A stretch of DNA of 64,000 nt, taken from a virus. This document shows positions 1 to 64,000 of this stretch, piece after piece (the first letter of the stretch is position 1; every line of letters starts with the position of its first letter). Made by a program: the position numbers and the translations under genes. The notes under the pieces were generated by a model. The model had not been told where the DNA came from. It saw only the letters and a list, made by a program, of their open reading frames with translations, and ran no database searches. The stretch lies in IMG/VR virus record IMGVR_UViG_3300046169_000069; one strand, written 5' to 3'.

Positions 1-659
1 ACATAAGATCCACCATCTGGTTCCGATGGAGGAACACGAGCGCCGTCAGCTACAGTTTTTGGATGTCTTGTAAATACTGTGATAGTTTCACGAAAGGTGC
101 CTGAGGGATTACCGCCACCGCCACCACCAGTTACAGTAGCAGCTTTCCATTCATTGCCCGACCATCGCAGTACTTGGCCTGGTTCTTTGCCTGAAGTGTC
201 TACGTTCGAGAGATCGTCTAATCCAGAAGGTATAGATGGTCTATTAGTTAGACTGTTATAGTCTCCATCAAAACCACCCGAACCAATATCACTCTTGTTT
301 GCAAGTTCTACCCATGAACCACCGTGCGCAAAATATGCAGCTCCAGTATTATGGACATGCGCGAACATACCATGATAAGCAGACGCGTCTGGTAGCTCTG
401 CAACATTAGCATACATGTTACCAAAGAGAATCTTATTGCCACCAAGATCTAATGTCTGCGATGCAAGAAAGTCACGAATCTCTTGTTCAGTAAATCCCGC
501 GTCATCCACAATATCAGCGATCGCCGCATCAATTAAAGCTTGTACTTCCGCTTCGGACAATCCGGCGTTCTCCAGTACATTTTGAAAATTGTCGTTAATC
601 TTCAGAATCGCTTCATTGATTTTATCCGCAAGATTAATTGTGTATATTGGATTACTCAT
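1..659 (-). CDS. Virion structural/fibre protein, runs off the left edge (not in ORF track)
   Basis: ATG at 659, open to window edge: MSNPIYTINLADKINEAILKINDNF...LPDASAYHGMFAHVHNTGAAYFAHGGSWVELAN...LDDLSNVD..GQVLRWSGNEW. These motifs are typical of marine T4-like fibre proteins. Confidence 0.75.
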   Translation of the reverse strand, partial: MSNPIYTINLADKINEAILKINDNFQNVLENAGLSEAEVQALIDAAIADIVDDAGFTEQEIRDFLASQTLDLGGNKILFGNMYANVAELPDASAYHGMFAHVHNTGAAYFAHGGSWVELANKSDIGSGGFDGDYNSLTNRPSIPSGLDDLSNVDTSGKEPGQVLRWSGNEWKAATVTGGGGGGNPSGTFRETITVFTRHPKTVADGARVPPSEPDGGSY

Positions 660-885
660 TTACATCACCTGTTAATTTTAAGAGCAATTGTTTAATCTCA
701 TTCATGTCTTCTTTTAATCCCTTAACGTCCTCAGTAAGTGAGTTGATGTGTTCTTTTCTTTCATCACTTACTTGTTTCAGTTTTCTTGCCCTTTCAATCT
801 CTGTTGTGTTAGTATTTAGTATGGCCCCAGTACGCTTATCTCGTACTAAATTGGTATGGCCTTCTACTTTTATATGCGACTTCAT
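652..885 (-). CDS. Small conserved T4-like hypothetical protein with coiled-coil C-terminus
   Basis: VEGHTNLVRDKRTGAILNTN motif; overlaps the next start. Confidence 0.7.
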   Translation of the reverse strand: MKSHIKVEGHTNLVRDKRTGAILNTNTTEIERARKLKQVSDERKEHINSLTEDVKGLKEDMNEIKQLLLKLTGDVNE

Positions 886-894
886 GTAAAACCT

Positions 895-3800
895 TTAGTG
901 ATGAAAGACTAGAGCATCATCTTCTGATTGCCAAGCAGGGTTTACTGATCCACCCGCATCTCTATATTCATCTGTGTATCGAATACCGATCGGTATATCC
1001 AACCAATCAAAAGTCTCACCACTGTGAGTAGCGGATAGGTTGACACTATAGTTACCTGAAGCTTCAGAAGTAATCGTGTTCACAAACTCTGTACCATAGT
1101 TCATAGTAACAGTACCCGTAGTAGACCATTCCGGACCAAATGTGTATGTTATTGGATAGTAGTGTGTGTTATGACCTTCTGGTCTTTCGATTCCGTAAGT
1201 TATGAATCTAACATCATGTTGAGTACCATTTACAGATGAATCCGTTTCAATATATATTGGTTGAACTGTTGCTTGACCTTCTTCTTCTGAGGTCATTTCT
1301 GGACTATATGGATAAAGTGCGTGGAAGTCTCGACCACTCTCCCAATATACGCCATCATGGGCGACAAGCTACAACGATACCTTCGTCTGTATCAACCGTC
1401 ATACGATCTCCAACAGGCAAGTCATAATTGAACGTGAGTGTTTGAATGATATCGCCAGCTGGTTCATACAAATCACCACCAAATGCCTCACTAGTAGGTG
1501 GAGACAATCTAATGTCCATCTCTACAGTACCAGTATATGGTGTGGATTCACTAACACCCGACATATCAGATTCAACTAGAATGAACCCTGTGCTACCCAT
1601 TTCGCCCCTTTCAGAGACCGATAAATTAGTTGCAAAACTGTCACCGACATGATCGTAGATTGTTTTGTTTCGAAGTACCGACACACCGTCACTTGTGTGA
1701 GACATGATCGGATCATTCGGATCATTATCATTAGGTATTTCATAATCGTTGATTTTTTTCAGGGTGCTTGTAATTCCAAATCTTTCTAGATAGTCAAAGA
1801 AGTTATTAGCTGGACCGTCAGTAAATTGTTGAATAGGTCTATCCAACCACTGACTAGTATGCACTAGAGTTCGTGTTCCAACATCCGTAGCGTTTACTTG
1901 AGAATAGACTTTCAACGATCCATCAAGGTGGAACTCAAGATTGAATCTGACTCCTCTAGGCTCCCAACCAGATGTACCTGACCACTCTCTACCCACATCG
2001 CGGCTACTTGCTGATATTGTTGGAACGGTCTCAGCGAAAAGCGAACTTATGTCTCTGACCTCATTGGTCTCGCTTCCGGTGTCGGTATTAGTTTCGCCGC
2101 CGGTGTCGGTATTAGTTTCGCCGCCGGTGTCGGTATTGGTCTCGTTACCAGCATCTGTTCCAGAATTCGGAGTCGTGCTAGAAGAGGTTGTAGTAGAACT
2201 TCCATTTCCACCAACTCCAGTCACTAACGATATTGTACGCAAATCTCTAATAGTAGGAGACTTAGAAGAGTTCTTAGCGTGCATAACAACTTTAACTTGG
2301 AACGCGGTAAACTGATCTAACTCTGCAGTATACTCGTACTGACGGAAGTTTTGGGGATTATCATCTTCTGGTAGAGGTTTATCTATTTCTACCTTAATCC
2401 AATTTGTGATAAAACTTCCACTGTTATCTGTAGTTAATAGTGCGTCTTCGTCTGCAGCAACCTTAACATATACTTCGAAATCAGAGCCTGGTGGACGATT
2501 CGCTGAGAACATAACCTTCAGAGATTTAGACGAATCGTTGATAGTCACTGCACTTGATATGTGTTGTGCTGCGTATCCAAATGTGGTATAATCAGGCGTA
2601 TCCGCCGTCGCGTTATAAACATCATAATCAACGACATTTTCTAGTGCAAGAACAGAAACTCTCTGTAGATCGATGACCGGAGAAACTTTAGTATCACTTG
2701 TCGTCATCTGAAGATTGAACTTCATTGTCTCATTACCACTCGCGTTCTCTGAAGAAGCGACGATGCTTGGTTCACCGTTTATGTTGTAGTCATTTAAGAA
2801 TACTTGACGTGCGTTCGCCAGACTACTTGGTAGACCATAACTGAACTGACCTAGACTACGACTGTCGTTAGAAGAGTTACCGCCATAAGACTTTGCCTTT
2901 GCATCGAATAGTTTTGCACTGACTCCTGTCTTGTTAGGAATGACACTTTGTATCTGCGGTATAAAACTATCATAGTATACTTGTTGTGATGCAACGACTG
3001 TATCACCACCACCGACACCTGACATAGGTGCAGACGCGGACACTTCAATTGTATATCCGTCCCAGTTCACACTCTTGATGTCAAATGTTCCGTTGAACTC
3101 TGAGGCAGCAACACCACCGATGGCATTCGCAACACCTGAGATCGCAACGTTGTCACCCCGACTGAAACCATGCCCTTCGTGATAGACCTTGACAGATGTA
3201 GAACCTGAAGTAGTCTCCAGTGGATCGGTTTTCAGTGCAACTTTTGGTAGAGGCGCATTGTCGAGAACTAACGCGCCCGATGTAGAGAAATCGGCTCTAT
3301 ATAGATCAAACATCAAATCTTTAGATTGATCTGGTGACCAAGTATATCCATTCTGTGACAAGAACAATGAACCAGCAGCCGCCTGTCGGGATACTTTATC
3401 TTCACGACTACCAACAACAAACTCATATGTTTCCGCAATGTATATGTTATACTCAACAGACTCACTGAGTATTGCTATAGCATACTCTTCGCCGCTTGTC
3501 AAGTAAATCGGTTCATCGAATTCTACGGTTGTTGCATTTTCCTGTACCTCTGACATAATAGTATCAGAACTGAAAGGAGTAACTGTTATGTCGGCTGGAT
3601 CAACAAAAGTGTTAGACCCTGGCACAATACGATTTGTTGGCACACCGCTTTCGACTGCACGAATCTGAACCTGCAGAGGTACAGTCGCATCTTTACTTTC
3701 TAGGTAAAGATTGACCTTGGTTAAGAATAGTCCGTTAGGGTTCTCTATTTGATCTACAAAGAACGTTTGTGCGAGCGGATCACTACGACCCCCATCTCTT

Positions 3801-6800
3801 TCAACTACGCGTGTGGTGCGAATGGTTTGTTGTACATCGTCAATAGAACCTGTTGATGAGTAAGATGCGCGAGCAGATACTGTTGATTCGTTTTCATTAT
3901 TAACGCTAACATCAAGTAATTTAAATTCTTGTTTTCCTGTACGGAACTTCAACGTATCTGTGTTAGGCAAGAAGAACGAACCAACCAGTTTTCCAGACCC
4001 ATCTGTCTGTAGTGCAGATGGTCCACCTAGATCAGTTGGGTACTCAGTCGCAGATGCGTACTGGCTTCCAAACTCTTGTGGGTCGTCTGCGAATCGTTGA
4101 GTCGTCGCTTCTTGACGTACCCAAGAACTTACATCTTTGTCACCGAAGAATGCGAACATCTTAGTATTAGGCCGCAGACCCCTAGCAACAAAGTTGATTC
4201 TACGAGAACGCATGTACGGAGTAACTTCTTCTCCTGCGACCTGTGTTCCCGCATAATCAAAGACAGTGAGGCTCATTGATGCATCTGCACCCGATATGTA
4301 TCCCGTCTGAGTGTATCCAAGAATACCAGCGCCGCCTCCTCCATAGTCCCACAAATCATCTCCATACTGATCTTGTATGTAACCATCACCAGTACGTTCA
4401 ATCGTTTGCATCTGTGGAGTTAAGTCTCGTGTTTCGATCCACTCATCCGAAGATGGTGATAGTTCCATCGTACCCACTTGACTTACAACTGCGAACGGGT
4501 TAACGTTCACAATGTTGGTGGCTAAATCCTGCAATATATGTGAGGTGCTGGTGAATGGTAGTGTCACCAAGTCGCCATTTTTCACGACAGCGTCAACGTT
4601 GTCCGAACTATAAGATAGTCGAACAGAGTTCTGACGGAAAGATGGTTTCAATTGACCAGTTGGATCTTGAGACGCTCGATAGTTAGGATTGTTGACATCC
4701 GAATAAAGATATGAGGTGAAATTATCAGCAACAATACCCGTCTTTATTATTTCCGCCCCAGTATCTGGATCTATGATAGGCAAGTTGACGGTAGCTGACT
4801 CTAGTAAGTTGAGTGTTGTAATTTCAAGATTTTCAATACGTTTCTCTAGTTCACCGATATCTTTCATAGTGAAACGTTTGTTTGGAATATAAACACTTGA
4901 TAAATCTGATCTATCAAAAGTATATGGGTTCAATCGGAACTTGTACATTGCCATTGAACCTGTAGGAATTTGTGGTTCACGTGGGCTGACCGCCGATTCT
5001 CCTTGAATGACTTGTAACTCACCAAACCCAATACCATCTCGACTGTCTATTGCGTTAGCGACAAGAATATCAATACGTGGTAGATAGTATTCAACATCAT
5101 CAATTGAAATTGCAGATGCGTTCTGAGGCAGTGGTGTCTTCACCACGAACTCACGTAAATATGGCCCTAAGAAATCTCTGGTAGGTCGGAAATCAAGTAC
5201 ATCAAGTAGACAGACAATTTGTCCCGAGACTGTCGTGTACTTCGGAATATCTTCGTATGCATCATCCACATAAGATGCTGCGCAGAAGTATCCTTCTTTA
5301 TCTTCGTGTGCATAATAATCATACACTACTTGTACGTCTTTGGCAACACCATCATAAGGAATTACGTATCCAGATTTCAGATATGCAACTGACCGATCAT
5401 AAAAGTTGTCTCTTTGACCACCATCAAAAGTGAACTGGTGTGTAATGTCTTCTGCATCGTCCCACGGGCCAGTTTCGGCTGATGGTCGATACTTAACCGA
5501 CTTCAACTTGATACCATCAACATAGTCCAAGAAAAGTGGACGACCTTGTTGATCGGATACAGTCACACTGCCGTATTCTACCGATTCTGTAAGCGTCTTT
5601 GATCGGGGAGTGATATTAGTCTTTTCTACGTAATATGCAATAGTATATGATTGACTAGGAGTGAGACCAGTATACTTACCAGTCATATCAGGACTTATCG
5701 ATAGGATCTCGCCAGCCTCTTCAGCGATTATCCACTGCGACTGTTCTACACCTGATAACGTAAGTTCACCAGCACCATCTGCTTGCGTAGTTGTTGTAAC
5801 CTGCGCAGTATAGTTTGCGGTGATGCTGTCTTTTGTCGGTGTCGTTCTTGGTAGTTCAAATAGTAGGCTATTATCAGCAGCTTCGTGAATAACGCTATCA
5901 ACCATAACGATCTGTGGGCTATTAGGGTCGAGTGTTGGGTCTTCTAAGATTGTCGCCTCAGAGAAACTGTGATAACCACCGCCCTGTTTAGGGTCCATGC
6001 GAATGTTAAAGATGTATAAACGAACGCCTGTCGAGTCACGCTGTACAGCACGTACGTTACAGTAACCAATGTAATCACCCGCAGATGATGTTCTTAGGCG
6101 TTGATGACCAAACGATGCAAGTCGGCCGAAACCTTGTGACCCTGAAGCGCCTTCTTCGATGTAAACATAGTTACCGAATGTCGCTGGTACAGGTTCGTTA
6201 AGTTTCTCTAGTGTATCTCGTGCCTTTGGTACAGTAATGTCCGTAGCACCGATGTCTAATCGATATCCATCTACATAAGCAATGCCTTCACTCACATCTA
6301 GGTTTAGATTGTCCGCATCCTTATCTTCAAAGATTGCAGTAAACTTTTCGACAACATAGTTACCTGACTCTTCTTTCGTTCGTTGAGCCATTAATTTATT
6401 GATTCGATTGTATGCATCAAAGTTAGACACTTCACGAGTGATTTTACCATCTACAATCCGTGCGATGAATATAAAATTGGACTCTTCTTCTGGAAACTCT
6501 ACGCGACGAGCATTAAACAACTCTCGCGTAGTAGGAATTAGTTTGATCTGATATCGATGTGCGCCAGGAGCAGTGTGATCCGGAACCTGTCCTTGATTGT
6601 CATAGAGCTGTTCGTCATCACCTTCTGTAACAATTTTCTGTTCTATTCTAAATCCAAAGTCTTCCTCTGGGGTATCACTGTACTTAGAAATAAAGGTGTC
6701 GCCTTTCTCTAAGTATACAAAGTGTCCCTGTATAAAAAAGTCTCCCGAAGAAAAGTGTGCTTTGGTTCCACGACCAGCAGCAGGAATAGGATCTGAACTG

Positions 6801-7273
6801 TCATCAATCACTTTTAAGTTGACAGATACATTATCTACACGGGTTATGATTTCTTGAGTTGATACGCGAGGCGCTTTTTCCGTATCGGTGACCGCAGAGG
6901 TATCTGTGTATTGGACATACAGAGTCTCTGGATCGGTGTTTGTGGCGGGAACGATTTCAACTATTTTAAATTCTATTGTCCCGTTGGTCAACGTCACGCC
7001 AAATAAATCAGGCGTCGTTACACTGACAGAGTCCAACCGAATATACTCGACCTTGTTGTTTACTGTCGCACCGCCCGGATTGACCATCGCACCTTCTTTA
7101 AAGATGTTCTGACCAAATCGTGCAATCTCTTCTTGAATGATTGTTTGTTGTTCAATTAATTCACGAGCTTGGAGCGCACGGCCGGAGTTGTATAGAACAC
7201 GATAGTAACCATCATTCGCATCATAAAAATCGCGATATGTTTCTCGAAACGTTTTGCTTGTAAAATCTGTCAT
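895..7273 (-). CDS. Giant virion structural protein, DUF4815/VrlC-like, with C-terminal extension (ORFs 1355-7273 and 895-1296 joined across an indel near 1370)
   Basis: N-terminus YYRVLYNSGRALQAREL..Q and motifs RTKEESGNY, YYLPRID, NKRFTMKDIG, DPLAQTF. The frame of 895-1296 stays open upstream (VAHDGVYWESGRDFHALYPYSPEMTSEE) into the end of the large ORF. Confidence 0.8.
2076..2147. repeat. 3 x 24-bp tandem repeat encoding a (ETNTDTGG)n linker
   Basis: ccggtgtcggtattagtttcgccg twice exactly plus one degenerate copy. Confidence 0.9.
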
Positions 7274-7281
7274 GATGTGTC

Positions 7282-8694
7282 CTATACGGTAATGACTATC
7301 TTAATGTCTTCTTTTTGTTCTTCGTGACGACGAATTCTTGAACGGTTCTCAATATATAGAACTTCTCCAGAAAACCGATCAATGGCATTTTCTAATGTTA
7401 CGGAAACGACTACGCCATATTCTGACGCACCTTCATTGGATATTCCTTCACCTGAGTTGCCATTCTCACCAATCAGAAACGGTTCAAATCCAGTAGATAG
7501 GTTTTGATGATAGTAAATTTCATTCCCAATTGAATCGTCTACATACGCTTTTGCACCAGAAGTCGTGCCCGTAATCAAAGTGCCTTTTGTGAAGGTTGAT
7601 GTCCCCACCAGTGTTATTGAAGGCAAGACTTTATCAGACGTGTTGATATAAGGAATTGGATCGCCTTCTGCATCCAAATCTAATGACAATGGATTTTTGA
7701 TAAGGCCCATTTGACGAAATGTATTATCAACAATAAATGTATCATTTACCGTTCCATCTGGTTTGGTATTGATCATTACAGAACTTGTTTTCAAATCATC
7801 TACTGGATCAAATCCAAGTCCTTTTTTGCTTGTAATAACAGGCTCTACCACAGAAGGTGTAGAACCACCAATTATTTCAAATGAGGCATACGTATATCCC
7901 GAACCATAGTTTGACATTTCTACCTTAACAAGATTTCCGTTCTCATCAATTACCGCTACTGCGGTTGCTCCATTACCATCACCATGAATATTAACTGTTG
8001 GGGGACTAGATTGGGAATATCCAGTCCCGGCTGTTACAAGTCTGGTACGAATAATTTCGCCTGGGATAGCAGTATCTCGTACGGTAATCTGTAGATCTTC
8101 GATAGAGTCTCCCGAAGGCAAATCTATCTCAGCTTTCTGCACAGGAATATGATTAGATGATAGGAATTGAAAAATGCGTTCCGGCGTTAGGGTGTATAAA
8201 AACTTCCATACATAACCGTCAGAAGTTATAAATGGTTTCCACCACTCACGCACATTATACATCGGTGCATTGGGGTCTGTCTCTGGACTCATTGGAGCAT
8301 GTAGTCCCCAGTTTGGTTCAACTGTAGATACTGCATCAGCTGGAGATATACATACATAAACTTCTTTTGCGTCATTTAAAACGTAGAATGGTGTCCAATT
8401 CTCATCAATATCAGACTTAACTGAATCGTCCCATCCAGCATAGGTGGAACCAGAAGACCAGTTCACGCGTCTAGCAACCATAGTAGATCCTTCGACCTTC
8501 TTGATCGACTGTAGGTTGTTTCTGAACTCGCGTTCTTCCCGTAAACAATCAACTGGATCAATCACAGAGTCGGCTTGATTAAAGGTATCACATTTACCGA
8601 TACCGATATAGTACTCATCGGAAGAATTTTGTATGTTTGATAGAAGATCTCGCGCCAGAGTTCTACTCATTGTTTGTCTTACTATAGCTGGCAT
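7282..8694 (-). CDS. gp8: Baseplate wedge subunit gp8
   Basis: YYIGIG, RRVNWSSG, FYVLND..VYVCI, DGYVWKFLY, FRQMGLIKNP, SGEVLYIENR..I.R..EQKEDIKIV. Confidence 0.9.
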   Translation of the reverse strand: MPAIVRQTMSRTLARDLLSNIQNSSDEYYIGIGKCDTFNQADSVIDPVDCLREEREFRNNLQSIKKVEGSTMVARRVNWSSGSTYAGWDDSVKSDIDENWTPFYVLNDAKEVYVCISPADAVSTVEPNWGLHAPMSPETDPNAPMYNVREWWKPFITSDGYVWKFLYTLTPERIFQFLSSNHIPVQKAEIDLPSGDSIEDLQITVRDTAIPGEIIRTRLVTAGTGYSQSSPPTVNIHGDGNGATAVAVIDENGNLVKVEMSNYGSGYTYASFEIIGGSTPSVVEPVITSKKGLGFDPVDDLKTSSVMINTKPDGTVNDTFIVDNTFRQMGLIKNPLSLDLDAEGDPIPYINTSDKVLPSITLVGTSTFTKGTLITGTTSGAKAYVDDSIGNEIYYHQNLSTGFEPFLIGENGNSGEGISNEGASEYGVVVSVTLENAIDRFSGEVLYIENRSRIRRHEEQKEDIKIVITV

Positions 8695-8725
8695 TTCATT
8701 TTCCCAAATAGAAATAATTATTCTT

Positions 8726-8733
8726 TATTTATA
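8726..8733 (-). promoter_or_regulatory. T4-type late promoter TATAAATA upstream of gp8
   Basis: Exact TATAAATA in the intergenic gap. Confidence 0.8.
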
Positions 8734-8739
8734 ATGGTT

Positions 8740-9618
8740 TTAAGAGTCTCTTAGAAAATTATTTAACCACACTTCTTTTTGGTGGTGAGACATCAAAAGG
8801 TCTTTATAGATTACTGGAAGTTCGTAGGGACTACTTCTATAATGATTGACATGACGCAAGGCCTCTTCTCGCAAAGGAGTTAGGTACTCATTGTAGTCAT
8901 GAACTTTTTGTGCGCTACCTTCTGTTGTTCTATCAATACAATAGAAATCGCTTGACATCGATAAGAAATAACAAAGGTTTCCCTTTTGGTGTTCTGCCAA
9001 AAGTTTATATGTGTATGCATGATCTTCGCCATTACCTATATCTACATTGAATCTATGTTCAGCCGACTTTCTACTTTGAAGAATAATAAAGTCTATTGAG
9101 ACTGGACTTTCTTCTGTGAACAGATGACTGACTTGAGGACCCATACTAGGTTTGGGAGCGCACATAGAAGTTCCCCATACACTCGCATGATATTTTTCAT
9201 TTACCCACCAATAGTGGCCCGACTCTAAGGCATAGTCACATATACAATCACATGGCACCACGCCTAGGACATCTATGCAAGGGAAGTGTTTGATGTGGTT
9301 ATACAAAGACTGTAAATAAGACGGATATAAAAAATCGTCTCCGTCCATTTGTGATACGTAATCTGCATCACTCTCTAAGAATACTTCTAGACACGCGTTC
9401 TTTCCCATTCCTGGCTTGCCATTACTTTCGGTGTTTACAACGCGAAATGGTAGGTTGAGTGCGCATACATCTTCGTAGTATCCTTCATGAATACTATTAA
9501 CTACTACAACGACTTCCCACTCTATAGGAGATATTTTCACAACACCTTGTGCGGATTTTACTAATCGTACTAGTTTAGGAATATCATTAGATGTCAATAG
9601 GGTTGTCAATAATTTCAT
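8740..9618 (-). CDS. GT-A fold glycosyltransferase (family 2-like)
   Basis: EVVVVVN, SNGKPGMGKN, DYVSQMDGDDFLYP (DxD), GEDH. Confidence 0.8.
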   Translation of the reverse strand: MKLLTTLLTSNDIPKLVRLVKSAQGVVKISPIEWEVVVVVNSIHEGYYEDVCALNLPFRVVNTESNGKPGMGKNACLEVFLESDADYVSQMDGDDFLYPSYLQSLYNHIKHFPCIDVLGVVPCDCICDYALESGHYWWVNEKYHASVWGTSMCAPKPSMGPQVSHLFTEESPVSIDFIILQSRKSAEHRFNVDIGNGEDHAYTYKLLAEHQKGNLCYFLSMSSDFYCIDRTTEGSAQKVHDYNEYLTPLREEALRHVNHYRSSPYELPVIYKDLLMSHHQKEVWLNNFLRDS

Positions 9619-9620
9619 AA

Positions 9621-10175
9621 TTACTCCGCATGAAAAAAGAAGGTCTGGAACAGTCGGCCGTTGTGTTTATCGGTTCCAAATCCAGGCAATACACTACGAT
9701 GGTAATACATAGAATCGTAAATGACTATCCTATTATAAACATTCTTTGCTTCTGCGACGATCTCCCAATCGGATTCTAAAAACTCAAACTCATTGAAGTC
9801 GACCGCAGCGTCTGGGCTATGTCGCATGATGCCAGTAGGACCATGTCGATATATCGCAGTGCCGGAGTCTAGAGGAGCGTCGGGTGTTAAGTATATGACC
9901 GCAGCGTGTGACATCTCATCATGGTGAACCCAAGTCCGAGAATCTTCTGTGGTATACTGAAAGGAAGTGTTATAACTATCAGTAGGAAACTGAGTTATCT
10001 TTTTTCCTATGATTGATTGAAAGTTTTCAATTAGGTGATCGTGATAACCACCATCGTTGGAACACGGTTGTGTTCTCCAGCCGGGATAGTTTCCGGAAAC
10101 ATTAAACTCTTGACTAAGAGCGTATTCTCTAACAGCATCTGGGTTAGAGTAAAAGTCTTCAATTATAGTAAACAT
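9621..10175 (-). CDS. 2OG-Fe(II) oxygenase (DUF6445-like)
   Basis: IEDFYSNPDAVREYAL..NYPGWRT, WVHHD (HxD), AAVIYLTPDAP..SGT, YNRIVIY, YHRS, GRLFQTFF. Confidence 0.8.
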   Translation of the reverse strand: MFTIIEDFYSNPDAVREYALSQEFNVSGNYPGWRTQPCSNDGGYHDHLIENFQSIIGKKITQFPTDSYNTSFQYTTEDSRTWVHHDEMSHAAVIYLTPDAPLDSGTAIYRHGPTGIMRHSPDAAVDFNEFEFLESDWEIVAEAKNVYNRIVIYDSMYYHRSVLPGFGTDKHNGRLFQTFFFHAE

Positions 10176-10194
10176 TATATACCTGTAGTTGGAA

Positions 10195-10212
10195 CCCCCT
10201 CTTGCGAGGGGG
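10195..10212 (-). terminator. GC-rich stem-loop with GCAA tetraloop and no U-tract
   Basis: Minus strand CCCCCUC-GCAA-GAGGGGG followed by UUCCAAC. Confidence 0.55.
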
Positions 10213-10218
10213 AATAAA

Positions 10219-12990
10219 TTAGTTTATCTTACCAATCTTCACCCTCAATGCGTTGGAGTTGTCAAAAATGTCTATAGACGTTGACGAAAACTCAATTCGT
10301 TCATTGGGTGGTGTCCCTGTATTTAGGAGACCACTCATATCAATAAATCCTTGGTTGTTCGTCAACTCTGTGAAGTCAGCGGTTGATGTTCCTGTTATAT
10401 TCTGAGTAGATCTATACACTCGACCCGAATTAATATGCCACCAAACGTCGCCAACAAAAATCTTATCTACTGTACGGAATTGTTTAATTCCTGCAGAAGC
10501 GGTTGCGTTTACATTTGATGGAAACGTAGTAGACGTGTTGAACAACACTGCGTTACCGAATCCACCAACTGGGCCCTGTTGACCAGTTATACCCGCAACA
10601 CCCGTAACGCCCTGTGGTCCATCTGCTCCAGTGGCGCCTTGTTTTCCGGTAGCGCCTTGTTGTCCAGTAGCGCCGGTAGCACCGTCTGGTCCAGTAACAC
10701 CGTCTGGTCCAGTAACACCTTGTTTTCCTTGAGGGCCTTGTTTTCCGGTAGCGCCTTGTTTTCCGGTAAGCGCCGGTAGCACCGTCTGGTCCAGTGATAC
10801 CCTGTTTTCCAGTGGGGGCCCTGTGGTCCATCTGCTCCAGTACCGCCTTGTTTTCCAGTGGGGCCCCTGTGGCCCATCTGCTCCGTGGCACCCTGTTTTC
10901 CGGTAGCGCCTTGTTGTCCAGTAGCGCCGGTAGCACCGTCTGGTCCAGTACCGCCTTGTTTTCCAGTGGGGCCCTGTGGCCCATTATTACCAGTTTGCCC
11001 TTGAATGCCCTGTCTACCTTGAGGGCCTTGTGAACCTTGTGGGCCGTTGTTTCCGGTTTGCCCTTGAATGCCCTGTCTACCTTGAGGTCCTTGTGAACCT
11101 TGGGGACCATTGTTACCTGTCTGTCCTTGGATGCCCTGTCTACCTTGAGGTCCTTGTGAACCTTGTGGCCCATTATTACCTGTCTGGCCCTGAATACCTT
11201 GGGCACCAGTATTACCTTGAGCGCCTTGTGGGCCGTTGTTTCCGGTTTGTCCTGTTATGCCTTGAACGCCCTGAGAACCCTGTGCTCCTTGTGGCCCATT
11301 ATTACCTGTCTGTCCTGTTATGCCTTGAACACCTTGAACACCTTGTGGTCCCTGTGGACCATTATTACCTGTCTGGCCTGTTATGCCCTGAACACCTTGA
11401 ACACCTTGAGGACCCTGTGGTCCATTGTTTCCGGTTTGACCTTGCAGACCTTGTGCTCCAGTATTACCCTGAGCCCCTTGTGGTCCATTATTACCAGTCT
11501 GTCCTTGCAGACCTTGTGGTCCGGTATTGCCTTGAGATCCTTGTGGGCCATTATTACCAGTCTGACCCTGAAGTCCTTGTGGACCAGTACTACCTTGAGA
11601 TCCTTGTGGGCCATTATTACCAGTCTGACCCTGAATACCTTGAACGCCTTGTGCTCCTTGAGGGCCCGGTTCTCCCGTCAATCCTTGAGGGCCAGGTTCA
11701 CCTGTGTTACCGATAGGACCCTGTGGGCCTGGCGTGGTACCCGCTGGTCCCTGAGGGCCCGGATCGCCTGTGTTACCGATAGGGCCCTGTGGGCCTGGCG
11801 TGGTACCCGCTGGTCCTTTAGGGCCCGGATCGCCCGTATTTCCAGTTGGACCATGTGGACCAGTTATACCCTGTATTCCTTGAACACCTTGTGGGCCTGG
11901 TGGGCCCGGATTACCTGTCAGTCCAGTTAGGCCTTGGGCGCCTTGTGGACCTTGAATACCAACTCCGCCTGGATTTCCTGTCAGTCCTTGTGGACCTGCT
12001 CCGCCGGTTGCACCTTGGGCACCAACCTCGCCTGGGTTTCCCTGTAATCCCAAAGGTCCAGTATTTCCTTGTGGTCCTTGAGCACCAACCTCGCCTGGGT
12101 TTCCGGTTAGACCAGTGGTTCCCGTTGCGCCTTGAACACCTTGCGGTCCAACTTCGCCCGGATTACCTGTCAATCCAGTTATACCCTGAGAACCCTGTGG
12201 CCCTTGTGCTCCAACTTCGCCTGGGTTTCCAGTAAGACCCGTTATACCCTGAGAACCTTGTGGTCCTTGAGCACCAACCTCGCCTGGATTTCCTGTAAGA
12301 CCTGTTATGCCTTGAGGACCCTGATTACCTTGAGGACCAACTTCGCCGGGATTTCCCGTCAATCCAGTTATACCCTGCGGTCCTTGATTACCTTGAGGAC
12401 CAACTTCGCCTGGATTTCCTGTAAGACCTGTTATGCCTTGTGGTCCCTGATTACCCTGCGGGCCAACTTCGCCTGGATTTCCGGTGAGGCCCGTTATACC
12501 CTGTGGTCCCTGATTACCCTGCGGGCCAACACCGCCTGGGTTTCCGGTTAAACCCGTTATGCCTTGAGGACCCTGAATACCTTGAGGTCCTATCGGACCA
12601 AATCCACCTTGGCCGCCAAGAGGGACCCTGCATTCCGATTGGTCCCTGCGGGCCAACACCGCCAATCTCAGAGTTGTCAATAAGGTCATTGATATCTTGA
12701 ATTTCTTGGACCAACCCGCCGATTTGGGTATCATGTCCCCCGACACGAACGTCAAGCAAATTAATAGCATGAGTGTTTGCAACGACTTCGTCTAATGTAA
12801 CGCCATCAAAAGCACTGTCTATAGAGTCAGTCACATACTTAGATAGAAACTCTAAGGACATGCCCTCTTCTAATTTTGTGATTTCATAAAGTTCTAGAAA
12901 GTTAGCATTAATCTTTTCACTAGCTTCGCGAAGCGTATCGCCTTTACCGTCGTTTGCTGATTGACCCGTGTTTAGAATTTTTCTTGTCAT
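10219..12990 (-). CDS. Collagen-like tail fibre with gp9/gp10-type N-terminal attachment domain (indels near 12625 and 10770-10890)
   Basis: N-terminus [29 protein letters not shown]; about 2.1 kb of Gly-X-Y; C-terminus GDVWW...[18 protein letters not shown]; pieces lie in several frames. Confidence 0.85.
10560..12665 (-). repeat. Gly-X-Y repeat region with 54-63 bp higher-order tandem units
   Basis: ([21 protein letters not shown])n, ([21 protein letters not shown])n, ([21 protein letters not shown])n. Confidence 0.95.
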
Positions 12991-12991
12991 T

Positions 12992-13942
12992 TTATCCGCC
13001 GTGTTGTTCTGTGTCTAGATATTCGTATGATTGTGAGAGATCTAATGTACCATCATCTAGTGTGGGTGGTCGGACGCCTGCCCAATTCGCGACTGTAGTA
13101 AAGTCGTCTGATATTTGTTGCAATGTAATTGTTTCGTACTTGTCAAGAGTTTCAAGTGAACTGACAATGATGCCTGTACCATCGTCTTTCTGCGATTGTG
13201 TACGTGCATCTACCGGATCGTTCTCTTCCATAACGAGTAGAACATAACTTGGTTCAAAACTCATATGTCCAGTGGACTCAAGTACAACTGGATAATTTGG
13301 TGGTTCTAGTGGATCAGTAGTGATCCCCGACATAAGTTCTAAGTCAGCCGAACCTTGAGTGACCGTTTCACCCGCTAAGTAGAATCCCGCTGGGTGAACC
13401 ATCTTCTTATATAGTTCTTCGTAGTCTCCAAAAGACATACCCGTTTTCAAAAGAATCGAGAAAATCTGATATCTTCGGTCGTCCTGAATACGTTTCAATG
13501 ATTGTGGTCCAATCAAAGAACCGCCTGGTTTATCGTTAAGAATGAAGATATCACGTTTAGGATAGATGACTTCTACTTCTTCACCATAAAACGCCTCAAA
13601 GAATTGTTCTACAGAAAGTTGTGTGCCCTTCGCACGATAGAACTGCGAAAGAAGTTTCGCCATAAACCGTGGATCTGCATTTGGATTTGCAGCAAATGAT
13701 TCGGTATCAAGTCCATCACTAATTTCTCTTATCAACAGATCTAGGTTTTTTAGATCCGTAGAGGAGATATTGCGCAAATCAAATAATTTTTCTATCTCTG
13801 GCGATTCCGTCTCATCAGCCGCAAAGTTATAGTAACCCTTTAAAAACTTAATTAATTCGGGGTACTGACTCTTAAAGAAATCCGGCAGTACCTGAGTTAC
13901 TTTGGCCTGATGAAACTTGAGGTTGGTTCGACGATCGGACAT
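12992..13942 (-). CDS. gp7: Baseplate wedge initiator gp7-like (short form)
   Basis: VLPDFFKSQYPELIKFLKGYY, FYRAKGT, YQIFSILLK, KKMVHPAGF; follows gp6. Confidence 0.75.
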   Translation of the reverse strand: MSDRRTNLKFHQAKVTQVLPDFFKSQYPELIKFLKGYYNFAADETESPEIEKLFDLRNISSTDLKNLDLLIREISDGLDTESFAANPNADPRFMAKLLSQFYRAKGTQLSVEQFFEAFYGEEVEVIYPKRDIFILNDKPGGSLIGPQSLKRIQDDRRYQIFSILLKTGMSFGDYEELYKKMVHPAGFYLAGETVTQGSADLELMSGITTDPLEPPNYPVVLESTGHMSFEPSYVLLVMEENDPVDARTQSQKDDGTGIIVSSLETLDKYETITLQQISDDFTTVANWAGVRPPTLDDGTLDLSQSYEYLDTEQHGG

Positions 13943-15786
13943 TACAATGTAACCTTAATTTCACCCGTATCGATTCTGGACATAACGCTTGACACTTCCT
14001 CATCAAGTGTTATAATATAGTTACGTAAAGGAGTGACCTGTACTTTGATTTGCTGGAGTTGCACTAATCTTAATATCACTGCCCACAAAACCATCCTTAT
14101 CCACCAATAAAGAATTTATTTTTACTTGACCAAGGCCTGGGTCATAACTACCGACATTTGAAATCTTAACTACGTCGTTTAGATCTACCATTTGTAACTG
14201 AGTAGATCCTAATTTATTTTTAATAACGAAATACTGTCCGTTTGATTTGAAAATAGATGACGTTACTGTGTAGTCATCCTTGTCTGGTTGAGCAAGATAG
14301 ACAGGGAAGTTTACCACATGATCCGACTCGTAGTATGTGTCAAAGTCTTCTGGTAAAACGCCGTTGTCTTCTAGTTGTTTTTCTTTTATTTCAATCAATC
14401 CCTGTATGTCAATGCGTTGTTGCATACGAACCGTCATTCGAGAGTTTAAGATGGCTGGAGATAGATTATCAATTTGCGTCAATAAATTAGAACGACGGAA
14501 TGTTGCATCGAACGTGTTTAGTTCGTTTCGGACATAGGCGTTAATCAATGATTTAACATCGGTCTCTAATGATTGAGATTGAGTTACCTTAAAGGGATCA
14601 ATGTTAAACTTTGTTTGAAGTTCTAGATATGTCTTTTGTGGATCTACAAATTCTAAATCAATAGACATGATAGAAAGGTTCGCAGCCAATTCTTGACGAA
14701 TATTGTTCTTCTCTGTCACAATCACTTCGTCACTGACGTTATCTCTAAAGTTTAAACTGACGAACACCTTACCGTATTGTGGTGGCAAATTATCGTTGCC
14801 TCCCCACGAAATCACATCACGAACATAGTTTGAATATCGAGCTTGAATTAAAAGCTCGGTAGTCGTCTGCGGTCACTAAACGATTCTGTGCAGCATATGC
14901 GCGAGGTGCATTTAATTTAATAGAGTTTAAAGACTCTCTTTCCGATCCGCCAGCGGATGGTGATAATGTAGTTACTACAACATCGTCTAAGTCGTTCGGG
15001 GTAAACTTTTGTGCTCCATTACCATTTAAGTGATTTGTTGAAATATATGACACTTCAATAACATTGCCTCGTACTGGGCGTTTTCCTAATACATTGCCAT
15101 CACTAAAGGTAATGTCATAATATCCATTAGGAGTTTCATTTACCATGTATATTGTTGAATCGTCATTAATGGTAGTAACAGTTTGAATATCATGATAAGC
15201 TACAAAGTTTGGCGAGGTAGCATTGTCCTTCACCTTAACAGATATGGTCGAGGTGTCAATATTCTCATCTTGAATAACATAACTCACATTGTCTGCATCG
15301 TTAGCAAAAAATGTTCTTTTATTCATTTTACCTTCGACAATCTGCACATTTTCAAAAATAAATGTATTGTCTTGAGATATATCTACCGTATACGGTTCTA
15401 TTGTCAAAAACTGATAACCAATATCATCAATACTGGATAAAAACATTGTTCCTTTGTTTAAAGTAAATGTAGCTGGAGGATTTTCTATTGTTAACTCAAC
15501 CCTTATCGTGGCGCGAGCCGCTGTGCGAGACTTCACAGAATACCCTAAAAGCTTCTGCGTGTCCGATTACCGAGGCGCGTATCTGAGAAGTTGTTAGAAA
15601 AGATTCGTTAATGGCCAAGTTTGCTATCAACGCATTGATATGCGTGTTATATGATAAGACATCTAGGATATTAGATAATCCACTCGCATTAAAATCATAA
15701 TCTTCAAACTCACCACTGCTTCTAAGGTAAGTTTTTAATTTGGACTTGATGTCACTAAAATCTAAATTAGATGTGTTGATTGTCAT
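13942..15786 (-). CDS. gp6: Baseplate wedge subunit gp6 (split by about 3 indels)
   Basis: LDFSDIKSKLKTYL..EFEDYDFNASGLSNILDVLSYNTH, ESLNSIKLNAPRAYAAQNRLVTADDY, WGG.DN.PPQYGKVFVS. Confidence 0.9.
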
Positions 15787-16227
15787 TTATCTTGACCTTA
15801 AAATGGTTAAGTCCATAGTAACGACCTTTGGTGTATTCACAACAGCAAAAACCAGCTTCACACTAAGACTGTAATTAGTTTCGTTAAATCGCGCTGTAAC
15901 TTGACGTACTTTTGCACGAGGTTCATCATTTTGTATAGCAAGTTTAATAACGTCTTCAATATCACTTAAGTCGAACTCTGTAGTTAAAGAAAACAAAAGT
16001 TTCTCTAACCCGCCTCCAAAGTATGGACGAAAGGGTACAGAACCTTTCTCTGTCAATAAAAGATTCTTGACTGACTGACGTACTGCAGCTGCATCGGTCT
16101 TCTTGTAAACGTCGCCAGATGTCTTACGTGCGAACGTGCAATCAATATCCGAATACTCACGGTCAATAGTTACCGTGATCGGTTTATTCTGCAGGTTTCC
16201 GTCTTGTGTAGAAAATACGCTTGCCAT
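15787..16227 (-). CDS. gp25: Baseplate wedge subunit gp25
   Basis: YSDID..F, AVRQSVKNLLLT..G.VPFRPYFG..L, IQNDEPRA. Confidence 0.9.
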   Translation of the reverse strand: MASVFSTQDGNLQNKPITVTIDREYSDIDCTFARKTSGDVYKKTDAAAVRQSVKNLLLTEKGSVPFRPYFGGGLEKLLFSLTTEFDLSDIEDVIKLAIQNDEPRAKVRQVTARFNETNYSLSVKLVFAVVNTPKVVTMDLTILRSR

Positions 16228-16248
16228 TACATTAAACTCTTTTCTTTG

Positions 16249-16256
16249 TATTTATA
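16249..16256 (-). promoter_or_regulatory. Late promoter TATAAATA upstream of gp25
   Basis: Exact motif overlapping the upstream stop codon. Confidence 0.8.
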
Positions 16257-18286
16257 CAGGAAGTTCTACATCAAATGAAGTTGGTATGCCAATCAACGGT
16301 AAAACATCGCAAAGTGTCAAAGTGAGTAAGTCCATTAACTTTCCTAAACCAATTGCGTCTAAGAATTTCTTGATCTTCTTGATCCAAATATTCAACAGTT
16401 CCTTCTCCCAGTTCGCGGCAAAGTCACGTGCAGCCTTGATCAGATTATCAATGTCTTTCTCGGCGGTCTTTACTGTCTCTTCTATTTCGCCACCAATCAC
16501 ATCCAACAAAGACATGCCAAATAATGACACACCTTCAAGGTGATCAATGACCATACTGTATGCCTCTGCCTGCAAATCAAAGTTCTTTATTCTATCCTCG
16601 GCGTTTTTAAGTTCCTGTTCAAACTCCTTCTTTAAGTTGTCTATGTCAGCTTCTAGGTCGTCAATCTCTTGTTGAATCAGTTGGTCCATATTCTCTATGT
16701 CCGACTGCACCTGTTCTACTTCAGCGATAGCGTCCGTCTTAAACTGTTCTGCTTTCTGTTTAGCGATCTCAATTTGTGCCTTGATAAATGACTCAACGTC
16801 AAAGTTCAATAAATCAATTAACGAAGGTAGACCTAACGCATCCCATATCTCTTTGAACTTGCCAATTAGTGCACCGAAGGCTCCGTGTAAAGCATTGGTG
16901 CAGAACTTGACAATTTCGGTCTTGATGTATTGCCATGTAAGTTTAGCTTTCCATTCGTTGCAGACAACACCAAACTCGCCATTGAACTGTTGGTACTCCG
17001 GCGGCAACAAGGAGAAGAACTGATCAATGATCGCACTCTTCTCTTCGTCTAGTTGATTCAACACAGAATCATATGCGTCTTGTTCTAGTTTACCACTTTC
17101 GAAGTCCGCTTTTAGTTGATCTATCTTTGCAGTGTATTCTCCGGTCATACCTGAGATTTGAGAGACAATGCGATTCTGTTCTTCTTCTTCAAGTATCTTT
17201 AGTACGTTGATTGATATACCAAGGACAGGTACACTGAAGTTGATAGGAATGACCTTTGAGATCATCTCTAACATCTTGGCAGGAATAAAGATATGGAACT
17301 CTTGTATCAACTCATTCCATGCATCGTCAGCTTCCTTCTGCCAGTTGCGAACCTGACCCTTCTTCCAATACGGGGATAGAATGTCGGCGATCAAATCCAT
17401 GATCTCTTCTACCTGATCAATGATGCCTTGTAACTGTTCTGTTATCTGCGCAATCTCGCCTTCAATCTGAGATTCTATTTCTGCTTGTATGTCAAAGTTC
17501 CGTACGTCAGAGTCTAAGTCTTCTACCTTCGCTCGCGCCTCTGCTTCTAGTCGCGTCTTCTCGGCCTTTACCTCTGCCTTGATGTCCGGCAATGAATCAA
17601 TGTAGACCTGTAGTTTACTTGGTATCTGCGCAAGTTTATTGAACTCGTTAACGATATCGGCGCGGGTAGGTAGAGTGTTACCATCACACGGTATTTGTAT
17701 GCCACCGATCGCAGGCAATGCGAGAGCGGGTAATGCAATACCAGCCAAAGACAAACCACCCGAAGCGAGTTTGCTGAGGAAGTCTGCGTCCTCTTTCTTA
17801 AGAGCGGGAAGGGTAGAATTAGGAACAGGTCTGATATTGAGTGTAGGGAGTTCTACCTCTACTATCGGTTCCGGTTCAGGTTCTGGCTCTGGCTCGGGTT
17901 GTGTTCAGGCTCTGGTTCTGGCTCAGGTTCCGGTTCAGGTTCAGGGCTTCTGGTTCTGGCTCAGGTTCTGGTTCAGGTTCAGGCTCTGGTTCTGGCTCAG
18001 GTTCTGGTTCAGGTTCAGGCTCTGGTTCTGGTTGTGGTTCTGGTTCAGGTTCTGGTTCTGGTTCCGGTTCTGGTTCTGGTTGTGGTTCTGGCTCCGGTTC
18101 TGGTTCTGGTTCTGGCGTCTGCGCAGCCCATAAGAGTTGATCACCCAACCGAATTTCAATGATTGGTTCATCACCTAAAAACGCAACATAAGTTGACCAT
18201 ACCAGATCATCACCCAGGCGGACTTCGACGATCGGTTGATCGCCAAGTAGAACGTTGTGATTGTCCGACCCGTTAATGACTGGCAT
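16252..18286 (-). CDS. Putative virion protein: duplicated LGD-x-LVW N-terminal domain, (Pro-Glu)n linker, about 500-aa helical domain (indels inside the repeat)
   Basis: The frame of ORF 16252-17754 is open upstream ([47 protein letters not shown]) into the PE repeat that starts in ORF 17876-18286. Confidence 0.7.
17868..18114. repeat. Hexamer-based repeat encoding about 80 aa of (Pro-Glu/Gln)n
   Basis: ggttct/ggctca/ggttca tandem units. Confidence 0.95.
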
Positions 18287-18298
18287 AGGTGATGCCTA

Positions 18299-19600
18299 TT
18301 ACCCTGTGATAAAGTACAGTGTATCTGGATCTGGTGTCAATGCAGAATATTGGCTTTGGGTACCCGTCCATAGTTTAACAGGATTCCCCGAACTGTTTTG
18401 ATTGTCTAACACTCCACTTGATGCAGCCAGTTCTGAAAGTATGGTTGTCTCTTGAGCTGTCGCACGATTAACCTCTGACGTGATTTGTGTCTGTAGATCG
18501 CTAACAACAGTATCGTGTCCATCTATGCGAGAAACCGACGCATCTAACTCTCCGTGAAGTTCATTAACAGCATCAACATTGTTCTGTGCAGTGGTGTTAA
18601 AAGAACCTGTACCAACCTTGGATTGGTTTTGGGTTACGGCAGTCTCTAGGTCTGTAGTGCGAACTTCTACCGCAACGATATCAGTCTCTGCAGTCGTCAA
18701 CCGGCCGGAGTTGTTAGTGATGACCTGTTGTAGATCACTGTCAGCATTTTCAAATGCGGAAACTATTTCCTGAATCGTATCCAAAGTCTCTGGAGATGAT
18801 CCAATGATTGTATCAACTCGACCTGTTACGACATCAACGTCAGTACGTAGACCAGCCTCGATACCTTCTGCACGATTCTTTTCAGTAACAACAGCAGCGG
18901 CGTTAACACCTTCTGCGGCAGTTGCACGAGAGATCTCTGCACTCAACTGTGACTGTAAATCACTTACGTCGTTGTTCACTAAGTTCTGTAGAGCAAGGAT
19001 GTCCGAATCCGCATCAAAAATATCAAATGCGTTTTGATCTATATCTGTACGTAGACCCGCCTCGATAGCCGTTGCACGAGTGTTTTCTGCGACGATTGCG
19101 TCTGCGTTAATGCCTTCATTAGTGGTTGCACGAAAAATCTCTGCGTCTAACTGAGACTGTAGGTCACTTACATCTGTACCCACGGAGTTCTGTAGAGAGA
19201 GAATGTCCGAGTCGTTTGCGGTGACTTGTGATTGTACACTATCTACATCCGTACGTAACCCAGACTCTATCGCCGTGGCGCGAGCAATCTCTGCATCTAT
19301 GTTACTCTGCAGAACAGTATCTGCAGCATCACGATCGGATGTTTCGGTCGCGAGAATGCCATCAGCATAAGTCTTGGCCGCCAACTCTGCAGCGTCTGCC
19401 TTAGTGGTTGCGTCTGCACTCGCATCTGCAAGCACCGCATCATCAGCTGTAGAGAACTCATTACGAATTGCAGCATCTACGGTTTCAAAATTAGAGTTAA
19501 TTTTGTCAAATGCCGGTAGCATGGGTTCAATCACGGTACCGTCAATCTGTACTACATTTAATCCATCATCGGAATCTAGTTGTTGTATATTGTCTGTCAT
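18299..19600 (-). CDS. Coiled-coil fibre protein
   Basis: ~68-aa repeats (AEIxRATA.E.GLRTD...DSDILxLQN..DVSDLQSQL), fibre motif SPETLDTIQEI, C-terminus WTGTQSQYSALTPDPDTLYFITG. Confidence 0.75.
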   Translation of the reverse strand: MTDNIQQLDSDDGLNVVQIDGTVIEPMLPAFDKINSNFETVDAAIRNEFSTADDAVLADASADATTKADAAELAAKTYADGILATETSDRDAADTVLQSNIDAEIARATAIESGLRTDVDSVQSQVTANDSDILSLQNSVGTDVSDLQSQLDAEIFRATTNEGINADAIVAENTRATAIEAGLRTDIDQNAFDIFDADSDILALQNLVNNDVSDLQSQLSAEISRATAAEGVNAAAVVTEKNRAEGIEAGLRTDVDVVTGRVDTIIGSSPETLDTIQEIVSAFENADSDLQQVITNNSGRLTTAETDIVAVEVRTTDLETAVTQNQSKVGTGSFNTTAQNNVDAVNELHGELDASVSRIDGHDTVVSDLQTQITSEVNRATAQETTILSELAASSGVLDNQNSSGNPVKLWTGTQSQYSALTPDPDTLYFITG

Positions 19601-19607
19601 AATCTAC

Positions 19608-20297
19608 CTATGAATTAAGTTTAATCGTGTCGCCTCTAACGGTTACACTGGGAGCGGATAAGTCAATAGAAACTGCAGATGTGACCTTAACATCTTCTTT
19701 TACAGCGATCAGCGCATTACCAGTGACGTTGATCTTAACGTTACCAGTCACATTCACTTCGTCATGACCAACGACTACAGTGAACTTGTCGCCCGAAACA
19801 ATGAGGCGCTCATCTTTTACTACTAAAGTTGTTCTATCACCTTCTTCAAATATTTCGTAGTTAGTGCCCGACCTATGTTGTTCGCGGATACGTTCTTTAC
19901 CTTCGGTGTCGTCATACTCTTTGAAGTGGCCACGTTCAGTCTCATACACTTTATTGAGGGGATAATTCTCTTTCGCCTTCTCGTTTGTGTCACCTTCTTT
20001 TGGTACCGTACCAATCACCATCGGTAACTGAGAGTTCTGTCCATCCAAGAAGATACCGAAAACCTGAGTACCCACTAACATGCCTAGGTTCTGTCCTTTA
20101 CCTTCGTGGATACCTGTAGTAACGGGCACAACTATCTGGGCCCAAGGTAGGTCTTCGTCTTTGATATTGTCATACACGCCAAACGCACGTACCTGTGCGC
20201 GACCCAACTGCAAAGGATCGTCAGCTACGTTAATGACCTCTCCAATAAACCAGCGGGTCTGGTCACCATAATAATCTATAAAGGTCTGAGGTATCAT
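19608..20297 (-). CDS. gp5: Baseplate hub/spike gp5 (OB-fold plus beta-helix, no lysozyme domain)
   Basis: WFIGEV...DPLQLGRAQVRAFG, DLPWA, VFGIFLDG..SQLPMVIG, YPLNKVYETERGH..EYDDT..KERI...HRSGT. Confidence 0.9.
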   Translation of the reverse strand: MIPQTFIDYYGDQTRWFIGEVINVADDPLQLGRAQVRAFGVYDNIKDEDLPWAQIVVPVTTGIHEGKGQNLGMLVGTQVFGIFLDGQNSQLPMVIGTVPKEGDTNEKAKENYPLNKVYETERGHFKEYDDTEGKERIREQHRSGTNYEIFEEGDRTTLVVKDERLIVSGDKFTVVVGHDEVNVTGNVKINVTGNALIAVKEDVKVTSAVSIDLSAPSVTVRGDTIKLNS

Positions 20298-21637
20298 GTG
20301 ATATCACCATTTGATAATTTAACACCAGAGAATGTTAGTGTATATGTACGTGGGGTAAATGAATGTTTACAGGCGAATATAAGATAGTCGCCAGATTTCT
20401 TTTTATCAAATAGGTCTGTAGGATCTCCGACCTTAGTGTTGCGGAGAAAACGTACTCTCAATTTATTACCAACGGTAGTATTTTCTTCACCATTAAAAAA
20501 GTCTAAACCATTTACTATAAAACTCATTGGGTCGCTGACCAGTAGTTGTGACAAAGATCGGTTCACTTCATTGAGCCGATATTGTGCGACCTCATCTTTT
20601 TCCGACAAAGATTTCTTGCCGTCAAAGGCTTGGGAACTGCCTATCCGCGTAATCTTTCTGGAGTTAATTTCAGTCTTACTGGACCACTCATATCTGGTCT
20701 TGTCATAAAGAGGCCGATGCGTTGTCTCCCAGAGTTTTTTGAAAGACGCCAACTTATCCAAAGCTTCTTTATTGATATCAAATCTAAAGGTATTGTCTTT
20801 CTTTTTCTCTTTCTTAGTTAAATTCAAATAAGTATAATCAGATCCTATTAATCCTCTATCAATTAACTTATAAACGTCGTATGTGTCTTTTGCCTGATAC
20901 GCCATAATCACTCGGCGTTTGGATTTATCTGCAGGCATACTCATTTGAGATTCATAGTGCGTGTATTCTTCGCCTTCGCCATTGTTCATTACGTCATCTT
21001 TTAACATTTTCGACATATCATAAAAGTGTAGGTTTCCCCCCACGAGTGTCGAATAGAGGTAGTATGGATATCCATCAACTGTAGTGACTCGGTTTTTTAT
21101 CCAACACATAGCATCTATTGGTGTTAGGTTAGGTATAATAACTTTCATCACTTGATTATCCGCCTCACCCAAACCTAAATTTACATCACGCCCCAAGAAA
21201 TCTTCCGCAATTTTTTTTATGATGTCTGGCGAACTACCAGTATATGATTGATTAATGTTCGTTAGATTGGAAAGGAACGCAATATCTTCTATCAAGTGCA
21301 TTGCAAAGAATTCTTCGTTGTCACTCACCTTATTTGATGAGAGTATCTTATCAATAAAAAAATGTTTATTAACAGGAACAGAGCCTTCCAAATTCGATTT
21401 CAAAGTTATCGATACTCTTTCCCCTCCACTTATATTAAGAACACCAACAACGTCTTCAATATCAACAAACCCAAGAACCGCAGTTACATATGGTTTGTCC
21501 AAATGTTCAAACACATCTAGATCAGATACGAGAGTGGAAATATCAAGCGGCTCTTGGAGGAATTCGGTGTGAATAAGTACGGTCTGGATTGATACAGCAT
21601 CAACGAATTCCGGTGCTGATGGTTTTAAATCGCTCAT
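20294..21637 (-). CDS. Baseplate hub protein (gp27-like position)
   Basis: Lies between gp53 and gp5; VFEHLDKPYVTA, IIPNLTP, DKKKSGDYLI..CKHSF. Confidence 0.65.
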   Translation of the reverse strand: MSDLKPSAPEFVDAVSIQTVLIHTEFLQEPLDISTLVSDLDVFEHLDKPYVTAVLGFVDIEDVVGVLNISGGERVSITLKSNLEGSVPVNKHFFIDKILSSNKVSDNEEFFAMHLIEDIAFLSNLTNINQSYTGSSPDIIKKIAEDFLGRDVNLGLGEADNQVMKVIIPNLTPIDAMCWIKNRVTTVDGYPYYLYSTLVGGNLHFYDMSKMLKDDVMNNGEGEEYTHYESQMSMPADKSKRRVIMAYQAKDTYDVYKLIDRGLIGSDYTYLNLTKKEKKKDNTFRFDINKEALDKLASFKKLWETTHRPLYDKTRYEWSSKTEINSRKITRIGSSQAFDGKKSLSEKDEVAQYRLNEVNRSLSQLLVSDPMSFIVNGLDFFNGEENTTVGNKLRVRFLRNTKVGDPTDLFDKKKSGDYLIFACKHSFTPRTYTLTFSGVKLSNGDIT

Positions 21638-22369
21638 TGTTGACTAATCGCTTGTCTAAACATTTGAACCACTCTGTTGACGGACTGGGGTTTTAGTACA
21701 ATAATACTACGCAAGCTTGTCATTTTCTTGCACATAGAACTCTAGATTAGTAACCTCCACGTATGGTTCGGTTGACAGGTCTAGTCTATTCGTATAGATT
21801 TCTCCGTCCTGTAAATAGTGGTGTGCAGACAGATATTGGAGTTCTACAGAAACCAATTGAAGTTGTTCTGAGCTGTCCTGTGCTGTTATTATATCTGTAG
21901 TATTGAACGAGGAAGTACCAGTTGTTTCAATAACTAGTTGACCTAGATCTAGGTTTCTTGATATAATAGTTCCTGTAGCGTAAGACGGGTCACCATTGGA
22001 CGCATTGTTCGCTTGTACTGTAGAACCCACCGCAAAGTCATCTACTATCAAATCGTCCACTGACAGTGTTACATATGGCAAATCTCGTTTTGCCTTTTCA
22101 ACTATCTCCGTATGATCTAAAGGCCATCCCTGTTCTCTCAGATGGTTGTTCATCAAGTATAGTGTCCAGTGTAACTGTGGATTCTCATATAAAATGAACG
22201 CTACATTATCAGGCCTTTCTCCGTTACGGATATAATAGTTTTTATAAAACGAACTATTTATTTTAACCTCATCTAAAATCTCAGCATACGATGAAAGATT
22301 TTGCATAACACCTTTTTCACCATTATCAAAGGTGTAAAGGGTTGATGTAAATTTATTAAAATATGACAT
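21634..22369 (-). CDS. gp53: Baseplate wedge gp53 (indel near 21715)
   Basis: MSYFNKF, YIRNGERPDNVAFILY..PQLHWTLYLMN, WPL; shifted C-terminus LRSIIVLKP. Confidence 0.9.
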
Positions 22370-23547
22370 TAGAATCCTTCCACAATATCTTTACGAGATA
22401 GTGTCTTCTCTTCTACAAAGTTCAGAGCTAAATCAATCTCTACAGGGCTTCCGTCTTTATGAAAGGCCATAGAAGAAGGGTTATAATTTGTTGCAATAGA
22501 CTTTAAAAAACACTCTTTCATTTTTGTACCTATTATTTTGGATGATGGTTCATGTGACACGTGAATTTCAAACATATCTGGGTACTTGTATCCAGCACTA
22601 ATGCCTCCGGCCTCAATTGATTCTGGATATGCATATGTTCTGAAACTTTTGATAATTTGTTCTACCATATCAGCTTCAGCTTTAGACCTAGCGATGAACT
22701 TAAACGAGAATGAGAATTCTCGCAAAGCAACTCCACGAAAGGCACTTCTTACATTGGGGTTGACAGTAACAGCTCCAGAGATCTGTGCAGCTGCACCCAA
22801 CTCAGCCCCTACGACCGGAACCTTACCTGCGAGTTGTGAAGAGGCCAATCTAGCAGCGTCTCCAGCTAAATTTCCACCGACAAGATCTATAATACTACTT
22901 GCAGCACGCTTTATACCAGACCCCGCAGCGGCAAGAACACCTTTACCCTGTGAAGCTGTAGCAGCAGCTGCCGCAGCACCGATCTGTCCAAGTTCAGGAG
23001 TTGCTATATTAAAACCATCATTCTGTTGTAGTGCAACGGGCAAATATAATTTTATATTAACTCCTCTGTACTCTGTTTTTCTAGGAGTGTATACGTCTTC
23101 AGGTTTATCTTTATTTTTGTTTGCCTCATAAGCCGTTGCTTTTGTTTCAGCTTCTTCTACGGCCTGTTCTTGCGACTTACCTTCGTTTTTTTCAGGATTG
23201 TAATCTTTGGAGTTTGCTTCTTGCAGTTCTTCAGTAATTTGACCGCGTTCTCCATCTTTTTTTACGAGACCTTCTACTACGCTAACAGCATCTAGCGAAG
23301 CACCACGAACAGACTTAACTTTGAATATGATGCTCGCACCATACCTATCTTTTTCGGACATAGGAAAATGAGAAGTTATGGTCACACCATCTTTATTAGC
23401 AGGAGGCACTATAGTTTCTTCTTCTACTTCTTCTGTAGATTCTTCTTTAACGCCACCAACCCCACCCAGTGCTCGACCTATCTCCTCTTGAGAAACTGTA
23501 TCTCCAACACCCTTATCTTGATCGATGAATGAATCTGATTCTGCCAT
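22369..23547 (-). CDS. gp48: Baseplate tail-tube cap gp48
   Basis: IKLYLP, VNPN...FRGVALREFSFSFKFIARS..EA, YKYPDMFEI, CFLKSIATNYNP, DGSPVEIDLALNFVE. Confidence 0.85.
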   Translation of the reverse strand: MAESDSFIDQDKGVGDTVSQEEIGRALGGVGGVKEESTEEVEEETIVPPANKDGVTITSHFPMSEKDRYGASIIFKVKSVRGASLDAVSVVEGLVKKDGERGQITEELQEANSKDYNPEKNEGKSQEQAVEEAETKATAYEANKNKDKPEDVYTPRKTEYRGVNIKLYLPVALQQNDGFNIATPELGQIGAAAAAATASQGKGVLAAAGSGIKRAASSIIDLVGGNLAGDAARLASSQLAGKVPVVGAELGAAAQISGAVTVNPNVRSAFRGVALREFSFSFKFIARSKAEADMVEQIIKSFRTYAYPESIEAGGISAGYKYPDMFEIHVSHEPSSKIIGTKMKECFLKSIATNYNPSSMAFHKDGSPVEIDLALNFVEEKTLSRKDIVEGF

Positions 23548-23564
23548 GATGTGCAACCTATGTC

Positions 23565-23589
23565 TATAAATATGATTTAACTATTTATA
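23565..23589. promoter_or_regulatory. Crossed divergent late promoters: TATAAATA at 23565-23572 (+) and 23582-23589 (-)
   Basis: Two exact motifs between gp48 and gp4. Confidence 0.85.
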
Positions 23590-23601
23590 CACGATTTTCA
23601 A

Positions 23602-24111
23602 ATGAAGACCTACAAAGGAAGATACAAACCAAAGAACGCATCCAAGTACGTGGGTGACGCGAACAATGTCGTGTATCGTTCTATGTGGGAACGACACGTC
23701 ATGAAATGGTGTGATGATAGTTCTGACGTTGAACAGTGGATGTCCGAAGAGTTGGTCATCCCCTACATCTGCGAGACCGACAATAAGCCTCACCGATATT
23801 ATATGGACTTCGTCATTCAGTACAAGTCTGGTCGTGTTGTACTAGTCGAGGTTAAACCCCACAAACAAACAATGCGTCCCGAACGTAAGCAAGGGAAATC
23901 CAGAAACACCTTACTAAACGAGGGGATGACTTACATAAAGAACCAATCCAAGTGGAAGGCCGCAAAGCAATATGCAGACGACCGTGGGTACCACTTTGAG
24001 ATTTGGACAGAGAATGAACTCACCGCTATGGGTATTATGCCTAAGCCATTACGATCCAAGAAACCAATCAAGAAATTGCCTCCGTTCAGAAAAAAGAAAA
24101 AACGCGTATAA
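23602..24111 (+). CDS. gp4: Head completion nuclease gp4
   Basis: YKGRYKPKN..KYVGD..NVVYRSMWE, SEELVIPY, HRYYMDF, VEVKP, NQSKWKAA. Confidence 0.92.
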   Translation: MKTYKGRYKPKNASKYVGDANNVVYRSMWERHVMKWCDDSSDVEQWMSEELVIPYICETDNKPHRYYMDFVIQYKSGRVVLVEVKPHKQTMRPERKQGKSRNTLLNEGMTYIKNQSKWKAAKQYADDRGYHFEIWTENELTAMGIMPKPLRSKKPIKKLPPFRKKKKRV

Positions 24112-24114
24112 ATA
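24107..24114 (+). promoter_or_regulatory. Late promoter TATAAATA upstream of gp2
   Basis: Exact motif. Confidence 0.8.
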
Positions 24115-24141
24115 CAGTTAAGAATTTTTACGGAAGCGCAC

Positions 24142-24732
24142 ATGTCTAACATATTTCAGAACCTAGAACTGCAGGCGTTTCGTGCTGGGATCACTCCGCG
24201 TACCAAGGAGTCCCGTGAGTGGTTCAGAAAGAAGATCAAAAGTCTTAAAAGTATTAATCGTGAATCCTTGATGAAAGAGGACCCGCTGAAGCAAACAGGC
24301 AGAGAGATCATAGGTAGCATGTATATGTTCTTCTACGACCCGAAGCACAAAGAGACTTTGCCGTTCTACGACACGTTTCCATTAGTTGTCGTTGTTGGTC
24401 CAGCTGAAGGTGGGTTCTATGGTTTGAACCTACACTACCTTCCACCCATCTTACGTGCGAAGATGTTGGATGCGTTGATGGACATCACAACAAATAATAA
24501 GTTTAACGACTCAACGCGATTCAAGATGTCGTATGAACTGTTGGCGAAGACGGCAAAATTAAAGTATTTCAAACCGTGTTTCAAACACTACTTGAACGAA
24601 CATGTACAGAGTAAGTTCGCGATGGTACCCGCACCAGAGTGGGAGATCGCAACATTCTTACCGACAGCTAAGTTCGAGAAGGCAAGTATCAACGCAGTCT
24701 ATAAAGACTCCAGACAGAAGATAACAGACTAA
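24142..24732 (+). CDS. gp2: DNA end protector gp2
   Basis: MYMFFYDPKHKETLPFYDTFPL, GLNLHYLPP, KPCFKHYL, WEIATFLP. Confidence 0.92.
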   Translation: MSNIFQNLELQAFRAGITPRTKESREWFRKKIKSLKSINRESLMKEDPLKQTGREIIGSMYMFFYDPKHKETLPFYDTFPLVVVVGPAEGGFYGLNLHYLPPILRAKMLDALMDITTNNKFNDSTRFKMSYELLAKTAKLKYFKPCFKHYLNEHVQSKFAMVPAPEWEIATFLPTAKFEKASINAVYKDSRQKITD

Positions 24733-25355
24733 TGGCAGGCATAGAAGAATTAAAAAGTAAACTGATCTCCAAAGGTGGTCTGGCTATGAACAACCAGTTT
24801 CTGGTTGAACTTCCATCAATGGGCGGAACAAAAGGTCGTACGTTGAATGTACTGTGTAAAGAGGTGTCCTTGCCGGGAAAGCAGATTCTAACATTAGATC
24901 AAACACTAGGAATGTATCAAGAAAAAATCGCTAATGGATTTGCGGCAGAAGATGTCTCTATGACATTTTATGTACCTAATGATTACTCTACTAAGAAATA
25001 TTTTGACACGTGGCGATCTAAAATTTTATATAAAGATAATGGCGCTCTGGTAGTAGGATATAAAAAAGATTATGTACACGATATTACCATTAGACAATTG
25101 AAAAAACCAGTGGCGCGTTTTGGGTTTGATCTTGGCCCGTTAGACATCAACTTCGATGTTTTAGGAAAATCTATATACAGTGTGAAATTACTAGAAGCCT
25201 TTCCTACAAGTCTTGCTTCTATTCAACTATCAAGCGAGCAGGATCAGATAGTAGAGTTTACCGTTCAGTTCTCATATACAGATTGGGTAACTGTTGACAA
25301 TGAAAAAGAAGGAATATCAGCAAAGATTGGTCTTAATCTAGGCAAATACATTTAA
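24732..25355 (+). CDS. Tail tube/baseplate tube initiator (gp19/gp54-like)
   Basis: GGLA..NQFLV, VSLPGK, MTFY, YFDTW, VKLLEAFPTS, FTVQFSY..W. Confidence 0.75.
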   Translation: MAGIEELKSKLISKGGLAMNNQFLVELPSMGGTKGRTLNVLCKEVSLPGKQILTLDQTLGMYQEKIANGFAAEDVSMTFYVPNDYSTKKYFDTWRSKILYKDNGALVVGYKKDYVHDITIRQLKKPVARFGFDLGPLDINFDVLGKSIYSVKLLEAFPTSLASIQLSSEQDQIVEFTVQFSYTDWVTVDNEKEGISAKIGLNLGKYI

Positions 25356-25370
25356 ATTATAGGATACATT

Positions 25371-26079
25371 ATGGCATTACCAAAACTTAACTCGTTACCT
25401 GTGTATGAGATGACCGTTCCGTCTACTGGACAGAATGTGACATACCGACCCTTTCTAGTTAAAGAACAGAAAAATCTATTAATTGCATTTGAAGCTTCAA
25501 AACCGGCGCGATTTAGTTCGTGCGGTACAACGCACCATTGAGGCGTGTGTGGAAGATGATATTAACAGCAACCTCACGACGTTTGACGTTGACTACATGT
25601 TCACTAAGATTCGTTCTAAGTCGGTCGGTGAGACCGCTGACATTCTCGTACCGTGTTCAGAGTGTGAAACTAAAAACGATGTCAAGGTTGATCTAGATGA
25701 CGTAGTTGTCGACTCTGAGATTCCAGAGATGATGATTCAAATTACCGAAGATATATCTGTACAGATGAAGTTTCCGACATACGACGACTTCTTAGGGAAC
25801 ACAAATCTGCTAGACAGTACAACGGTCACTGAAGCTTTATTACAGTTGATCATAACATGTATGGATTCTATATTGACCGAAGAAGAAAGATACTCTTTAG
25901 GCGATGAGTCGGTTGAAGATGTACTTAACTTTTTGGAATCAATGACCAGTGACCAGTTTGAAAAAGTCTCTCAGTTTGCGAACAACATTCCAAACTTAAC
26001 AAAAACAATCTCATTCTCGTGCGAGTCTTGTGGCCACGAAAACGAAAAAACATTGAAAGGACTTGACGATTTTTTTTAA
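25371..26079 (+). CDS. gp26: Baseplate hub assembly protein gp26 (indel near 25495)
   Basis: MALPKLN..P.YEMTVPSTGQ.V.YRPFLVKEQK.LLIA, FDVDYMF.KIRSKSVGE, CxxC twice, ends GLDDFF. Confidence 0.9.
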
Positions 26080-26258
26080 TTAACCTCTCTCACGACAACC
26101 TGACCAACTACTATCAGGTTAATTTTCAGTTGATGAACAATTTCAACTATTCGTTGGCAGAGGTGGAAACAATGCTCCCGTGGGAGAGAGAGATTTACTT
26201 AACACTATTAGTAGATGACATAACAGAAAAAAATCAAAGGGCGAAACAAAAAGGATAA
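26070..26258 (+). CDS. gp51: gp51-like baseplate hub assembly catalyst in the -1 frame; its conserved N-terminal part has no start codon (not in ORF track)
   Basis: FFLINLSHDNLTNYYQVNFQLMNNFNYSLAEVETMLPWEREIYLTLL...; M.PWEREIY is the gp51-type motif. Confidence 0.8.
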   Translation, partial: FFLINLSHDNLTNYYQVNFQLMNNFNYSLAEVETMLPWEREIYLTLLVDDITEKNQRAKQKG

Positions 26259-26261
26259 AAA

Positions 26262-27957
26262 ATGAGCCTTAGAGAGTTATCGGAAAAATTAGGGCAACAG
26301 ACTGATCTCATGCAAGAGATCGGTTCGGATATTTACGACTACTTGAATAGTGTTATATCGAGTAATGATATTGCAAGTCTCCACTTAGAGGAACTCAACA
26401 CCACTAATCAACAAATACTTAATGCCATAGAAAGACAAAGTCAATCTACGGGCGATGATCTAGAGGAAAAACGAGATCAACAAGTATTCAATAAAACGAT
26501 GGTCGATCTTTTGCGAGAGATCTCGTCTAACACCAAAGGCGAATCGGGCGGTTCCGGTGGAAGTGGACCCAAGCAAGGAAAATTCGCTGGAGCCCTTGCG
26601 GGGGGTCTAGGTATCGCCGCAAAAGGAATGGGTTTAGCAGCAGGTCTAGGCGCATTGGGTTTTGGTATTGGCGCCTTCTTTACTGGATTGTCTCTTGGTG
26701 ACAAAGCACAAGCCATGCTTGGTGTTGATATGTCAGCTACCAAGAAAAATATGATCACTCTTGGCGAGGCGTTCTCAGAAACACCGACAGACGGTCTTTT
26801 AAAAATGGGCGCAGCCATGGCAATCGGTGCAAAGTTCGGTAGTATCAAAGGTGCCCTTAAAATGGGATTCTTCGGTGCTGGCATAAGTGCCTTCTTTGGC
26901 GGTCTAGCGTTGGGAGATAAAGGCATGTCTGCAATGAGCGTAGATGGTTCTACGCTTTTTTTTAAATCTATGTTGGTTAATCTGGGCGAAGGATTAAACG
27001 CATTTAGTGGCACATCGTTACTCGCGCTCGGTGGACTTCTGGCGTTCGGCACCGCATTTGGTTCAGCTGCAGTTGTGGGTCTTCCGTTGTTGGGAGCTGG
27101 ATTGGCAGGATTCTTAACTGCTATATAGCAGGAGCGGCCGGACTGCTTGGTAAAGCAGGAATAGACGGAAGCAATCTTAAATCTATTTTAGTAAACGTCG
27201 CAGAAGGTCTCACTCCACTAGGACAGATAGACGGTACCAATCTTATTGCGGTTGGTGCAGCTCTATGGCCGCGGTTGGTGTCGGAATGGTCGCTCTTTTT
27301 TCAGGAAAGGGTATCGCTAGCGTTATGGACTTCATCGGGGGATTTTTTGGTGGAGACGATGAAGAAGATATGTTCACCAAACTTTATAATGGTCTTCAAC
27401 CACTATCCACACTGAACGCAGATAACCTAACAGGATTAGCTACAATCTCAGGCATTATCGGTGGTCTTGCAGGTTCACTCGAACGACTCTCAGATATCGA
27501 TTATGGCGACGTAAAAAGTTCGGTAAAGGATTTGGGTAAGATTCTTGCATTTACTATTCCGATGTTAGATGCGGCAGGTAAAGGGACTGTTATTGGGGAT
27601 GGGTTTTTTGATGGATATCCGGAACTGAATTTTGCGCCTGGACTTGATAATATCCCCCAGAGCACGTTTGATAAAATAAATTCCGTTGTGTCTGTGAAAG
27701 GACCATCACAACAATCTGCGCCTTTATCTGTAAATGATGCAACACAACAATCTGCAGCAACTTCTTCTAATAACATGTCTACCTTGATTCGTGAGAACAA
27801 CGAGACTAAAAATAATTCTCCGGTTATCGTCATGGACAATAGTACGTCAAACAATGTTTCTGGCGGCGGTGGTGGCGGTGGTGGAGCATCTATCGTTGCC
27901 GGAACAATTTCTCCATTCGATACATACGATCCATATTTAGCGACACGCAAGGTGTAA
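26262..27957 (+). CDS. Tape-measure-like protein (gp29 position; indels near 27125 and 27265)
   Basis: Coiled-coil N-terminus, long Gly/Ala-rich hydrophobic repeats, C-terminal PVIVMDNS.SNN; follows gp26/gp51. Confidence 0.6.
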
Positions 27958-27986
27958 AAAAGGGGACTTGATGTCCCCTTACTTTT
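27956..27986. terminator. Bidirectional intrinsic terminator
   Basis: AAGGGGAC-TTGAT-GTCCCCTT flanked by A and T tracts between convergent genes. Confidence 0.85.
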
Positions 27987-28260
27987 AGTTGGTAGAGTTT
28001 CTATCGAGTGACTCAATCAAGATCATTTTTACGATCCTTGATTTGGTATAAGACTTCGGTACCATCAACCCCAATTCTTCGGCCATCACAACTAATTGTG
28101 CCCTAGTTAATGACATTAAATCAGCCTGATCAGGTTGAGTAGGAGTGGTAGGAGAAGAGCCCCCACCCGTAGTCTTTTCCGGTTTGCGTGATACTGATCG
28201 GTAGATCAGACCAAGTGCGACTAGTCCCGCTAGGACCAGAATAATCATATTGTTATCCAT
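27985..28260 (-). CDS. Small membrane-anchored protein with Rho-N/SAP-like helix-extension-helix domain
   Basis: N-terminal TM IILVLAGLVALGLIY, G/S/P/T linker, LMSLTRAQLVVMAEELGL..PKSYTKSRIV. Confidence 0.65.
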   Translation of the reverse strand: MDNNMIILVLAGLVALGLIYRSVSRKPEKTTGGGSSPTTPTQPDQADLMSLTRAQLVVMAEELGLMVPKSYTKSRIVKMILIESLDRNSTN

Positions 28261-28263
28261 TTT

Positions 28264-29211
28264 TTAATCCTCCGCTGCCATCTGTGCGAAGTACGACAGG
28301 GTGTCGTCTTCTTCGGTCGCAACCGCTGCAGGGGCAGGGGCAGGAGCAGCTACGATTGTTGGTTCAGAAGATTCTTTCCAAGGAGCAGATTCTGCAGTTT
28401 GGGCGAGAGCCTCATTCTTAACAGTTGCACCAGAACCTGTTGCAAGTCCCAACACAGTCTCCAACTTGTTCTTCAACTCATCATAAGTCTTAAACCAGTT
28501 GGCATCGTGTGCGTTAGGGTAGTTAGGTACTACAAACTCATTCAGATCGTACAACGCATTGTACACGGCTTCAAGTTGCGTCTCATCTGAACCTAAGTGT
28601 GCAGAAGGGGACTTGAAGTCCGACTTATCGTAGTTACGATACCCAGCGACATTACGGATCTTCAGTTCAAAGTCTGCGCCGCCCCAGAAGTCAAACGGAT
28701 TGACTGGAGTCTCGCCTGGGAATTCTGGTTGCATCTGGTCCATGATCTTATCAAAGATCTTCTTACCGAACTCATAGAGGAACGTCTTGCCGTTATTGGC
28801 AGGGTTCGCGGGATCATTGATCACTTGGATATTAGTGACGTAGTGTAGACGACGCTTCTGGCGACGTGCGGTCTCTTTGTCCTCTTCGATACCTGAGTTC
28901 CACAGACGTGAGTTCAACTCACCGACTGGGTCGTTCTGACCAAGGGTAGTGAGTGATCGTTCGATGTACCATTGTCCGGTTGGACCCTTGAATGCGTGGT
29001 CCCAATAACGTACCCACGGAAGATCTTGTCCTTCAGTAGCAGGAAGAAAACGAATAACAGCGTAGCCGTTGCCCTGTTCATCAACAGTAGGCTTCCACTT
29101 GCGATCGTCTTGGTATTTGTTGGTGTTGGTTGTCTGACCTGACGCTTCGGTCGCGGCAGTGACAAGTTTGGAGATGTCCATAGATCTGGACTTTAGATTT
29201 GCAAAAGACAT
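28264..29211 (-). CDS. gp32: Single-stranded DNA-binding protein gp32
   Basis: DDRKWKP.VD..GNGYAVIRFLPA, HAFKGPTGQWYIE.SLTT, FGKKIFDKI, NPFDFW.GADF.LKI, acidic tail. Confidence 0.97.
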   Translation of the reverse strand: MSFANLKSRSMDISKLVTAATEASGQTTNTNKYQDDRKWKPTVDEQGNGYAVIRFLPATEGQDLPWVRYWDHAFKGPTGQWYIERSLTTLGQNDPVGELNSRLWNSGIEEDKETARRQKRRLHYVTNIQVINDPANPANNGKTFLYEFGKKIFDKIMDQMQPEFPGETPVNPFDFWGGADFELKIRNVAGYRNYDKSDFKSPSAHLGSDETQLEAVYNALYDLNEFVVPNYPNAHDANWFKTYDELKNKLETVLGLATGSGATVKNEALAQTAESAPWKESSEPTIVAAPAPAPAAVATEEDDTLSYFAQMAAED

Positions 29212-29272
29212 AATATGTACCTTGTATAAACTTAAATATAAACTAAAATATGAATTGCCTCTAGGGCACTTC

Positions 29273-29280
29273 TATTTATA
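29273..29280 (-). promoter_or_regulatory. Late promoter TATAAATA upstream of gp32
   Basis: Exact motif overlapping the gp33 stop. Confidence 0.8.
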
Positions 29281-29512
29281 CGTCTAGTGTGTTCTGCTGA
29301 GGGAGAAAATGTAACTGTCTCGCTTCAGCCTCGAGATGTTCAACTATAGTCGGAGACAAGTATTTCTTAATGTCTTCTAACTCTAGTCCATTCTCTTCAC
29401 ATAGATGTACAATAGCGTCCATATAGGACTGTTTGTTTCGAAACACGAAACTCTCAACCATAGTTGAGAAAGATTTTTTGGTTAGGAACTTCTCTTCAGT
29501 TTGTTCATCCAT
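29276..29512 (-). CDS. gp33: Late transcription coactivator gp33
   Basis: FSTMVE, SYMDAIVHLCEENGLELE.IKKYLS..I.E.LEAEA..LHFL. Confidence 0.88.
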   Translation of the reverse strand: MDEQTEEKFLTKKSFSTMVESFVFRNKQSYMDAIVHLCEENGLELEDIKKYLSPTIVEHLEAEARQLHFLPQQNTLDV

Positions 29513-29756
29513 CGAGTACCTCAACTTGCGTGACGTTTTCCACACGGAAAGACCGCCAAGCTTGCTTATCGATAGCGAACGCACGTACAACTGAGTTGTT
29601 CACAGCCAATGCAGCCGCAGTCTCACCCTGTTCACGTGTCGGTAACAACTCAGGTAAAAGGGTACAGGGCATAACACGCTCTTCTCCATCTACCTTTGTG
29701 AACGTGACCTGTAAGATGTTAGACTTTAACTGTTCAACAATGTTTTCATATGACAT
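29505..29756 (-). CDS. SH3/WYL_2-like (DUF2693-like) phage protein
   Basis: VTFTKVDGEERVMPCTL, IDKQAWRSFRVENV; AGGAGG RBS. Confidence 0.75.
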   Translation of the reverse strand: MSYENIVEQLKSNILQVTFTKVDGEERVMPCTLLPELLPTREQGETAAALAVNNSVVRAFAIDKQAWRSFRVENVTQVEVLDG

Positions 29757-29766
29757 TGACGCCTCC

Positions 29767-30054
29767 TTAGAATCGTTCGTATTCATCGTCCTCGGCGCCT
29801 TCTTCACCAGTATCTGCATGAACGGCTTCGAGAAACTCTTCACTCTGATCAAGAACTGCAATCGTGTGCTCAAACGCTTCGAGCGTAGAGATTACATTCA
29901 TACGTTTCTCATCGTCTTCAGGAAGTTCTGCGAACTCCTTAACGAAGGTATCCAGAGTGTCTAGATATGCAATGCGCATGTACTCACGTGCGATGAGTTC
30001 TACATCATTGCGAGGGTATTGACCTAAGTCAATAAGGTTTTCAGGTAGGGACAT
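29767..30054 (-). CDS. Hypothetical acidic protein
   Basis: ORF translationally coupled to the upstream gene; GAGGAG RBS. Confidence 0.6.
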   Translation of the reverse strand: MSLPENLIDLGQYPRNDVELIAREYMRIAYLDTLDTFVKEFAELPEDDEKRMNVISTLEAFEHTIAVLDQSEEFLEAVHADTGEEGAEDDEYERF

Positions 30055-30278
30055 TAATTCCACTCCTCGTTTTGGTTAGCTTCATATACGTCTGAGAAAT
30101 GAGTATTCACAAATTTAACCTCATCTCCCCAACGCACATCCGACTTATAGTCTTGACGATCAAGACGTTCTACTTCATCAGCGAGACGTTTATTTGCCGC
30201 ACTGATTTTGCCACGCTTCTGAATCTTAAGTGCAGCTGCACGAATCATTGCGTAACGTTCTTCTTTCGAAATTGACAT
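30054..30278 (-). CDS. Hypothetical protein
   Basis: ORF with GGAG RBS. Confidence 0.6.
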   Translation of the reverse strand: MSISKEERYAMIRAAALKIQKRGKISAANKRLADEVERLDRQDYKSDVRWGDEVKFVNTHFSDVYEANQNEEWN

Positions 30279-30280
30279 AT

Positions 30281-30309
30281 ATTATACTCCAAAAAACTCT
30301 TCTTGTCAA
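30281..30309 (-). promoter_or_regulatory. Sigma70-type promoter TTGACA-N17-TATAAT overlapping an RBS
   Basis: Minus strand TTGACAagaagagttttttggagTATAAT. Confidence 0.65.
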
Positions 30310-30455
30310 GAGTGATCATTATTAGGATAGAGGCTATCTTCAGGATAGCCCCGTTTCTTGACCTCTTTCTTACGGTCAACGTGGGTGGATGGCCGATTGA
30401 ACTTCGGTGAGTGTTTCGCCACCGGATTCGACCGATTGATAGATTTCTTCTTCAT
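30306..30455 (-). CDS. Small basic phage protein
   Basis: NPVAKH..KFNRPSTHVDRKK motif seen in many phages. Confidence 0.6.
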   Translation of the reverse strand: MKKKSINRSNPVAKHSPKFNRPSTHVDRKKEVKKRGYPEDSLYPNNDHS

Positions 30456-30849
30456 ACCTATACGCCTCTTCTTCCCAAGGATGATCTTCATAGGCAAGGT
30501 TTGTGTACTCAACTCCATCAAAGATATGTTTGTATGACAAACCATCCTCATCAAGAGTTAGACCCACATGAATGAGTCGTCCCGTTAAAATCTGCACAGC
30601 ATGAACAAACTCGTGTGCGATATTAATCTTGAGCGATTCATCATCTTGGTCATGAGTTGAAAACCGAATATCTACTCGATCTTCATCACCATCTGTTTCA
30701 CCAGAAAAATTGCCGATCATCTCTTCTTCAAACAAAACTTTAACATACCCGCCTAGACGGGTAATTCCAATTGACTCTGCGCAACGAAACACATAGTCGG
30801 AGATGCCCTCATTGGGCGAGTTCTCTATAATAACATTTTCGGCAATCAT
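30376..30849 (-). CDS. Zincin-like metallopeptidase (HExxH)
   Basis: IAHEFVHAVQ ... YEDHPWEEEAY. Confidence 0.7.
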   Translation of the reverse strand: MIAENVIIENSPNEGISDYVFRCAESIGITRLGGYVKVLFEEEMIGNFSGETDGDEDRVDIRFSTHDQDDESLKINIAHEFVHAVQILTGRLIHVGLTLDEDGLSYKHIFDGVEYTNLAYEDHPWEEEAYRYEEEIYQSVESGGETLTEVQSAIHPR

Positions 30850-30858
30850 ACCTAGTCC

Positions 30859-31068
30859 TTAATGAATTGTTATTTCGGGCATGACTTCATCGAACGCTTC
30901 GAGTAGATCAATCTCATCTTGGATTGCCTCACGAATCTCGACTTCACTCATACCAATAGCTTCCATACTAGAAACTGCCATCTCAGGTGAGAGCATATCA
31001 TCAATCACCGAATCAAAAAGATCTCGAAGATACTCTCCCACTTCACCACGTGCATACCATGCTGTCAT
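30859..31068 (-). CDS. Hypothetical protein
   Basis: ORF, GGAG RBS, overlapping stop/start. Confidence 0.55.
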   Translation of the reverse strand: MTAWYARGEVGEYLRDLFDSVIDDMLSPEMAVSSMEAIGMSEVEIREAIQDEIDLLEAFDEVMPEITIH

Positions 31069-31298
31069 TGCTTTGACTCCACTAACCTATTGTCTCTAAA
31101 CTCGAACCCCTCGGGGGCACTTAACTTACCTAACAACCACCAATCTTCAGCCTTCATAGTAGGCACAAACTGGCCGTGTTCATCTTGAAACTTCTTACCC
31201 ATCTTGTTGTACTCGTTCAAGTAATCAACCGCGTCTAGGACGACTTCAAACTCTTGCACATCAAGGTTGTTGTTTAACTTAGGCTTTGCTGTATACAT
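31065..31298 (-). CDS. Hypothetical protein
   Basis: MYTAKPKLNN...; AGGAGAG RBS. Confidence 0.6.
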   Translation of the reverse strand: MYTAKPKLNNNLDVQEFEVVLDAVDYLNEYNKMGKKFQDEHGQFVPTMKAEDWWLLGKLSAPEGFEFRDNRLVESKQ

Positions 31299-31459
31299 TA
31301 CTTCTCTCCTTTCATTTCGTGACGGTACTCTCTCTTCAACCACCACTTATACATTCTAAAATATTCTGCTGAATCGTAGAGGGGACTGCGACCCGTGAAC
31401 TGTGCCACTTCGTCGCAATGCTCATACCACTTTTGGTTACACCAGTGACGAAAGTTCAT
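31298..31459 (-). CDS. Small hypothetical protein, 53 aa (not in ORF track)
   Basis: MNFRHWCNQKWYEHCDE...EYFRMYKWWLKREY; TAATG coupling at both ends. Confidence 0.7.
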   Translation of the reverse strand: MNFRHWCNQKWYEHCDEVAQFTGRSPLYDSAEYFRMYKWWLKREYRHEMKGEK

Positions 31460-32007
31460 TACGCGTACCAACTTCGGTAGAAAGACTTACCTTCTTCGGC
31501 GAGACCAGCGTGACGCACATCGTCAATGTTGATGTACTTACCAGTGATTCGCTTCTTGAACTCACCACCGATGAACTCGTTCTTGACTGGAATGACACGA
31601 TCACTCATGAAACTCTCACTGCCTTCAACAGAAGCGACAGCGATCTCACGCAGAGTGACAGTCGCACCCTTCTTGGCGATGACTTGGTAGGCATCGATGT
31701 TAGTCTGTTCCCAACCCCAAGACGCGACATAGATGTCACCCTCTTTGACAGACTCAAGAGCGGCAGCCTTAGCGGCAGCACGAGCGATCTTGCGTTCCTG
31801 CTTCCACTGATCAGCGCGTTCAAGGTCAACAAGGAACTGTTCAACGTGTTCAATCATACGAGCGACAGTACCGTAACGATAAGCGAACTCAGTCTTGTAA
31901 CCCAGACGGGCACGTTTAGTAGGACGCTTACAAACCGCAGTGATCTTCGCCTCATCAATCTCCAACTCAAGACCACGCGCTTCGTACTTCTCAATCAACT
32001 TCAACAT
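31459..32007 (-). CDS. Early hypothetical protein
   Basis: GDIYVASWGWEQTNIDAYQV motif; first gene after an early promoter. Confidence 0.7.
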   Translation of the reverse strand: MLKLIEKYEARGLELEIDEAKITAVCKRPTKRARLGYKTEFAYRYGTVARMIEHVEQFLVDLERADQWKQERKIARAAAKAAALESVKEGDIYVASWGWEQTNIDAYQVIAKKGATVTLREIAVASVEGSESFMSDRVIPVKNEFIGGEFKKRITGKYINIDDVRHAGLAEEGKSFYRSWYA

Positions 32008-32038
32008 AATTAACTCTCTCTCATCAATTTATGTAACC

Positions 32039-32102
32039 ATTATACCAAATCTGGCGGGATTGTCAACACTTTTTTAAAACTTTTTTATGTTAATTTTTCA
32101 CA
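32039..32102 (-). promoter_or_regulatory. Early promoter TTGACA-N16-TATAAT with A-tract UP element and TGTG-N9-CATA box
   Basis: -10 at 32039-44, -35 at 32061-66, box at 32086-32102. Confidence 0.9.
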
Positions 32103-32321
32103 ATAAATGGGTTGTATTTTTCGTTCAACAATTCGCATTGCACAGGGATCGTTTGCGAAAACACTCCAAGTGCCGTCGTACTGACTGGCGATAGTGATCT
32201 CAAATTCTTCTCCGTAGATGTCGTACGCTTCAAACTTAAATTCGTAGAAGATGTTAGGCTCTCCCAACACTTCGGTCAACCTTTCATAGGACACGTCAAT
32301 GTATCCTTGTAAACAACTCAT
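32085..32321 (-). CDS. Hypothetical protein
   Basis: LQGYIDVSYERLTEVLGEP; GAGG RBS. Confidence 0.6.
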   Translation of the reverse strand: MSCLQGYIDVSYERLTEVLGEPNIFYEFKFEAYDIYGEEFEITIASQYDGTWSVFANDPCAMRIVERKIQPIYCEKLT

Positions 32322-32341
32322 GATAACCTCTTATCAAAGGA

Positions 32342-32453
32342 GTGAGAAGGGAAGAAGCAGTGAACCGTAGTTCCTATTCTGACACCAGATGTCTCGGAGA
32401 GACAAACAGTGGGCCGAAGCCCCTAGTCGAGAGACCAGATCTCCCCAACTCAC
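32342..32453 (-). ncRNA. Candidate structured small RNA or leader RNA with two covarying repeat units
   Basis: Closing stem GUGAG-UU-GGGG/UCCC-UU-CUCAC; two units of AUCUGGU hairpin plus UNCG hairpin; starts about 7 nt after a TATAAT. Confidence 0.7.
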
Positions 32454-32460
32454 AATACAC

Positions 32461-32488
32461 ATTATACTCTTTTTTCAAATAAAGTCAA
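32461..32488 (-). promoter_or_regulatory. Sigma70-type promoter TTGACT-N16-TATAAT driving the structured RNA
   Basis: Minus strand TTGACTttatttgaaaaaagagTATAAT. Confidence 0.85.
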
Positions 32489-32501
32489 GACCTTTTTTAG
32501 A

Positions 32502-33089
32502 TTATTTTGGAATAAAGGGTGCGTTTTTTACTGCTTTTAACCACGACTCAGGATCTTTCGGTTTCGACGGGGTCACTCGCAGACCCTGTTCCTTGAAGTT
32601 CGCCTTCAGGATCGTGGCGGTCTCACGACCAAGGAACCTCGACACCAGTTTCAGTAGGGTCTGTCGAAAGGTCACATGGTGGTGGCTGTGTCCTGCACTA
32701 TGCGCGAGTTCGTGTAGGACGATGTACTTGTTGAAGTCGAACGCGGGCGAGATCTCAATCCACGATCCGTGTGATCTACCCATGTATGCCGCTCGACTTC
32801 CCATATTGCGTGACTGGACGACTCGGACCTTGCCGTGGTAACGAGACAACTTCTCCCACGTCTTGGATGCGGTCACTTGTTTTACAAACTTCTCCACATC
32901 TTTAAACTCATTGAGTGGACCGATCAACTCAGGGTGTTCGTTTTCGAGTTTCCATTCTGCGTTGTAGGTCTTGGTCTTCTCACTGTCGCGTTTTGGTAGA
33001 ACCGTCTTACGACGGTAGTAGTCAGAATACTTATGGGCCTGAGAGGTAGTCAGTCCCGCGTTCAATGCTCTGCGATATGCAGTTCGCAT
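32502..33089 (-). CDS. Putative metallohydrolase (HExxH...H)
   Basis: KTYNAEW, IVLHELAHSAGHSHHHVTFRQTLLKLV. Confidence 0.7.
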   Translation of the reverse strand: MRTAYRRALNAGLTTSQAHKYSDYYRRKTVLPKRDSEKTKTYNAEWKLENEHPELIGPLNEFKDVEKFVKQVTASKTWEKLSRYHGKVRVVQSRNMGSRAAYMGRSHGSWIEISPAFDFNKYIVLHELAHSAGHSHHHVTFRQTLLKLVSRFLGRETATILKANFKEQGLRVTPSKPKDPESWLKAVKNAPFIPK

Positions 33090-33353
33090 TACTTCTTTTT
33101 CCTTACCCGCTTCTTGGCAGGAGCCTTCTTCTTGGGTGCTGTCCATTTCTTTGCGAGGAACTCCTCAACTGATAACCCACACTCACGAAGGGTCTTGTGG
33201 AATCTTTTTACATCGGTCATTTCCCATGTATTATCAATAAACGATCCGAAGTGGTTTAAAACTTTTTCTCCAAGCTTGTGCGTTCTCTTCAGTCTCTTTG
33301 TCGAAGATATAACGCACCTTCTTGGTGAAATTTAACTTAATGATCTTAGACAT
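33089..33353 (-). CDS. Hypothetical protein with basic tail (indel near 33270)
   Basis: MSKIIKLNF...; shifted end KKWTAPKKKAPAKKRVRKKK; AGGAG RBS. Confidence 0.5.
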
Positions 33354-33361
33354 AGAACTCC

Positions 33362-33583
33362 TTATGCAACTCCAAACAATTCATCAAAGGTCACTGGAAC
33401 AACCAGTTCCAACTCGGTCTGTTCCTCGATCTGGGGGACAGGTTTGGGAGACAAGATGTTCTTGATCTCCGCGATGCGGCACCCGATCTCGCGGGCAAAG
33501 GGATGGTCAGTACCCACATCTTTTTGTAGGGCTTCCAATTCAACTTCTAACATGAATTTGTTTAACGATGAATAGGTATTCAT
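33362..33583 (-). CDS. Hypothetical protein
   Basis: GAGGAG RBS, TAATG coupling. Confidence 0.6.
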   Translation of the reverse strand: MNTYSSLNKFMLEVELEALQKDVGTDHPFAREIGCRIAEIKNILSPKPVPQIEEQTELELVVPVTFDELFGVA

Positions 33584-33834
33584 TACGCACACTCCTCAAC
33601 AAATGGTTTCGCAATCAAGTAAATGCCAGGGCAAGCAGGAACATCACAGAAGGCATACTCACTCACAAGCAATCGGAACTTCGCAATGTACCGCAGTTCA
33701 GATTGATCAGCACTGCTGATAGGTGGGAAGTAGACCACAACCTGTTCACCACGATCTTCGACGACCTCACCCATACGCTCTGGGTACATCGCACCAGAGT
33801 TGATCTGAACTACACGACCTTTCAAATTTTCCAT
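33583..33834 (-). CDS. Early hypothetical protein
   Basis: GAGGAGAG RBS after a promoter. Confidence 0.6.
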   Translation of the reverse strand: MENLKGRVVQINSGAMYPERMGEVVEDRGEQVVVYFPPISSADQSELRYIAKFRLLVSEYAFCDVPACPGIYLIAKPFVEECA

Positions 33835-33861
33835 AACAACCTCTCCTCATTTGATGTAACC

Positions 33862-33915
33862 ATTATAGTACATGTTTCAGAAATATGCAAGAGTTATTTG
33901 TGGTAATTTGTCACA
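33862..33915 (-). promoter_or_regulatory. Early promoter TTGCAT-N17-TATAAT with TGTG-N9-CACA box
   Basis: -10 at 33862-67, -35 at 33885-90, box at 33899-33915. Confidence 0.85.
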
Positions 33916-33916
33916 A

Positions 33917-34084
33917 CTAGAAGAAATATCGGGCCAAGAGTGATGATACAACGATAGAACCCACAACAACAAAAGGCATCATGATTAGTTTTCGTTCTAC
34001 CCTGTCGGCCGCGGCATCCCATCGATCAAACGCCGCTTCTACTTTATCAAACGACTCGTTCAACTTTCTTTCACTTTCTCTCAT
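33917..34084 (-). CDS. Small protein with C-terminal TM helix, 55 aa (not in ORF track)
   Basis: MRESERKLNESFDK...LIMMPFVVVGSIVVSSLLARYFF; AGGAG RBS. Confidence 0.6.
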   Translation of the reverse strand: MRESERKLNESFDKVEAAFDRWDAAADRVERKLIMMPFVVVGSIVVSSLLARYFF

Positions 34085-34101
34085 ATTGATCTCCTGTAAA
34101 T

Positions 34102-34164
34102 AAAAAAAATAGGGGAGCAGTCCACATACCTGTCAGTCGGAATCTTCGCAAGACCGACTCCCCT
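34102..34164 (-). terminator. Terminator-like stem with a branched 40-nt insert
   Basis: AGGGGAG...CUCCCCU-AUUUUUUUU enclosing additional hairpins. Confidence 0.65.
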
Positions 34165-34169
34165 CTAAA

Positions 34170-34634
34170 CTATTGACTAACGAATCCGGTACCGTCACAC
34201 ATGTAACAGTCTTCATCGCCATAGTCATCGTATCCATAACCTGAACACTCTTGACACGTCTCATCAAGATCTTCATCCGAATAGTCGAGCATGTCTTCGG
34301 TGTTCTCCATCGTCATCAACTGAGGGTTGAAGGTCACCATCTTGGTGGTCATCTCAACGATGCGGTCGATGGCAACATGGAAAAAGTCGTCCTCATACTT
34401 ACCTTCATAGAGTCGACCCGTCGTGTAGGGTAGGACGTAATCGAATAACTCCTTGTCGATCGCACCCTTCTCACGTAGGAACTTCAGGGCACCGGAAGTG
34501 TTGTTACCCATCCCGTTGTTGTAGAAGTCATAACGCAGACGACCGGCGGCACGAACCATCTCACCAGCGACAGTAGCGGCGTTACCTTCACGAGGAACCA
34601 ACTCCTCCCAGATTCGTTCAAATGTAGCACTCAT
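34170..34634 (-). CDS. Hypothetical protein with C-terminal CxxCxGxG zinc finger
   Basis: LVPREG.A.TVAGEMVRAAGRLRYDFYNNG; CQECSGYG...CYMCDGTG. Confidence 0.7.
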   Translation of the reverse strand: MSATFERIWEELVPREGNAATVAGEMVRAAGRLRYDFYNNGMGNNTSGALKFLREKGAIDKELFDYVLPYTTGRLYEGKYEDDFFHVAIDRIVEMTTKMVTFNPQLMTMENTEDMLDYSDEDLDETCQECSGYGYDDYGDEDCYMCDGTGFVSQ

Positions 34635-34738
34635 CGTGTTCTCCCTCTCAAAAGTGCATGTATCGCCTTCGCCTCTTTAGCCTTGATACGACGATCTTTG
34701 TTTATCTCTTTCTGTACCGCTTCCTTGTTGTACTTCAT
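34631..34738 (-). CDS. Small basic phage protein
   Basis: MKYNKEAVQKEINKDRRIKAKEAKAIHALLRGR; AGGAG RBS. Confidence 0.6.
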   Translation of the reverse strand: MKYNKEAVQKEINKDRRIKAKEAKAIHALLRGRTR

Positions 34739-34881
34739 AGACGACTCCTTAGTAGACATAGGGTTCAACAGGATGACCGGCAGCGAGTTGCATCGCAGCG
34801 TAGACGAACATCCAAAGAGTTGCATTAGCGAAAAGAACTTCAACAATTCGTTGGGGACTTGCGGGCTTCAATTTAATCATC

Positions 34882-35181
34882 TTAGATCACCTCCACACGG
34901 TTATCAAAATCACGACCAGCCATCTCAAAGGGGACATACATGATGCGACCCACACGTTGTATGTCGTGTTCTACAGACCCAGTCACAGAGTCCTTGACGA
35001 AGATGGTGTAACCATCACACATATAGACCTTGCGAGGAGCAGTGTAGTGGGGTTTCGCCCAAATCGCACCTTTCTCAAGTACCTCACCTACGAGGTAAGA
35101 ATCCGGACGATCAGACATCGGTTCAAAATCGTATGCACGAATAATGTCTCCGACGTTCGCAGTGTTTTCAAATTTCATCAT
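34882..35181 (-). CDS. Early hypothetical protein
   Basis: VGDIIRAYDFEPM..RPDSYLVGEV; GAGGAGAG RBS. Confidence 0.65.
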   Translation of the reverse strand: MMKFENTANVGDIIRAYDFEPMSDRPDSYLVGEVLEKGAIWAKPHYTAPRKVYMCDGYTIFVKDSVTGSVEHDIQRVGRIMYVPFEMAGRDFDNRVEVI

Positions 35182-35206
35182 ATGTCTCTCCTCATTTGAT
35201 GTAGCC

Positions 35207-35270
35207 ATTATATCAAATCTGGCGAAAGAGTCAACACTTTTTTAAAACTTTTTTGTGTGAATATTACACA
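35207..35270 (-). promoter_or_regulatory. Early promoter TTGACT-N16-TATAAT with UP element and TGTG-N9-CACA box
   Basis: -10 at 35207-12, -35 at 35229-34, box at 35254-35270. Confidence 0.9.
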
Positions 35271-35271
35271 T

Positions 35272-35607
35272 TTATCTACGCATTGACGCAAGGTCTTTCA
35301 TCTGTTGTTCGTCAATTACGGGAATCGCATTTGACTTGTGCATAGTACCGATACCCTTCACGAGAGTGCCAGTATACTCTTGTCGTTCGGGCTTAGAACA
35401 TGACTCCGGTGTTGCGAAGTCTGACCGACTGGGGTACTGATTTGACTCCGCGCATCTTTGCTCTGCATATGAAAGGATGCGCGTTGGTTTCGTTGTCTTG
35501 ATTGCACGGAACGCTGGCGGTTGGTATTTCCCATAAACTTCTCCTTTAGGTTTCACTTTTTTAATCTTACGACCACTAGGGGTATGTCTCATCGATCCAT
35601 GTATCAC
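35272..35607 (-). CDS. Conserved T4-like hypothetical protein
   Basis: YTGTLVKGIGTMHKSNAIPV motif. Confidence 0.7.
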   Translation of the reverse strand: MIHGSMRHTPSGRKIKKVKPKGEVYGKYQPPAFRAIKTTKPTRILSYAEQRCAESNQYPSRSDFATPESCSKPERQEYTGTLVKGIGTMHKSNAIPVIDEQQMKDLASMRR

Positions 35608-35771
35608 AACTCTTTCTCCATTCGACGTAGTATCTGTTGCATCGCACCCAGCTCTGCTGTTAAGAAATGCAACTTGGTGTTGGGTGATGTGTTGTCAACG
35701 GGAAGATTTCGTATCTGGTCCATCTTCTCAGAGATTTCTTCTTTGACGATCTTAAGCACTTGCTCTTTCAT
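35604..35771 (-). CDS. Small hypothetical protein (not in ORF track)
   Basis: MKEQVLKIVKEEISEKMDQIRNLP...; GAGG RBS. Confidence 0.55.
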   Translation of the reverse strand: MKEQVLKIVKEEISEKMDQIRNLPVDNTSPNTKLHFLTAELGAMQQILRRMEKEL

Positions 35772-36318
35772 TCTTTACCTCAAACCATGATGGGACAGGA
35801 CGACTAGTCCATGTCATACTAAACCGATCTTGCTTGGTCTGGTAGAATGCACGGTATGACTCTACAGGGTCAGACATCATACACTCAGGGTTGGAGCCCA
35901 TAGCAAGCTTGAACGGTGTCCGCTCGACGTGTGGTATACGCGCCGGTGGAGTGAGTAATATATCACGTAGAAGGGTGTCTGTCAAGTGTTGTTTACCATA
36001 ACGATACATATATTCATCACAGAGAGCAATGAAGTGTTTGTAGTGCCAGATGTAATTGCAGATAGATTCCATCGTCCAAACTGTACATGGATGATGGTGA
36101 TGGACAGCTTTGTAGAGTTGGTCGTCTAGGGTAGGATGATCGTAGTACTTGATCATGGTCTTGCCAGACTTGGAAGGTTTGCGATAGGATTGACCGTCGA
36201 GCATACGATGTGCCGTTGACAACATCTGTGCAGACTCGACGATCATTTTGACGACGTGTTTGTCACACTGCTCTTGGGCAGCTATGACTGGATTGTTACT
36301 GAGTACAAAAATATTCAT
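35752..36318 (-). CDS. Pyrimidine-dimer DNA glycosylase-like (DenV-related family)
   Basis: MNIFVL..NP..AAQ..CDKHVVKMIVESAQMLSTAH, HHPCTVW, LCDEY..RYGK.H. Confidence 0.75.
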   Translation of the reverse strand: MNIFVLSNNPVIAAQEQCDKHVVKMIVESAQMLSTAHRMLDGQSYRKPSKSGKTMIKYYDHPTLDDQLYKAVHHHHPCTVWTMESICNYIWHYKHFIALCDEYMYRYGKQHLTDTLLRDILLTPPARIPHVERTPFKLAMGSNPECMMSDPVESYRAFYQTKQDRFSMTWTSRPVPSWFEVKNERASA

Positions 36319-36345
36319 ATACTATATCCCCCATTTGGTTAGGAT

Positions 36346-36374
36346 ATTGTACAGGATAAATTAAGTTCTGTCAA
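36346..36374 (-). promoter_or_regulatory. Sigma70-type promoter TTGACA-N17-TACAAT
   Basis: Minus strand TTGACAgaacttaatttatcctgTACAAT. Confidence 0.75.
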
Positions 36375-36798
36375 CCCCTTTTAAAGATTTTTTTAAAGTA
36401 GATTTAAACATTTCAAAAACAACAAGAATTGGGTCGTACATCCACAGATACTTTTTGTGGCCACACCTAGACTCCATCTCTTCCCATGTCACGAACTCTT
36501 GCGTCCAGTTGTCTGCATATAGGTTGCCGACACGAAGTACCACATGACCTTGGCCCTTCTTAGTGATGACTCTACGCAACTGTGCCTGCATGGTGAACAC
36601 ATTGATCCAGAAGTTGACCATTGACTTGCCACTCATCAACCACAGTAGCGTCAACGCGTAGTCTTCGCAGTCACCTTCGTATGGTGGTTCCTTTATGATG
36701 TGCCACGTGTCAGATCCGTACTGATCGTTATCGTATAGATACTTCCATGTTTCATTTAGATGTTCAACATGTTTATCCATGTTTGCTAAGTCTAACAT
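36361..36798 (-). CDS. Transglutaminase-like cysteine peptidase (BTLCP-like)
   Basis: DQYG.DTW, GDCEDYAL, GHVVL, ADN (Cys-His-Asp). Confidence 0.7.
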   Translation of the reverse strand: MLDLANMDKHVEHLNETWKYLYDNDQYGSDTWHIIKEPPYEGDCEDYALTLLWLMSGKSMVNFWINVFTMQAQLRRVITKKGQGHVVLRVGNLYADNWTQEFVTWEEMESRCGHKKYLWMYDPILVVFEMFKSTLKKSLKGVDRT

Positions 36799-36836
36799 AT
36801 TTTTGTTCCTTTTATTGACATACAATTTTATTTAGG

Positions 36837-36844
36837 TATAAATA
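36837..36844 (+). promoter_or_regulatory. Late promoter TATAAATA (a TTGACA lies 16 bp upstream)
   Basis: ttgacatacaattttatttaggTATAAATA. Confidence 0.75.
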
Positions 36845-36849
36845 ACTCT

Positions 36850-37101
36850 ATGAACGATTTATTTGATTTTGGTTTTACTGCAGTAGATGAGTCTGAACTC
36901 GAGGCATTTCAACAACTCGAGAACGCCTCTGAGGCTGTAGATGAAACGCAAACACGTCTTGATAATCTATACAATGCGATTCAACCACTACTGACCAATC
37001 TCAAGATGAATCCTGAGAAAGAGTACATTTTGTGGCCAAATCGATTGGATAAGATTGAACAATTCGAAACACATATTCAAAACATCTATAAGGGACCCTA
37101 A
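36850..37101 (+). CDS. Conserved T4-like hypothetical protein
   Basis: FDFGFTAVDE.EL ... PLL.NLK.NPEKEYILWPNR. Confidence 0.75.
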   Translation: MNDLFDFGFTAVDESELEAFQQLENASEAVDETQTRLDNLYNAIQPLLTNLKMNPEKEYILWPNRLDKIEQFETHIQNIYKGP

Positions 37102-37104
37102 CCA

Positions 37105-37956
37105 ATGTTTTATAGTACCAAAGACGAATTTATTTTAAGAGATGGTGAAGTACAATCTGTTGTCACTGGATCAGATAAACACCAGATGGTAAAGAGCATC
37201 AACTCACTTATGAAGTTCTTGACTGTTCACCAAGGCAAATATTTACGTTACAAAAATTCAGAAGTCAACGTCATAGAAGAAGCTTTCTCTCGTGGAACTA
37301 TGATGTGTAATGCAATCATGTCTCGTAGATATAAGAACATTTTATTTGTTGGTCACTACAACGACCACCAGACGCACTGGATGTTGGATAAGTTCTCAGG
37401 AAGAATGGTAGACGTTTTTCCACCGGAACGTGATCACATGCAGACATTCCCAGATTTAAACATCGTTGCACAGTTCGTACCGTATGTTTTCAAAACAATG
37501 GAGTATGATGCATCCTTTACCGTCGTTAGACCACCAGAGTCAAAACATAAGGGCGTAATGCATACCATATACGAAGCTGTGGGAATGGTTCAAGACTCTC
37601 TTCCATGTTCTCACCAATATAAACACGGACAAACTTCATGGTCACTGGAAGGTGAACACGAAAAGTTTGATGCTGTTGTGTTCTTGGGCGTTCCTATGGT
37701 AGATCAAGGCGTAGGGTTTGAAGAGGATCAAGTACGAGAAATTTTTGCGCCAATGTGTACAGAAGATTTTGAGATGGTGGACATTTACTATGGACTGCCA
37801 TCCTCTGTGAAGTGGTTTAATGGAGAAGAAAAAGACAACACGACTATGGTTGAAGTTGCTTTCTCTGTTCGTTCGGGATGGGATGATGATGTTAAGACCG
37901 GCGGTGGCCGACCAGAAGAATACGACATTATGAGTAAGATGATTTCCGTATTCTAG
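37105..37956 (+). CDS. Hypothetical protein, possibly Rossmann-like
   Basis: 283-aa ORF; YKNILFVG and KFDAVVFLG. Confidence 0.65.
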   Translation: MFYSTKDEFILRDGEVQSVVTGSDKHQMVKSINSLMKFLTVHQGKYLRYKNSEVNVIEEAFSRGTMMCNAIMSRRYKNILFVGHYNDHQTHWMLDKFSGRMVDVFPPERDHMQTFPDLNIVAQFVPYVFKTMEYDASFTVVRPPESKHKGVMHTIYEAVGMVQDSLPCSHQYKHGQTSWSLEGEHEKFDAVVFLGVPMVDQGVGFEEDQVREIFAPMCTEDFEMVDIYYGLPSSVKWFNGEEKDNTTMVEVAFSVRSGWDDDVKTGGGRPEEYDIMSKMISVF

Positions 37957-37982
37957 GAACTTACCCGACAGTAAGACACGCG

Positions 37983-38007
37983 AGGGGACTACGGTCCCCT
38001 TTTTTTA
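37983..38007 (+). terminator. Intrinsic terminator
   Basis: AGGGGAC-TACG-GTCCCCT followed by a T-tract. Confidence 0.9.
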
Positions 38008-38136
38008 TGCCCAGTATAAGAACATGCCTGCGATGGCACACCAAATCAGAACGTTGGGTGCATTATCCCAAACCCACTGAAAGTCTTTGATCGTATACTT
38101 GATAAATTTTATTACTTGCTCGATTCTTCCTTCCAT
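38005..38136 (-). CDS. Small membrane protein, 43 aa (not in ORF track)
   Basis: MEGRIEQVIKFIKYTIKDFQWVWDNAPNVLIWCAIAGMFLYWA. Confidence 0.5.
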   Translation of the reverse strand: MEGRIEQVIKFIKYTIKDFQWVWDNAPNVLIWCAIAGMFLYWA

Positions 38137-38768
38137 GACCGTGTCCCCACTTCGACCCTAGCATTCTCTGGCAATTTTAGTTTTATGTCAGAATGCGTGT
38201 GATGTATTACAAACTGCGTGTTTTTGAACTCTTTGAAGAACGACCCCCAGATAGGACGCCAGTTGCTCGACATACGGTGTACATTCAATGGACTGCGATC
38301 GCTCTTGAGGAATTCGTCAGTGTAGCTGTCTAGATTCATGTCGAACATTGCATCGAACCCATACATATGAACTTCGTCTGCCTTCATGATACGACACGCA
38401 TAGTCGGTTGCCATATGACCACAAGAGTAGTTGGTCGCAGCATCTGATAAAGAGTGGCCCGGCAGTTGTGCGTATGGCGGTATAAAGACGTGAAACCCTT
38501 TGATGTTCACAGAGTACTTGAGATAGAACGCAGGCGTCTGTTCCATCCACTTACGTGGACGTGTGCCTAGAACCCAGTCATACTGACCAAGATCGACTTG
38601 TCCTTCGTGCAACGCCTTCATCATCTTGAAGTCTACCATACAAGAAGCGAACACTTCTTCTGGCGGCAACTTGATCGGTGGCATATTACATACCAATAAA
38701 AGACCTTCAGTGCCCCTTGTAAAAATACGTGACCCGGGCCCGTTACCTAATATATTTACTCTTTTCAT
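38112..38768 (-). CDS. Sialyltransferase/MAF-like nucleotide-sugar-binding protein
   Basis: VNILGNGP, VCN, SCGHMA, EVHMYGFD. Confidence 0.55.
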   Translation of the reverse strand: MKRVNILGNGPGSRIFTRGTEGLLLVCNMPPIKLPPEEVFASCMVDFKMMKALHEGQVDLGQYDWVLGTRPRKWMEQTPAFYLKYSVNIKGFHVFIPPYAQLPGHSLSDAATNYSCGHMATDYACRIMKADEVHMYGFDAMFDMNLDSYTDEFLKSDRSPLNVHRMSSNWRPIWGSFFKEFKNTQFVIHHTHSDIKLKLPENARVEVGTRSWKEESSK

Positions 38769-39124
38769 TTTGGTTCTCTGTGATAAGTTCCATACACACA
38801 GTGTGCAAGTTCGTGACCCCAAGTGGTCATGTGATTGTCGGATACGCCTTCAGGTACAATGACATAGATCTCACAACGAGACATCTCTCCAGTTGTTTTA
38901 GAAAGAAACCAACGCGAGTATCCGATTGCGGATTCGTCGTGGGTCTTGATGTCTTTCACTGCTTTATCAAACTCTCTTTGATTCTGAAACGTGTAGACCG
39001 TAATAGGAAATTGAATTCCACTATAGTCCTGTGTACCAGAAATTTTTTCTCTGTCCTTAGATGGTTCGCAAGAAACTAACAGGAATGTGAATAAAGCGAT
39101 TAGTACTGTTATTTTAGATTTCAT
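38765..39124 (-). CDS. Putative lipoprotein with HExxH motif
   Basis: Signal peptide with LLVSC lipobox; WGHELAHC. Confidence 0.6.
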   Translation of the reverse strand: MKSKITVLIALFTFLLVSCEPSKDREKISGTQDYSGIQFPITVYTFQNQREFDKAVKDIKTHDESAIGYSRWFLSKTTGEMSRCEIYVIVPEGVSDNHMTTWGHELAHCVYGTYHREPK

Positions 39125-39452
39125 ATCTTTCAGCATGGCCTACTTCTGTGAGTAAACTATTTAGGTTTGTTCGGTCTTCCAAAAAAACCTCGGCAAGTAT
39201 ACGACCATACTTACCTTCTTTGTATGTGATAATAGTTACCTTTGATCCCACAGGAGCGACTTTGTTTACGTACGCGGTTGCAGCAAGGCCTTTTTCCTTT
39301 TCGTCAAGGTCTCGTGTACGCTGCTCAGGAGCATCAATACCGTAAAGACGAAGGCGCTGATTAGCATAAATGAGGCCAAAACCAAGATCAATATCAACGT
39401 CGACGGTATCGCCATCAACCCATCTACGAACTGTCGCTTCATACTCGTACAT
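39114..39452 (-). CDS. Thermonuclease (SNase-like)
   Basis: VDGDTVDVDIDLGF, RLRLYGIDAPE, GKYGRILA. Confidence 0.9.
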   Translation of the reverse strand: MYEYEATVRRWVDGDTVDVDIDLGFGLIYANQRLRLYGIDAPEQRTRDLDEKEKGLAATAYVNKVAPVGSKVTIITYKEGKYGRILAEVFLEDRTNLNSLLTEVGHAERYEI

Positions 39453-39667
39453 TAGTCTGACGGAATTTGAAACGCCACCTCAAGCATATCTTGATACTCG
39501 GCGATCTGTTTAAGTTCATGTTCAAACGACTCCATAATATCGGAGTGTTCTCCAATACCCGCAGGGTTCTGCAGATATACTTCCAAGTTCGCTTTATGAT
39601 ATGCGATCTTGCCTTGTAGATGCGAAACTGTAGCTTCGATCATTCGTGTACGTAAAGGTGTGCTCAT
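39452..39667 (-). CDS. Conserved hypothetical protein
   Basis: HKANLEVYLQNPAGIGEHSDI. Confidence 0.7.
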   Translation of the reverse strand: MSTPLRTRMIEATVSHLQGKIAYHKANLEVYLQNPAGIGEHSDIMESFEHELKQIAEYQDMLEVAFQIPSD

Positions 39668-40128
39668 TATCTATCCCTTGCTTTCTCTATTGCACGAGAA
39701 CCAAACCAGAACGAAATGATGGCGGCGAAGATTGCCTTGGTGTCGTCGTCCCATAGAATGTTTAACGCCTCTGTTAGTGACATTCCGTTGTTGATTGCTT
39801 CTCGCAGTAATGTAATTTCAATTGCAGCGAACAGTATGAAAAATGCATACGTGATCACTGGCCGTACTGATTTCTGCAGTGCGGACATAAGACCCGTCCC
39901 CTGAGAAATCGCTGTGTCGTGTGCTAGAAGCGCCTTCTGCTCTTCGTGTAAACCCATCTCGGCAAACCGCTTGATCTCATGCTCGTAACCTTTGGCAGTG
40001 AGTTCAGCCATCTTCTCCATCTTCTTGAGTTCAAACTCCATACTCTTTTTAGTCTTGTAGTGTTCTGTGATCGCAGGTACGACCGAACTACCAAAACCAA
40101 GTATAGACCCTATAAGACCGCTCAACAT
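39667..40128 (-). CDS. Holin-like membrane protein (3TM-holin type)
   Basis: SVRPVITY, IISFWFGSR; hydrophobic segments. Confidence 0.65.
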   Translation of the reverse strand: MLSGLIGSILGFGSSVVPAITEHYKTKKSMEFELKKMEKMAELTAKGYEHEIKRFAEMGLHEEQKALLAHDTAISQGTGLMSALQKSVRPVITYAFFILFAAIEITLLREAINNGMSLTEALNILWDDDTKAIFAAIISFWFGSRAIEKARDR

Positions 40129-40137
40129 ATGACCTCC

Positions 40138-40796
40138 TTATTTATTCATTAGTCCACGTATCGTATCGTTGCCCTTTCTACCTGTATGGTGGATGACGAT
40201 AGGATCTTTTACCGCTACATTATCTATGTAGTCAATACGTAACGTATTATATGTGTGTGGTAGGGGATATATTTTACTCAACTTTTCTATCGGAGAATAC
40301 ATGTAGTGCAGTACTTCTTGATCCCCTGTTCTGGTGCGGACTCTGTACGTAACATCCACGACTCTAGTACGTGGTTACGGTCTGTCATTACAACGCCTGA
40401 GTTATACCAGTCTCCGTTCTGAGGCCGTCGTGTAGTCCAAGGGCGGTCAATTACCATACCCAGCTTGCCGTGTTCAAAGTGTTCCCAAATAGAGTCAATG
40501 TCACCGTCTATCTGACAGTCTGTGTCTAACCAACACACTCTAAATCCATCTAGTGTCGCGTTGTAAATCGCACGAGGTTTTTTGAACCAGCCGTCCACTG
40601 GTGATTCTGTATGAACAACATAGAAACGATTCTCATACATCGGATGTTCTTTGAGATTGGCCAACATATCACTTGACATTCCAAAGTCCGCGACCATGAG
40701 TGGTACTTCTGACCACTTAAGAAAGTTCTGCAGAAACCAAGGCAACTGCCACTCAGTATTACTGTCACATCCCGTTAAAAAATTTCTTCTATACAT
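40138..40796 (-). CDS. GT-A glycosyltransferase-like (indel near 40325)
   Basis: VADFGM, WFKKP, WLDTDC (DxD), YNSGVV, GDQEVL, YN.LR, HHTG..G. Confidence 0.75.
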
Positions 40797-41448
40797 CTAT
40801 CAACTCATACTCATTACTGTAGTTGTGTTTTGCGACGGTACCTTTATGGTTTTGCACTGTAGAAAAACTGTCGTCTGCATACGCACAATACGGATAGTAT
40901 TCTTGTAACCACCCAAATCTACTTATATGTAGGAATACGTCAGCTGGTCCGGCCTCGCGCCTCGCACGTTTTATTAATAACTTCGCGCCCATAGGCGTAA
41001 TGATGTATGCATGACAGCCAGGAAAGTGAAGGTTTAGACTGCAATGGCACCCCACCCAATCGTCGCTGGCGTGTTAAACTTTCCAAACGAGGGTTGACCA
41101 ATGTTACCGACAAAGTTTGGTGGCGTTGACGGTAAGGGTCCCAGTGACGATGGCGTCGTGTTCAAAAATTACGATGGGTTCGTTCAAACTTATGCACGTT
41201 TTCCACAACGTGTAATGAGAGAGAAAACAAGCAATACAGTTGTCTCGTTTTGAATACTTGTCATCAAACTTTTCTGTATTAACTATTCCGACATTAACGC
41301 ACAACTTATCAACATCATCTTTTGGTGTGATCGCAGCCATTGTCTCAATATTCAGTCCATACTTTTTACCCGACGCAATACATCTCTCTGCGGATAGTCG
41401 CGACTGTACATTACTGTTGATCGTGATAACAAATGCTCTCATACGCAC
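40789..41448 (-). CDS. Glycosyltransferase family 25 (split by indels)
   Basis: AFVITI, IACFLSHYTLW, IFEHDA, GCHAYIITP.GA..L, PAD. Confidence 0.8.
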
Positions 41449-41457
41449 CTCATAGAC

Positions 41458-41490
41458 AAAAAAAAGACAGGTCGGTTTCCCTTCCTGTCT
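41458..41490 (-). terminator. Intrinsic terminator
   Basis: Minus strand AGACAGG-AA-GG-GAAA-CC-GA-CCUGUCU followed by a U-tract. Confidence 0.75.
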
Positions 41491-41513
41491 CTTATATAGT
41501 TTGACGTTAAGTA

Positions 41514-42213
41514 TTACAGTGAAGCAACAAATTCGTCAATCTCTTCTGCTTGTTCTTTTGATAAGAACTCTTTGTGAATACCCACGCGATCCAAAAGACC
41601 CGGCGATTTGACTTCACTGCGCAGCTCGCGAACATTGCATTCCTGTACAACTAAGTCTACAATGTCAAAAGACACTTCACGTTTTGCTTGACCAAACGTT
41701 CCTAGTTCTGGGTTGTCTTGACGTGGAACTAAAAAGTTGACCAACTTAGTCAAAAACACTTGTGGTTCTTCAACTAACTGTTCATATGAGAATTCAAACT
41801 CATAGACTAGTTCGGACGCTTCCTTTTCAAAAGCGGCTTACTAAATCAAATCCCAAAGAACTATCACGAAAATCTTCCCACATCATATCTGGGGCAAAGG
41901 TCTTCCATGTATGAACCATTGCGTCTTTGTAATCGCGAGTCATTCTGAAAAGACAAGTTGTCGCAGACTTAGACAGTCTCTCTAGAGTAAAAACATCTTC
42001 AACAGGGGTGTGTCCCATGCTAGTTGCAAGAAGAGGCTTCCATAACCACTGGTAAGCAGCAGCTGATACTTCTAGGTTAGTTATATCTTTAGGCAAGCTT
42101 TGATTAAAACGGACATACATCCCGTACATGTTCTGTGCAAAGTCTGCACCCGAACAAACACCACCTACCATGTAGTGATCTTCTAGAGATACTAGTGAGT
42201 ATACTTCTTCCAT
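41514..42213 (-). CDS. Hypothetical late protein (ORFs 41827-42213 and 41514-41759 probably one gene)
   Basis: Adjacent ORFs; the frame of the second extends upstream to about 41820; late promoter upstream. Confidence 0.5.
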
Positions 42214-42266
42214 TTTGGTTTTATTCCTCTTTTTTGGACTGCGTGATTAACACAATTAGATGAATG

Positions 42267-42274
42267 TATTTATA
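42267..42274 (-). promoter_or_regulatory. Late promoter TATAAATA
   Basis: Exact motif. Confidence 0.75.
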
Positions 42275-42478
42275 CTAATTCTGTTCCTTATACATTGTCC
42301 AAAGTCCATAAAGTACACCGCCATATGCGCCAAATGTAAGAATAGACTCAAAAAGAATGTAACTACCGCACAATGCGACAATGACAACACCATCATATGT
42401 GGTACGTTCGCCTAGACGTGACATCACCCATTGCTTTGCAAGTGATGCGTATAATGATACTGCAGATAAATTAAACAT
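42275..42478 (-). CDS. Small membrane protein
   Basis: RLGERTTYDG followed by two hydrophobic helices. Confidence 0.6.
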   Translation of the reverse strand: MFNLSAVSLYASLAKQWVMSRLGERTTYDGVVIVALCGSYILFESILTFGAYGGVLYGLWTMYKEQN

Positions 42479-42480
42479 AG

Positions 42481-43467
42481 TTAGTCCCTATAATCGTTAA
42501 GTGTAAAGTTTGTTCCGTGCATCTTCATTAAATCTCTCTCGTGATTGGTGTAAACCAATACTTCTGGATCATCAATGAGGAAGTCACAGTTTTTACAGAA
42601 GTCTGGATAGTCCCCTGTACGATGTTGTTCACGAAGTTTTTCGTACTCTTCACCAAAGAAGATATCTAAGATGTTATCTTCTGAACAGTGACCAAGTACG
42701 GCCTCTTCATCGCGACCTAGAACCTGACAACACGGGTGAACCGCACCCGTCTCGCCTTCTAGACCACCGGCACGAATTACTACATCGGGCGAGAACGGAC
42801 GACCACAAGTCTTTACTTGTCCCTGTCGTGCGTTGTCTCCGATATCCCATGCGCCAGACCAGTTGTGCATCTTCCAGATCTCTGTCTTGACGCCCAACTC
42901 CTCGACTAACGCTTTATATTTAGTGAGTTCCTCATCTATCTTTTCGTTGTCGGTGATTAAGTGATAGGTAGACACTACGCAATCTGCGCCTGTCTCATTT
43001 ACATAGGAAACCATTTCCTGAATGTTGCGCTTGATCTGCGCGTAGTGCCCACCTACAGCATTGTACATCCACTTGGTATAGTCTTGTTCGTCTGCACCAA
43101 TGAATGAAAACCGATAGAAGTCCAGTCCCGCGTCTACACAGTCGCGCATGTACTGACCTTCCATTTTAAATCCGTTAGAGAAGATGAACGCCTTTGCGCC
43201 ATACTTCTTACATATCTTAATATACTCAGGCAAGTTCTTAGCCATCGTCGCCTCGCCTGACCCATCTAAGTTGACTACGTTCAGGCCATACTGTGCGCAG
43301 TCAGCGACGTACTTCTCAAACTCATCCACTTTCATGATGCGCCGAAACCCTTTGTGGCGGCCGCCCTCACGTAGATCTTGTGGACACATAGAACACGAGT
43401 AGTTACATCCCCCCGCTACCTCAATCACGGCACGGTCAATTTGAAATGTTTCTCTAGTCATTTCCAT
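42481..43467 (-). CDS. Radical SAM protein with SPASM/Twitch domain
   Basis: CNYSCSMC (CxxxCxxC), GSGEA, C-terminal CGRPF...VHPCC...CKNC. Confidence 0.92.
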   Translation of the reverse strand: MEMTRETFQIDRAVIEVAGGCNYSCSMCPQDLREGGRHKGFRRIMKVDEFEKYVADCAQYGLNVVNLDGSGEATMAKNLPEYIKICKKYGAKAFIFSNGFKMEGQYMRDCVDAGLDFYRFSFIGADEQDYTKWMYNAVGGHYAQIKRNIQEMVSYVNETGADCVVSTYHLITDNEKIDEELTKYKALVEELGVKTEIWKMHNWSGAWDIGDNARQGQVKTCGRPFSPDVVIRAGGLEGETGAVHPCCQVLGRDEEAVLGHCSEDNILDIFFGEEYEKLREQHRTGDYPDFCKNCDFLIDDPEVLVYTNHERDLMKMHGTNFTLNDYRD

Positions 43468-44338
43468 AGTATTGATTCATCCTATTCTCATAGTCAACTG
43501 CTTTATTCTTTGCGTGACCTAATAGATCACCTGTATGTTCTAACCACCACCAAACGTTACGATCGTCATAGTGCGTCTCAGGGTTCAACCTAAGCGCATT
43601 AGGTGTATGGTATTTAGTCACGCCTTCACCACTGATTACGGCGAGAGGTCGCGCAAAGTTCTTCGCGACATAATGCCAAATCCCGTCGTAACAAATCACC
43701 ATCCGTGCAGTAGAGATAAGGTGCATTGCTTCAGATGCTGGTGTACGATACGATAGTTCGTGTAACTCGAACCCCATCGCCTTGAAGTGTATAATCAACT
43801 GTTCCCAGTCTTCGTTATCGAACAACCGTTTCCATGTGCGAGGTTTCTCTGCGTTCCATGTCGGCCGCCAGAACACGATACGTTTGGGGGCGTACTCTTG
43901 AAACGCATCTTGCCGAAAGATCCAATCGTTGTTCGGCGCAGGGGATCCCCGATCGTCTTTGTAGTATCCTGATTGAAACCAGAACCTATTCTTGGGCCCG
44001 TGAGAGTTTATAGCTGCTATTCTACGTTCACCATTCGACTCCAAAACAACATCATCGTCAAACTTCCAATCACGGTATCGGCCGTTCGCGTTAAAGATGT
44101 GATGTATCTCTACGCGATCTTGTTGGTGGTAGAAGTTGTGGATGTAGTCACATCGTTCGATGATCGTCTCAGGATCTTCGAAGTGATGAAGATAGTCTGG
44201 TCCGTGTTCCCAATGAAGTTCTAGATTGATCTTTCGGACATTATGATCAGCCGCGTAACGATGGCAGGCATTGAGTGCCCACATAAAATCACCGACGCCT
44301 GGGGTACCGCGCCAGGTAACGAGCTCGGACGGTTTCAT
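43454..44338 (-). CDS. GT-B/heptosyltransferase-like protein
   Basis: GVGDF..ALN, W..L, ISTARMVICYDGIWHYVA. Confidence 0.5.
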   Translation of the reverse strand: MKPSELVTWRGTPGVGDFMWALNACHRYAADHNVRKINLELHWEHGPDYLHHFEDPETIIERCDYIHNFYHQQDRVEIHHIFNANGRYRDWKFDDDVVLESNGERRIAAINSHGPKNRFWFQSGYYKDDRGSPAPNNDWIFRQDAFQEYAPKRIVFWRPTWNAEKPRTWKRLFDNEDWEQLIIHFKAMGFELHELSYRTPASEAMHLISTARMVICYDGIWHYVAKNFARPLAVISGEGVTKYHTPNALRLNPETHYDDRNVWWWLEHTGDLLGHAKNKAVDYENRMNQYYGND

Positions 44339-44673
44339 TAATTCGTCTTAATACTCTTGACTTTACGTGCTGAACCTGTAGACGTGTACAGACCAAACCA
44401 TGCAGCCCCCGCACCGACTACGACAGAGATAAGACCTGCCTGTGACGCGTTAGGCTCTGGTAGAGACATAAACCACTGAGTTGTCTGTATGAGCAGGTAC
44501 AGATAAGTACCAATGAATGCACGAGGGAATAATCTGTATGCATCAATTACGTCTGCGAATTGTAGTAGGGACTCGAATTTATTATATTCCGGCGCCTTCT
44601 GAGTTGTATCTAACTCAATCTCTACTTGCAGTTTCTTTTTCTCTACTACTGGTACTGCTGCTTCTTCTGTCAT
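44338..44673 (-). CDS. Two-TM membrane protein (holin-like)
   Basis: DAYRLFPR, WFMSLPEP..SQAGLISVVVGAGAAWFGLY. Confidence 0.65.
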   Translation of the reverse strand: MTEEAAVPVVEKKKLQVEIELDTTQKAPEYNKFESLLQFADVIDAYRLFPRAFIGTYLYLLIQTTQWFMSLPEPNASQAGLISVVVGAGAAWFGLYTSTGSARKVKSIKTN

Positions 44674-44943
44674 TTAGCTAAACCTTTTTTGTATCCATTT
44701 ATATATGGCATATATTGAAAGACCATAAAACGCAAGTACACTCATTGGTAGACCGATATAGATCAACTCCCACGGGTGAAGAAACAACAACTCCCACGAA
44801 AGATCTACGATTGCCTGTACGTCACTTGTTCTAGAAACATCTGACATATCCATGGCAAGATCATATTCTTCAACTATGCCATTCCATGTGTCGATGTCCA
44901 TACAGACCAGATCGTCTGGGCAGATAAATTCTTCTTCCATCAC
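44674..44943 (-). CDS. Small membrane protein
   Basis: Acidic N-terminus with C-terminal TM. Confidence 0.6.
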   Translation of the reverse strand: MMEEEFICPDDLVCMDIDTWNGIVEEYDLAMDMSDVSRTSDVQAIVDLSWELLFLHPWELIYIGLPMSVLAFYGLSIYAIYKWIQKRFS

Positions 44944-45134
44944 TTTGCCTTGAAATCTTTCGGATCACCGTTGATCAGTTCTTTAGCTTTTGTTTCCCAG
45001 ATCCAAGGGCACAAACCGTGTACAAAAGAAACAAAAGAGATTGTCCAAGCCCGTCGTAGATGTTCGAAATAACCCAATTCAATCTCTTTCAGATGTTTGG
45101 TCAGAAAACCTTTACGTCGTATTTTTGTTGCCAT
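44940..45134 (-). CDS. DUF6356-like small protein
   Basis: HLKE...YFEHLRRAW....VHGLCP; true start may be internal. Confidence 0.55.
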   Translation of the reverse strand: MATKIRRKGFLTKHLKEIELGYFEHLRRAWTISFVSFVHGLCPWIWETKAKELINGDPKDFKAK

Positions 45135-46606
45135 AATTCTGCGTCGTGTTCGTCGTTGACCATTGGTCGACCACGTATGTTTAAACTAGTATTTAGTAAC
45201 ATTGGCACGCCGGTACGATCATAATATTCTTCGATGACCTTGCGGAACACCGACTCGCAATCCTTGCGCACAATCTGTACTCGTGCAGTACCGTCCACAT
45301 GTGTGACGGGTGCATAGTCATGCTTCGCCCACGAAGTAAACTGCATGTGTTCGTTCATCGGACCATCGAAATACTCCTCTGCATATTCCTCTAGGATTGC
45401 AGGAGCAAATGGACGGTACTTCTGACGACGTTTGATCGTATTGACCGTGTCCTGTACGTCGAATCTTACATCAGCGATAAGAGATCGGTTGCCAAGAGCT
45501 CTAGGGCCAAACTCAGCCCTTCCATTAGCAATGCCACAATACTTATGTTCAAGTAGATGGTCAACGACAGCACTGGGATCAATAGGATTGGTAATATCAT
45601 ATCCCGCATATGGACTCCAAATAAGTTTATCTTTACCTGTTGCTTTTGCCCATGAACGTGCGGCAGTACCTAGACCTGAACCAGCGTCCGTTGGTGATAC
45701 TGCAATGTGCACTTCGTCAAACAACTCAAACAAACGCGAGTTGATTACGACGTTCTGTGCGCACCCCCCAGAGTAACACAACTTCTTACCATATTTAGAC
45801 GCCTCGCGCATTATACCCATGATCGCGTAGTCTGCAAAGTCTTGGACCGCACGTGCCGCAACTTTATCTTCTACCGAAAGAACGCGTCTCTGGTATTCTT
45901 TACGAAACTGCAGTCTATCTTGTTCACGTTTAGACTCATAACCACCGACCGCAACACCCATTGCAACTTCTGGTGCGATGTCTTCTAGGTTGTCATACCA
46001 ATTGATCAACCAATTAGTGAGTTCCATAGACCTTTCATCGGTGTCGTGATAAGCAGACAGCCCCATTACGACATATTCGTCTTCAAGGGGACGTAGTCCC
46101 AAGAACTTGGTGACCATTGTATATGCAAGACCGACCGACTTAGGGTAGTGCCACTCTTTGATTAAATTGAACTTGTGGTCCATGATGCAGGCGGTCTGCA
46201 ACTCACCAACACCATCGATAGAGACTAGGACAGTATCTTCAGATGAATCCCACGGACGCGTGTAGAACGCAGAAGCGCAGTGCGACTCGTGATGTAGATG
46301 ATGTGCGTCGTAGACTGACGCTTCTGGATAGGGGAACTGTTCAAACGCTTCAGAAAATCTAATGCTTTCTGGGTTTCTAGCTGTACCTTCCACTCCGCCA
46401 CGTATATCAAACTTAACGACATGGTCTTCATAGAAAGACACATGGTCATCATCATTTATCATATCCCATAATACATCGGGTATGTTAGCGTCGTTTTTCT
46501 TTTTGGAGTATCGTTCTCCGTGCGTAGCAAATTCTACAACGCCATCTTCATTGATGATCGCTAAGCCTGCGTCGTGATAGAATTCGCTGTAACCTACGTA
46601 TCTCAT
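45101..46606 (-). CDS. O-carbamoyltransferase (NodU/CmcH/TobZ family)
   Basis: HDAG, ERYSKKKND, HHESH.ASAFY, IDGVGE, YSGGCAQN, DAG..LG, EFGPRALGNRS, RPFAP, HVDGTARVQ, LLNTSLN. Confidence 0.95.
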   Translation of the reverse strand: MRYVGYSEFYHDAGLAIINEDGVVEFATHGERYSKKKNDANIPDVLWDMINDDDHVSFYEDHVVKFDIRGGVEGTARNPESIRFSEAFEQFPYPEASVYDAHHLHHESHCASAFYTRPWDSSEDTVLVSIDGVGELQTACIMDHKFNLIKEWHYPKSVGLAYTMVTKFLGLRPLEDEYVVMGLSAYHDTDERSMELTNWLINWYDNLEDIAPEVAMGVAVGGYESKREQDRLQFRKEYQRRVLSVEDKVAARAVQDFADYAIMGIMREASKYGKKLCYSGGCAQNVVINSRLFELFDEVHIAVSPTDAGSGLGTAARSWAKATGKDKLIWSPYAGYDITNPIDPSAVVDHLLEHKYCGIANGRAEFGPRALGNRSLIADVRFDVQDTVNTIKRRQKYRPFAPAILEEYAEEYFDGPMNEHMQFTSWAKHDYAPVTHVDGTARVQIVRKDCESVFRKVIEEYYDRTGVPMLLNTSLNIRGRPMVNDEHDAELWQQKYDVKVF

Positions 46607-46617
46607 TTTTCACCTAT

Positions 46618-46642
46618 AAAAAAGGGGGACCGAAGTCCCCCA
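46618..46642 (-). terminator. Intrinsic terminator
   Basis: GGGGGAC-UUCG-GUCCCCC followed by a U-tract. Confidence 0.9.
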
Positions 46643-46661
46643 ACATGCTACCTTGAGCGGG

Positions 46662-47234
46662 TTATTCTCCAATTACGTAGTTATATATGTCTTTCCAATT
46701 ACGCATCAATGGGAACTCGCTGTCCTGATTGTACCCGTGCGACATGACTATAGACTCCAGACCTACCTTCGCGCCAGCGACGGCATTCTCTACCTTGTCC
46801 TCTACCCACAGACATCCTGTGTCGCGGTAGAATTCTAGCTCTTCATCTTTGTCCGCGCCGGTATCAAGATACACATACTTCTCGAATACTGTTGGGCCGA
46901 ACAACTCTTGGAGATTCTTAGTGCGCAGGTGTTGTGCGTATTCGTCGTTACTCAGAGACGTGATCGCGTGGAATACGTAACCGTGCTCTTCGTGTAACTT
47001 ACGTACATACTTCATTGCGTCTCGTAGGGGCGGTACCTTACGGATTGTCGCACTCTCATTGAACATACGACAGAGTCGTCGCTTCTCGTTGCGTTCCAGA
47101 CCGTACATAACGCCAACGTCATATACATCTGGGTTCTTGATCATATAGTTATGACGTTTCATCCACTGTTGGAATGAGTACACCCAATCAAGCAGTACTC
47201 CGTCACAGTCTACCAATATAACCTTATCTCGCAT
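46662..47234 (-). CDS. HAD-family 5'-nucleotidase-like (T4 30.2-like)
   Basis: LVDCDGVLLDW, AITS, WVEDK..NA. Confidence 0.85.
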   Translation of the reverse strand: MRDKVILVDCDGVLLDWVYSFQQWMKRHNYMIKNPDVYDVGVMYGLERNEKRRLCRMFNESATIRKVPPLRDAMKYVRKLHEEHGYVFHAITSLSNDEYAQHLRTKNLQELFGPTVFEKYVYLDTGADKDEELEFYRDTGCLWVEDKVENAVAGAKVGLESIVMSHGYNQDSEFPLMRNWKDIYNYVIGE

Positions 47235-47428
47235 TACGCCTCCGTTAGGAACTGAACAATTCCAGTTCCCCCTTGTCGTACATCATTTAGAATCTCGTAC
47301 ACTTGGCTTGGGGTGTACCCATAGTCTTGCAAGGCAAGTTGAATGCCGCCCCAGTCGGCTGCCCCTGTTGGAGATTGATACACATAGTGACGAACTAAAT
47401 CTTCTACTAATTGTTGACTCGCTCTCAT
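47234..47428 (-). CDS. Hypothetical protein
   Basis: AGGAG RBS after an early promoter. Confidence 0.6.
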   Translation of the reverse strand: MRASQQLVEDLVRHYVYQSPTGAADWGGIQLALQDYGYTPSQVYEILNDVRQGGTGIVQFLTEA

Positions 47429-47457
47429 ACTACTACTCCTTTCACATTTCAAAAACA

Positions 47458-47486
47458 ATTATAACGCAGATAAAAGTGTCTGTCAA
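47458..47486 (-). promoter_or_regulatory. Early promoter TTGACA-N17-TATAAT
   Basis: Minus strand TTGACAgacacttttatctgcgtTATAAT. Confidence 0.85.
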
Positions 47487-47512
47487 CACTTATTTTCAAT
47501 AAATGTAAATAT

Positions 47513-48332
47513 TTACTGTGTCTTATATCGCTTGTCATTCCAGTGCTGCAACATGTCCAGCTTCCACTCGCCACCCGTGTAGTGACAGAACTTTGCCTTC
47601 TCAAAGAACTCTGCTTCGGATGCGTAGTGCGGTGCTGTCATTCCATGTTTGGTCTATAGTCTCGACATCAAAGTCGTGTTTCATCAACTGAGATGAAATA
47701 TAGGGTTGATCGTTCATGATGGACATGTGGAAATCGCCGGAGTAACACCAGTCTTCCCAGTTCATAAACTCCTCACGCGCACGTAGGCGCGCCTCACGCG
47801 TCCAGAGAACGACCCCTGTATTCATAATCATTAGTTTAGAAGGTTTGTTAGGCGGCATTACAGGGACAATGGGACAGTCATGCATCTCGAACTTACGACA
47901 GAAATCTCTGTAGGTAGAATCTTTGTAATCCCACGAGTTGTACCCACCACCCGATGCAGTAACAAAGTCTGACTCTAGGACACCGTAGACATCGGCACCA
48001 GACTCCATTACGTCAAATATGTTTTCTTCGGTATTGACCACGATGTCTGTATCTGCGAACAACAGATTGTCATAGTCATCAAAGATAGGATCTAGCCAGA
48101 CACGAGCGCACTCGTGTAGTAGAGAGGTAGAACAACCGTGTCCTTTGGTAACGACACGTTCGTCTGAATAGAAGTGAGTTGCGCCTATTTTATCGGCATA
48201 GTCTTCAAAAGACTCTCGCGAGATTCGTGCAACTTCTTGGTAGAGATCAGAACGATTCCAATCTCCGATGCGGCCTCGTTTATCGACCGCCTCCGTAACA
48301 ATCATATATTGAAAGATGGCGTTTCGGGACAT
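47513..48332 (-). CDS. GT-A glycosyltransferase-like (indel near 47635)
   Basis: YADKIGA, LFADTD (DxD), NTGVV, DQPY, WN, shifted FCHYTG. Confidence 0.75.
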
Positions 48333-48768
48333 TTTCTAACCTCGTCATAAGTCGTTCAGCACGATTGCTTACTTGACGGTACCATAATGAATCACGACCT
48401 TCAGCGGCCGCAGTTTCCCAGTCATCTCTATATAGAGCTGCCTGCATCTTCTTAAACTTGGACAAACGTGGTCGCCCAAGATTGAACATCATATTAACCA
48501 GTATCTGCTTGACTTCGTCTGGAAACTTATGCCACCCGTTTCCGTATAACACAGTGCATTCTGCGAGTGCGGTGTTAAGGTCGGATTCGAAAGCTTCGGC
48601 GACTCTTTCTTCGGATACTTTAGTTCCGATTGGGTATCCATGCTCGGGGTCACTCTCTGTGATGAGATGTCCAACACCGAACGTGGGATAGTTGAGATGG
48701 TCGAGGTAAATCTCATAGACGACTCCTTCGTCAATCTTTAGTTGTTCAAATACAGCATTACGATTCAT
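48280..48768 (-). CDS. e: T4-type lysozyme (GH24)
   Basis: LKIDEG...YLDHL.YPTFGVGH, LVNMMFNLG, DSLWY.Q..NRA.R. Confidence 0.9.
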   Translation of the reverse strand: MNRNAVFEQLKIDEGVVYEIYLDHLNYPTFGVGHLITESDPEHGYPIGTKVSEERVAEAFESDLNTALAECTVLYGNGWHKFPDEVKQILVNMMFNLGRPRLSKFKKMQAALYRDDWETAAAEGRDSLWYRQVSNRAERLMTRLENVPKRHLSIYDCYGGGR

Positions 48769-48785
48769 GTTGTATTATACTCCAA

Positions 48786-48971
48786 TTAAAGTTTGATTGC
48801 AAGCGTTACGAGAATTGCACATAGTAAAATATTAGTCATCAACAATTCTAATGCCAAAATAGTATGGTACCAAATCCATCGAGTCTTGTAGGCATTATCT
48901 ACAGAGATATCTTCGGGATCTGGGCCTGCGTCGTCTTTAACTTGCTTTGAGAAATTTAACCACTTAAACAT
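48786..48971 (-). CDS. Small membrane protein
   Basis: NAYKTRWIWYHTILALEL with C-terminal TM. Confidence 0.6.
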   Translation of the reverse strand: MFKWLNFSKQVKDDAGPDPEDISVDNAYKTRWIWYHTILALELLMTNILLCAILVTLAIKL

Positions 48972-49206
48972 TTATTGTATTATCCTTACCGGAGTGTTTT
49001 TTGATGGTTTTTAAATGATTCTCCCAATCCTTTCCAGCCATAGTCATTGCTGACTTGACTCCAGAAACAATTTTAGGAGCAGATCCAGATGAGTGATATC
49101 TAACCCATTGTGGATGGTCTGCTTTCCAATCATCATACTCAGAAATCCGGAGAGTCACTTCCGCGATCTCTCCGGTTTCTATATTTTTGAATTCATACTG
49201 AGGCAT
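48964..49206 (-). CDS. FmdB-like small protein lacking the Cys ligands
   Basis: MPQYEFKNIETGE....L.ISEY..W..DHP, W..HLK.IK. Confidence 0.65.
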   Translation of the reverse strand: MPQYEFKNIETGEIAEVTLRISEYDDWKADHPQWVRYHSSGSAPKIVSGVKSAMTMAGKDWENHLKTIKKHSGKDNTINV

Positions 49207-49214
49207 TATTTATA
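49207..49214 (-). promoter_or_regulatory. Late promoter TATAAATA upstream of the lysozyme operon
   Basis: Exact motif. Confidence 0.7.
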
Positions 49215-49281
49215 CATTCCAAATTTTTTTCAGTCACTACGACAGGGGTCTCACACATGCACCTGAAGAGATAGTCACCTC

Positions 49282-49437
49282 CTATCGAGAAAGTTGTTGA
49301 TCGGACGAATTGCAATACAGTCTCGTTTGATAATACGTTAAATTACCTTGAGAGTATAGCGATTGTCGCCTTGCATCGTGAACGAACCTCTGAAGTTCGT
49401 TAATATCTTTGTTCAACTTTTCTTCTTGTCTCGACAT
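49282..49437 (-). CDS. Small hypothetical protein, 51 aa (not in ORF track)
   Basis: AAGGAG RBS; MSRQEEKLNKDINELQRFVHDARR. Confidence 0.5.
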   Translation of the reverse strand: MSRQEEKLNKDINELQRFVHDARRQSLYSQGNLTYYQTRLYCNSSDQQLSR

Positions 49438-49475
49438 AGGATTCTCCTTAGATTATAGTTTAATTGTCGAAAAGA

Positions 49476-49907
49476 TTACTCGCGGATCAAATTTGGAAAT
49501 GCCTCCTGTACAATTTTCTTGGTGATGTAACGGACAGGTGGTTTCTTTGCCACCATTTTTAAAACATACTCAGCATCCTCCGCGTGAACGGATTCTAGAA
49601 GCTGAATAAATTTATTCTCTCGTTTGTATGCGGGAAGCGTATCGCCTCGACCGCCTTCTACAAACCAACCAAACTCCTTGTGTTGTCTCAAAAGAGTAGA
49701 CGGTGTAGATTTAGCTTTGTTTGGGGTAAAGGGGGGACGACCTTCGGGCAGATTAAACGTCAAGGAATCGTCAAACGTTCCGCGTAAAATATCCCGAAGG
49801 GCGCAGTTTTCTGTGTATTTTTTCAATACATCTAATCGATCTTCACGAGAGTCAGCTTTCTTGTACTCCTCAAAGATCTCAAAGACTTCTTTACGAATGG
49901 TGTTCAT
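49476..49907 (-). CDS. Conserved T4-like protein (DUF6433-like)
   Basis: FNLPEG.PP, KRE..FIQLLESVH..DA, IT..IVQEAFP. Confidence 0.75.
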   Translation of the reverse strand: MNTIRKEVFEIFEEYKKADSREDRLDVLKKYTENCALRDILRGTFDDSLTFNLPEGRPPFTPNKAKSTPSTLLRQHKEFGWFVEGGRGDTLPAYKRENKFIQLLESVHAEDAEYVLKMVAKKPPVRYITKKIVQEAFPNLIRE

Positions 49908-49910
49908 ATC

Positions 49911-50180
49911 TTATGCCTTCTCAATTGGATAACAGACATAACGTTTTCTCTCAATGAGAATTTCTTGTTTCGTAGTACATGCAAACAAGAACTGTCTTAG
50001 TCCGATATCATACCTAATGATTGTATTGCGATCTTGACCAACCTTTCTCTCTAATTGAGCGATGCGATTGTTCTTCTGATCTAACACTTTTATATATTCA
50101 TCTTGTATCTTAGCTGTGCCACCAATCCAGACCAAAGAGCACAGCAAGGCACTGAGTGCCGCTGTATATAAAGTGCGCAT
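49911..50180 (-). CDS. Signal-anchored coiled-coil protein
   Basis: N-terminal TM, AGGAGAG RBS, late promoter upstream. Confidence 0.55.
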   Translation of the reverse strand: MRTLYTAALSALLCSLVWIGGTAKIQDEYIKVLDQKNNRIAQLERKVGQDRNTIIRYDIGLRQFLFACTTKQEILIERKRYVCYPIEKA

Positions 50181-50204
50181 TAGACTCTCTCCTTTGTCTA
50201 TAAT

Positions 50205-50212
50205 TATTTATA
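50205..50212 (-). promoter_or_regulatory. Late promoter TATAAATA
   Basis: Exact motif. Confidence 0.7.
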
Positions 50213-50251
50213 AACAGAAGAGTCTTAATTCTATATTTTTACCAACAGTTT

Positions 50252-50887
50252 CTAATAATCATATGTCGAATATGGAGTGCTTCCAAATTTATGCCGAGTA
50301 TATGTGGGATACCTAGTCGGTTGAATAACGCCAACATAATGTTCCGGTAAAAAATAGTGACTAGGGTAGATTCGCGTATAGGTATACTGCATACTTGTTA
50401 TCATATGGGTTAGTGCAGCAGGGCCTGTAATCGTTGCTGCACTAAGAAGTTGCATCGACGAAAACTCTTCCATAGACATATTGTGAAATTTCTCAACTAA
50501 TTTACGCATCAAGTAGTTGCCTTTAATTGCCCCAATATATGCGTTTGTAATCCAACCACAGATTACATATTCATTTTCCCAACAAGCAAAACTATCATTT
50601 TCTAATAGGTCTTCAGTAAAAGGACTGATAGCTTCACTATCTGCATCGATATAAACTCCTCCAAACTTGTACAACAACTCATACCGCAATAGATCTGCCT
50701 TGGCAGGCATTTCATAATCGGGTATCGCATCTATCCGACTTCTTAGAGTTAAGTCTTCGGGTAGATTGTCATCGGTCCAAAGGCGATATTCCCAATCAGG
50801 ATTCATGAGTCTAATAGAATCCATCAACTCGACTGGTCTCTTAGACTGATCTCCCAACCATATCTGGTGAATTATTTTTGGTATCAT
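50252..50887 (-). CDS. Glycosyltransferase family 32 (OCH1-like)
   Basis: MIPKIIHQIW.G, NPDWEY.LWTD, ADLLRYELLY..GGVYIDAD, TGP. Confidence 0.92.
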   Translation of the reverse strand: MIPKIIHQIWLGDQSKRPVELMDSIRLMNPDWEYRLWTDDNLPEDLTLRSRIDAIPDYEMPAKADLLRYELLYKFGGVYIDADSEAISPFTEDLLENDSFACWENEYVICGWITNAYIGAIKGNYLMRKLVEKFHNMSMEEFSSMQLLSAATITGPAALTHMITSMQYTYTRIYPSHYFLPEHYVGVIQPTRYPTYTRHKFGSTPYSTYDY

Positions 50888-51066
50888 TCGGGCAACCTAT
50901 CTACTTTTTTCTTAATAAATGTACGACCCTTGGTTGAAAAGAGTCGCGACTTAAATGGAATGAACTTACCACCTAACTCTTTTTGGTATCCGTGTAGATA
51001 GGTATTGCGTTCAGATGCATAATATATGTAGTTGGAAAGCTGCACCGCCCCAGTCCGTTGTTTCAA
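50884..51066 (-). CDS. Small hypothetical protein (5' end probably frameshifted)
   Basis: NYIY....LHGY....F....FSTKGRTF. Confidence 0.45.
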   Translation of the reverse strand: MKQRTGAVQLSNYIYYASERNTYLHGYQKELGGKFIPFKSRLFSTKGRTFIKKKVDRLPE

Positions 51067-51278
51067 TCAGTTGGTTGTACATCATTCATTTCCTTTATCA
51101 GTTCAATAGATTGAGAGAGACCATTGATCTCACCTTCACACAACATCCAAGAAGTTTTACGAGTACTTATTCTGGTACTCACTAAAGTTTCTTGATTGAC
51201 AATGTCGATTTGAGACTGAAAGTGTTTTACTTCTCTCAGTCTCTCCTCGAGTCGTGCCAGTAACAGATCTACGTTCAC
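51063..51278 (-). CDS. Hypothetical protein
   Basis: GTG start overlapping the upstream stop; coiled-coil. Confidence 0.45.
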   Translation of the reverse strand: MNVDLLLARLEERLREVKHFQSQIDIVNQETLVSTRISTRKTSWMLCEGEINGLSQSIELIKEMNDVQPTD

Positions 51279-52236
51279 GCAGCGACTGCCATCTCGACTG
51301 CGAGTTCTGCAGCCTTCTTCTTCTTGACACCATTGGCACCGTACCATGCAGAAGTCATACGACCGTCAGCAGTACGACCCGCAACGTGGTCTGTCAAGTA
51401 GGTCACAGAGTTGAATGCTTGCCACCATGAACCACGGACCGAACTCAGCGCCTGGTTGCGTCTCTAACAACTCGAACGCCTTCTTCGCGTTGGGTGCGAG
51501 ATCTTTATATGCAAGTACCTCGTGAGCAGGGAGCCTGTGATGGGAACAACGTGTTGTAGTAGTTGATCAACGACTCTGCGGTGAACTGCTTAGAAGACAG
51601 GAACTGCGCCATCTCTTTGTACTGGTCGAACTTCTCGTGTGCGAGACCCAAGTGTTGCTTGACCATCTGTGGGTCAAACGCACGTCGGTGGTTCACCTTG
51701 ATTCCGTTGTTCGCAGAACCCTTGAGTGCAAGTGTCAGAGTGTTCATACAAGTCACACGGATCGGTGTGAATCGGATGTCAATAGACTTACCGTACTCGT
51801 GTGGGTTAGAGAACAGAAGGTATGAATCAACTTGATCGCCCTTCAACACGTCAAACGACTCCTTGATCTTCGCGAGTGCGTAGACGAATTTGCCATCTTT
51901 GAGTGAACCCGCAGAGTTCATCTCCATGTCACCAGCGGCGCAGTACTCGTTGAAGAATGTGAACGCCTCAAGGTTCTGACAGGGTTCCCAGTTGCCACCA
52001 ACTTGGGTCAATACTTTATTGTCAGACGAACGCACGAGTGCTTCCATACCAGTAGGGATCAGATCAACACCCTCTTTCGCGGCATAGGTAGGTACCTTCT
52101 CAACTTCCCAGTTGACGCCCGCCTTCTCCATCATCTGCACTGGAGTCAAATCATTAGATACGTTAGTACCGATACCCCAAGGGCAGTTTCCAACAGTAGC
52201 TGATGTCTCAATTTGTAATACGTTATTCAAACTCAT
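51275..52236 (-). CDS. DUF932 family protein (indel near 51510)
   Basis: PW.GIG, NWEVEK, QN.EAF.FF, SAGSLKDGK.VYALAK, YLLFSN.H..G, TPIRVTC.NTL; shifted end GSWWQAFNSVTYLTDH. Confidence 0.88.
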
Positions 52237-52238
52237 AA

Positions 52239-52448
52239 TTAAATATCCTCTGGTCGATAGGTTTCAAATAGTTCTTTGGCCTCGGCTTCAAGACCAAGTT
52301 CAGCGAGACGATCCATCGTCACACGAATGCGTTGGGACTCATCGCGTCCCTTCACGTAGTAACGATTGTCGTCAGAAAAGTGATAGAACCAATCGTGGTT
52401 CTGGAGCATCTGTTCAAGAAGCTCTAACTGTACGTCGGTTTGACTCAT
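52239..52448 (-). CDS. Hypothetical protein
   Basis: LQNHDWFYHFSDD.RYY.KG motif. Confidence 0.7.
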   Translation of the reverse strand: MSQTDVQLELLEQMLQNHDWFYHFSDDNRYYVKGRDESQRIRVTMDRLAELGLEAEAKELFETYRPEDI

Positions 52449-52741
52449 TACGCAGCCTCCTTTCGTTCGCGAACGTCCAAGATCATGTCACGGACAATCT
52501 CACGGTCGATGCTGTCACCGTCAAAGTCAAAAGACGGACGACCCTTGAATCGGTCGATCATACCTCCGCAAATCTCAGCGATAGTGAAGTCGTAACGGTA
52601 GATCGCGTCTTCACCGCAGTAGAACATCTGCATGTACTCGATGAAGTCGAGGACCTCGGCAACGGTCATTTCTGGATCGTTGGGTCGGAATGCACATCGG
52701 TAGTACTCAGTAACAGCGTGGATTTCTAAAATGTCAGTCAT
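52448..52741 (-). CDS. Hypothetical protein
   Basis: FY...AIY, FDGDSIDRE.VRD motif. Confidence 0.7.
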   Translation of the reverse strand: MTDILEIHAVTEYYRCAFRPNDPEMTVAEVLDFIEYMQMFYCGEDAIYRYDFTIAEICGGMIDRFKGRPSFDFDGDSIDREIVRDMILDVRERKEAA

Positions 52742-52777
52742 ATCAAATCTCTCTCTTGATCATCAAATTACGTGGTA

Positions 52778-52843
52778 ATTATAACACGATTTAAAAACAT
52801 CTGTCAACACATTTTAAAAAAAAGTTAATGTTAATTTTACACA
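52778..52843 (-). promoter_or_regulatory. Early promoter TTGACA-N18-TATAAT with TGTG-N9-CATT box
   Basis: -10 at 52778-83, -35 at 52802-07, box at 52827-52843. Confidence 0.85.
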
Positions 52844-52847
52844 TTTT

Positions 52848-53030
52848 TTAGAAACGTCCGATCGGCTCAATTACGGCATCAACTATCTGGATTGTGTTGT
52901 TCTTCCAGTACTTGTCATACACCACACTTTCAAATCGTTTCTGTGCAAGTTCAAAAGACTTGTAGTACGCCGCATTGAACGTGCACCCCCTCTTGTCCGT
53001 TAGGACTATTTTGAATTTATTATTATGCAT
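52848..53030 (-). CDS. Hypothetical protein
   Basis: AGGAGAG RBS. Confidence 0.55.
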   Translation of the reverse strand: MHNNKFKIVLTDKRGCTFNAAYYKSFELAQKRFESVVYDKYWKNNTIQIVDAVIEPIGRF

Positions 53031-53038
53031 AACTCTCC

Positions 53039-53555
53039 TTATGCCATCATTGCCTCAAGTTCGTCGAACTGTTCTTCGACACCATACATACCCATCTCTT
53101 TCTTGACGCGCCATTCCTCACGGACAGCTTCGTCAAGGTTGGTAAGCGAACACGCGTCCTTACCCATAGAGTCCTGTTCCCAGCGGCGAATACCGACAAC
53201 CTCGTTTTCGAAGTTGAGCGCCTTCTGTTCGCAGTACAACTGACCGAAGTCTACCGACGCGTAGATCGCGGACTCCCAGAACTCGATGTGGTCTTCCTCA
53301 CGGAAGTCGATAAGATCGACAACCGACTCAGAAATGATGTACTCCTCAGAGTACTCAGATGAGTGTTGAATAGATCGCTCAACATCGACCCACCACTGAG
53401 TGTTGGCGATATCAGCCGCCGACGCGTTGATGAAGTAGGTGTCGCCACCCTTGGACTTCCAGTGTTGAGGGCAGTAAGCCCTCACCGTCCCAATCGTGGG
53501 CGCCGTAGTTTTCACGGAACTGAGTAGCGATAACAACAATGATTGAATTAGACAT
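53039..53555 (-). CDS. Conserved phage protein (indel near 53480)
   Basis: TQFRENYGAHDWDGEG joins CPQHWKSKGGDTY across a frameshift. Confidence 0.7.
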
Positions 53556-53574
53556 AATAAAGACCTCTAAAAAT

Positions 53575-53790
53575 TTAGGCGTAAAAATCGTTACGGAAGC
53601 GGCGAGTCTGAGATTCAGCCTTCGCAAGAAGTTCAGACCAATCGCCAGTGTTCTCAGCGCGTTGAAGATCGCGATTCACCCAGCGACTCAAGTGTTGATT
53701 GGACTTCGCATCCATTGCAGTGTTACCTCTCGCGCCAGACTTCATTGTCCGCTGAAAGGGTTGATTGTTCAACTGATAAAAACCTGACAT
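53575..53790 (-). CDS. Early hypothetical protein
   Basis: GAGGAG RBS after a promoter. Confidence 0.6.
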   Translation of the reverse strand: MSGFYQLNNQPFQRTMKSGARGNTAMDAKSNQHLSRWVNRDLQRAENTGDWSELLAKAESQTRRFRNDFYA

Positions 53791-53820
53791 AACTTATCTC
53801 CTCATCACTTTACAAATACC

Positions 53821-53884
53821 ATTATACACGTTTTTGAAAGAAAGTCAACACTTTTTTAAAACTTTTTTATGTTAATTTTCACAC
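53821..53884 (-). promoter_or_regulatory. Early promoter TTGACT-N16-TATAAT with UP element and upstream box
   Basis: -10 at 53821-26, -35 at 53843-48, box at 53868-53884. Confidence 0.9.
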
Positions 53885-54172
53885 TCAAGTATAGAGTAAA
53901 CCATAACCCATCATAAATCCAAGAGCCATACCCATACTAACTAGAATCAAGTAAGCAACGAAACCGCCATTACTAATCTCTGGTTCTTTGTTTCTCTCGC
54001 GACGAACAAAATCTCTATACGGACTCATACTGCCTTCTCCAGCTTCTCGATTTGGGTTTGGAAGCGAGGCAATACGCGCCTCAACACGTGCGTTGTCTTC
54101 GGGAGACAACTCCCCACGTACCTCACAGAGGCACATCAACTCGTTATAAAGATTACCTACTACTGCATCCAT
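53885..54172 (-). CDS. Probably two small genes (54025-54172 and 53885-54028, the latter with a TM) fused by an indel
   Basis: Internal ATG at 54028 with ATGA overlap; C-terminal TM. Confidence 0.45.
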   Translation of the reverse strand: MDAVVGNLYNELMCLCEVRGELSPEDNARVEARIASLPNPNREAGEGSMSPYRDFVRRERNKEPEISNGGFVAYLILVSMGMALGFMMGYGLLYT

Positions 54173-54357
54173 TACACAATCTCCGAAATACTAATGAACC
54201 CATACTGGGGGTTGTTGAACATGTTGTCAAACATACCGACTTCGTCAAAACCAAACAACGACAAAGCGGTGCTAACGTCACCTTTCTCGAACACGACCAT
54301 CTCGTGGCCCGAAGGAATTGAACCTACAAACTCATTAATGTTTTCAATCAAAATCAT
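54172..54357 (-). CDS. Early hypothetical protein
   Basis: First ORF after a promoter; TAATG coupling. Confidence 0.55.
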   Translation of the reverse strand: MILIENINEFVGSIPSGHEMVVFEKGDVSTALSLFGFDEVGMFDNMFNNPQYGFISISEIV

Positions 54358-54392
54358 TACAATCTCACTCTCTATCTCAACTTTATGTAACC

Positions 54393-54446
54393 ATTATAGT
54401 ACATGTTTCGAAAAGACGCAAGAGTTATTTGTGGTAATTTGTCACA
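54393..54446 (-). promoter_or_regulatory. Early promoter TTGCGT-N17-TATAAT with TGTG-N9-CACA box
   Basis: Near-identical to 33862-33915; box at 54430-54446. Confidence 0.85.
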
Positions 54447-54447
54447 T

Positions 54448-54861
54448 TTATTGGGGGAGATGTTTGGCGTGGATTTTACAACCGATGAACGCGTTGTAGT
54501 AGTCGTCTCTCAGGAGTACGTCGTACTCGAACTGGAGTTTTGCTTCGTAGTAGGAACACTCGCCTTTGGTTCGGCAGAGCTTGAGGATTTCTCGTTTGTA
54601 GTTATCGGCGCCGCGTTGCGCGACTGCCTCTTTTAGATCTTGGCTTGATCCGTAGTACCTGGGCCAGTCAGACTCTACTCGCGTCTTTACTTTACGCTTT
54701 CGAGTCTTAGTCACTGGCAGTGTTTTAGGTTTCCAAAAAAACTTTTTTCCGATATACTTCATGCCCGTGTCGAGCTCAGTAATCAGATACACAAACCCCT
54801 GATAGTCTTCAAGAAAGCCATCTTCGGGTTCAAACGTGGTGTCTTCATATAACCAATCCAT
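54448..54861 (-). CDS. GIY-YIG-like protein
   Basis: GFVYLIT..DTGMKYIGKK, SDW..YYGSS, REIL.LC. Confidence 0.8.
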   Translation of the reverse strand: MDWLYEDTTFEPEDGFLEDYQGFVYLITELDTGMKYIGKKFFWKPKTLPVTKTRKRKVKTRVESDWPRYYGSSQDLKEAVAQRGADNYKREILKLCRTKGECSYYEAKLQFEYDVLLRDDYYNAFIGCKIHAKHLPQ

Positions 54862-54885
54862 GAACCTATGTATAGGTCTGGTAAG

Positions 54886-55026
54886 TTATTCATCATCGGA
54901 TGATATTTCCGATTCGACATCTGCACCACACATAGGACAATGTCTAGGCATTTCATCCTCGTATGGCACACGTACCACAGTGTGTATGTCACAAATCGGG
55001 CACTCGATAGTATATTCGGTGTCCAT
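54886..55026 (-). CDS. Small zinc-ribbon protein, 46 aa (not in ORF track)
   Basis: IECPICD...PRHCPMCG; TGATG coupling to nrdB. Confidence 0.7.
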   Translation of the reverse strand: MDTEYTIECPICDIHTVVRVPYEDEMPRHCPMCGADVESEISSDDE

Positions 55027-56001
55027 CACGCTACCTCTAATTCTATATCCTCCCAACCGAAGTCTTCACCTTCCATACCCGCAACAGAGTATTCTGTTAC
55101 ACGTTTTTCAAAGAAGTTGTCATGTGACGCTCCATTGAGCACCCAATCTAACCACGGCAATGGGTTTTTCTTTTGGTTGAATAACGGCTTTCATTCCTAA
55201 CTGAAGTAGACGACGGTCAGCAATGTGACGTATGTAGTCGCGGACTTCTTTCTTTGTTAGGCCTTGAACATCGTTACCTTTAAATGCAAGTTGAATGAAC
55301 TTCTCTTCCAACCTGACAGCATTCTCAGCCATAGAATAAATCTTTGACTTGAGTTCGTCGTTCACGATGCGAGGATGTTCCTCACAGAACTCACGGAACA
55401 ACTTTGAGTTACCTTGTACGTGAATGGTTTCATCGCGGATGGACCATTCTACGATTGTCGCCATACCCTTCATCTTACCGAACCTCTGGAAGTTAAGTAG
55501 CATGACGAACGATGCGAAGACAGACATGCCTTCGTTGAACACTGACTGCGCTAACGCGAGTGCTAGTCCAGTGTGAGAGTTCGTTTCACCCTCTTTCATA
55601 AAATCAATCTTGTCTGCCATTTCCTTGTACTCTAGGAACTTGTGAAAGTCTTCGTCTGGCAGACCAAGTGTATCATTGAGAAGTGCGTACGCACGTTGGT
55701 GTACTGCTTCTCGTGCCGCAAACGATGACAACATGTTGCGGACTTCGTTGTTCTTGAACTTTGGTATCAACAGTTCGTGGTAGTTCTCCCCTACCTGTAC
55801 ATCTGACTGCGTGAATAGTCGCAGTACATGAGTAATAAATTCTTTCTCTGACTCAGACAGTTTGGTCTTCCAATCTTGTACATCTTCTGACAATTCTGCT
55901 TCATCTTCAATCCAGTGTATTTCCTCGTGTTTTTTTGATAGTTCAACCGCCCAAGGATACTTGAACGGTTTGTATGTTTCGGACGTTTTTAGTAATGACA
56001 T
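55026..56001 (-). CDS. nrdB: Ribonucleotide reductase class Ia beta subunit (indel near 55185)
   Basis: YKPFKYPWA, FTQSDVQV, REAVHQRAY (radical Tyr), NEG, WSIRDETIH; shifted end NPLPWLDWVLNGASHDNFFEKRVTEYS. Confidence 0.96.
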
Positions 56002-56026
56002 ACTAATCCTTTATTTGAATTGTTTA

Positions 56027-58021
56027 TTAACCCTCGCAGGCCCGACATTCGTCGCCACCGTCACTTGGTTCGTACTCCACTTCACCCTTTAGATGCATCA
56101 TAAGATCTTCATAACCACCTATGTACTTGCCTTCCAGATAAATTTGAGGAACTGTCTCGACCTTTCTTCCTGTAACCTCTGCGGCAGACTTCTTTATCTC
56201 CTCAAGGTCAACGTAGTCATAATCTATGCCGCGTAGCGACAGTTCCTCTGCGGCCATTTTACAATACGGACAATCTTTTTTTCCGTAAAGTATGGTACGG
56301 TTGTCGTCTTGTAACGCAACCCGTTCCACTTTGTCTGATACCGTCTCCGCACGAGACTTTGCCTCTGTGCGCAAATAGTACAGACCTTTCAATCCTTTCC
56401 TCCAGGCCGTGAAATGCACCTTGTTAACATAACGTTTCGGTGTTCCTGACGGGAAGAAAAGATTAACCGACTGACCCTGACAGATGTACTGTTGTCTGTC
56501 AGCCGCGTGTGTCACTACCCAGTTTTGATCCAGTTCTTGTGCAGTCTTAAAGACCGCCTTCTCACCTTCATTTAAGAACGGTAAGTGTTGAACCGATCCC
56601 TTGCGGGTAATGATACTAGACCACGTAGATTCGTTGTCCTGACCCTTCTCTTTGAGTAGGGCCGTTAGATACGAGTTCTTCACCAAAAACGAACCTGCAC
56701 GAGTTCTATGCGTATAAGCACATGCCTTCAATGGTTCAATTGATGGTGACGTGGATAAGATGACTCCCGACGACGCGTTAGGTGCTATTGCTAGTAGATG
56801 GGCATTGCGCATCCCTGAACCTAAACCGTCTGAGTATTCACCCCGCTCTTTCGCAAGGAGTCTTGATTCTTCTTTTGCTTCGTGATTGATATGTTCAAAC
56901 ACGACATTATTTATTTCTCGGGCTTTGTCAGATTCCCAAGCAACAAAGTGTTTCTGTAGGAGTGAATGGAAACCCATTGCTCCAAGTCCAATGCTTCTTT
57001 CACGTGCCGCCGAATAACGGGCGCGGGAAATACTATCTGGCGCATGACCGATGAAGTATTCGAGAACGTTATCCAGCATACGAATAAGATCCCGCACGAT
57101 ATTAGTGTCTTTCCACTCATCATAGTATTCCAAGTTTAGTGATGACAAACAACATACCGCAGTCCTGTCTGGACCTGTCGGCAAGTGAATCTCGTTACAT
57201 AGGTTTGACCCGTGAATCTTTAGTCCTTTCTCCTTTAGTGGCATTGGGAGCGCACGATTCGCAGTGTCAATAAAATTCAAGTACGGTTCTCCCGTACGGA
57301 AACGTACCTCAAGGATTCGTTCCCATAATTTACGCGCATTGACAGAATCTTTCACAATACCATCTTTTGGGTCACGTAAGTCAAAATCTGTATTGTTGAT
57401 CACCGCAGCCATAAACTCATCGGTGATGTTGATCGCATTGTGTATGTTCAGCGCCTTACGTTGTACGTCGCCTGTAGGAATGCGAATGTTTAGAAATTCC
57501 ATGATGTCTGGATGATGCACATCCAGATACGCCGCATAAGACCCCTTACGTGTCTTGCCTTGGCGATACGCGATCATGTCTGCATCTACTGTGTGTAGAA
57601 ACGGAATCGGGCCAGGCGCGATGTCAGAGACCGTACGCACGTCTCCCCAGTGTCCACCGACACCACCGCCCATTACGGATAACCAACGCAACTCCGAAGA
57701 GTGTTCAATCAGTCCTTCAAGTGTGTCTGGGACATAGGTAAGAAAACAAGAGATGGGAAGTCCGCGAGTGTCCGCGCCTTCTTTGGGTGCGTTTGACAGA
57801 ACCGGAGACGCAAACATAAACCATTTCTTTGAGGCATATTCATAAAGCCTCTGCGCTAGATACGGATCTACTTGATCTTGATATGTTGACCACGCTTCTG
57901 CAGCTCTTGCGTACGCATCTTGGGGCGACTCTTCACCCTCAATCATATAGAAATCTTTTAACATACCTATCGCATAGTCTGTTAACAGATCATCGCGATC
58001 GTAATTCACATCTACTTTCAT
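56027..58021 (-). CDS. nrdA: Ribonucleotide reductase class Ia alpha subunit with inserted glutaredoxin domain
   Basis: ASPVLSN, PISCF, GSNLCNEI, VCCLSSLN, AIAPNASS, GLYYLR; then CPYC...TVPQIY..GKYIGGY; ends CRACEG. Confidence 0.97.
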   Translation of the reverse strand: MKVDVNYDRDDLLTDYAIGMLKDFYMIEGEESPQDAYARAAEAWSTYQDQVDPYLAQRLYEYASKKWFMFASPVLSNAPKEGADTRGLPISCFLTYVPDTLEGLIEHSSELRWLSVMGGGVGGHWGDVRTVSDIAPGPIPFLHTVDADMIAYRQGKTRKGSYAAYLDVHHPDIMEFLNIRIPTGDVQRKALNIHNAINITDEFMAAVINNTDFDLRDPKDGIVKDSVNARKLWERILEVRFRTGEPYLNFIDTANRALPMPLKEKGLKIHGSNLCNEIHLPTGPDRTAVCCLSSLNLEYYDEWKDTNIVRDLIRMLDNVLEYFIGHAPDSISRARYSAARERSIGLGAMGFHSLLQKHFVAWESDKAREINNVVFEHINHEAKEESRLLAKERGEYSDGLGSGMRNAHLLAIAPNASSGVILSTSPSIEPLKACAYTHRTRAGSFLVKNSYLTALLKEKGQDNESTWSSIITRKGSVQHLPFLNEGEKAVFKTAQELDQNWVVTHAADRQQYICQGQSVNLFFPSGTPKRYVNKVHFTAWRKGLKGLYYLRTEAKSRAETVSDKVERVALQDDNRTILYGKKDCPYCKMAAEELSLRGIDYDYVDLEEIKKSAAEVTGRKVETVPQIYLEGKYIGGYEDLMMHLKGEVEYEPSDGGDECRACEG

Positions 58022-58043
58022 TTTTTATTCCAAACTGTAGAGA

Positions 58044-58496
58044 TTATCTTCTCAAAGAAAAATAACCATTTTCAAGTATTTTTGGCGCTATTGATTCGTA
58101 ATTACGAATGTCTTTCAGATAGTATATATGATCTGCGGCTTTCGCCCAAAGACCATCTTTCGGGTCTTTCTCGAATACCTTATACCATCTTTGCAACCAC
58201 TCTTCAGAAGATTCTGGATCTCTCCTCACGGAGTTATGAACCCACTTAATGTACTGTTCCTCCGTGACAACCGACACGTCTAGATAGATGCCTTGTTCAC
58301 GACATTGGAACTTTGCACGAGACCACCTACTACCCATTGTGGCGTCTATGAAATCAGACACCAATATGATGTATGCAGTGTCTTCTCTGACTGAACAATA
58401 CTTGACAGTATACTCGGTAAGTGTGGTCTTGTCAAGGTTAGATATGACTTTATATGCCTTGCTGTTTGTTTTCAAATTATTCAGTGCTGAGGACAT
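58044..58496 (-). CDS. Hypothetical protein
   Basis: ORF upstream of nrdA. Confidence 0.6.
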   Translation of the reverse strand: MSSALNNLKTNSKAYKVISNLDKTTLTEYTVKYCSVREDTAYIILVSDFIDATMGSRWSRAKFQCREQGIYLDVSVVTEEQYIKWVHNSVRRDPESSEEWLQRWYKVFEKDPKDGLWAKAADHIYYLKDIRNYESIAPKILENGYFSLRR

Positions 58497-58497
58497 A

Positions 58498-58839
58498 TTA
58501 TTTTGAGTAATCATAAAAGGGTTCATCTTCTTGATAATCATAGTTTTCTACGATCATCTGTTGGCCAGTGTTCCAGAATTTTTGACAACAATCTATGATA
58601 TAATCAAGTTGTTCTTTTTTGTCAAACAAACCTTCCCATAAGAGATGATTTGAAAACGAGAGAGAAGGGTCTTCAGTTAGAAATCTACTGTAAGCAAAAT
58701 CTTCACCGACATAACCTTTCATAGGAACATAGACAAGCCTAGATTCATCATATGACGGAAGTATCATATTCGGATCTTCGTTTGAGGATTCTAGTAAGAT
58801 AATTTTAAAATCTAAACAGTCTATAATCTTCATGACCAA
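58498..58839 (-). CDS. Hypothetical protein
   Basis: Acidic ORF ending EDEPFYDYSK. Confidence 0.6.
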   Translation of the reverse strand: MVMKIIDCLDFKIILLESSNEDPNMILPSYDESRLVYVPMKGYVGEDFAYSRFLTEDPSLSFSNHLLWEGLFDKKEQLDYIIDCCQKFWNTGQQMIVENYDYQEDEPFYDYSK

Positions 58840-58895
58840 ACCTTTAATTTGACGTAGAAGTATATAGTATTTTGGAGTACTTGTAAAGGGAGATA

Positions 58896-59075
58896 TTAGA
58901 TTTTTTTTGGTAGGAGTCTGCGCAAAATCTTGACAGCGTCTTTGCGCTTATTTTTACGATCGTACTTTTTACGTATGATGACGGTAGAAGAATCGTCACC
59001 TGCGCCAGGCACACCACTGGTATTGTTGGTGATTTCTTCATCAAACTGTTTTATAAACTCTCGATACGTCTTCAT
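58896..59075 (-). CDS. Small putative internal head protein, 59 aa (not in ORF track)
   Basis: MKTYREFIKQFDEE resembles the T4 internal-protein capsid targeting sequence MKTYQEFIAE; basic C-terminus. Confidence 0.7.
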   Translation of the reverse strand: MKTYREFIKQFDEEITNNTSGVPGAGDDSSTVIIRKKYDRKNKRKDAVKILRRLLPKKI

Positions 59076-59666
59076 TTCGCAATCTCATTTGCAGAGAACA
59101 AAACTCTGCGGCCGGTTTTAATATGTGTGCCTTCGTAAACTGGGATGCCCAAGATATCGCAACTTAGGTTATTTTCTTCCACACGAATCTTATCGTCTTT
59201 TCGGACTATCTCTTCTGCCTGATCTGTCATCGTGTCATTTTGTATGCGGTAGAGGCCAGGACCCAAATTCCCGTCTGACATTACATACCACTTAGAGTTC
59301 TCTAGTAGAGCTTTCCATTAGATCAATGCCCGTCTCTTCGTGTATCTTTTGGATTTGATTGTCGGACAGTTCGCCGTGTTCTTTGATCAACGCAAGTGCA
59401 GCACCGTATCGTGCGACAATAGATGATCCGCCAGGCACCTTTGCCATAAGCCTCTTTAGATTGAATACAAGACGATGGAATGCGGTGTAGTGCGATCTGT
59501 ATGCGTCACGGTTATCCATTGTGTCCATAGAGAAATCTTTTCGTTTGTTTCCGTCCGCGTCAATGATACCCGCCTTAAATGCGTTGGTATCCTCGAACTT
59601 AGTCACGAGTAATTTCAAGAAACGAATTGTATAGACGATGTCCGCCGCTGACTTAAGGATTCCCAT
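59072..59666 (-). CDS. Conserved T4-like protein (indel near 59300)
   Basis: AAD.VYT.RFLKLLV..FE.T.A.K.GIID.DG, YT.FHRLVFNLKRL, YGAAL.LIKE. Confidence 0.75.
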
Positions 59667-60022
59667 TAGAGTGCTCTCAATTTATCTATTACGTATTTAT
59701 CCATTTCTATGCCTGTGATGTCTTCGGTTCGTATTGCGCGAAGAAATACCAAAAAGGGTTTGAGGGTAGTCCATTGTTCTAGAGGTATTTTAAGGGCGAG
59801 CATCTCTACTCCAGCCTCGTGACCAAATACGTTGAAAATGACGATGAGGTGATTGAGTATTAATCTTTCTGCTAGATCGCCATTTTGATGATACCGATTA
59901 ATCAATCGTTTAACATATTTAAATTTTTTCAGGTCGTCAAAAAACTCTTCACCGTCAATGTGCTTAGGGTTATAGTAATGTTTGGCAGCATACACAACCA
60001 AATTGTTTTTTGTTAGCTTCAT
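59666..60022 (-). CDS. Conserved T4-like protein (DUF7207-like)
   Basis: YAAKHYYNP....EEF.DDLK.FKY.KRL..RY...G.L.ERLILNH.I..FNVF. Confidence 0.8.
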   Translation of the reverse strand: MKLTKNNLVVYAAKHYYNPKHIDGEEFFDDLKKFKYVKRLINRYHQNGDLAERLILNHLIVIFNVFGHEAGVEMLALKIPLEQWTTLKPFLVFLRAIRTEDITGIEMDKYVIDKLRAL

Positions 60023-60063
60023 GATAAAGACTTTAGAAGTGTGGTCAGATTTATTTAGACGCA

Positions 60064-60092
60064 CAAAAAAACCGCAGTATCAACTGCGGTTT
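60064..60092 (-). terminator. Intrinsic terminator
   Basis: ACCGCAGT-N4-ACTGCGGT followed by a U-tract on the minus strand. Confidence 0.85.
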
Positions 60093-60108
60093 CAAAAGAA
60101 TAGTTAGA

Positions 60109-60327
60109 TTACTCTGAATCTTTTACTTCGAAGATGTAAGGTGCGTCTTCTGCAGGTTCTACTACTTTAGGTTTTTTCTTGACTGGAGTAGGGTTTTTGG
60201 CTTCATGCCATTCTGCAATCTGTTCCTTAGAGAAGTTCTGCATTTTTAGAACTTCACCGGTATATGGGTCTAACCAACCAGCCCTAGAAGGAACTGCGTT
60301 ACTACACCACTTAGGAGCCTTGATCAT
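60109..60327 (-). CDS. Small conserved protein
   Basis: IKAPKWC..AVP...GW.DP.TGEVL. Confidence 0.7.
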   Translation of the reverse strand: MIKAPKWCSNAVPSRAGWLDPYTGEVLKMQNFSKEQIAEWHEAKNPTPVKKKPKVVEPAEDAPYIFEVKDSE

Positions 60328-60328
60328 A

Positions 60329-61178
60329 TTACTTTCCTTTTACTGGATTGACGACTGACTTATCGCCATTAGATAGATTGTCTGCACCACTTCGTGCAGG
60401 CGCTTGTTTCTTGACTGCCTTAGCAGCAGCAAAAGTTTTCTTATGACTATCTTCTTCTTCGCCTTCAACTTTCTTATCAGACTTCTTGTGCATACCAATG
60501 ACTTTCTTGTCATGTTCAGAAGAATGATCATCATATTTTTCAGGAGCAAGTGCGCCTTTCTTAGGATTTGCGGCTTCAGCGAATGCCGGACCACATATCT
60601 GCAAACGATCCACTTAGGTCTAGACTCTCGATCTTGGAGATCTCTGATTTCTTATCAGCAGTCTTAGGGTTTTTCTTGACAGGATTCTCTTCGTCATCCT
60701 TTGCATCGATCGCGTCGTCCGTTGCGGCACGCTTCTTGTGTAGGTATTCGTCAGAAGAATCTGTATCGCCATCATTATCGATGTCCTTGTCCTTACGATC
60801 TTTGAACTTCTTATCGTTCTCTTTATCGTCTACCGGATCAAGTTTCTTCTCAGACACTTCGTGATAACCTTTGTTATCGCAGTGGTCACAACCTTTGCCT
60901 TCACACTTAGGACACTCTTTCTGTCCTTCTTTGTAAGTTTTTTTGCCACAGGCTTCGTCTAGTTCTGGTTCGACTTCTTCTTTAACAGTTCCGGACACAC
61001 GCAATGCTGCGATGAACGCCTTGGCTTGTGGACCTTTGATGCCCGCTTTAGACATTGCTTTATTGATAGCACCGCGATTCCACGGTCCCATGTTTACTGC
61101 TTCCTCTAGAGTTTCCTCTGCCTGAGGCTCGGAGACCATTCCCAAATACGCCTCCATAATTTTAGTGATATCTGACAT
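60329..61178 (-). CDS. Putative internal head/core protein (indel near 60595)
   Basis: LEEA/LDEA/VSE motifs, CPKCEGKGCDHC, LDPVD..DIDNDGDTDSSDEYLHKKR. Confidence 0.7.
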
Positions 61179-61197
61179 TATAGTCTCCGTTAATTAA

Positions 61198-61509
61198 TTA
61201 TGCATCAAAGAAAATTTTGATGACTACACCGGCAAAGATTGTTGCAGATAATGTAATAATGTACTGCATTACTTTAACAGTCTTTCCTTGTTCTTGAACA
61301 TTATCTTCGATTTCGTCCATTCGAGTTGAGAAACGATTCATACGTTCAAAGTGTTGTGAGTTCGCTTTCTCAATGTTAATAAGCTTTTCTTCCGCTCTTG
61401 CAAGATCAATCATTGCATCGGAAAGCTTGTCTATTTTGTCCTCGATTCTTGCGAGGCGTTGCTCTTCACGTTGCACATGCTCTTGTAAAATTTGGTTGTT
61501 ATCTGCCAT
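61198..61509 (-). CDS. Coiled-coil protein with C-terminal TM
   Basis: RLARIEDKIDKLSDAMIDLARAEEKL; terminal hydrophobic helix. Confidence 0.7.
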   Translation of the reverse strand: MADNNQILQEHVQREEQRLARIEDKIDKLSDAMIDLARAEEKLINIEKANSQHFERMNRFSTRMDEIEDNVQEQGKTVKVMQYIITLSATIFAGVVIKIFFDA

Positions 61510-61595
61510 GTCTCGATCAGCCCATTAGTATTGATAATATAAGTCATATGATAATTATTATATAATTAGTTGACTTATGGTTTAAGGTTTGTGTT

Positions 61596-61603
61596 TATTT
61601 ATA
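61596..61603 (-). promoter_or_regulatory. Late promoter TATAAATA
   Basis: Exact motif. Confidence 0.7.
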
Positions 61604-61611
61604 ACAATCAA

Positions 61612-61929
61612 TTACCATGCGCGACACGACCAATATCGTGCCTTCCACTTCGGGCCAGGATCTGCACAATTGTGCCTAGCTCGAAAACTTTTACGACGAG
61701 CAGGGTTGTCTTTTTTAATCTCCATATTCGGATCACCGAATGAGACCTTCACGACATTTCCCTTCTCGTTCTTTGTATACACGTAGAACTTCTTAGACCC
61801 ACCACGTACAGGTTTGTTCAATGTAACAGTCTTACCCTGATACTCTGCTTCGGTCAGTTCTAACTCTTCGTCGAGAGACTTACACGCCTCACAACATCTT
61901 TCTTCTACATACTGTTTAAACTTTTTCAT
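61612..61929 (-). CDS. DUF6321-like basic protein
   Basis: EAEYQGK.V.LNKP, KVSFGDP, RRKSFRARHNC, ARYWSC..W. Confidence 0.8.
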   Translation of the reverse strand: MKKFKQYVEERCCEACKSLDEELELTEAEYQGKTVTLNKPVRGGSKKFYVYTKNEKGNVVKVSFGDPNMEIKKDNPARRKSFRARHNCADPGPKWKARYWSCRAW

Positions 61930-63029
61930 TTTGCAAGTAATGCCTTTGCTTTGGCGCGATCGTGGAAAGCGAATGTATAAGACTTACCATCTTTTTCGTC
62001 CTTGACCACATAACCAGTTTTGGTCATCTTAGTGATCTTACCCATTCTCTTATCGCCATTCTTAGGTTCGTAGAAATCAACACCTCTTCCAACATTGATT
62101 GAGTTCTTTGTCTCTGCGCCCATGCCTTTAGTTGCAAGAGTTCGGTAGTTCTCAACAATAGGTTCAACTTCTTCACGCATGAGTTTACCACCTCTCACTC
62201 TGAATCCGTTATCTTTTAGGATCTTAGTGATAGTGGTCTTCTTCGTAAAGTCGTCCATGTCTTTCAACATCTTGGTCAAACCCATGAATGCTTTGTCTTG
62301 GACATTGACGTTAGAGTTATTGTGGATCGCACGAACATATGCCGCAGCCTTCTCGTATTCAATGCCCTTACTCTTGTGTTTCAAGAGTTCTTTAGACATC
62401 TTCATGAAGTCTACTGCTTCTTGCATTTCTACTGATTCGTTTGCTTGTTGAAGTGCCGCTTGTACTGCCTTGTGTTTAGACAGACCCTTCTTCATTTTCT
62501 CAATCTCGCGAACAGCACCTGTCATATTACCGCCCATTTTTTCGGCAGTTTTGATTGCTTTGATAAGTAGGTTTCGGTCAGCAATCTTGTTATGGATTCC
62601 CATATCAGAAAGTTTTGCTTCGTCAAGTTCGACTGACTCGCTCACGTCACTTGCATTGCCATACGAAGACTTTCCGATGACGGACCGCATGAAGTCATTC
62701 AGTTTGCCTTTTGGTCCACTGATACTGACATGGCCGCCCGATGTGGTTGCTTTCAGACCAAATCGTGTTGCGCCCGAAGAAACCTTGTCTGCCATAGTTG
62801 TCTTGATCTTTGCTGTTGCTTCATCAAGTTCAACTGACTCCTTTACAGGCTTGCCACCTTTAGAAATGATACCCTTGTATCCTTCTTTTTCCTTATCAGC
62901 AAGGAATTTCTTGGCGTACACTAATAGGTTGAAAGGCATCGTACGAATAGGACCTTTCTTTGACATTGCGTACTTCACCACAAACTTATCTTTATTTGCG
63001 GATTCTCTTAGTTCAAAAAAATCTTTCAC
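61926..63029 (-). CDS. Putative multi-segment internal head protein
   Basis: GTG start VKDFFELRES; basic segments separated by ESVELDEA, ESVELDEA, ESVEMQEA, EEVEPIVEN. Confidence 0.7.
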   Translation of the reverse strand: MKDFFELRESANKDKFVVKYAMSKKGPIRTMPFNLLVYAKKFLADKEKEGYKGIISKGGKPVKESVELDEATAKIKTTMADKVSSGATRFGLKATTSGGHVSISGPKGKLNDFMRSVIGKSSYGNASDVSESVELDEAKLSDMGIHNKIADRNLLIKAIKTAEKMGGNMTGAVREIEKMKKGLSKHKAVQAALQQANESVEMQEAVDFMKMSKELLKHKSKGIEYEKAAAYVRAIHNNSNVNVQDKAFMGLTKMLKDMDDFTKKTTITKILKDNGFRVRGGKLMREEVEPIVENYRTLATKGMGAETKNSINVGRGVDFYEPKNGDKRMGKITKMTKTGYVVKDEKDGKSYTFAFHDRAKAKALLAK

Positions 63030-63030
63030 T

Positions 63031-63210
63031 TTAACTTCCTCTTGATGCTCCTCGAAATACCTTCGTTCCGGCAACTGGATTGACTGATTTAACTTTATTA
63101 TTTATAGGATTAAAATTAGTCCCGCCATAGTTGTTATCGGATCTCTGTTGCAGTCTTTCTTTTTTTACAGCAGACATTTTCTTATTACGTGGTTTCTTCG
63201 ATTTGCTCAT
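63031..63210 (-). CDS. Small basic protein, 59 aa (not in ORF track)
   Basis: MSKSKKPRNKKMSAVKKERLQQ...FRGASRGS; AAGGA RBS. Confidence 0.55.
   Translation of the reverse strand: MSKSKKPRNKKMSAVKKERLQQRSDNNYGGTNFNPINNKVKSVNPVAGTKVFRGASRGS
63099..63106 (-). promoter_or_regulatory. Late promoter TATAAATA
   Basis: Exact motif about 70 bp upstream of the 63029 start. Confidence 0.65.
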
Positions 63211-63221
63211 ACGTTATCCTT

Positions 63222-64000
63222 TTATTTATTCCATATCAACTTCAGAATTGCGGAGTTTGCACTACCCGAAGAACTATAGAGTCCATGACGTTTTAGAAGG
63301 TTTCTTATTTCTTTACCCTCTTCGGTATCATATGTTTTGTTAACAATTCCTTGAATGCGACTTGCTTCATCCTTTATGATTTTTTCAGCCTTGTAATCGC
63401 CACGTCCCGAACCGTCTGGACGCGTCAGTTGAGTCATACGGTTTGCAATCATTGTCAATGACATAGCAATATCATCAAAGTTTTTACCCTTCTTTTTCAT
63501 GAAGTCTTTATACGCTGTTCTGATCTTATTGACATTTGTTGCTGACGCTTCTTTGACCACTTTCGACGATGATTCAAAGGTAGGGTGTTTGGAGAAAAAT
63601 TTACCACTACTTCCCTTCTTATAACTATTATCATTGTGACTCTTTCTTGTCAATGCACCACCAGCTCGAGCAGATCTTGCTTGATCTCTTTTAGCATTCT
63701 TTACGATCTTATCTGCGTGTTTAGCGCTCAGTTTTTTATTGAGAGCAGTTCTGGTTGGGTTCTTTCTATCTTTCATACCTTTTGGCGCTGGAATCTCAAT
63801 ATCAAATCTCCCCTCAACCGCATATCCCATCTTCTTCAATTCTGCCTTAGAGAAAGATGGTGGTGGCTTACTGAAAAAGTCAGAAGCCTTCTTGATCTTG
63901 TCTAGTTTCTTTTGAGACCCAAGACCATGTTTCGCCGCACGAGCGGAAAGACGGTCTTGTGCAGACCGCCTTGCTTCTCTTATTTCAGTAAACTTTTTCA
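63222..64000 (-). CDS. Putative internal head protein; start probably 1 nt beyond the window
   Basis: Frame open to the edge: (M)KKFTEIREARRSAQDRLSARAAK...; VKEA motif; very basic. Confidence 0.7.
   Translation of the reverse strand, partial: KKFTEIREARRSAQDRLSARAAKHGLGSQKKLDKIKKASDFFSKPPPSFSKAELKKMGYAVEGRFDIEIPAPKGMKDRKNPTRTALNKKLSAKHADKIVKNAKRDQARSARAGGALTRKSHNDNSYKKGSSGKFFSKHPTFESSSKVVKEASATNVNKIRTAYKDFMKKKGKNFDDIAMSLTMIANRMTQLTRPDGSGRGDYKAEKIIKDEASRIQGIVNKTYDTEEGKEIRNLLKRHGLYSSSGSANSAILKLIWNK

Follow-up and report, generated by a model that had tools for sequence, protein, structure and literature searches.

A collagen-like baseplate fibre and two candidate modifying enzymes encoded together in a marine T4-like phage

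Why would a marine, T4-like phage carry, among its baseplate genes, a collagen-like fibre followed directly by an oxygenase and a glycosyltransferase? The three genes lie in this order on the minus strand of IMGVR_UViG_3300046169_000069; the term window is used here for the whole stretch of 64,000 nucleotides that was analysed. The original prediction was that the two enzymes hydroxylate and/or O-glycosylate the neighbouring fibre, and that the trio is a bounded insert between gp7 and gp8. All three genes are present and co-oriented as predicted, with 43 bp between fibre and oxygenase and 2 bp between oxygenase and glycosyltransferase. The features of the locus are as follows.

12992..13942, minus strand: baseplate wedge protein of 316 aa, directly upstream of the fibre (PF23786 Baseplate_wedge, E 3.1e-18)
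10219..12990, minus strand: collagen-rod baseplate fibre gene, here in three frames (ORFs 12990-12514, 12782-10587 and 10782-10219)
12871..12990, minus strand: gp9/gp10-type baseplate anchor, fibre residues 1-40 (PF07880 T4_gp9_10_N; phrog_677)
10549..12650, minus strand: Gly-X-Y region, ~237 triplets, ~711 residues
12618..12624, minus strand: first frame break (+1), within ccctctt; GMQGPS is the end of frame 0, after which frame 2 carries on
10768..10885, minus strand: four clustered single-base frame breaks, from comparison of adjacent repeat units and ORF frames
10219..10560, minus strand: C-terminal, non-collagen tip domain of 113 aa, with motifs D-V-W-W-H-I and RVKIG
10195..10212, minus strand: hairpin rich in GC, CCCCCUC-GCAA-GAGGGGG, downstream of the fibre stop codon and ahead of the oxygenase start
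9621..10175, minus strand: DUF6445 Fe(II)/2OG oxygenase, 184 aa (PF20043, E 1.7e-12)
8740..9618, minus strand: GT2-type GT-A glycosyltransferase, 292 aa, with a DGDD motif (PF00535)
8726-8733, minus strand: T4-type late promoter TATAAATA, 32 nt before the gp8 start
7282..8694, minus strand: baseplate wedge protein gp8, encoded by the backbone gene that follows the module (phrog_438, E 2.3e-75; PF09215)

The late promoter that was expected to precede gp8 is indeed found and delimits the module on its downstream side; TATAAATA occurs 12 times in the window, against 2.4 copies expected. The nearest late promoter upstream of the module lies at 16249-16256, and a search for a sigma-70-like promoter ahead of the enzymes found none. 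The fibre, oxygenase and glycosyltransferase genes sit in the late baseplate operon without a promoter of their own. The 316-aa upstream gene was considered as gp7 and rejected, its Pfam family being the PF23786 baseplate wedge, with no match to Pfam gp7; it occupies the same position, at 72–78% identity, in the nearest relatives G001 and C48C1. In this phage group the role of gp7 has been ascribed to VrlC/DUF4815 (PMC7029224), the counterpart of which in the window is a 1972-aa gene downstream of gp8.

The fibre itself is estimated to be roughly 200 nm long. Both its N-terminal domain and its position between baseplate wedge genes mark it as a gp9/gp10-type fibre, the match to PF07880 being marginal (25.1 bits, cut-off 25) and that to phrog_677 having an E value of 4e-11. 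In C48C1 and G001, coiled-coil fibres begin with the same N-terminus. This part anchors the fibre to the baseplate and remains with the backbone of the phage. The collagen rod, for which some 700 Gly-X-Y residues had been predicted, contains unbroken runs of up to 273 and 282 residues and scores 54.8 bits against PF01391 Collagen. Its composition also agrees with what was foreseen, with T (28%) and P (7%) at the Y position and eight GKQ triplets; the Y position further holds Q (44%), and the X position P (28%), N (14%) and A (11%). However, the gene is not a single reading frame in this assembly: besides the first break there are changes at ~10884-10885 (−1), ~10864-10867 (+1), ~10814-10818 (+1, in a C5 run) and ~10768-10769 (+1), the five together amounting to +3, and a joint reading of the ORFs requires passing over all five single-base indels. 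Assembly errors are the probable cause, since the adjacent gp6 is also broken, three times; relatives have intact single ORFs of 900–1430 aa at the corresponding place. The whole 66-nt stretch with the hairpin behind the fibre gene folds at −15.9 kcal/mol (z = −1.27); around half of the related loci have an equivalent hairpin, with a different sequence.

The oxygenase scores 48.2 bits against PF20043 (cut-off 24), the only Pfam family that it matches at E ≤ 0.01, with no match to the P4H-type families (PF13640 and relatives; P4H/2OG-FeII_Oxy_3); DUF6445 has no sequence kinship to P4H and PLOD enzymes, and no mention of it was found in the literature searched. The HxD...H...R centre that had been predicted is invariant among 40 homologues, with H84, D86 and H159 as the iron-binding triad and R174, within the motif GRLFQTFFF, as the basic residue for binding the 2OG C5-carboxylate. 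The AF2 model (pLDDT 95.8) has the double-stranded beta-helix fold, with Z scores of 13.9–9.2 against 50 solved 2OG oxygenases. Comparison with prolyl and lysyl hydroxylases, which had been proposed as a check, places prolyl hydroxylases on top: OGFOD1 (Z 13.9), Trichoplax PHD (13.3) and PPHD (13.1) are nearest, and every one of the four best matches is either a protein prolyl hydroxylase or closely homologous to one. vCPH (11.6) and C-P4H-II (11.0) score below OGFOD1 and the PHDs, and so do the lysyl hydroxylases L230 (11.2) and LH3 (10.6). The model thus supports a prolyl-hydroxylase-like fold for DUF6445.

The glycosyltransferase belongs to GT2 (26.4 bits against PF00535, cut-off 23.3), and the DxD motif for metal and nucleotide-sugar binding, D92-G93-D94-D95, is invariant in 42 homologues. 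The predicted GT-A fold is borne out by the model (pLDDT 94.5), which resembles K4CP (Z 16.1), TarS (15.1) and SpsA (15.0), as well as CgT and TarP. This is a generic GT2 fold, which gives no information about the acceptor. The fold matches of the oxygenase and glycosyltransferase models include PDB 6ax6 and 9dyt, entries of the mimivirus system discussed below.

Among the loci of 40 relatives, dereplicated by gp8, modifying enzymes come after the rod in all 23 cases with a collagen rod and in none of the 17 with a non-collagen fibre. On the gp8 tree, rod type and enzyme presence each change at least five times and always together, which gives five concordant pairs out of five (sign test p = 0.0625, the lowest value attainable with n = 5); only five independent transitions are countable. 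The enzymes fall into three non-homologous sets and are found as DUF6445+GT2, DUF6445 alone (L073/L074, with no GT in the slot), 2OG-FeII_Oxy_4 with an MptE-like/methyltransferase protein, the MptE-like/methyltransferase protein alone, or a PF05159 Capsule_synth enzyme. In G001 and C48C1 the same anchor bears a coiled-coil rod, and the slot has no enzymes; neither collagen nor DUF6445 was found anywhere in their genomes. These counts support a link between the two enzymes and the collagen fibre that goes far beyond what chance would give. Part of this co-occurrence could come from co-inheritance alone, given the physical linkage of rod, tip and enzymes; the tip, like the rod, co-varies with the enzymes.

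An insert between gp7 and gp8 is not quite the right description, since in relatives the slot holds a non-collagen fibre on the same anchor: the fibre slot is ancestral and the upstream neighbour is not Pfam gp7, whereas rod, tip and the two enzymes form a swapped-in module. Near-identical backbones carry different combinations of rod and enzymes (L029 versus L066; L012 versus L095/L096; L005/L007 versus L100), and collagen composition switches with the enzyme set, from X-Asn of 5.6–20% and X-Ala of 10–40% to X-Thr of 21–36% and Y-Arg of 12–23%. In L005–L008 the module is 85–89% identical and gp8 only 46–48%, which implies lateral movement under strong constraint. Rod, tip and enzymes have a history of their own, apart from the backbone. 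They move as one among unrelated backbones and turn up again in five or more further genomic contexts, one of them a siphovirus-like tail region. In L143/L148, L147, L149 and L146 the DUF6445+GT2 pair (GT 47–53% identical) follows or flanks collagen proteins. GT2-DUF6445 fusions make up at least 17 protein clusters, and in a Satyrvirus (giant virus) MAG such a fusion comes directly after a collagen of 744 aa with 183 triplets. The comparisons show that rod, tip, oxygenase and GT2 travel jointly, with the catalytic residues kept in both enzymes.

The three genes would be best explained as a mobile fibre module of aquatic viruses, composed of a collagen rod, a conserved tip and two dedicated tailoring enzymes. 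The two enzymes probably modify the fibre protein; since across related phages such enzymes always accompany collagen and never non-collagen fibres, the phage probably hydroxylates and glycosylates its own fibre. Late in infection, the DUF6445 Fe(II)/2-oxoglutarate hydroxylase would act on side chains of new fibre chains, after which the GT-A enzyme would move a sugar from a host nucleotide-sugar to the new hydroxyl or to a Y-position Thr. The likely benefit is a hydroxyproline-poor triple helix that is stabilised or protected against proteases, or else host recognition tuned by a coat of sugars.

The target residues of the original prediction are not supported. Animal-type Y-position Pro or Lys are both nearly absent from several partner collagens. 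Y-Pro, in the X-Pro-Gly context used by C-P4H and vCPH, amounts to 0.3–8.2% in 15 partner collagens, with one in 303 triplets in L040 as the minimum; Lys, the substrate of PLOD enzymes and L230, is lacking in four collagens with the same enzymes, Y-Lys being 0% in L010, L038, L046 and L143 and X-Lys 0% in all intact relatives. The sequences make X-position Pro (in G-P-Q) or X-position Asn the most likely hydroxylation sites, as no other hydroxylatable residues recur in nearly every partner collagen; in the GLQ/GLI-type collagen of L146 neither is among the seven commonest X residues. That hydroxylation precedes glycosylation on X-Pro or X-Asn is doubtful at present.

Among other readings, one in which GT2 glycosylates Y-Thr or the tip and DUF6445 tailors that sugar, on the donor or after transfer, with no protein hydroxylation, fares best, but we consider it improbable. 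Y-Thr is present in every partner collagen (3.9–20%), fusions of DUF6445 involve three different GT families as well as methyltransferases, and DUF6445 lies within sugar-enzyme clusters in L061 and S-SSM7. Furthermore, sugar- and nucleoside-tailoring oxygenases come near the protein hydroxylases in the fold comparison (PolD Z 12.3, PasI 11.6, HygX 10.8, AviO1 10.8, EvdO2 10.5), and small-molecule and sugar-tailoring enzymes (PolD, PasI, SnoK, HygX, EvdO) stay only 1–3 Z units under the prolyl hydroxylases. Against it stand the first four places in that comparison and the loci that combine collagen with DUF6445 and have no GT in the slot.

It is still less probable that the enzymes act on the tip domain, the probable receptor-binding end, instead of on the rod. 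The tip (D-[VI]-[YW]-W-H ... RVK[IL]G) is 48–88% identical in all DUF6445+GT2 modules, accompanies the pair in all six aligned contexts and has many Asn, Thr and Ser residues (FNTS, NATAS), and colC and GT identities correlate (Spearman 0.68). However, the Satyrvirus collagen and the L146 proteins have other ends while DUF6445 and GT are kept, three unrelated enzyme sets accompany collagen rods with differing tips, and coiled-coil fibres with the same RVKIG ending have no enzymes.

Very unlikely, in our opinion, is a role as auxiliary genes that remodel host glycans (LPS, O-antigen, capsule), for example to block superinfection, from a plastic spot in the baseplate region. This is the published view of glycosyltransferases in pelagimyophages and cyanomyophages, in which a plastic region splits the baseplate module (PMC7029224), and it fits the wall-teichoic-acid and polysaccharide enzymes TarP, TarS and K4CP among the nearest GT structures and the capsule-synthesis family enzyme of one alternative cassette. 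The absence of the enzymes from all slots with a non-collagen rod, their place in a late operon and the recurrence of the same pair after collagen genes in unrelated phage types and a giant-virus MAG speak against it. Hitch-hiking of functionally unlinked enzymes as recombination moves the whole block, suggested by their adjacency, separate history and a sign test based on five transitions, is hardly credible given three non-homologous enzyme sets with the same association, invariant catalytic residues, enzymes more conserved than the backbone, the GT2-DUF6445 fusions and the recurrence beside differently organised collagen genes.

Modification of the fibre by the two enzymes, if true, would provide a substrate for the uncharacterised family DUF6445, as had been hoped. 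The family as a whole is not collagen-dedicated: the distant members in Syn9, S-SSM7 and HTVC008M occur without any collagen gene, and members at 44–54% identity (L061, L144, L145) have no collagen within 8–9 kb. Modification of the fibre would also challenge the default LPS-remodelling reading of phage glycosyltransferases near fibre genes (PMC7029224). Virus-encoded collagen modification would reach from mimivirus to tailed phages common in marine metagenomes, bacterial-type collagens would not always be unmodified, and small enzymes (184 and 292 aa) could be used for tailoring recombinant collagens. The predicted signature is a +16 Da shift together with sugar adducts at triplets of the G-P-Q or G-N-x type. 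It is possible, though we would not count on it, that a DUF6445-based collagen-tailoring chemistry, not described before, is shared by aquatic phages with one or more giant-virus lineages. In such a chemistry DUF6445, coupled or fused to a GT, would act on X-position Pro or Asn of Gln-rich, hydroxyproline-poor collagens, non-homologous enzyme sets would be matched to collagen 'codes' (Asn/Ala rods with DUF6445+GT2; Thr/Arg rods with Maf-like or Kps-like transferases), and exchangeable rod-plus-enzyme cassettes would set the sugar coat of the fibre.

The closest known parallel is collagen modification in mimivirus, with L230, a bifunctional lysyl hydroxylase and glucosyltransferase, and R699. 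Mimivirus and the window both combine virus-encoded collagen-like proteins with a 2OG hydroxylase and a GT-A transferase, and in the DUF6445 fusions the N-terminal GT and C-terminal oxygenase follow the domain order of L230 and LH3. The oxygenase of the window, however, is of the DUF6445 and not the PLOD type and resembles OGFOD1 better than L230, four partner collagens are without Lys, and the collagen forms a baseplate fibre of a virus with a bacterial host. The prolyl hydroxylases (OGFOD1/Tpa1, PHD2/EGLN, Pseudomonas PPHD, PBCV-1 vCPH, algal and animal C-P4H) have the same HxD...H...R centre and are the best structural neighbours of the DUF6445 model (Z 13.9 to 11.0 over 141–159 aligned residues), but sequence identity is 12–18%, DUF6445 is far smaller, and the Y-position Pro site of C-P4H is almost absent from several of its partner collagens. 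Hydroxylation followed by glycosylation is known from animal LH3/COLGALT1 on collagen Hyl, plant Hyp-O-glycosylation and PhyA/Gnt1 acting on Skp1. The module resembles these pathways in pairing a 2OG hydroxylase with a GT-A enzyme, here through 2-bp or overlapping gene junctions and fusions, but the enzyme families differ. Freeman and co-workers are said to have found, in 2023, that mycobacteriophage glycosyltransferases encoded beside structural genes sugar-coat virion proteins, with capsid and tail tube as targets; there too phage GT genes adjoin structural genes, but neither an oxygenase nor collagen is known to take part. Finally, Bacillus BclA and Riftia cuticle collagen carry glycosylated Thr in Gly-X-Thr, with no oxygenase known to be involved. 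These are hydroxyproline-poor collagens with sugars on Thr, which the Thr-rich Y position of the window rod recalls, whereas the module includes an oxygenase and Y-Thr drops to 4% in some partner collagens.

The original prediction of a collagen fibre, an oxygenase and a glycosyltransferase (GT) standing in the baseplate operon before gp8, with a late promoter between the last of them and gp8, was confirmed. The region is organised as follows, gp6 being the first of the baseplate genes listed:

15786-13945 (approximate), minus strand: gp6
13942-12992, minus strand: 316-aa baseplate wedge protein (PF23786)
12990-10219, minus strand: collagen fibre, with a PF07880 N-terminus and a Gly-X-Y rod
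10175-9621, minus strand: DUF6445 protein of 184 aa (PF20043)
9618-8740, minus strand: GT2 protein of 292 aa, with a GT-A fold and a DGDD motif
8726-8733, minus strand: T4-type late promoter TATAAATA, 32 nt 5' of gp8
8694-7282, minus strand: gp8, the backbone gene 3' of the module
7273-1355, minus strand: DUF4815/VrlC-type protein of 1972 aa, from profile matches

The gaps are 43 bp between fibre and DUF6445 gene and 2 bp between DUF6445 gene and GT. The late promoter TATAAATA occurs 12 times in the whole window, against 2.4 copies expected, and the next one upstream on the minus strand lies at 16249-16256. No convincing sigma-70-type promoter was found 5' of the enzymes (22 sites against 15 +/- 3.2 expected in the scanned region, and none in the 43-nt fibre-oxygenase gap). 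Since no such site is convincing and the nearest upstream late promoter is that at 16249-16256, the oxygenase and GT are assigned to the late baseplate operon. A GC hairpin (7-bp stem, GCAA loop) is located 3' of the fibre stop codon and before the oxygenase start (10195-10212, minus strand), and roughly half of the related loci have GC-rich tetraloop hairpins of differing sequence at the equivalent position (L005, L007, L013, L017, L040, L047 and L074). The hairpin in the window has no T-run and a z of only -1.27, and was rejected as a classical terminator; at most, these structures may be attenuators or mRNA stabilisers. Elsewhere in the window (42481-46606, minus strand), genes for a radical SAM/SPASM protein (328 aa), an unassigned protein of 294 aa and a 501-aa carbamoyltransferase stand in tandem, possibly as a small modification cluster that has no connection with the fibre.

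Residues 1-40 of the fibre match the N-terminal anchor of T4 gp9/gp10 (PF07880 just above cut-off; phrog_677, E 4e-11), and the C-terminus is a 113-aa non-collagen domain. The collagen rod between them was upheld, with about 237 Gly-X-Y triplets and a length of roughly 200 nm if triple-helical, but the gene is not a single ORF in this assembly: it is spread over three frames by five single-base indels (net +3), mostly in short homopolymers, of which four cluster in 120 nt towards the 3' end. Programmed frameshifting or pseudogenisation is unlikely. Nearly all of 53 relatives have a single intact collagen ORF of 900-1430 aa, and the essential gp6, 613 aa in relatives, is also cut, here into four frame pieces (-2, -3, -1, -2; three indels implied), so the breaks are read as assembly indels rather than as biology. 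The assembly probably carries uncorrected indel errors around the gp6-fibre region. In one related locus (L014:3404-3979) the DUF6445 gene itself seems frame-shifted, its N-terminal part lying within an 'intergenic' stretch; the collagen and GT genes of that locus are intact.

The two nearest relatives of the window are phage C48C1 (Kyanoviridae) and the IMG/VR record G001; a nucleotide search of a phage collection returned only one distant relative, C48C1. Their slot fibres (L001:7377-12083, 1568 aa, in C48C1; L004:5384-9259, 1291 aa, in G001) have the N-terminus and final RVKIG motif in common with the window, and their rod is a coiled-coil repeat. These fibres are built of long, near-identical tandem units with recurring motifs such as SKITEFS..LTYEQQGVAA..LVSDAKDELRSEIRTD. 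In both relatives no gene lies between the coiled-coil fibre and gp8, and collagen and DUF6445 genes are absent from the whole genomes. Anchoring a scan on the GT yielded 53 loci (GT 74-87% identical); in all of those that extend far enough to cover the region, the arrangement is wedge protein, collagen fibre, DUF6445, GT and gp8. The full range of slot states came from a scan anchored on gp8: collagen with DUF6445 and GT2; collagen with DUF6445 only; collagen with a 2OG-FeII_Oxy_4 oxygenase and an MptE-like/methyltransferase protein; collagen with the latter protein only (L094, L101); collagen with a PF05159 Capsule_synth enzyme; a coiled-coil rod without enzymes; another fibre with a tail-fibre assembly chaperone; and a short gp9-like protein without enzymes. 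In the third state (L086-L088, L095, L096 and L113; e.g. L087:8008-9934) the collagen is rich in X-Thr and Y-Arg, and the last protein has 420-440 aa, its MptE-like part resembling Maf flagellin glycosyltransferases with scores below the Pfam cut-off. In the fifth (L066:7528-8565, L100:8955-9953) an X-Thr-rich collagen precedes a KpsC/KpsS-like enzyme, on backbones nearly identical to ones bearing DUF6445 and GT2.

Among 40 dereplicated loci, enzymes accompany 23 of 23 collagen rods and none of 17 other fibres. This association, and the recurrence of the pair in other contexts described below, support the proposed functional link of the enzymes to the fibre, as far as gene content can indicate. 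On the gp8 tree the collagen and enzyme traits each change five times or more, and the five independent pairs are all concordant (sign test, p = 0.0625, the best value reachable with five pairs). The same tree requires a minimum of 12 changes of cassette type; nearly identical backbones bear different cassettes, and collagen composition switches along with the enzymes. Module-gene identities do not follow those of the backbone: in L005-L008 the module is 85-89% identical to that of the window and gp8 46-48%. Judged from these identities, the module has a history of its own, apart from the backbone.

More distant DUF6445-GT pairs (GT 47-53% identical) again adjoin collagen proteins, in quite different settings: beside replication genes in L143 and L148; in L147, following a protein of 1941 aa that has 306 triplets; in L149, within a siphovirus-like tail region that includes Dit and BppU genes; and in L146, where two DUF6445 genes and one GT are flanked by two giant proteins. 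One of these giants, downstream of the DUF6445-GT-DUF6445 genes (L146:9986-16792), has 2268 aa and 252 triplets, almost all GLQ or GLI, with essentially no Pro. Fusions of GT2 and DUF6445 form at least 17 protein clusters, and other DUF6445 fusions carry methyltransferase, GT17 or RXYLT1 domains. In a MAG named Satyrvirus at NCBI (L151:619-4662), a collagen of 744 aa with 183 triplets (S 30%, P 21% and N 17% at X; Q 74% at Y) is directly followed by a 585-aa GT2-DUF6445 fusion, the DUF6445 part being 44% identical to that of the window. Its giant-virus origin is provisional, since the MAG binning could be wrong. Three DUF7275 paralogues lie close by.

The window oxygenase matches PF20043 with 48.2 bits, and its H84-x-D86, H159 and R174 are kept without exception by 40 homologues (44-89% identical). 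In the proposed structural comparison, the top matches of the confident AlphaFold model (pLDDT 95.8) are protein prolyl hydroxylases: OGFOD1 (Z 13.9), Trichoplax PHD (13.3), Pseudomonas PPHD (13.1) and Tpa1 (12.3). Collagen enzymes match more weakly (PBCV-1 vCPH, Z 11.6; mimivirus L230, 11.2; C-P4H-II, 11.0; LH3, 10.6), and the list of matches is interspersed with several oxygenases that act on small molecules or sugars. The DGDD motif of the GT is invariant in the homologue alignment, and its fold is generic GT2 GT-A (K4CP, Z 16.1, then TarS and SpsA); protein GalNAc-transferases score 13.5-13.8, and the mimivirus collagen GT R699 lies far down the list (11.2). Foldseek and VIA searches thus returned generic GT2 enzymes and did not reveal the acceptor. 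With the GT as query, a protein search of a collection of cultured phages gave only a match of 29% coverage, and no phage in it carries this GT.

Composition of the partner collagens does not support animal-type Y-Pro or Lys, which the original prediction had put forward, as conserved target: Y-Pro is 0.3-8.2%, Lys is absent from four partner collagens, and X-Lys occurs in that of the window only. X-Pro (9-44%) is present in nearly all DUF6445-linked collagens, as are Y-Gln, Y-Thr (4-20%) and X-Asn; the last makes up 5.6-20%, against 0.5-4.8% in other cassette types. X-Ala is 10-40% in DUF6445-type rods, and other rods have X-Thr at 21-36% and Y-Arg at 12-23%. The modelled DUF6445 fold would favour Pro as target, and Asn would be favoured by the specific enrichment of X-Asn in DUF6445-type collagens. 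In the GLQ/GLI collagen of L146, neither is among the seven commonest X residues.

Alternatively, the tip instead of the rod could be the substrate, since the conserved tip domain accompanies the module in every context that was aligned. Part of the co-inheritance within the module comes from physical linkage. The DUF6445 family extends beyond its collagen-linked members: DUF6445 proteins of 44-54% identity occur without collagen within 8-9 kb (L061, L144, L145), in L061 as a DUF6445-GT pair in a sugar-enzyme cluster; Syn9, S-SSM7 and HTVC008M have paralogues of up to 37% identity and no collagen gene; and GT orthologues of 44-45% identity stand alone beside RNase H.

In the literature searched, we found no mention of DUF6445, and collagen fibres of phages were nowhere described together with enzymes dedicated to tailoring them; papers on phage collagen and hydroxylases were reviews or remarks on a 'cryptic' role of viral P4H, and those on jumbo phages and phage G held nothing relevant. 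A pelagimyophage study described collagen repeats in structural proteins and read glycosyltransferases as host LPS modifiers (PMC7029224), and a Baltic virome study called the use of viral prolyl 4-hydroxylase 'cryptic' (PMC9301287). On strong comparative evidence, the module enzymes are probable modifiers of the collagen fibre. Virus-encoded collagen tailoring is an already known kind of system, to which the phage fibre cassette would add a variant.

Follow-up and report, generated by a model that had tools for sequence, protein, structure and literature searches.

The putL and putR elements of HK022 are two simple stem-loops, found in lambdoid phages, with a proven action on RNA polymerase. 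For T4-type phages, PeSL (promoter-early stem-loop) cassettes were reportedly described by Arbiol et al. in 2010. Marine T4-like phages such as Melnitz carry glutamine riboswitches behind early promoters (PMC9004378), and the IMG/VR-wide screen of Fremin, Bhatt and Kyrpides from 2023 (PMC10690425) holds 10,006 unnamed candidate structured RNAs. Here we analysed a 64,000-nt stretch of viral DNA (IMG/VR record IMGVR_UViG_3300046169_000069; hereafter the window), the minus strand of which carries an RNA element that is the first thing transcribed behind an early promoter. We put the probability that this element is a genuine structured RNA in a leader and belongs to a new family at roughly 90%.

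Tandem riboswitch aptamers (glycine; glnA/glutamine) have in common with the element the location in a 5' leader and a three-way junction architecture with an invariant junction and variable arms. The occurrence of single and tandem modules, in marine T4-like phages and behind early promoters, is likewise shared (PMC9004378). The element differs from these riboswitches in its conserved nucleotides and by having no Rfam match, and its modules share an inter-module helix where the riboswitches have two complete aptamers; moreover, it was not found in the bacterial genomes searched and shows no consistent gene association. The glutamine riboswitch families RF01739 and RF01704 gave no match to it at E ≤ 10. 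ToxI arrays and phage pseudo-ToxI resemble the element as promoter-driven tandem RNA repeats, the copy number of which varies among related phages. However, the units of the element have diverged and pair with each other, unlike near-identical repeats, and the element is not followed by a terminator and a ToxN-like gene, the downstream proteins being without PADLOC or Pfam match. HK022 putL/putR and the element are both cis-placed structured phage RNAs just past early promoters, both with two-part folds; the element differs from put by its three-way junctions and by its single copy per genome. PeSL cassettes and the element are both conserved early-promoter cassettes with an A-rich upstream block, located between small, variable and shuffled early genes. 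The PeSL stem-loop, however, is a terminator upstream of its promoter, whereas the element is a branched RNA downstream of it, and another hairpin of the window (34095-34175) is a better PeSL counterpart. Finally, the candidates of PMC10690425 share with the element the IMG/VR source and the character of covarying intergenic motifs just upstream of phage genes, and the element may be among them; no description of the motif was found in the literature covered. The element appears to represent a new family of structured phage leader RNA with an unusual strand-swapped tandem architecture.

Promoter, position and map of the element

The promoter TTGACT-N16-TATAAT (32488-32461, minus strand) matches the consensus at 11 of 12 positions. 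It is present as described in an earlier annotation made from the window sequence (the first-pass annotation), and the two unit sequences quoted there also agree with the window letter by letter. P1, the helix that closes the element, begins 14 nt past the -10 hexamer in the window (13-14 nt in homologues), which places the start of the transcript probably ~7 nt before P1. The promoters of the homologues carry a conserved A-rich upstream block, and the sequence AAAATAATCTAAAAAAG recurs there. The features of the window at this locus are as follows (SD, Shine-Dalgarno; MFE, minimum free energy).

32483-32488, minus strand: -35 hexamer TTGACT of an early sigma-70-type promoter; a near-consensus promoter is equally spaced in all homologues
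32461-32466, minus strand: -10 hexamer TATAAT, 16 nt from the -35 hexamer
32349-32446, minus strand: the element of ~100 nt; the ATG of the downstream gene lies 26 nt further on, with a pyrimidine-rich spacer between
32449-32453 with 32342-32346, minus strand: accessory outer helix GUGAG/CUCAC, present in the MFE fold
32440-32446, minus strand: 5' strand of P1, GGGGAGA, SD-like; pairs with 32349-32355
32434-32439, minus strand: junction strand 1, UCUGGU; UCUGG has a column entropy of 0 (n = 23)
32426-32433, minus strand: 5' strand of P2, CUCUCGAC; long-range helix with 32377-32383
32407-32425, minus strand: hairpin A, UAG-GGGC-UUCG-GCCC-A-CUG; two covarying pairs, 98% of cells paired
32390-32404, minus strand: central hairpin P3, UGUCUC-UCC-GAGACA; four covarying pairs, also found by RNAalifold and in the window MFE
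32384-32389, minus strand: junction strand 2, UCUGGU; CUGG invariant
32377-32383, minus strand: 3' strand of P2, GUCAGAA; partner of 32426-32433
32358-32376, minus strand: hairpin B, UAG-GAAC-UACG-GUUC-A-CUG; two covarying pairs, 99% of cells paired
32349-32355, minus strand: 3' strand of P1, UCUUCCC, anti-SD-like, followed by the pyrimidine-rich spacer
32327-32330 and 32319-32321, minus strand: SD GAGG and ATG, start of the downstream gene
32085-32321, minus strand: 78-aa early gene P0001, the commonest gene behind the two-unit form

Both helices previously proposed for the ends of the RNA, GUGAG/CUCAC and GGGG/UCCC, can pair in the window. The outer one, GUGAG/CUCAC, is however retained only in the closest relatives. 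The same applies to the hairpin UGAUAA-GAGG-UUAUCA suggested for the ribosome-binding site, which is already altered in the otherwise identical copy of G001, the nearest genome examined (160 kb, 93% complete). A discrete species of 112 nt, as had also been suggested, is not delimited by any terminator in the window, where the element is continuous with the SD and ATG of the next gene. A 42-aa open reading frame spanning the RNA (32334-32462, minus strand), with its ATG inside the -10 box, was rejected as a gene because its frame is disrupted in homologues by loop-length differences not divisible by 3 and, in L029, by an in-frame TAG.

Covariation and topology of the fold

Homologous loci were gathered via the downstream protein, with two independent DNA patterns in IMG/VR and with one pattern in metagenome contigs, and a covariance model was used to sort true members from chance pattern matches. 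The resulting set comprises 23 distinct two-unit sequences, 7 distinct one-unit forms and one three-unit arrangement (L046/L009), the third unit of which is itself one of the 7 one-unit forms. Pattern matches in L042 and L069-L073 were discarded as chance by inspection, and 24 of the 49 metagenome pattern matches were without a covariance-model match.

The window sequence folds with z = -4.4, and 0 of 200 shuffles folded equally well; the word GASAYCTGGTSTC occurs twice in the 64 kb, both times within the element. Five helices, P1, hairpins A and B, P3 and P2, are backed by covariation, in a model fold of 34 nested pairs. When 13 distinct sequences were aligned with MAFFT, which is blind to structure, 95.7% of the cells paired and 13 pairs changed on both sides, and 0 of 500 shuffles were as good. 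Fitting of the 23 distinct sequences to the model gave 96% paired cells with 49 compensatory cells, and pairing fell to 33-54% when the helix partners were slid (n = 23). An early phage transcript thus begins, in this stretch, with a structured RNA domain that is conserved, and the earlier proposal of a promoter-proximal RNA selected for pairing is borne out by the 23 distinct homologues that keep the fold with compensatory changes. G.U pairs are found in P1 and P2 and invariant U.G pairs at the hairpin bases. Since these would be A.C mismatches on the other strand, we attribute the selection to the RNA of the minus strand.

P1 is paired in 99% of the cells and is present in the single-sequence MFE of all homologues (23/23). 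Its compensatory changes are from A-U to G-C in L030 and L087 and, in the one-unit forms, from G-C to A-U and to U.G. Between the two units, the sequence changes but stays self-complementary, with the variants GUCUC/GAGAC, GUCC/GGAC, GAUCC/GGAUC, GCCC/GGGC and GGUCC/GGACC, and was therefore assigned to the central hairpin P3. The 8 nt before UAGG in unit 1 covary with their counterpart in unit 2, as in CUCAAC/GUUGAG, CCCGAC/GUCGGG, CCUGAU/AUCAGG and CCCAAC/GUUGGG. They can therefore be attributed to a long-range helix, P2, in which four pairs show compensatory changes among the homologues. The window is the weakest case for this helix, with 3+3 bp and a bulged C, and P2 appears in the single-sequence MFE of 9 of the 23 sequences, the window not being one of them. 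RNAalifold recovers P1, P3 and hairpins A and B. Instead of P2 it gives a local CUGGU/ACUAG hairpin, the bases of which never covary and the N15-A22 pair of which is broken in several sequences; this hairpin was rejected because it also excludes the four covarying pairs of P2.

The first-pass annotation had correctly recognised two related modules as the constituents of the element. Its UAG-GRRC-loop-GYYC-A-CUG hairpins have two covarying pairs each across the homologues, and the UCUGG, UAG, bulged A and CUG that it pointed out are invariant. Conservation of UNCG tetraloops, which it had also noted, does not extend to the homologues, in which the loops include UUCG, UACG, CUUCGG, UUU, ACCAA and UCA. 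The principal disagreement concerns the architecture, for which two independent units had been proposed, side by side inside an outer helix and each with its own hairpin and closure. Every pair of that arrangement can form in the window sequence, GAGAU/GUCUC is invariant and hence possible as a transient alternative, and unit 1 of the window can fold autonomously by closing on UCUCUCC. However, the helices unique to this arrangement show no compensatory change, whereas the competing P2 and P3 have four covarying pairs each. Pairing is 75-80%, with zero compensatory changes, for the local GACAU-CUG-GUGUC hairpin and for the GAC/GUC pairs that close unit 1, the GAGAU-CUG-GUCUC hairpin is unvarying in the two-unit forms and missing from most one-unit forms, and P3 variants such as GAUC/GAUC or GCCC/GGGC break the proposed pairs. 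On the same alignment, the side-by-side arrangement has 4 compensatory pairs, all of them in hairpins A and B, which are common to both models. With covariation showing units that are interlocked via P2 with P3 between them, we consider the side-by-side arrangement extremely unlikely.

The basic module is a three-way junction of ~55 nt. It consists, in order, of helix X (GGGGAGA/UCUCCCC), UCUGGN, a short helix Y, the UAG-stem-loop-A-CUG hairpin, CUU and the second strand of helix X. In the two-unit element, helix X corresponds to P1 in module 1 and to P3 in module 2, and helix Y corresponds to P2, entered from opposite strands. The topology that emerges from the alignments is that of two pseudo-symmetric three-way junctions joined by a shared P2, and the window is accordingly modelled as two fused modules, one strand of each forming helix Y. 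In the one-unit forms, Y is a local hairpin of 3-4 bp, GUC..GAC, or GCGA..UCGC in L013/L139, and X shows further compensatory changes, which confirm the module. Unit 1 of the window alone (32395-32448, minus strand) scored 44 bits with the one-unit covariance model. The invariant UGG, UAG and CUG triplets have more than one possible pairing, between which covariation cannot discriminate, and a possible UGG/CUG pairing that would extend helix X involves invariant bases, hence gives no covariation signal either way.

In an alternative fold, incompatible with P1 and P3, GGGGAGA pairs with UCUCUCC (32396-32402, the 5' strand of P3 plus its loop). An equivalent partner for GGGGAGA is available in L043, L044 and L128, in their CU-repeat P3 loops. 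Since unit 1 can thereby close on the internal UCUCUCC as an autonomous one-unit form, the RNA may be bistable. As to conservation, the mean column entropy was 0.34 bit for paired columns and 0.79 bit for hairpin loops, and it was lowest for the junction and bulge columns, with a mean of 0.20 bit and 14 of 18 columns invariant. This junction conservation may partly be due to shallow divergence, because all homologues come from one phage lineage.

Distribution and genomic context

The source of the window is an uncultured T4-like myovirus, and the earlier view of the locus as part of a phage's early region, of marine or estuarine origin, is supported. Its nearest GenBank record, Phage C48C1, which is filed under Kyanoviridae, has ~82% DNA identity over the region. 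The gp32 and the large subunit of ribonucleotide reductase (RNR) of the phage are 91-95% identical to those of C48C1 and 50-65% identical to those of cyanomyoviruses and the OM43 phage Melnitz, with C48C1 first and Melnitz next among the closest relatives of the RNR. The RNR large subunit (56027-58021, minus strand) has a glutaredoxin domain fused at its C-terminus. Both psbA/psbD (PF00124) and hli (PF00504) are absent from G001, a 93% complete genome, and the host of the phage may therefore be a heterotroph and not a cyanobacterium. The phage itself is, however, filed near Kyanoviridae.

All homologues were located in uncultured T4-like phage contigs, either viral or metagenomic, with a single copy of the element per genome. 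In 50,697 GenBank phage records, blastn returned only a chance 32-nt match to the element, and the one-unit model R2 gave only noise against C48C1, Melnitz-1, S-M1, P-SSM5 and S-SCSM1 (E 0.5-0.9). The strict pattern had 4 matches in 185,579 species genomes, all of which were rejected by the model, diverged host copies being able to escape the pattern. Rfam 15 gave 0 matches in the whole window at the gathering threshold. At E ≤ 10 over 32200-32600, two chance rows appeared (PVT1_5 and RgsA), both outside the fold, and the homologous loci matched tRNA-Pro only. ARAGORN detected no tRNA or tmRNA gene in the window or, in 11 loci, beside the element. Two statements of the first-pass annotation, that the RNA is not a tRNA and that its family was not recognised, are in line with these searches. 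The succession GGGG...UCUGG...UCGAC presumably resembles tmRNA 5' ends; the hairpin loops of the element are variable tetraloops and not T-loops. A tmRNA was also considered for the sequence after the element in L067, which instead proved to be a recurrent terminator-like hairpin. A tRNA-Pro(UGG) lies directly upstream of the element's promoter in one context group (L035:10855-10931 and L044:10500-10576).

The genes downstream of the element are varied and include the P0001 family, the 182-aa P0003 family (phrog_37844), the 'ENYGAHDWDG' family and others, all of them small early genes with no functional annotation. P0001 matched no Pfam, PHROG or PADLOC family, and its predicted structure (pLDDT 85) had no significant PDB match. 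For P0003, no Pfam or PADLOC family was found and the PHROG match was limited to an unnamed phrog; its predicted structure is poor in the C-terminal half. An Atlas search with the downstream proteins returned viral hypotheticals only. In L017-L027 the P0001 gene has a promoter of the same kind but lacks the element in front. Since this gene occurs both with and without it, we regard the element as an accessory part of an early region in which genes are shuffled. Neither the element nor P0001 is present in C48C1, the closest complete genome. The usual upstream neighbour of the element, P0002 (214 aa; 32502-33146, minus strand), carries a HELAH...H motif and has a weak WLM/SprT-like metalloprotease match (E = 0.02, below the cut-off). 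Near-consensus sigma-70 promoters, matching at 11-12 of 12 positions, are dense on the minus strand of the window between 28000 and 38000 (ends at 32039, 30281, 36346, 35957 and 35207), and the early region looks cassette-built with shuffled small open reading frames.

In most homologues the element lies 15-28 nt upstream of the SD and ATG. Of 29 homologues, 26 have a U-rich run (at least 5 U in 8 nt) close behind P1, at a distance of 0-4 nt. The window is among the exceptions: its count there is 4 U in 8 nt, and it has the extra GUGAG/CUCAC helix instead. A simple terminator scanner made no call at P1, because the helix encloses ~85 nt of branched structure. In L067, L085 and L099, the element is ~100 nt away from the SD, with a terminator-like hairpin between them.

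A second conserved RNA-like motif, without Rfam match, was observed in the window at 34095-34175 (minus strand) and also at L001:2235-2300 and L067:6195-6262 and in L099, L085, L086, L036, L046, L058 and L139. Its GC-rich outer stem GGGGAG/CUCCCC covaries to GUGGGG/CCCCAC, GACGGGG/CCCCGUC and GGGGAA/GAUCCCC; the other parts are an inner stem, 29 nt of invariant apical sequence (UUKCGAARAUUCCGACUGAYAGGUAWGUG) and 5-8 U in a row. In most cases the motif comes just past a stop codon, often with an early promoter behind it, an arrangement that is PeSL-like. In three contigs it separates the three-way-junction element from the gene that follows.

Possible functions of the leader

At somewhat less than even odds, we tentatively favour a leader that senses a factor and regulates in cis. 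The reason is the anti-SD-like 3' strand of P1, with the U-run and the SD coming after it. Riboswitches in general have a conserved aptamer in the 5' UTR, whose helices covary and whose core is invariant, and an aptamer-like part of this kind is found here. The invariant junction bases would provide one putative binding site per module for a small molecule or a protein, and occupancy of these sites would stabilise P1. The 3' strand of P1, UCUYCCC, could act like an anti-SD sequence ahead of the U-rich run, the SD and the ATG. As it abuts these signals, formation of P1 would gate either termination or translation initiation into the first early gene. The element would then regulate in cis in a riboswitch-like way, by means of one, two or three sensor modules.

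Several observations are consistent with such a regulator: the fixed 5'-leader position between a near-consensus promoter and the SD and ATG, a sensor-like conservation in which the junction is more invariant than the arms or loops, the resemblance of P1 to an SD/anti-SD duplex, and the alternative partners of the P1 5' strand, GAGA/UCUC in the two-unit forms or the internal UCUCUCC. In addition, 1, 2 and 3 modules occur, as in tandem riboswitches. On the other hand, the varied downstream genes give no gene-association clue. The element is dispensable, as seen from P0001 behind the same promoter kind in L017-L027 and from its absence in C48C1, and in L067, L085 and L099 the intervening terminator-like hairpin and the distance to the SD speak against this reading. 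Riboswitch classes usually occur in hosts, and the strict pattern did not find the element in the 185,579 species genomes. The homologues come from a single phage lineage, so that shallow divergence may account for part of the conservation of the junction. Finally, the computed accessibility of the SD barely shifted when the 5' strand of P1 was blocked, a calculation that is not decisive.

The same terminator-like features can be read differently, as those of a free, early, trans-acting sRNA that ends at the U-run after P1 or is cut from the mRNA and serves as a protein decoy, sponge or anti-defence mimic. Its two pseudo-symmetric junctions would bind a protein of host or phage origin; a dimeric one would match the twofold pseudo-symmetry. 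The GC-rich P1 with the U-rich run of 26/29 homologues does resemble an intrinsic terminator with a branched interior, and the separate terminator-like hairpin of L067, L085 and L099 precedes any gene. The accessory behaviour of the element, which is single-copy and patchy and is present or absent before the same gene, and the variation of module number from 1 to 3 also fit such an RNA. However, most copies sit exactly at the position of a 5' UTR, the window, with its 4 U in 8 nt, has no terminator before the ATG 26 nt on, and the neighbouring genes yield no PADLOC or Pfam clue. Branched terminators are also unusual. We rate a free sRNA, which the first-pass annotation had raised beside a regulatory leader as a possible protein sponge, antitoxin or tandem aptamer, as rather unlikely. 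Less likely still is a 5'-terminal stabiliser or insulator against RNase E or RNase J, possibly self-cleaving to a 5'-OH like the engineered RiboJ, which would make expression independent of the downstream gene. The fixed site at the transcript start, the portable promoter cassette and the many unrelated genes behind it agree with this function, and the small size, a three-way junction whose core is invariant and whose arms vary, and the occurrence in multiples recall small self-cleaving ribozymes. No Rfam ribozyme family was matched, though, the ~7-10 unpaired nt ahead of P1 would give poor protection of the 5' end, and an invariant junction is superfluous for a plain stabiliser.

Lastly, the nascent RNA could bind its own RNA polymerase in a put-like manner and cause processive antitermination, with read-through of the terminator-like hairpins of the early region. 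The location directly behind an early promoter, as for the put elements of HK022, agrees with this possibility, as does the conserved hairpin with U-run that follows the element in three contexts and the same family of which is found between early genes (34095-34175). Yet there is one copy per genome despite the many promoters of the early region, in phage C48C1 and the L017-L027 phages the same terminator-like hairpins or genes are present although the element is missing, and put, with its two simple stem-loops, is built differently. Antitermination of this kind seems to us very improbable.

In summary, an invariant junction with covarying arms that occurs in single and tandem forms is the pattern by which most riboswitch and small-ribozyme classes were first noticed. 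The module could, although we regard this as doubtful, be a new riboswitch-class aptamer or the core of a new class of small self-cleaving ribozymes, found only in one uncultured marine T4-like lineage and reading a host metabolite or second messenger within the first seconds of infection; the tandem form would then join two three-way junctions of one RNA into a strand-swapped dimer, which would be without precedent. The interlocked two-module fold is a tidy natural example of RNA domain duplication and fusion, and the one-unit form of 57 nt is small enough for direct biochemistry and structural work. The element seems to occur in phages alone, on the RNA that is made first after infection. 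If the sensing function is true, it would show how a lytic phage gauges its host's condition before it commits to its early programme.
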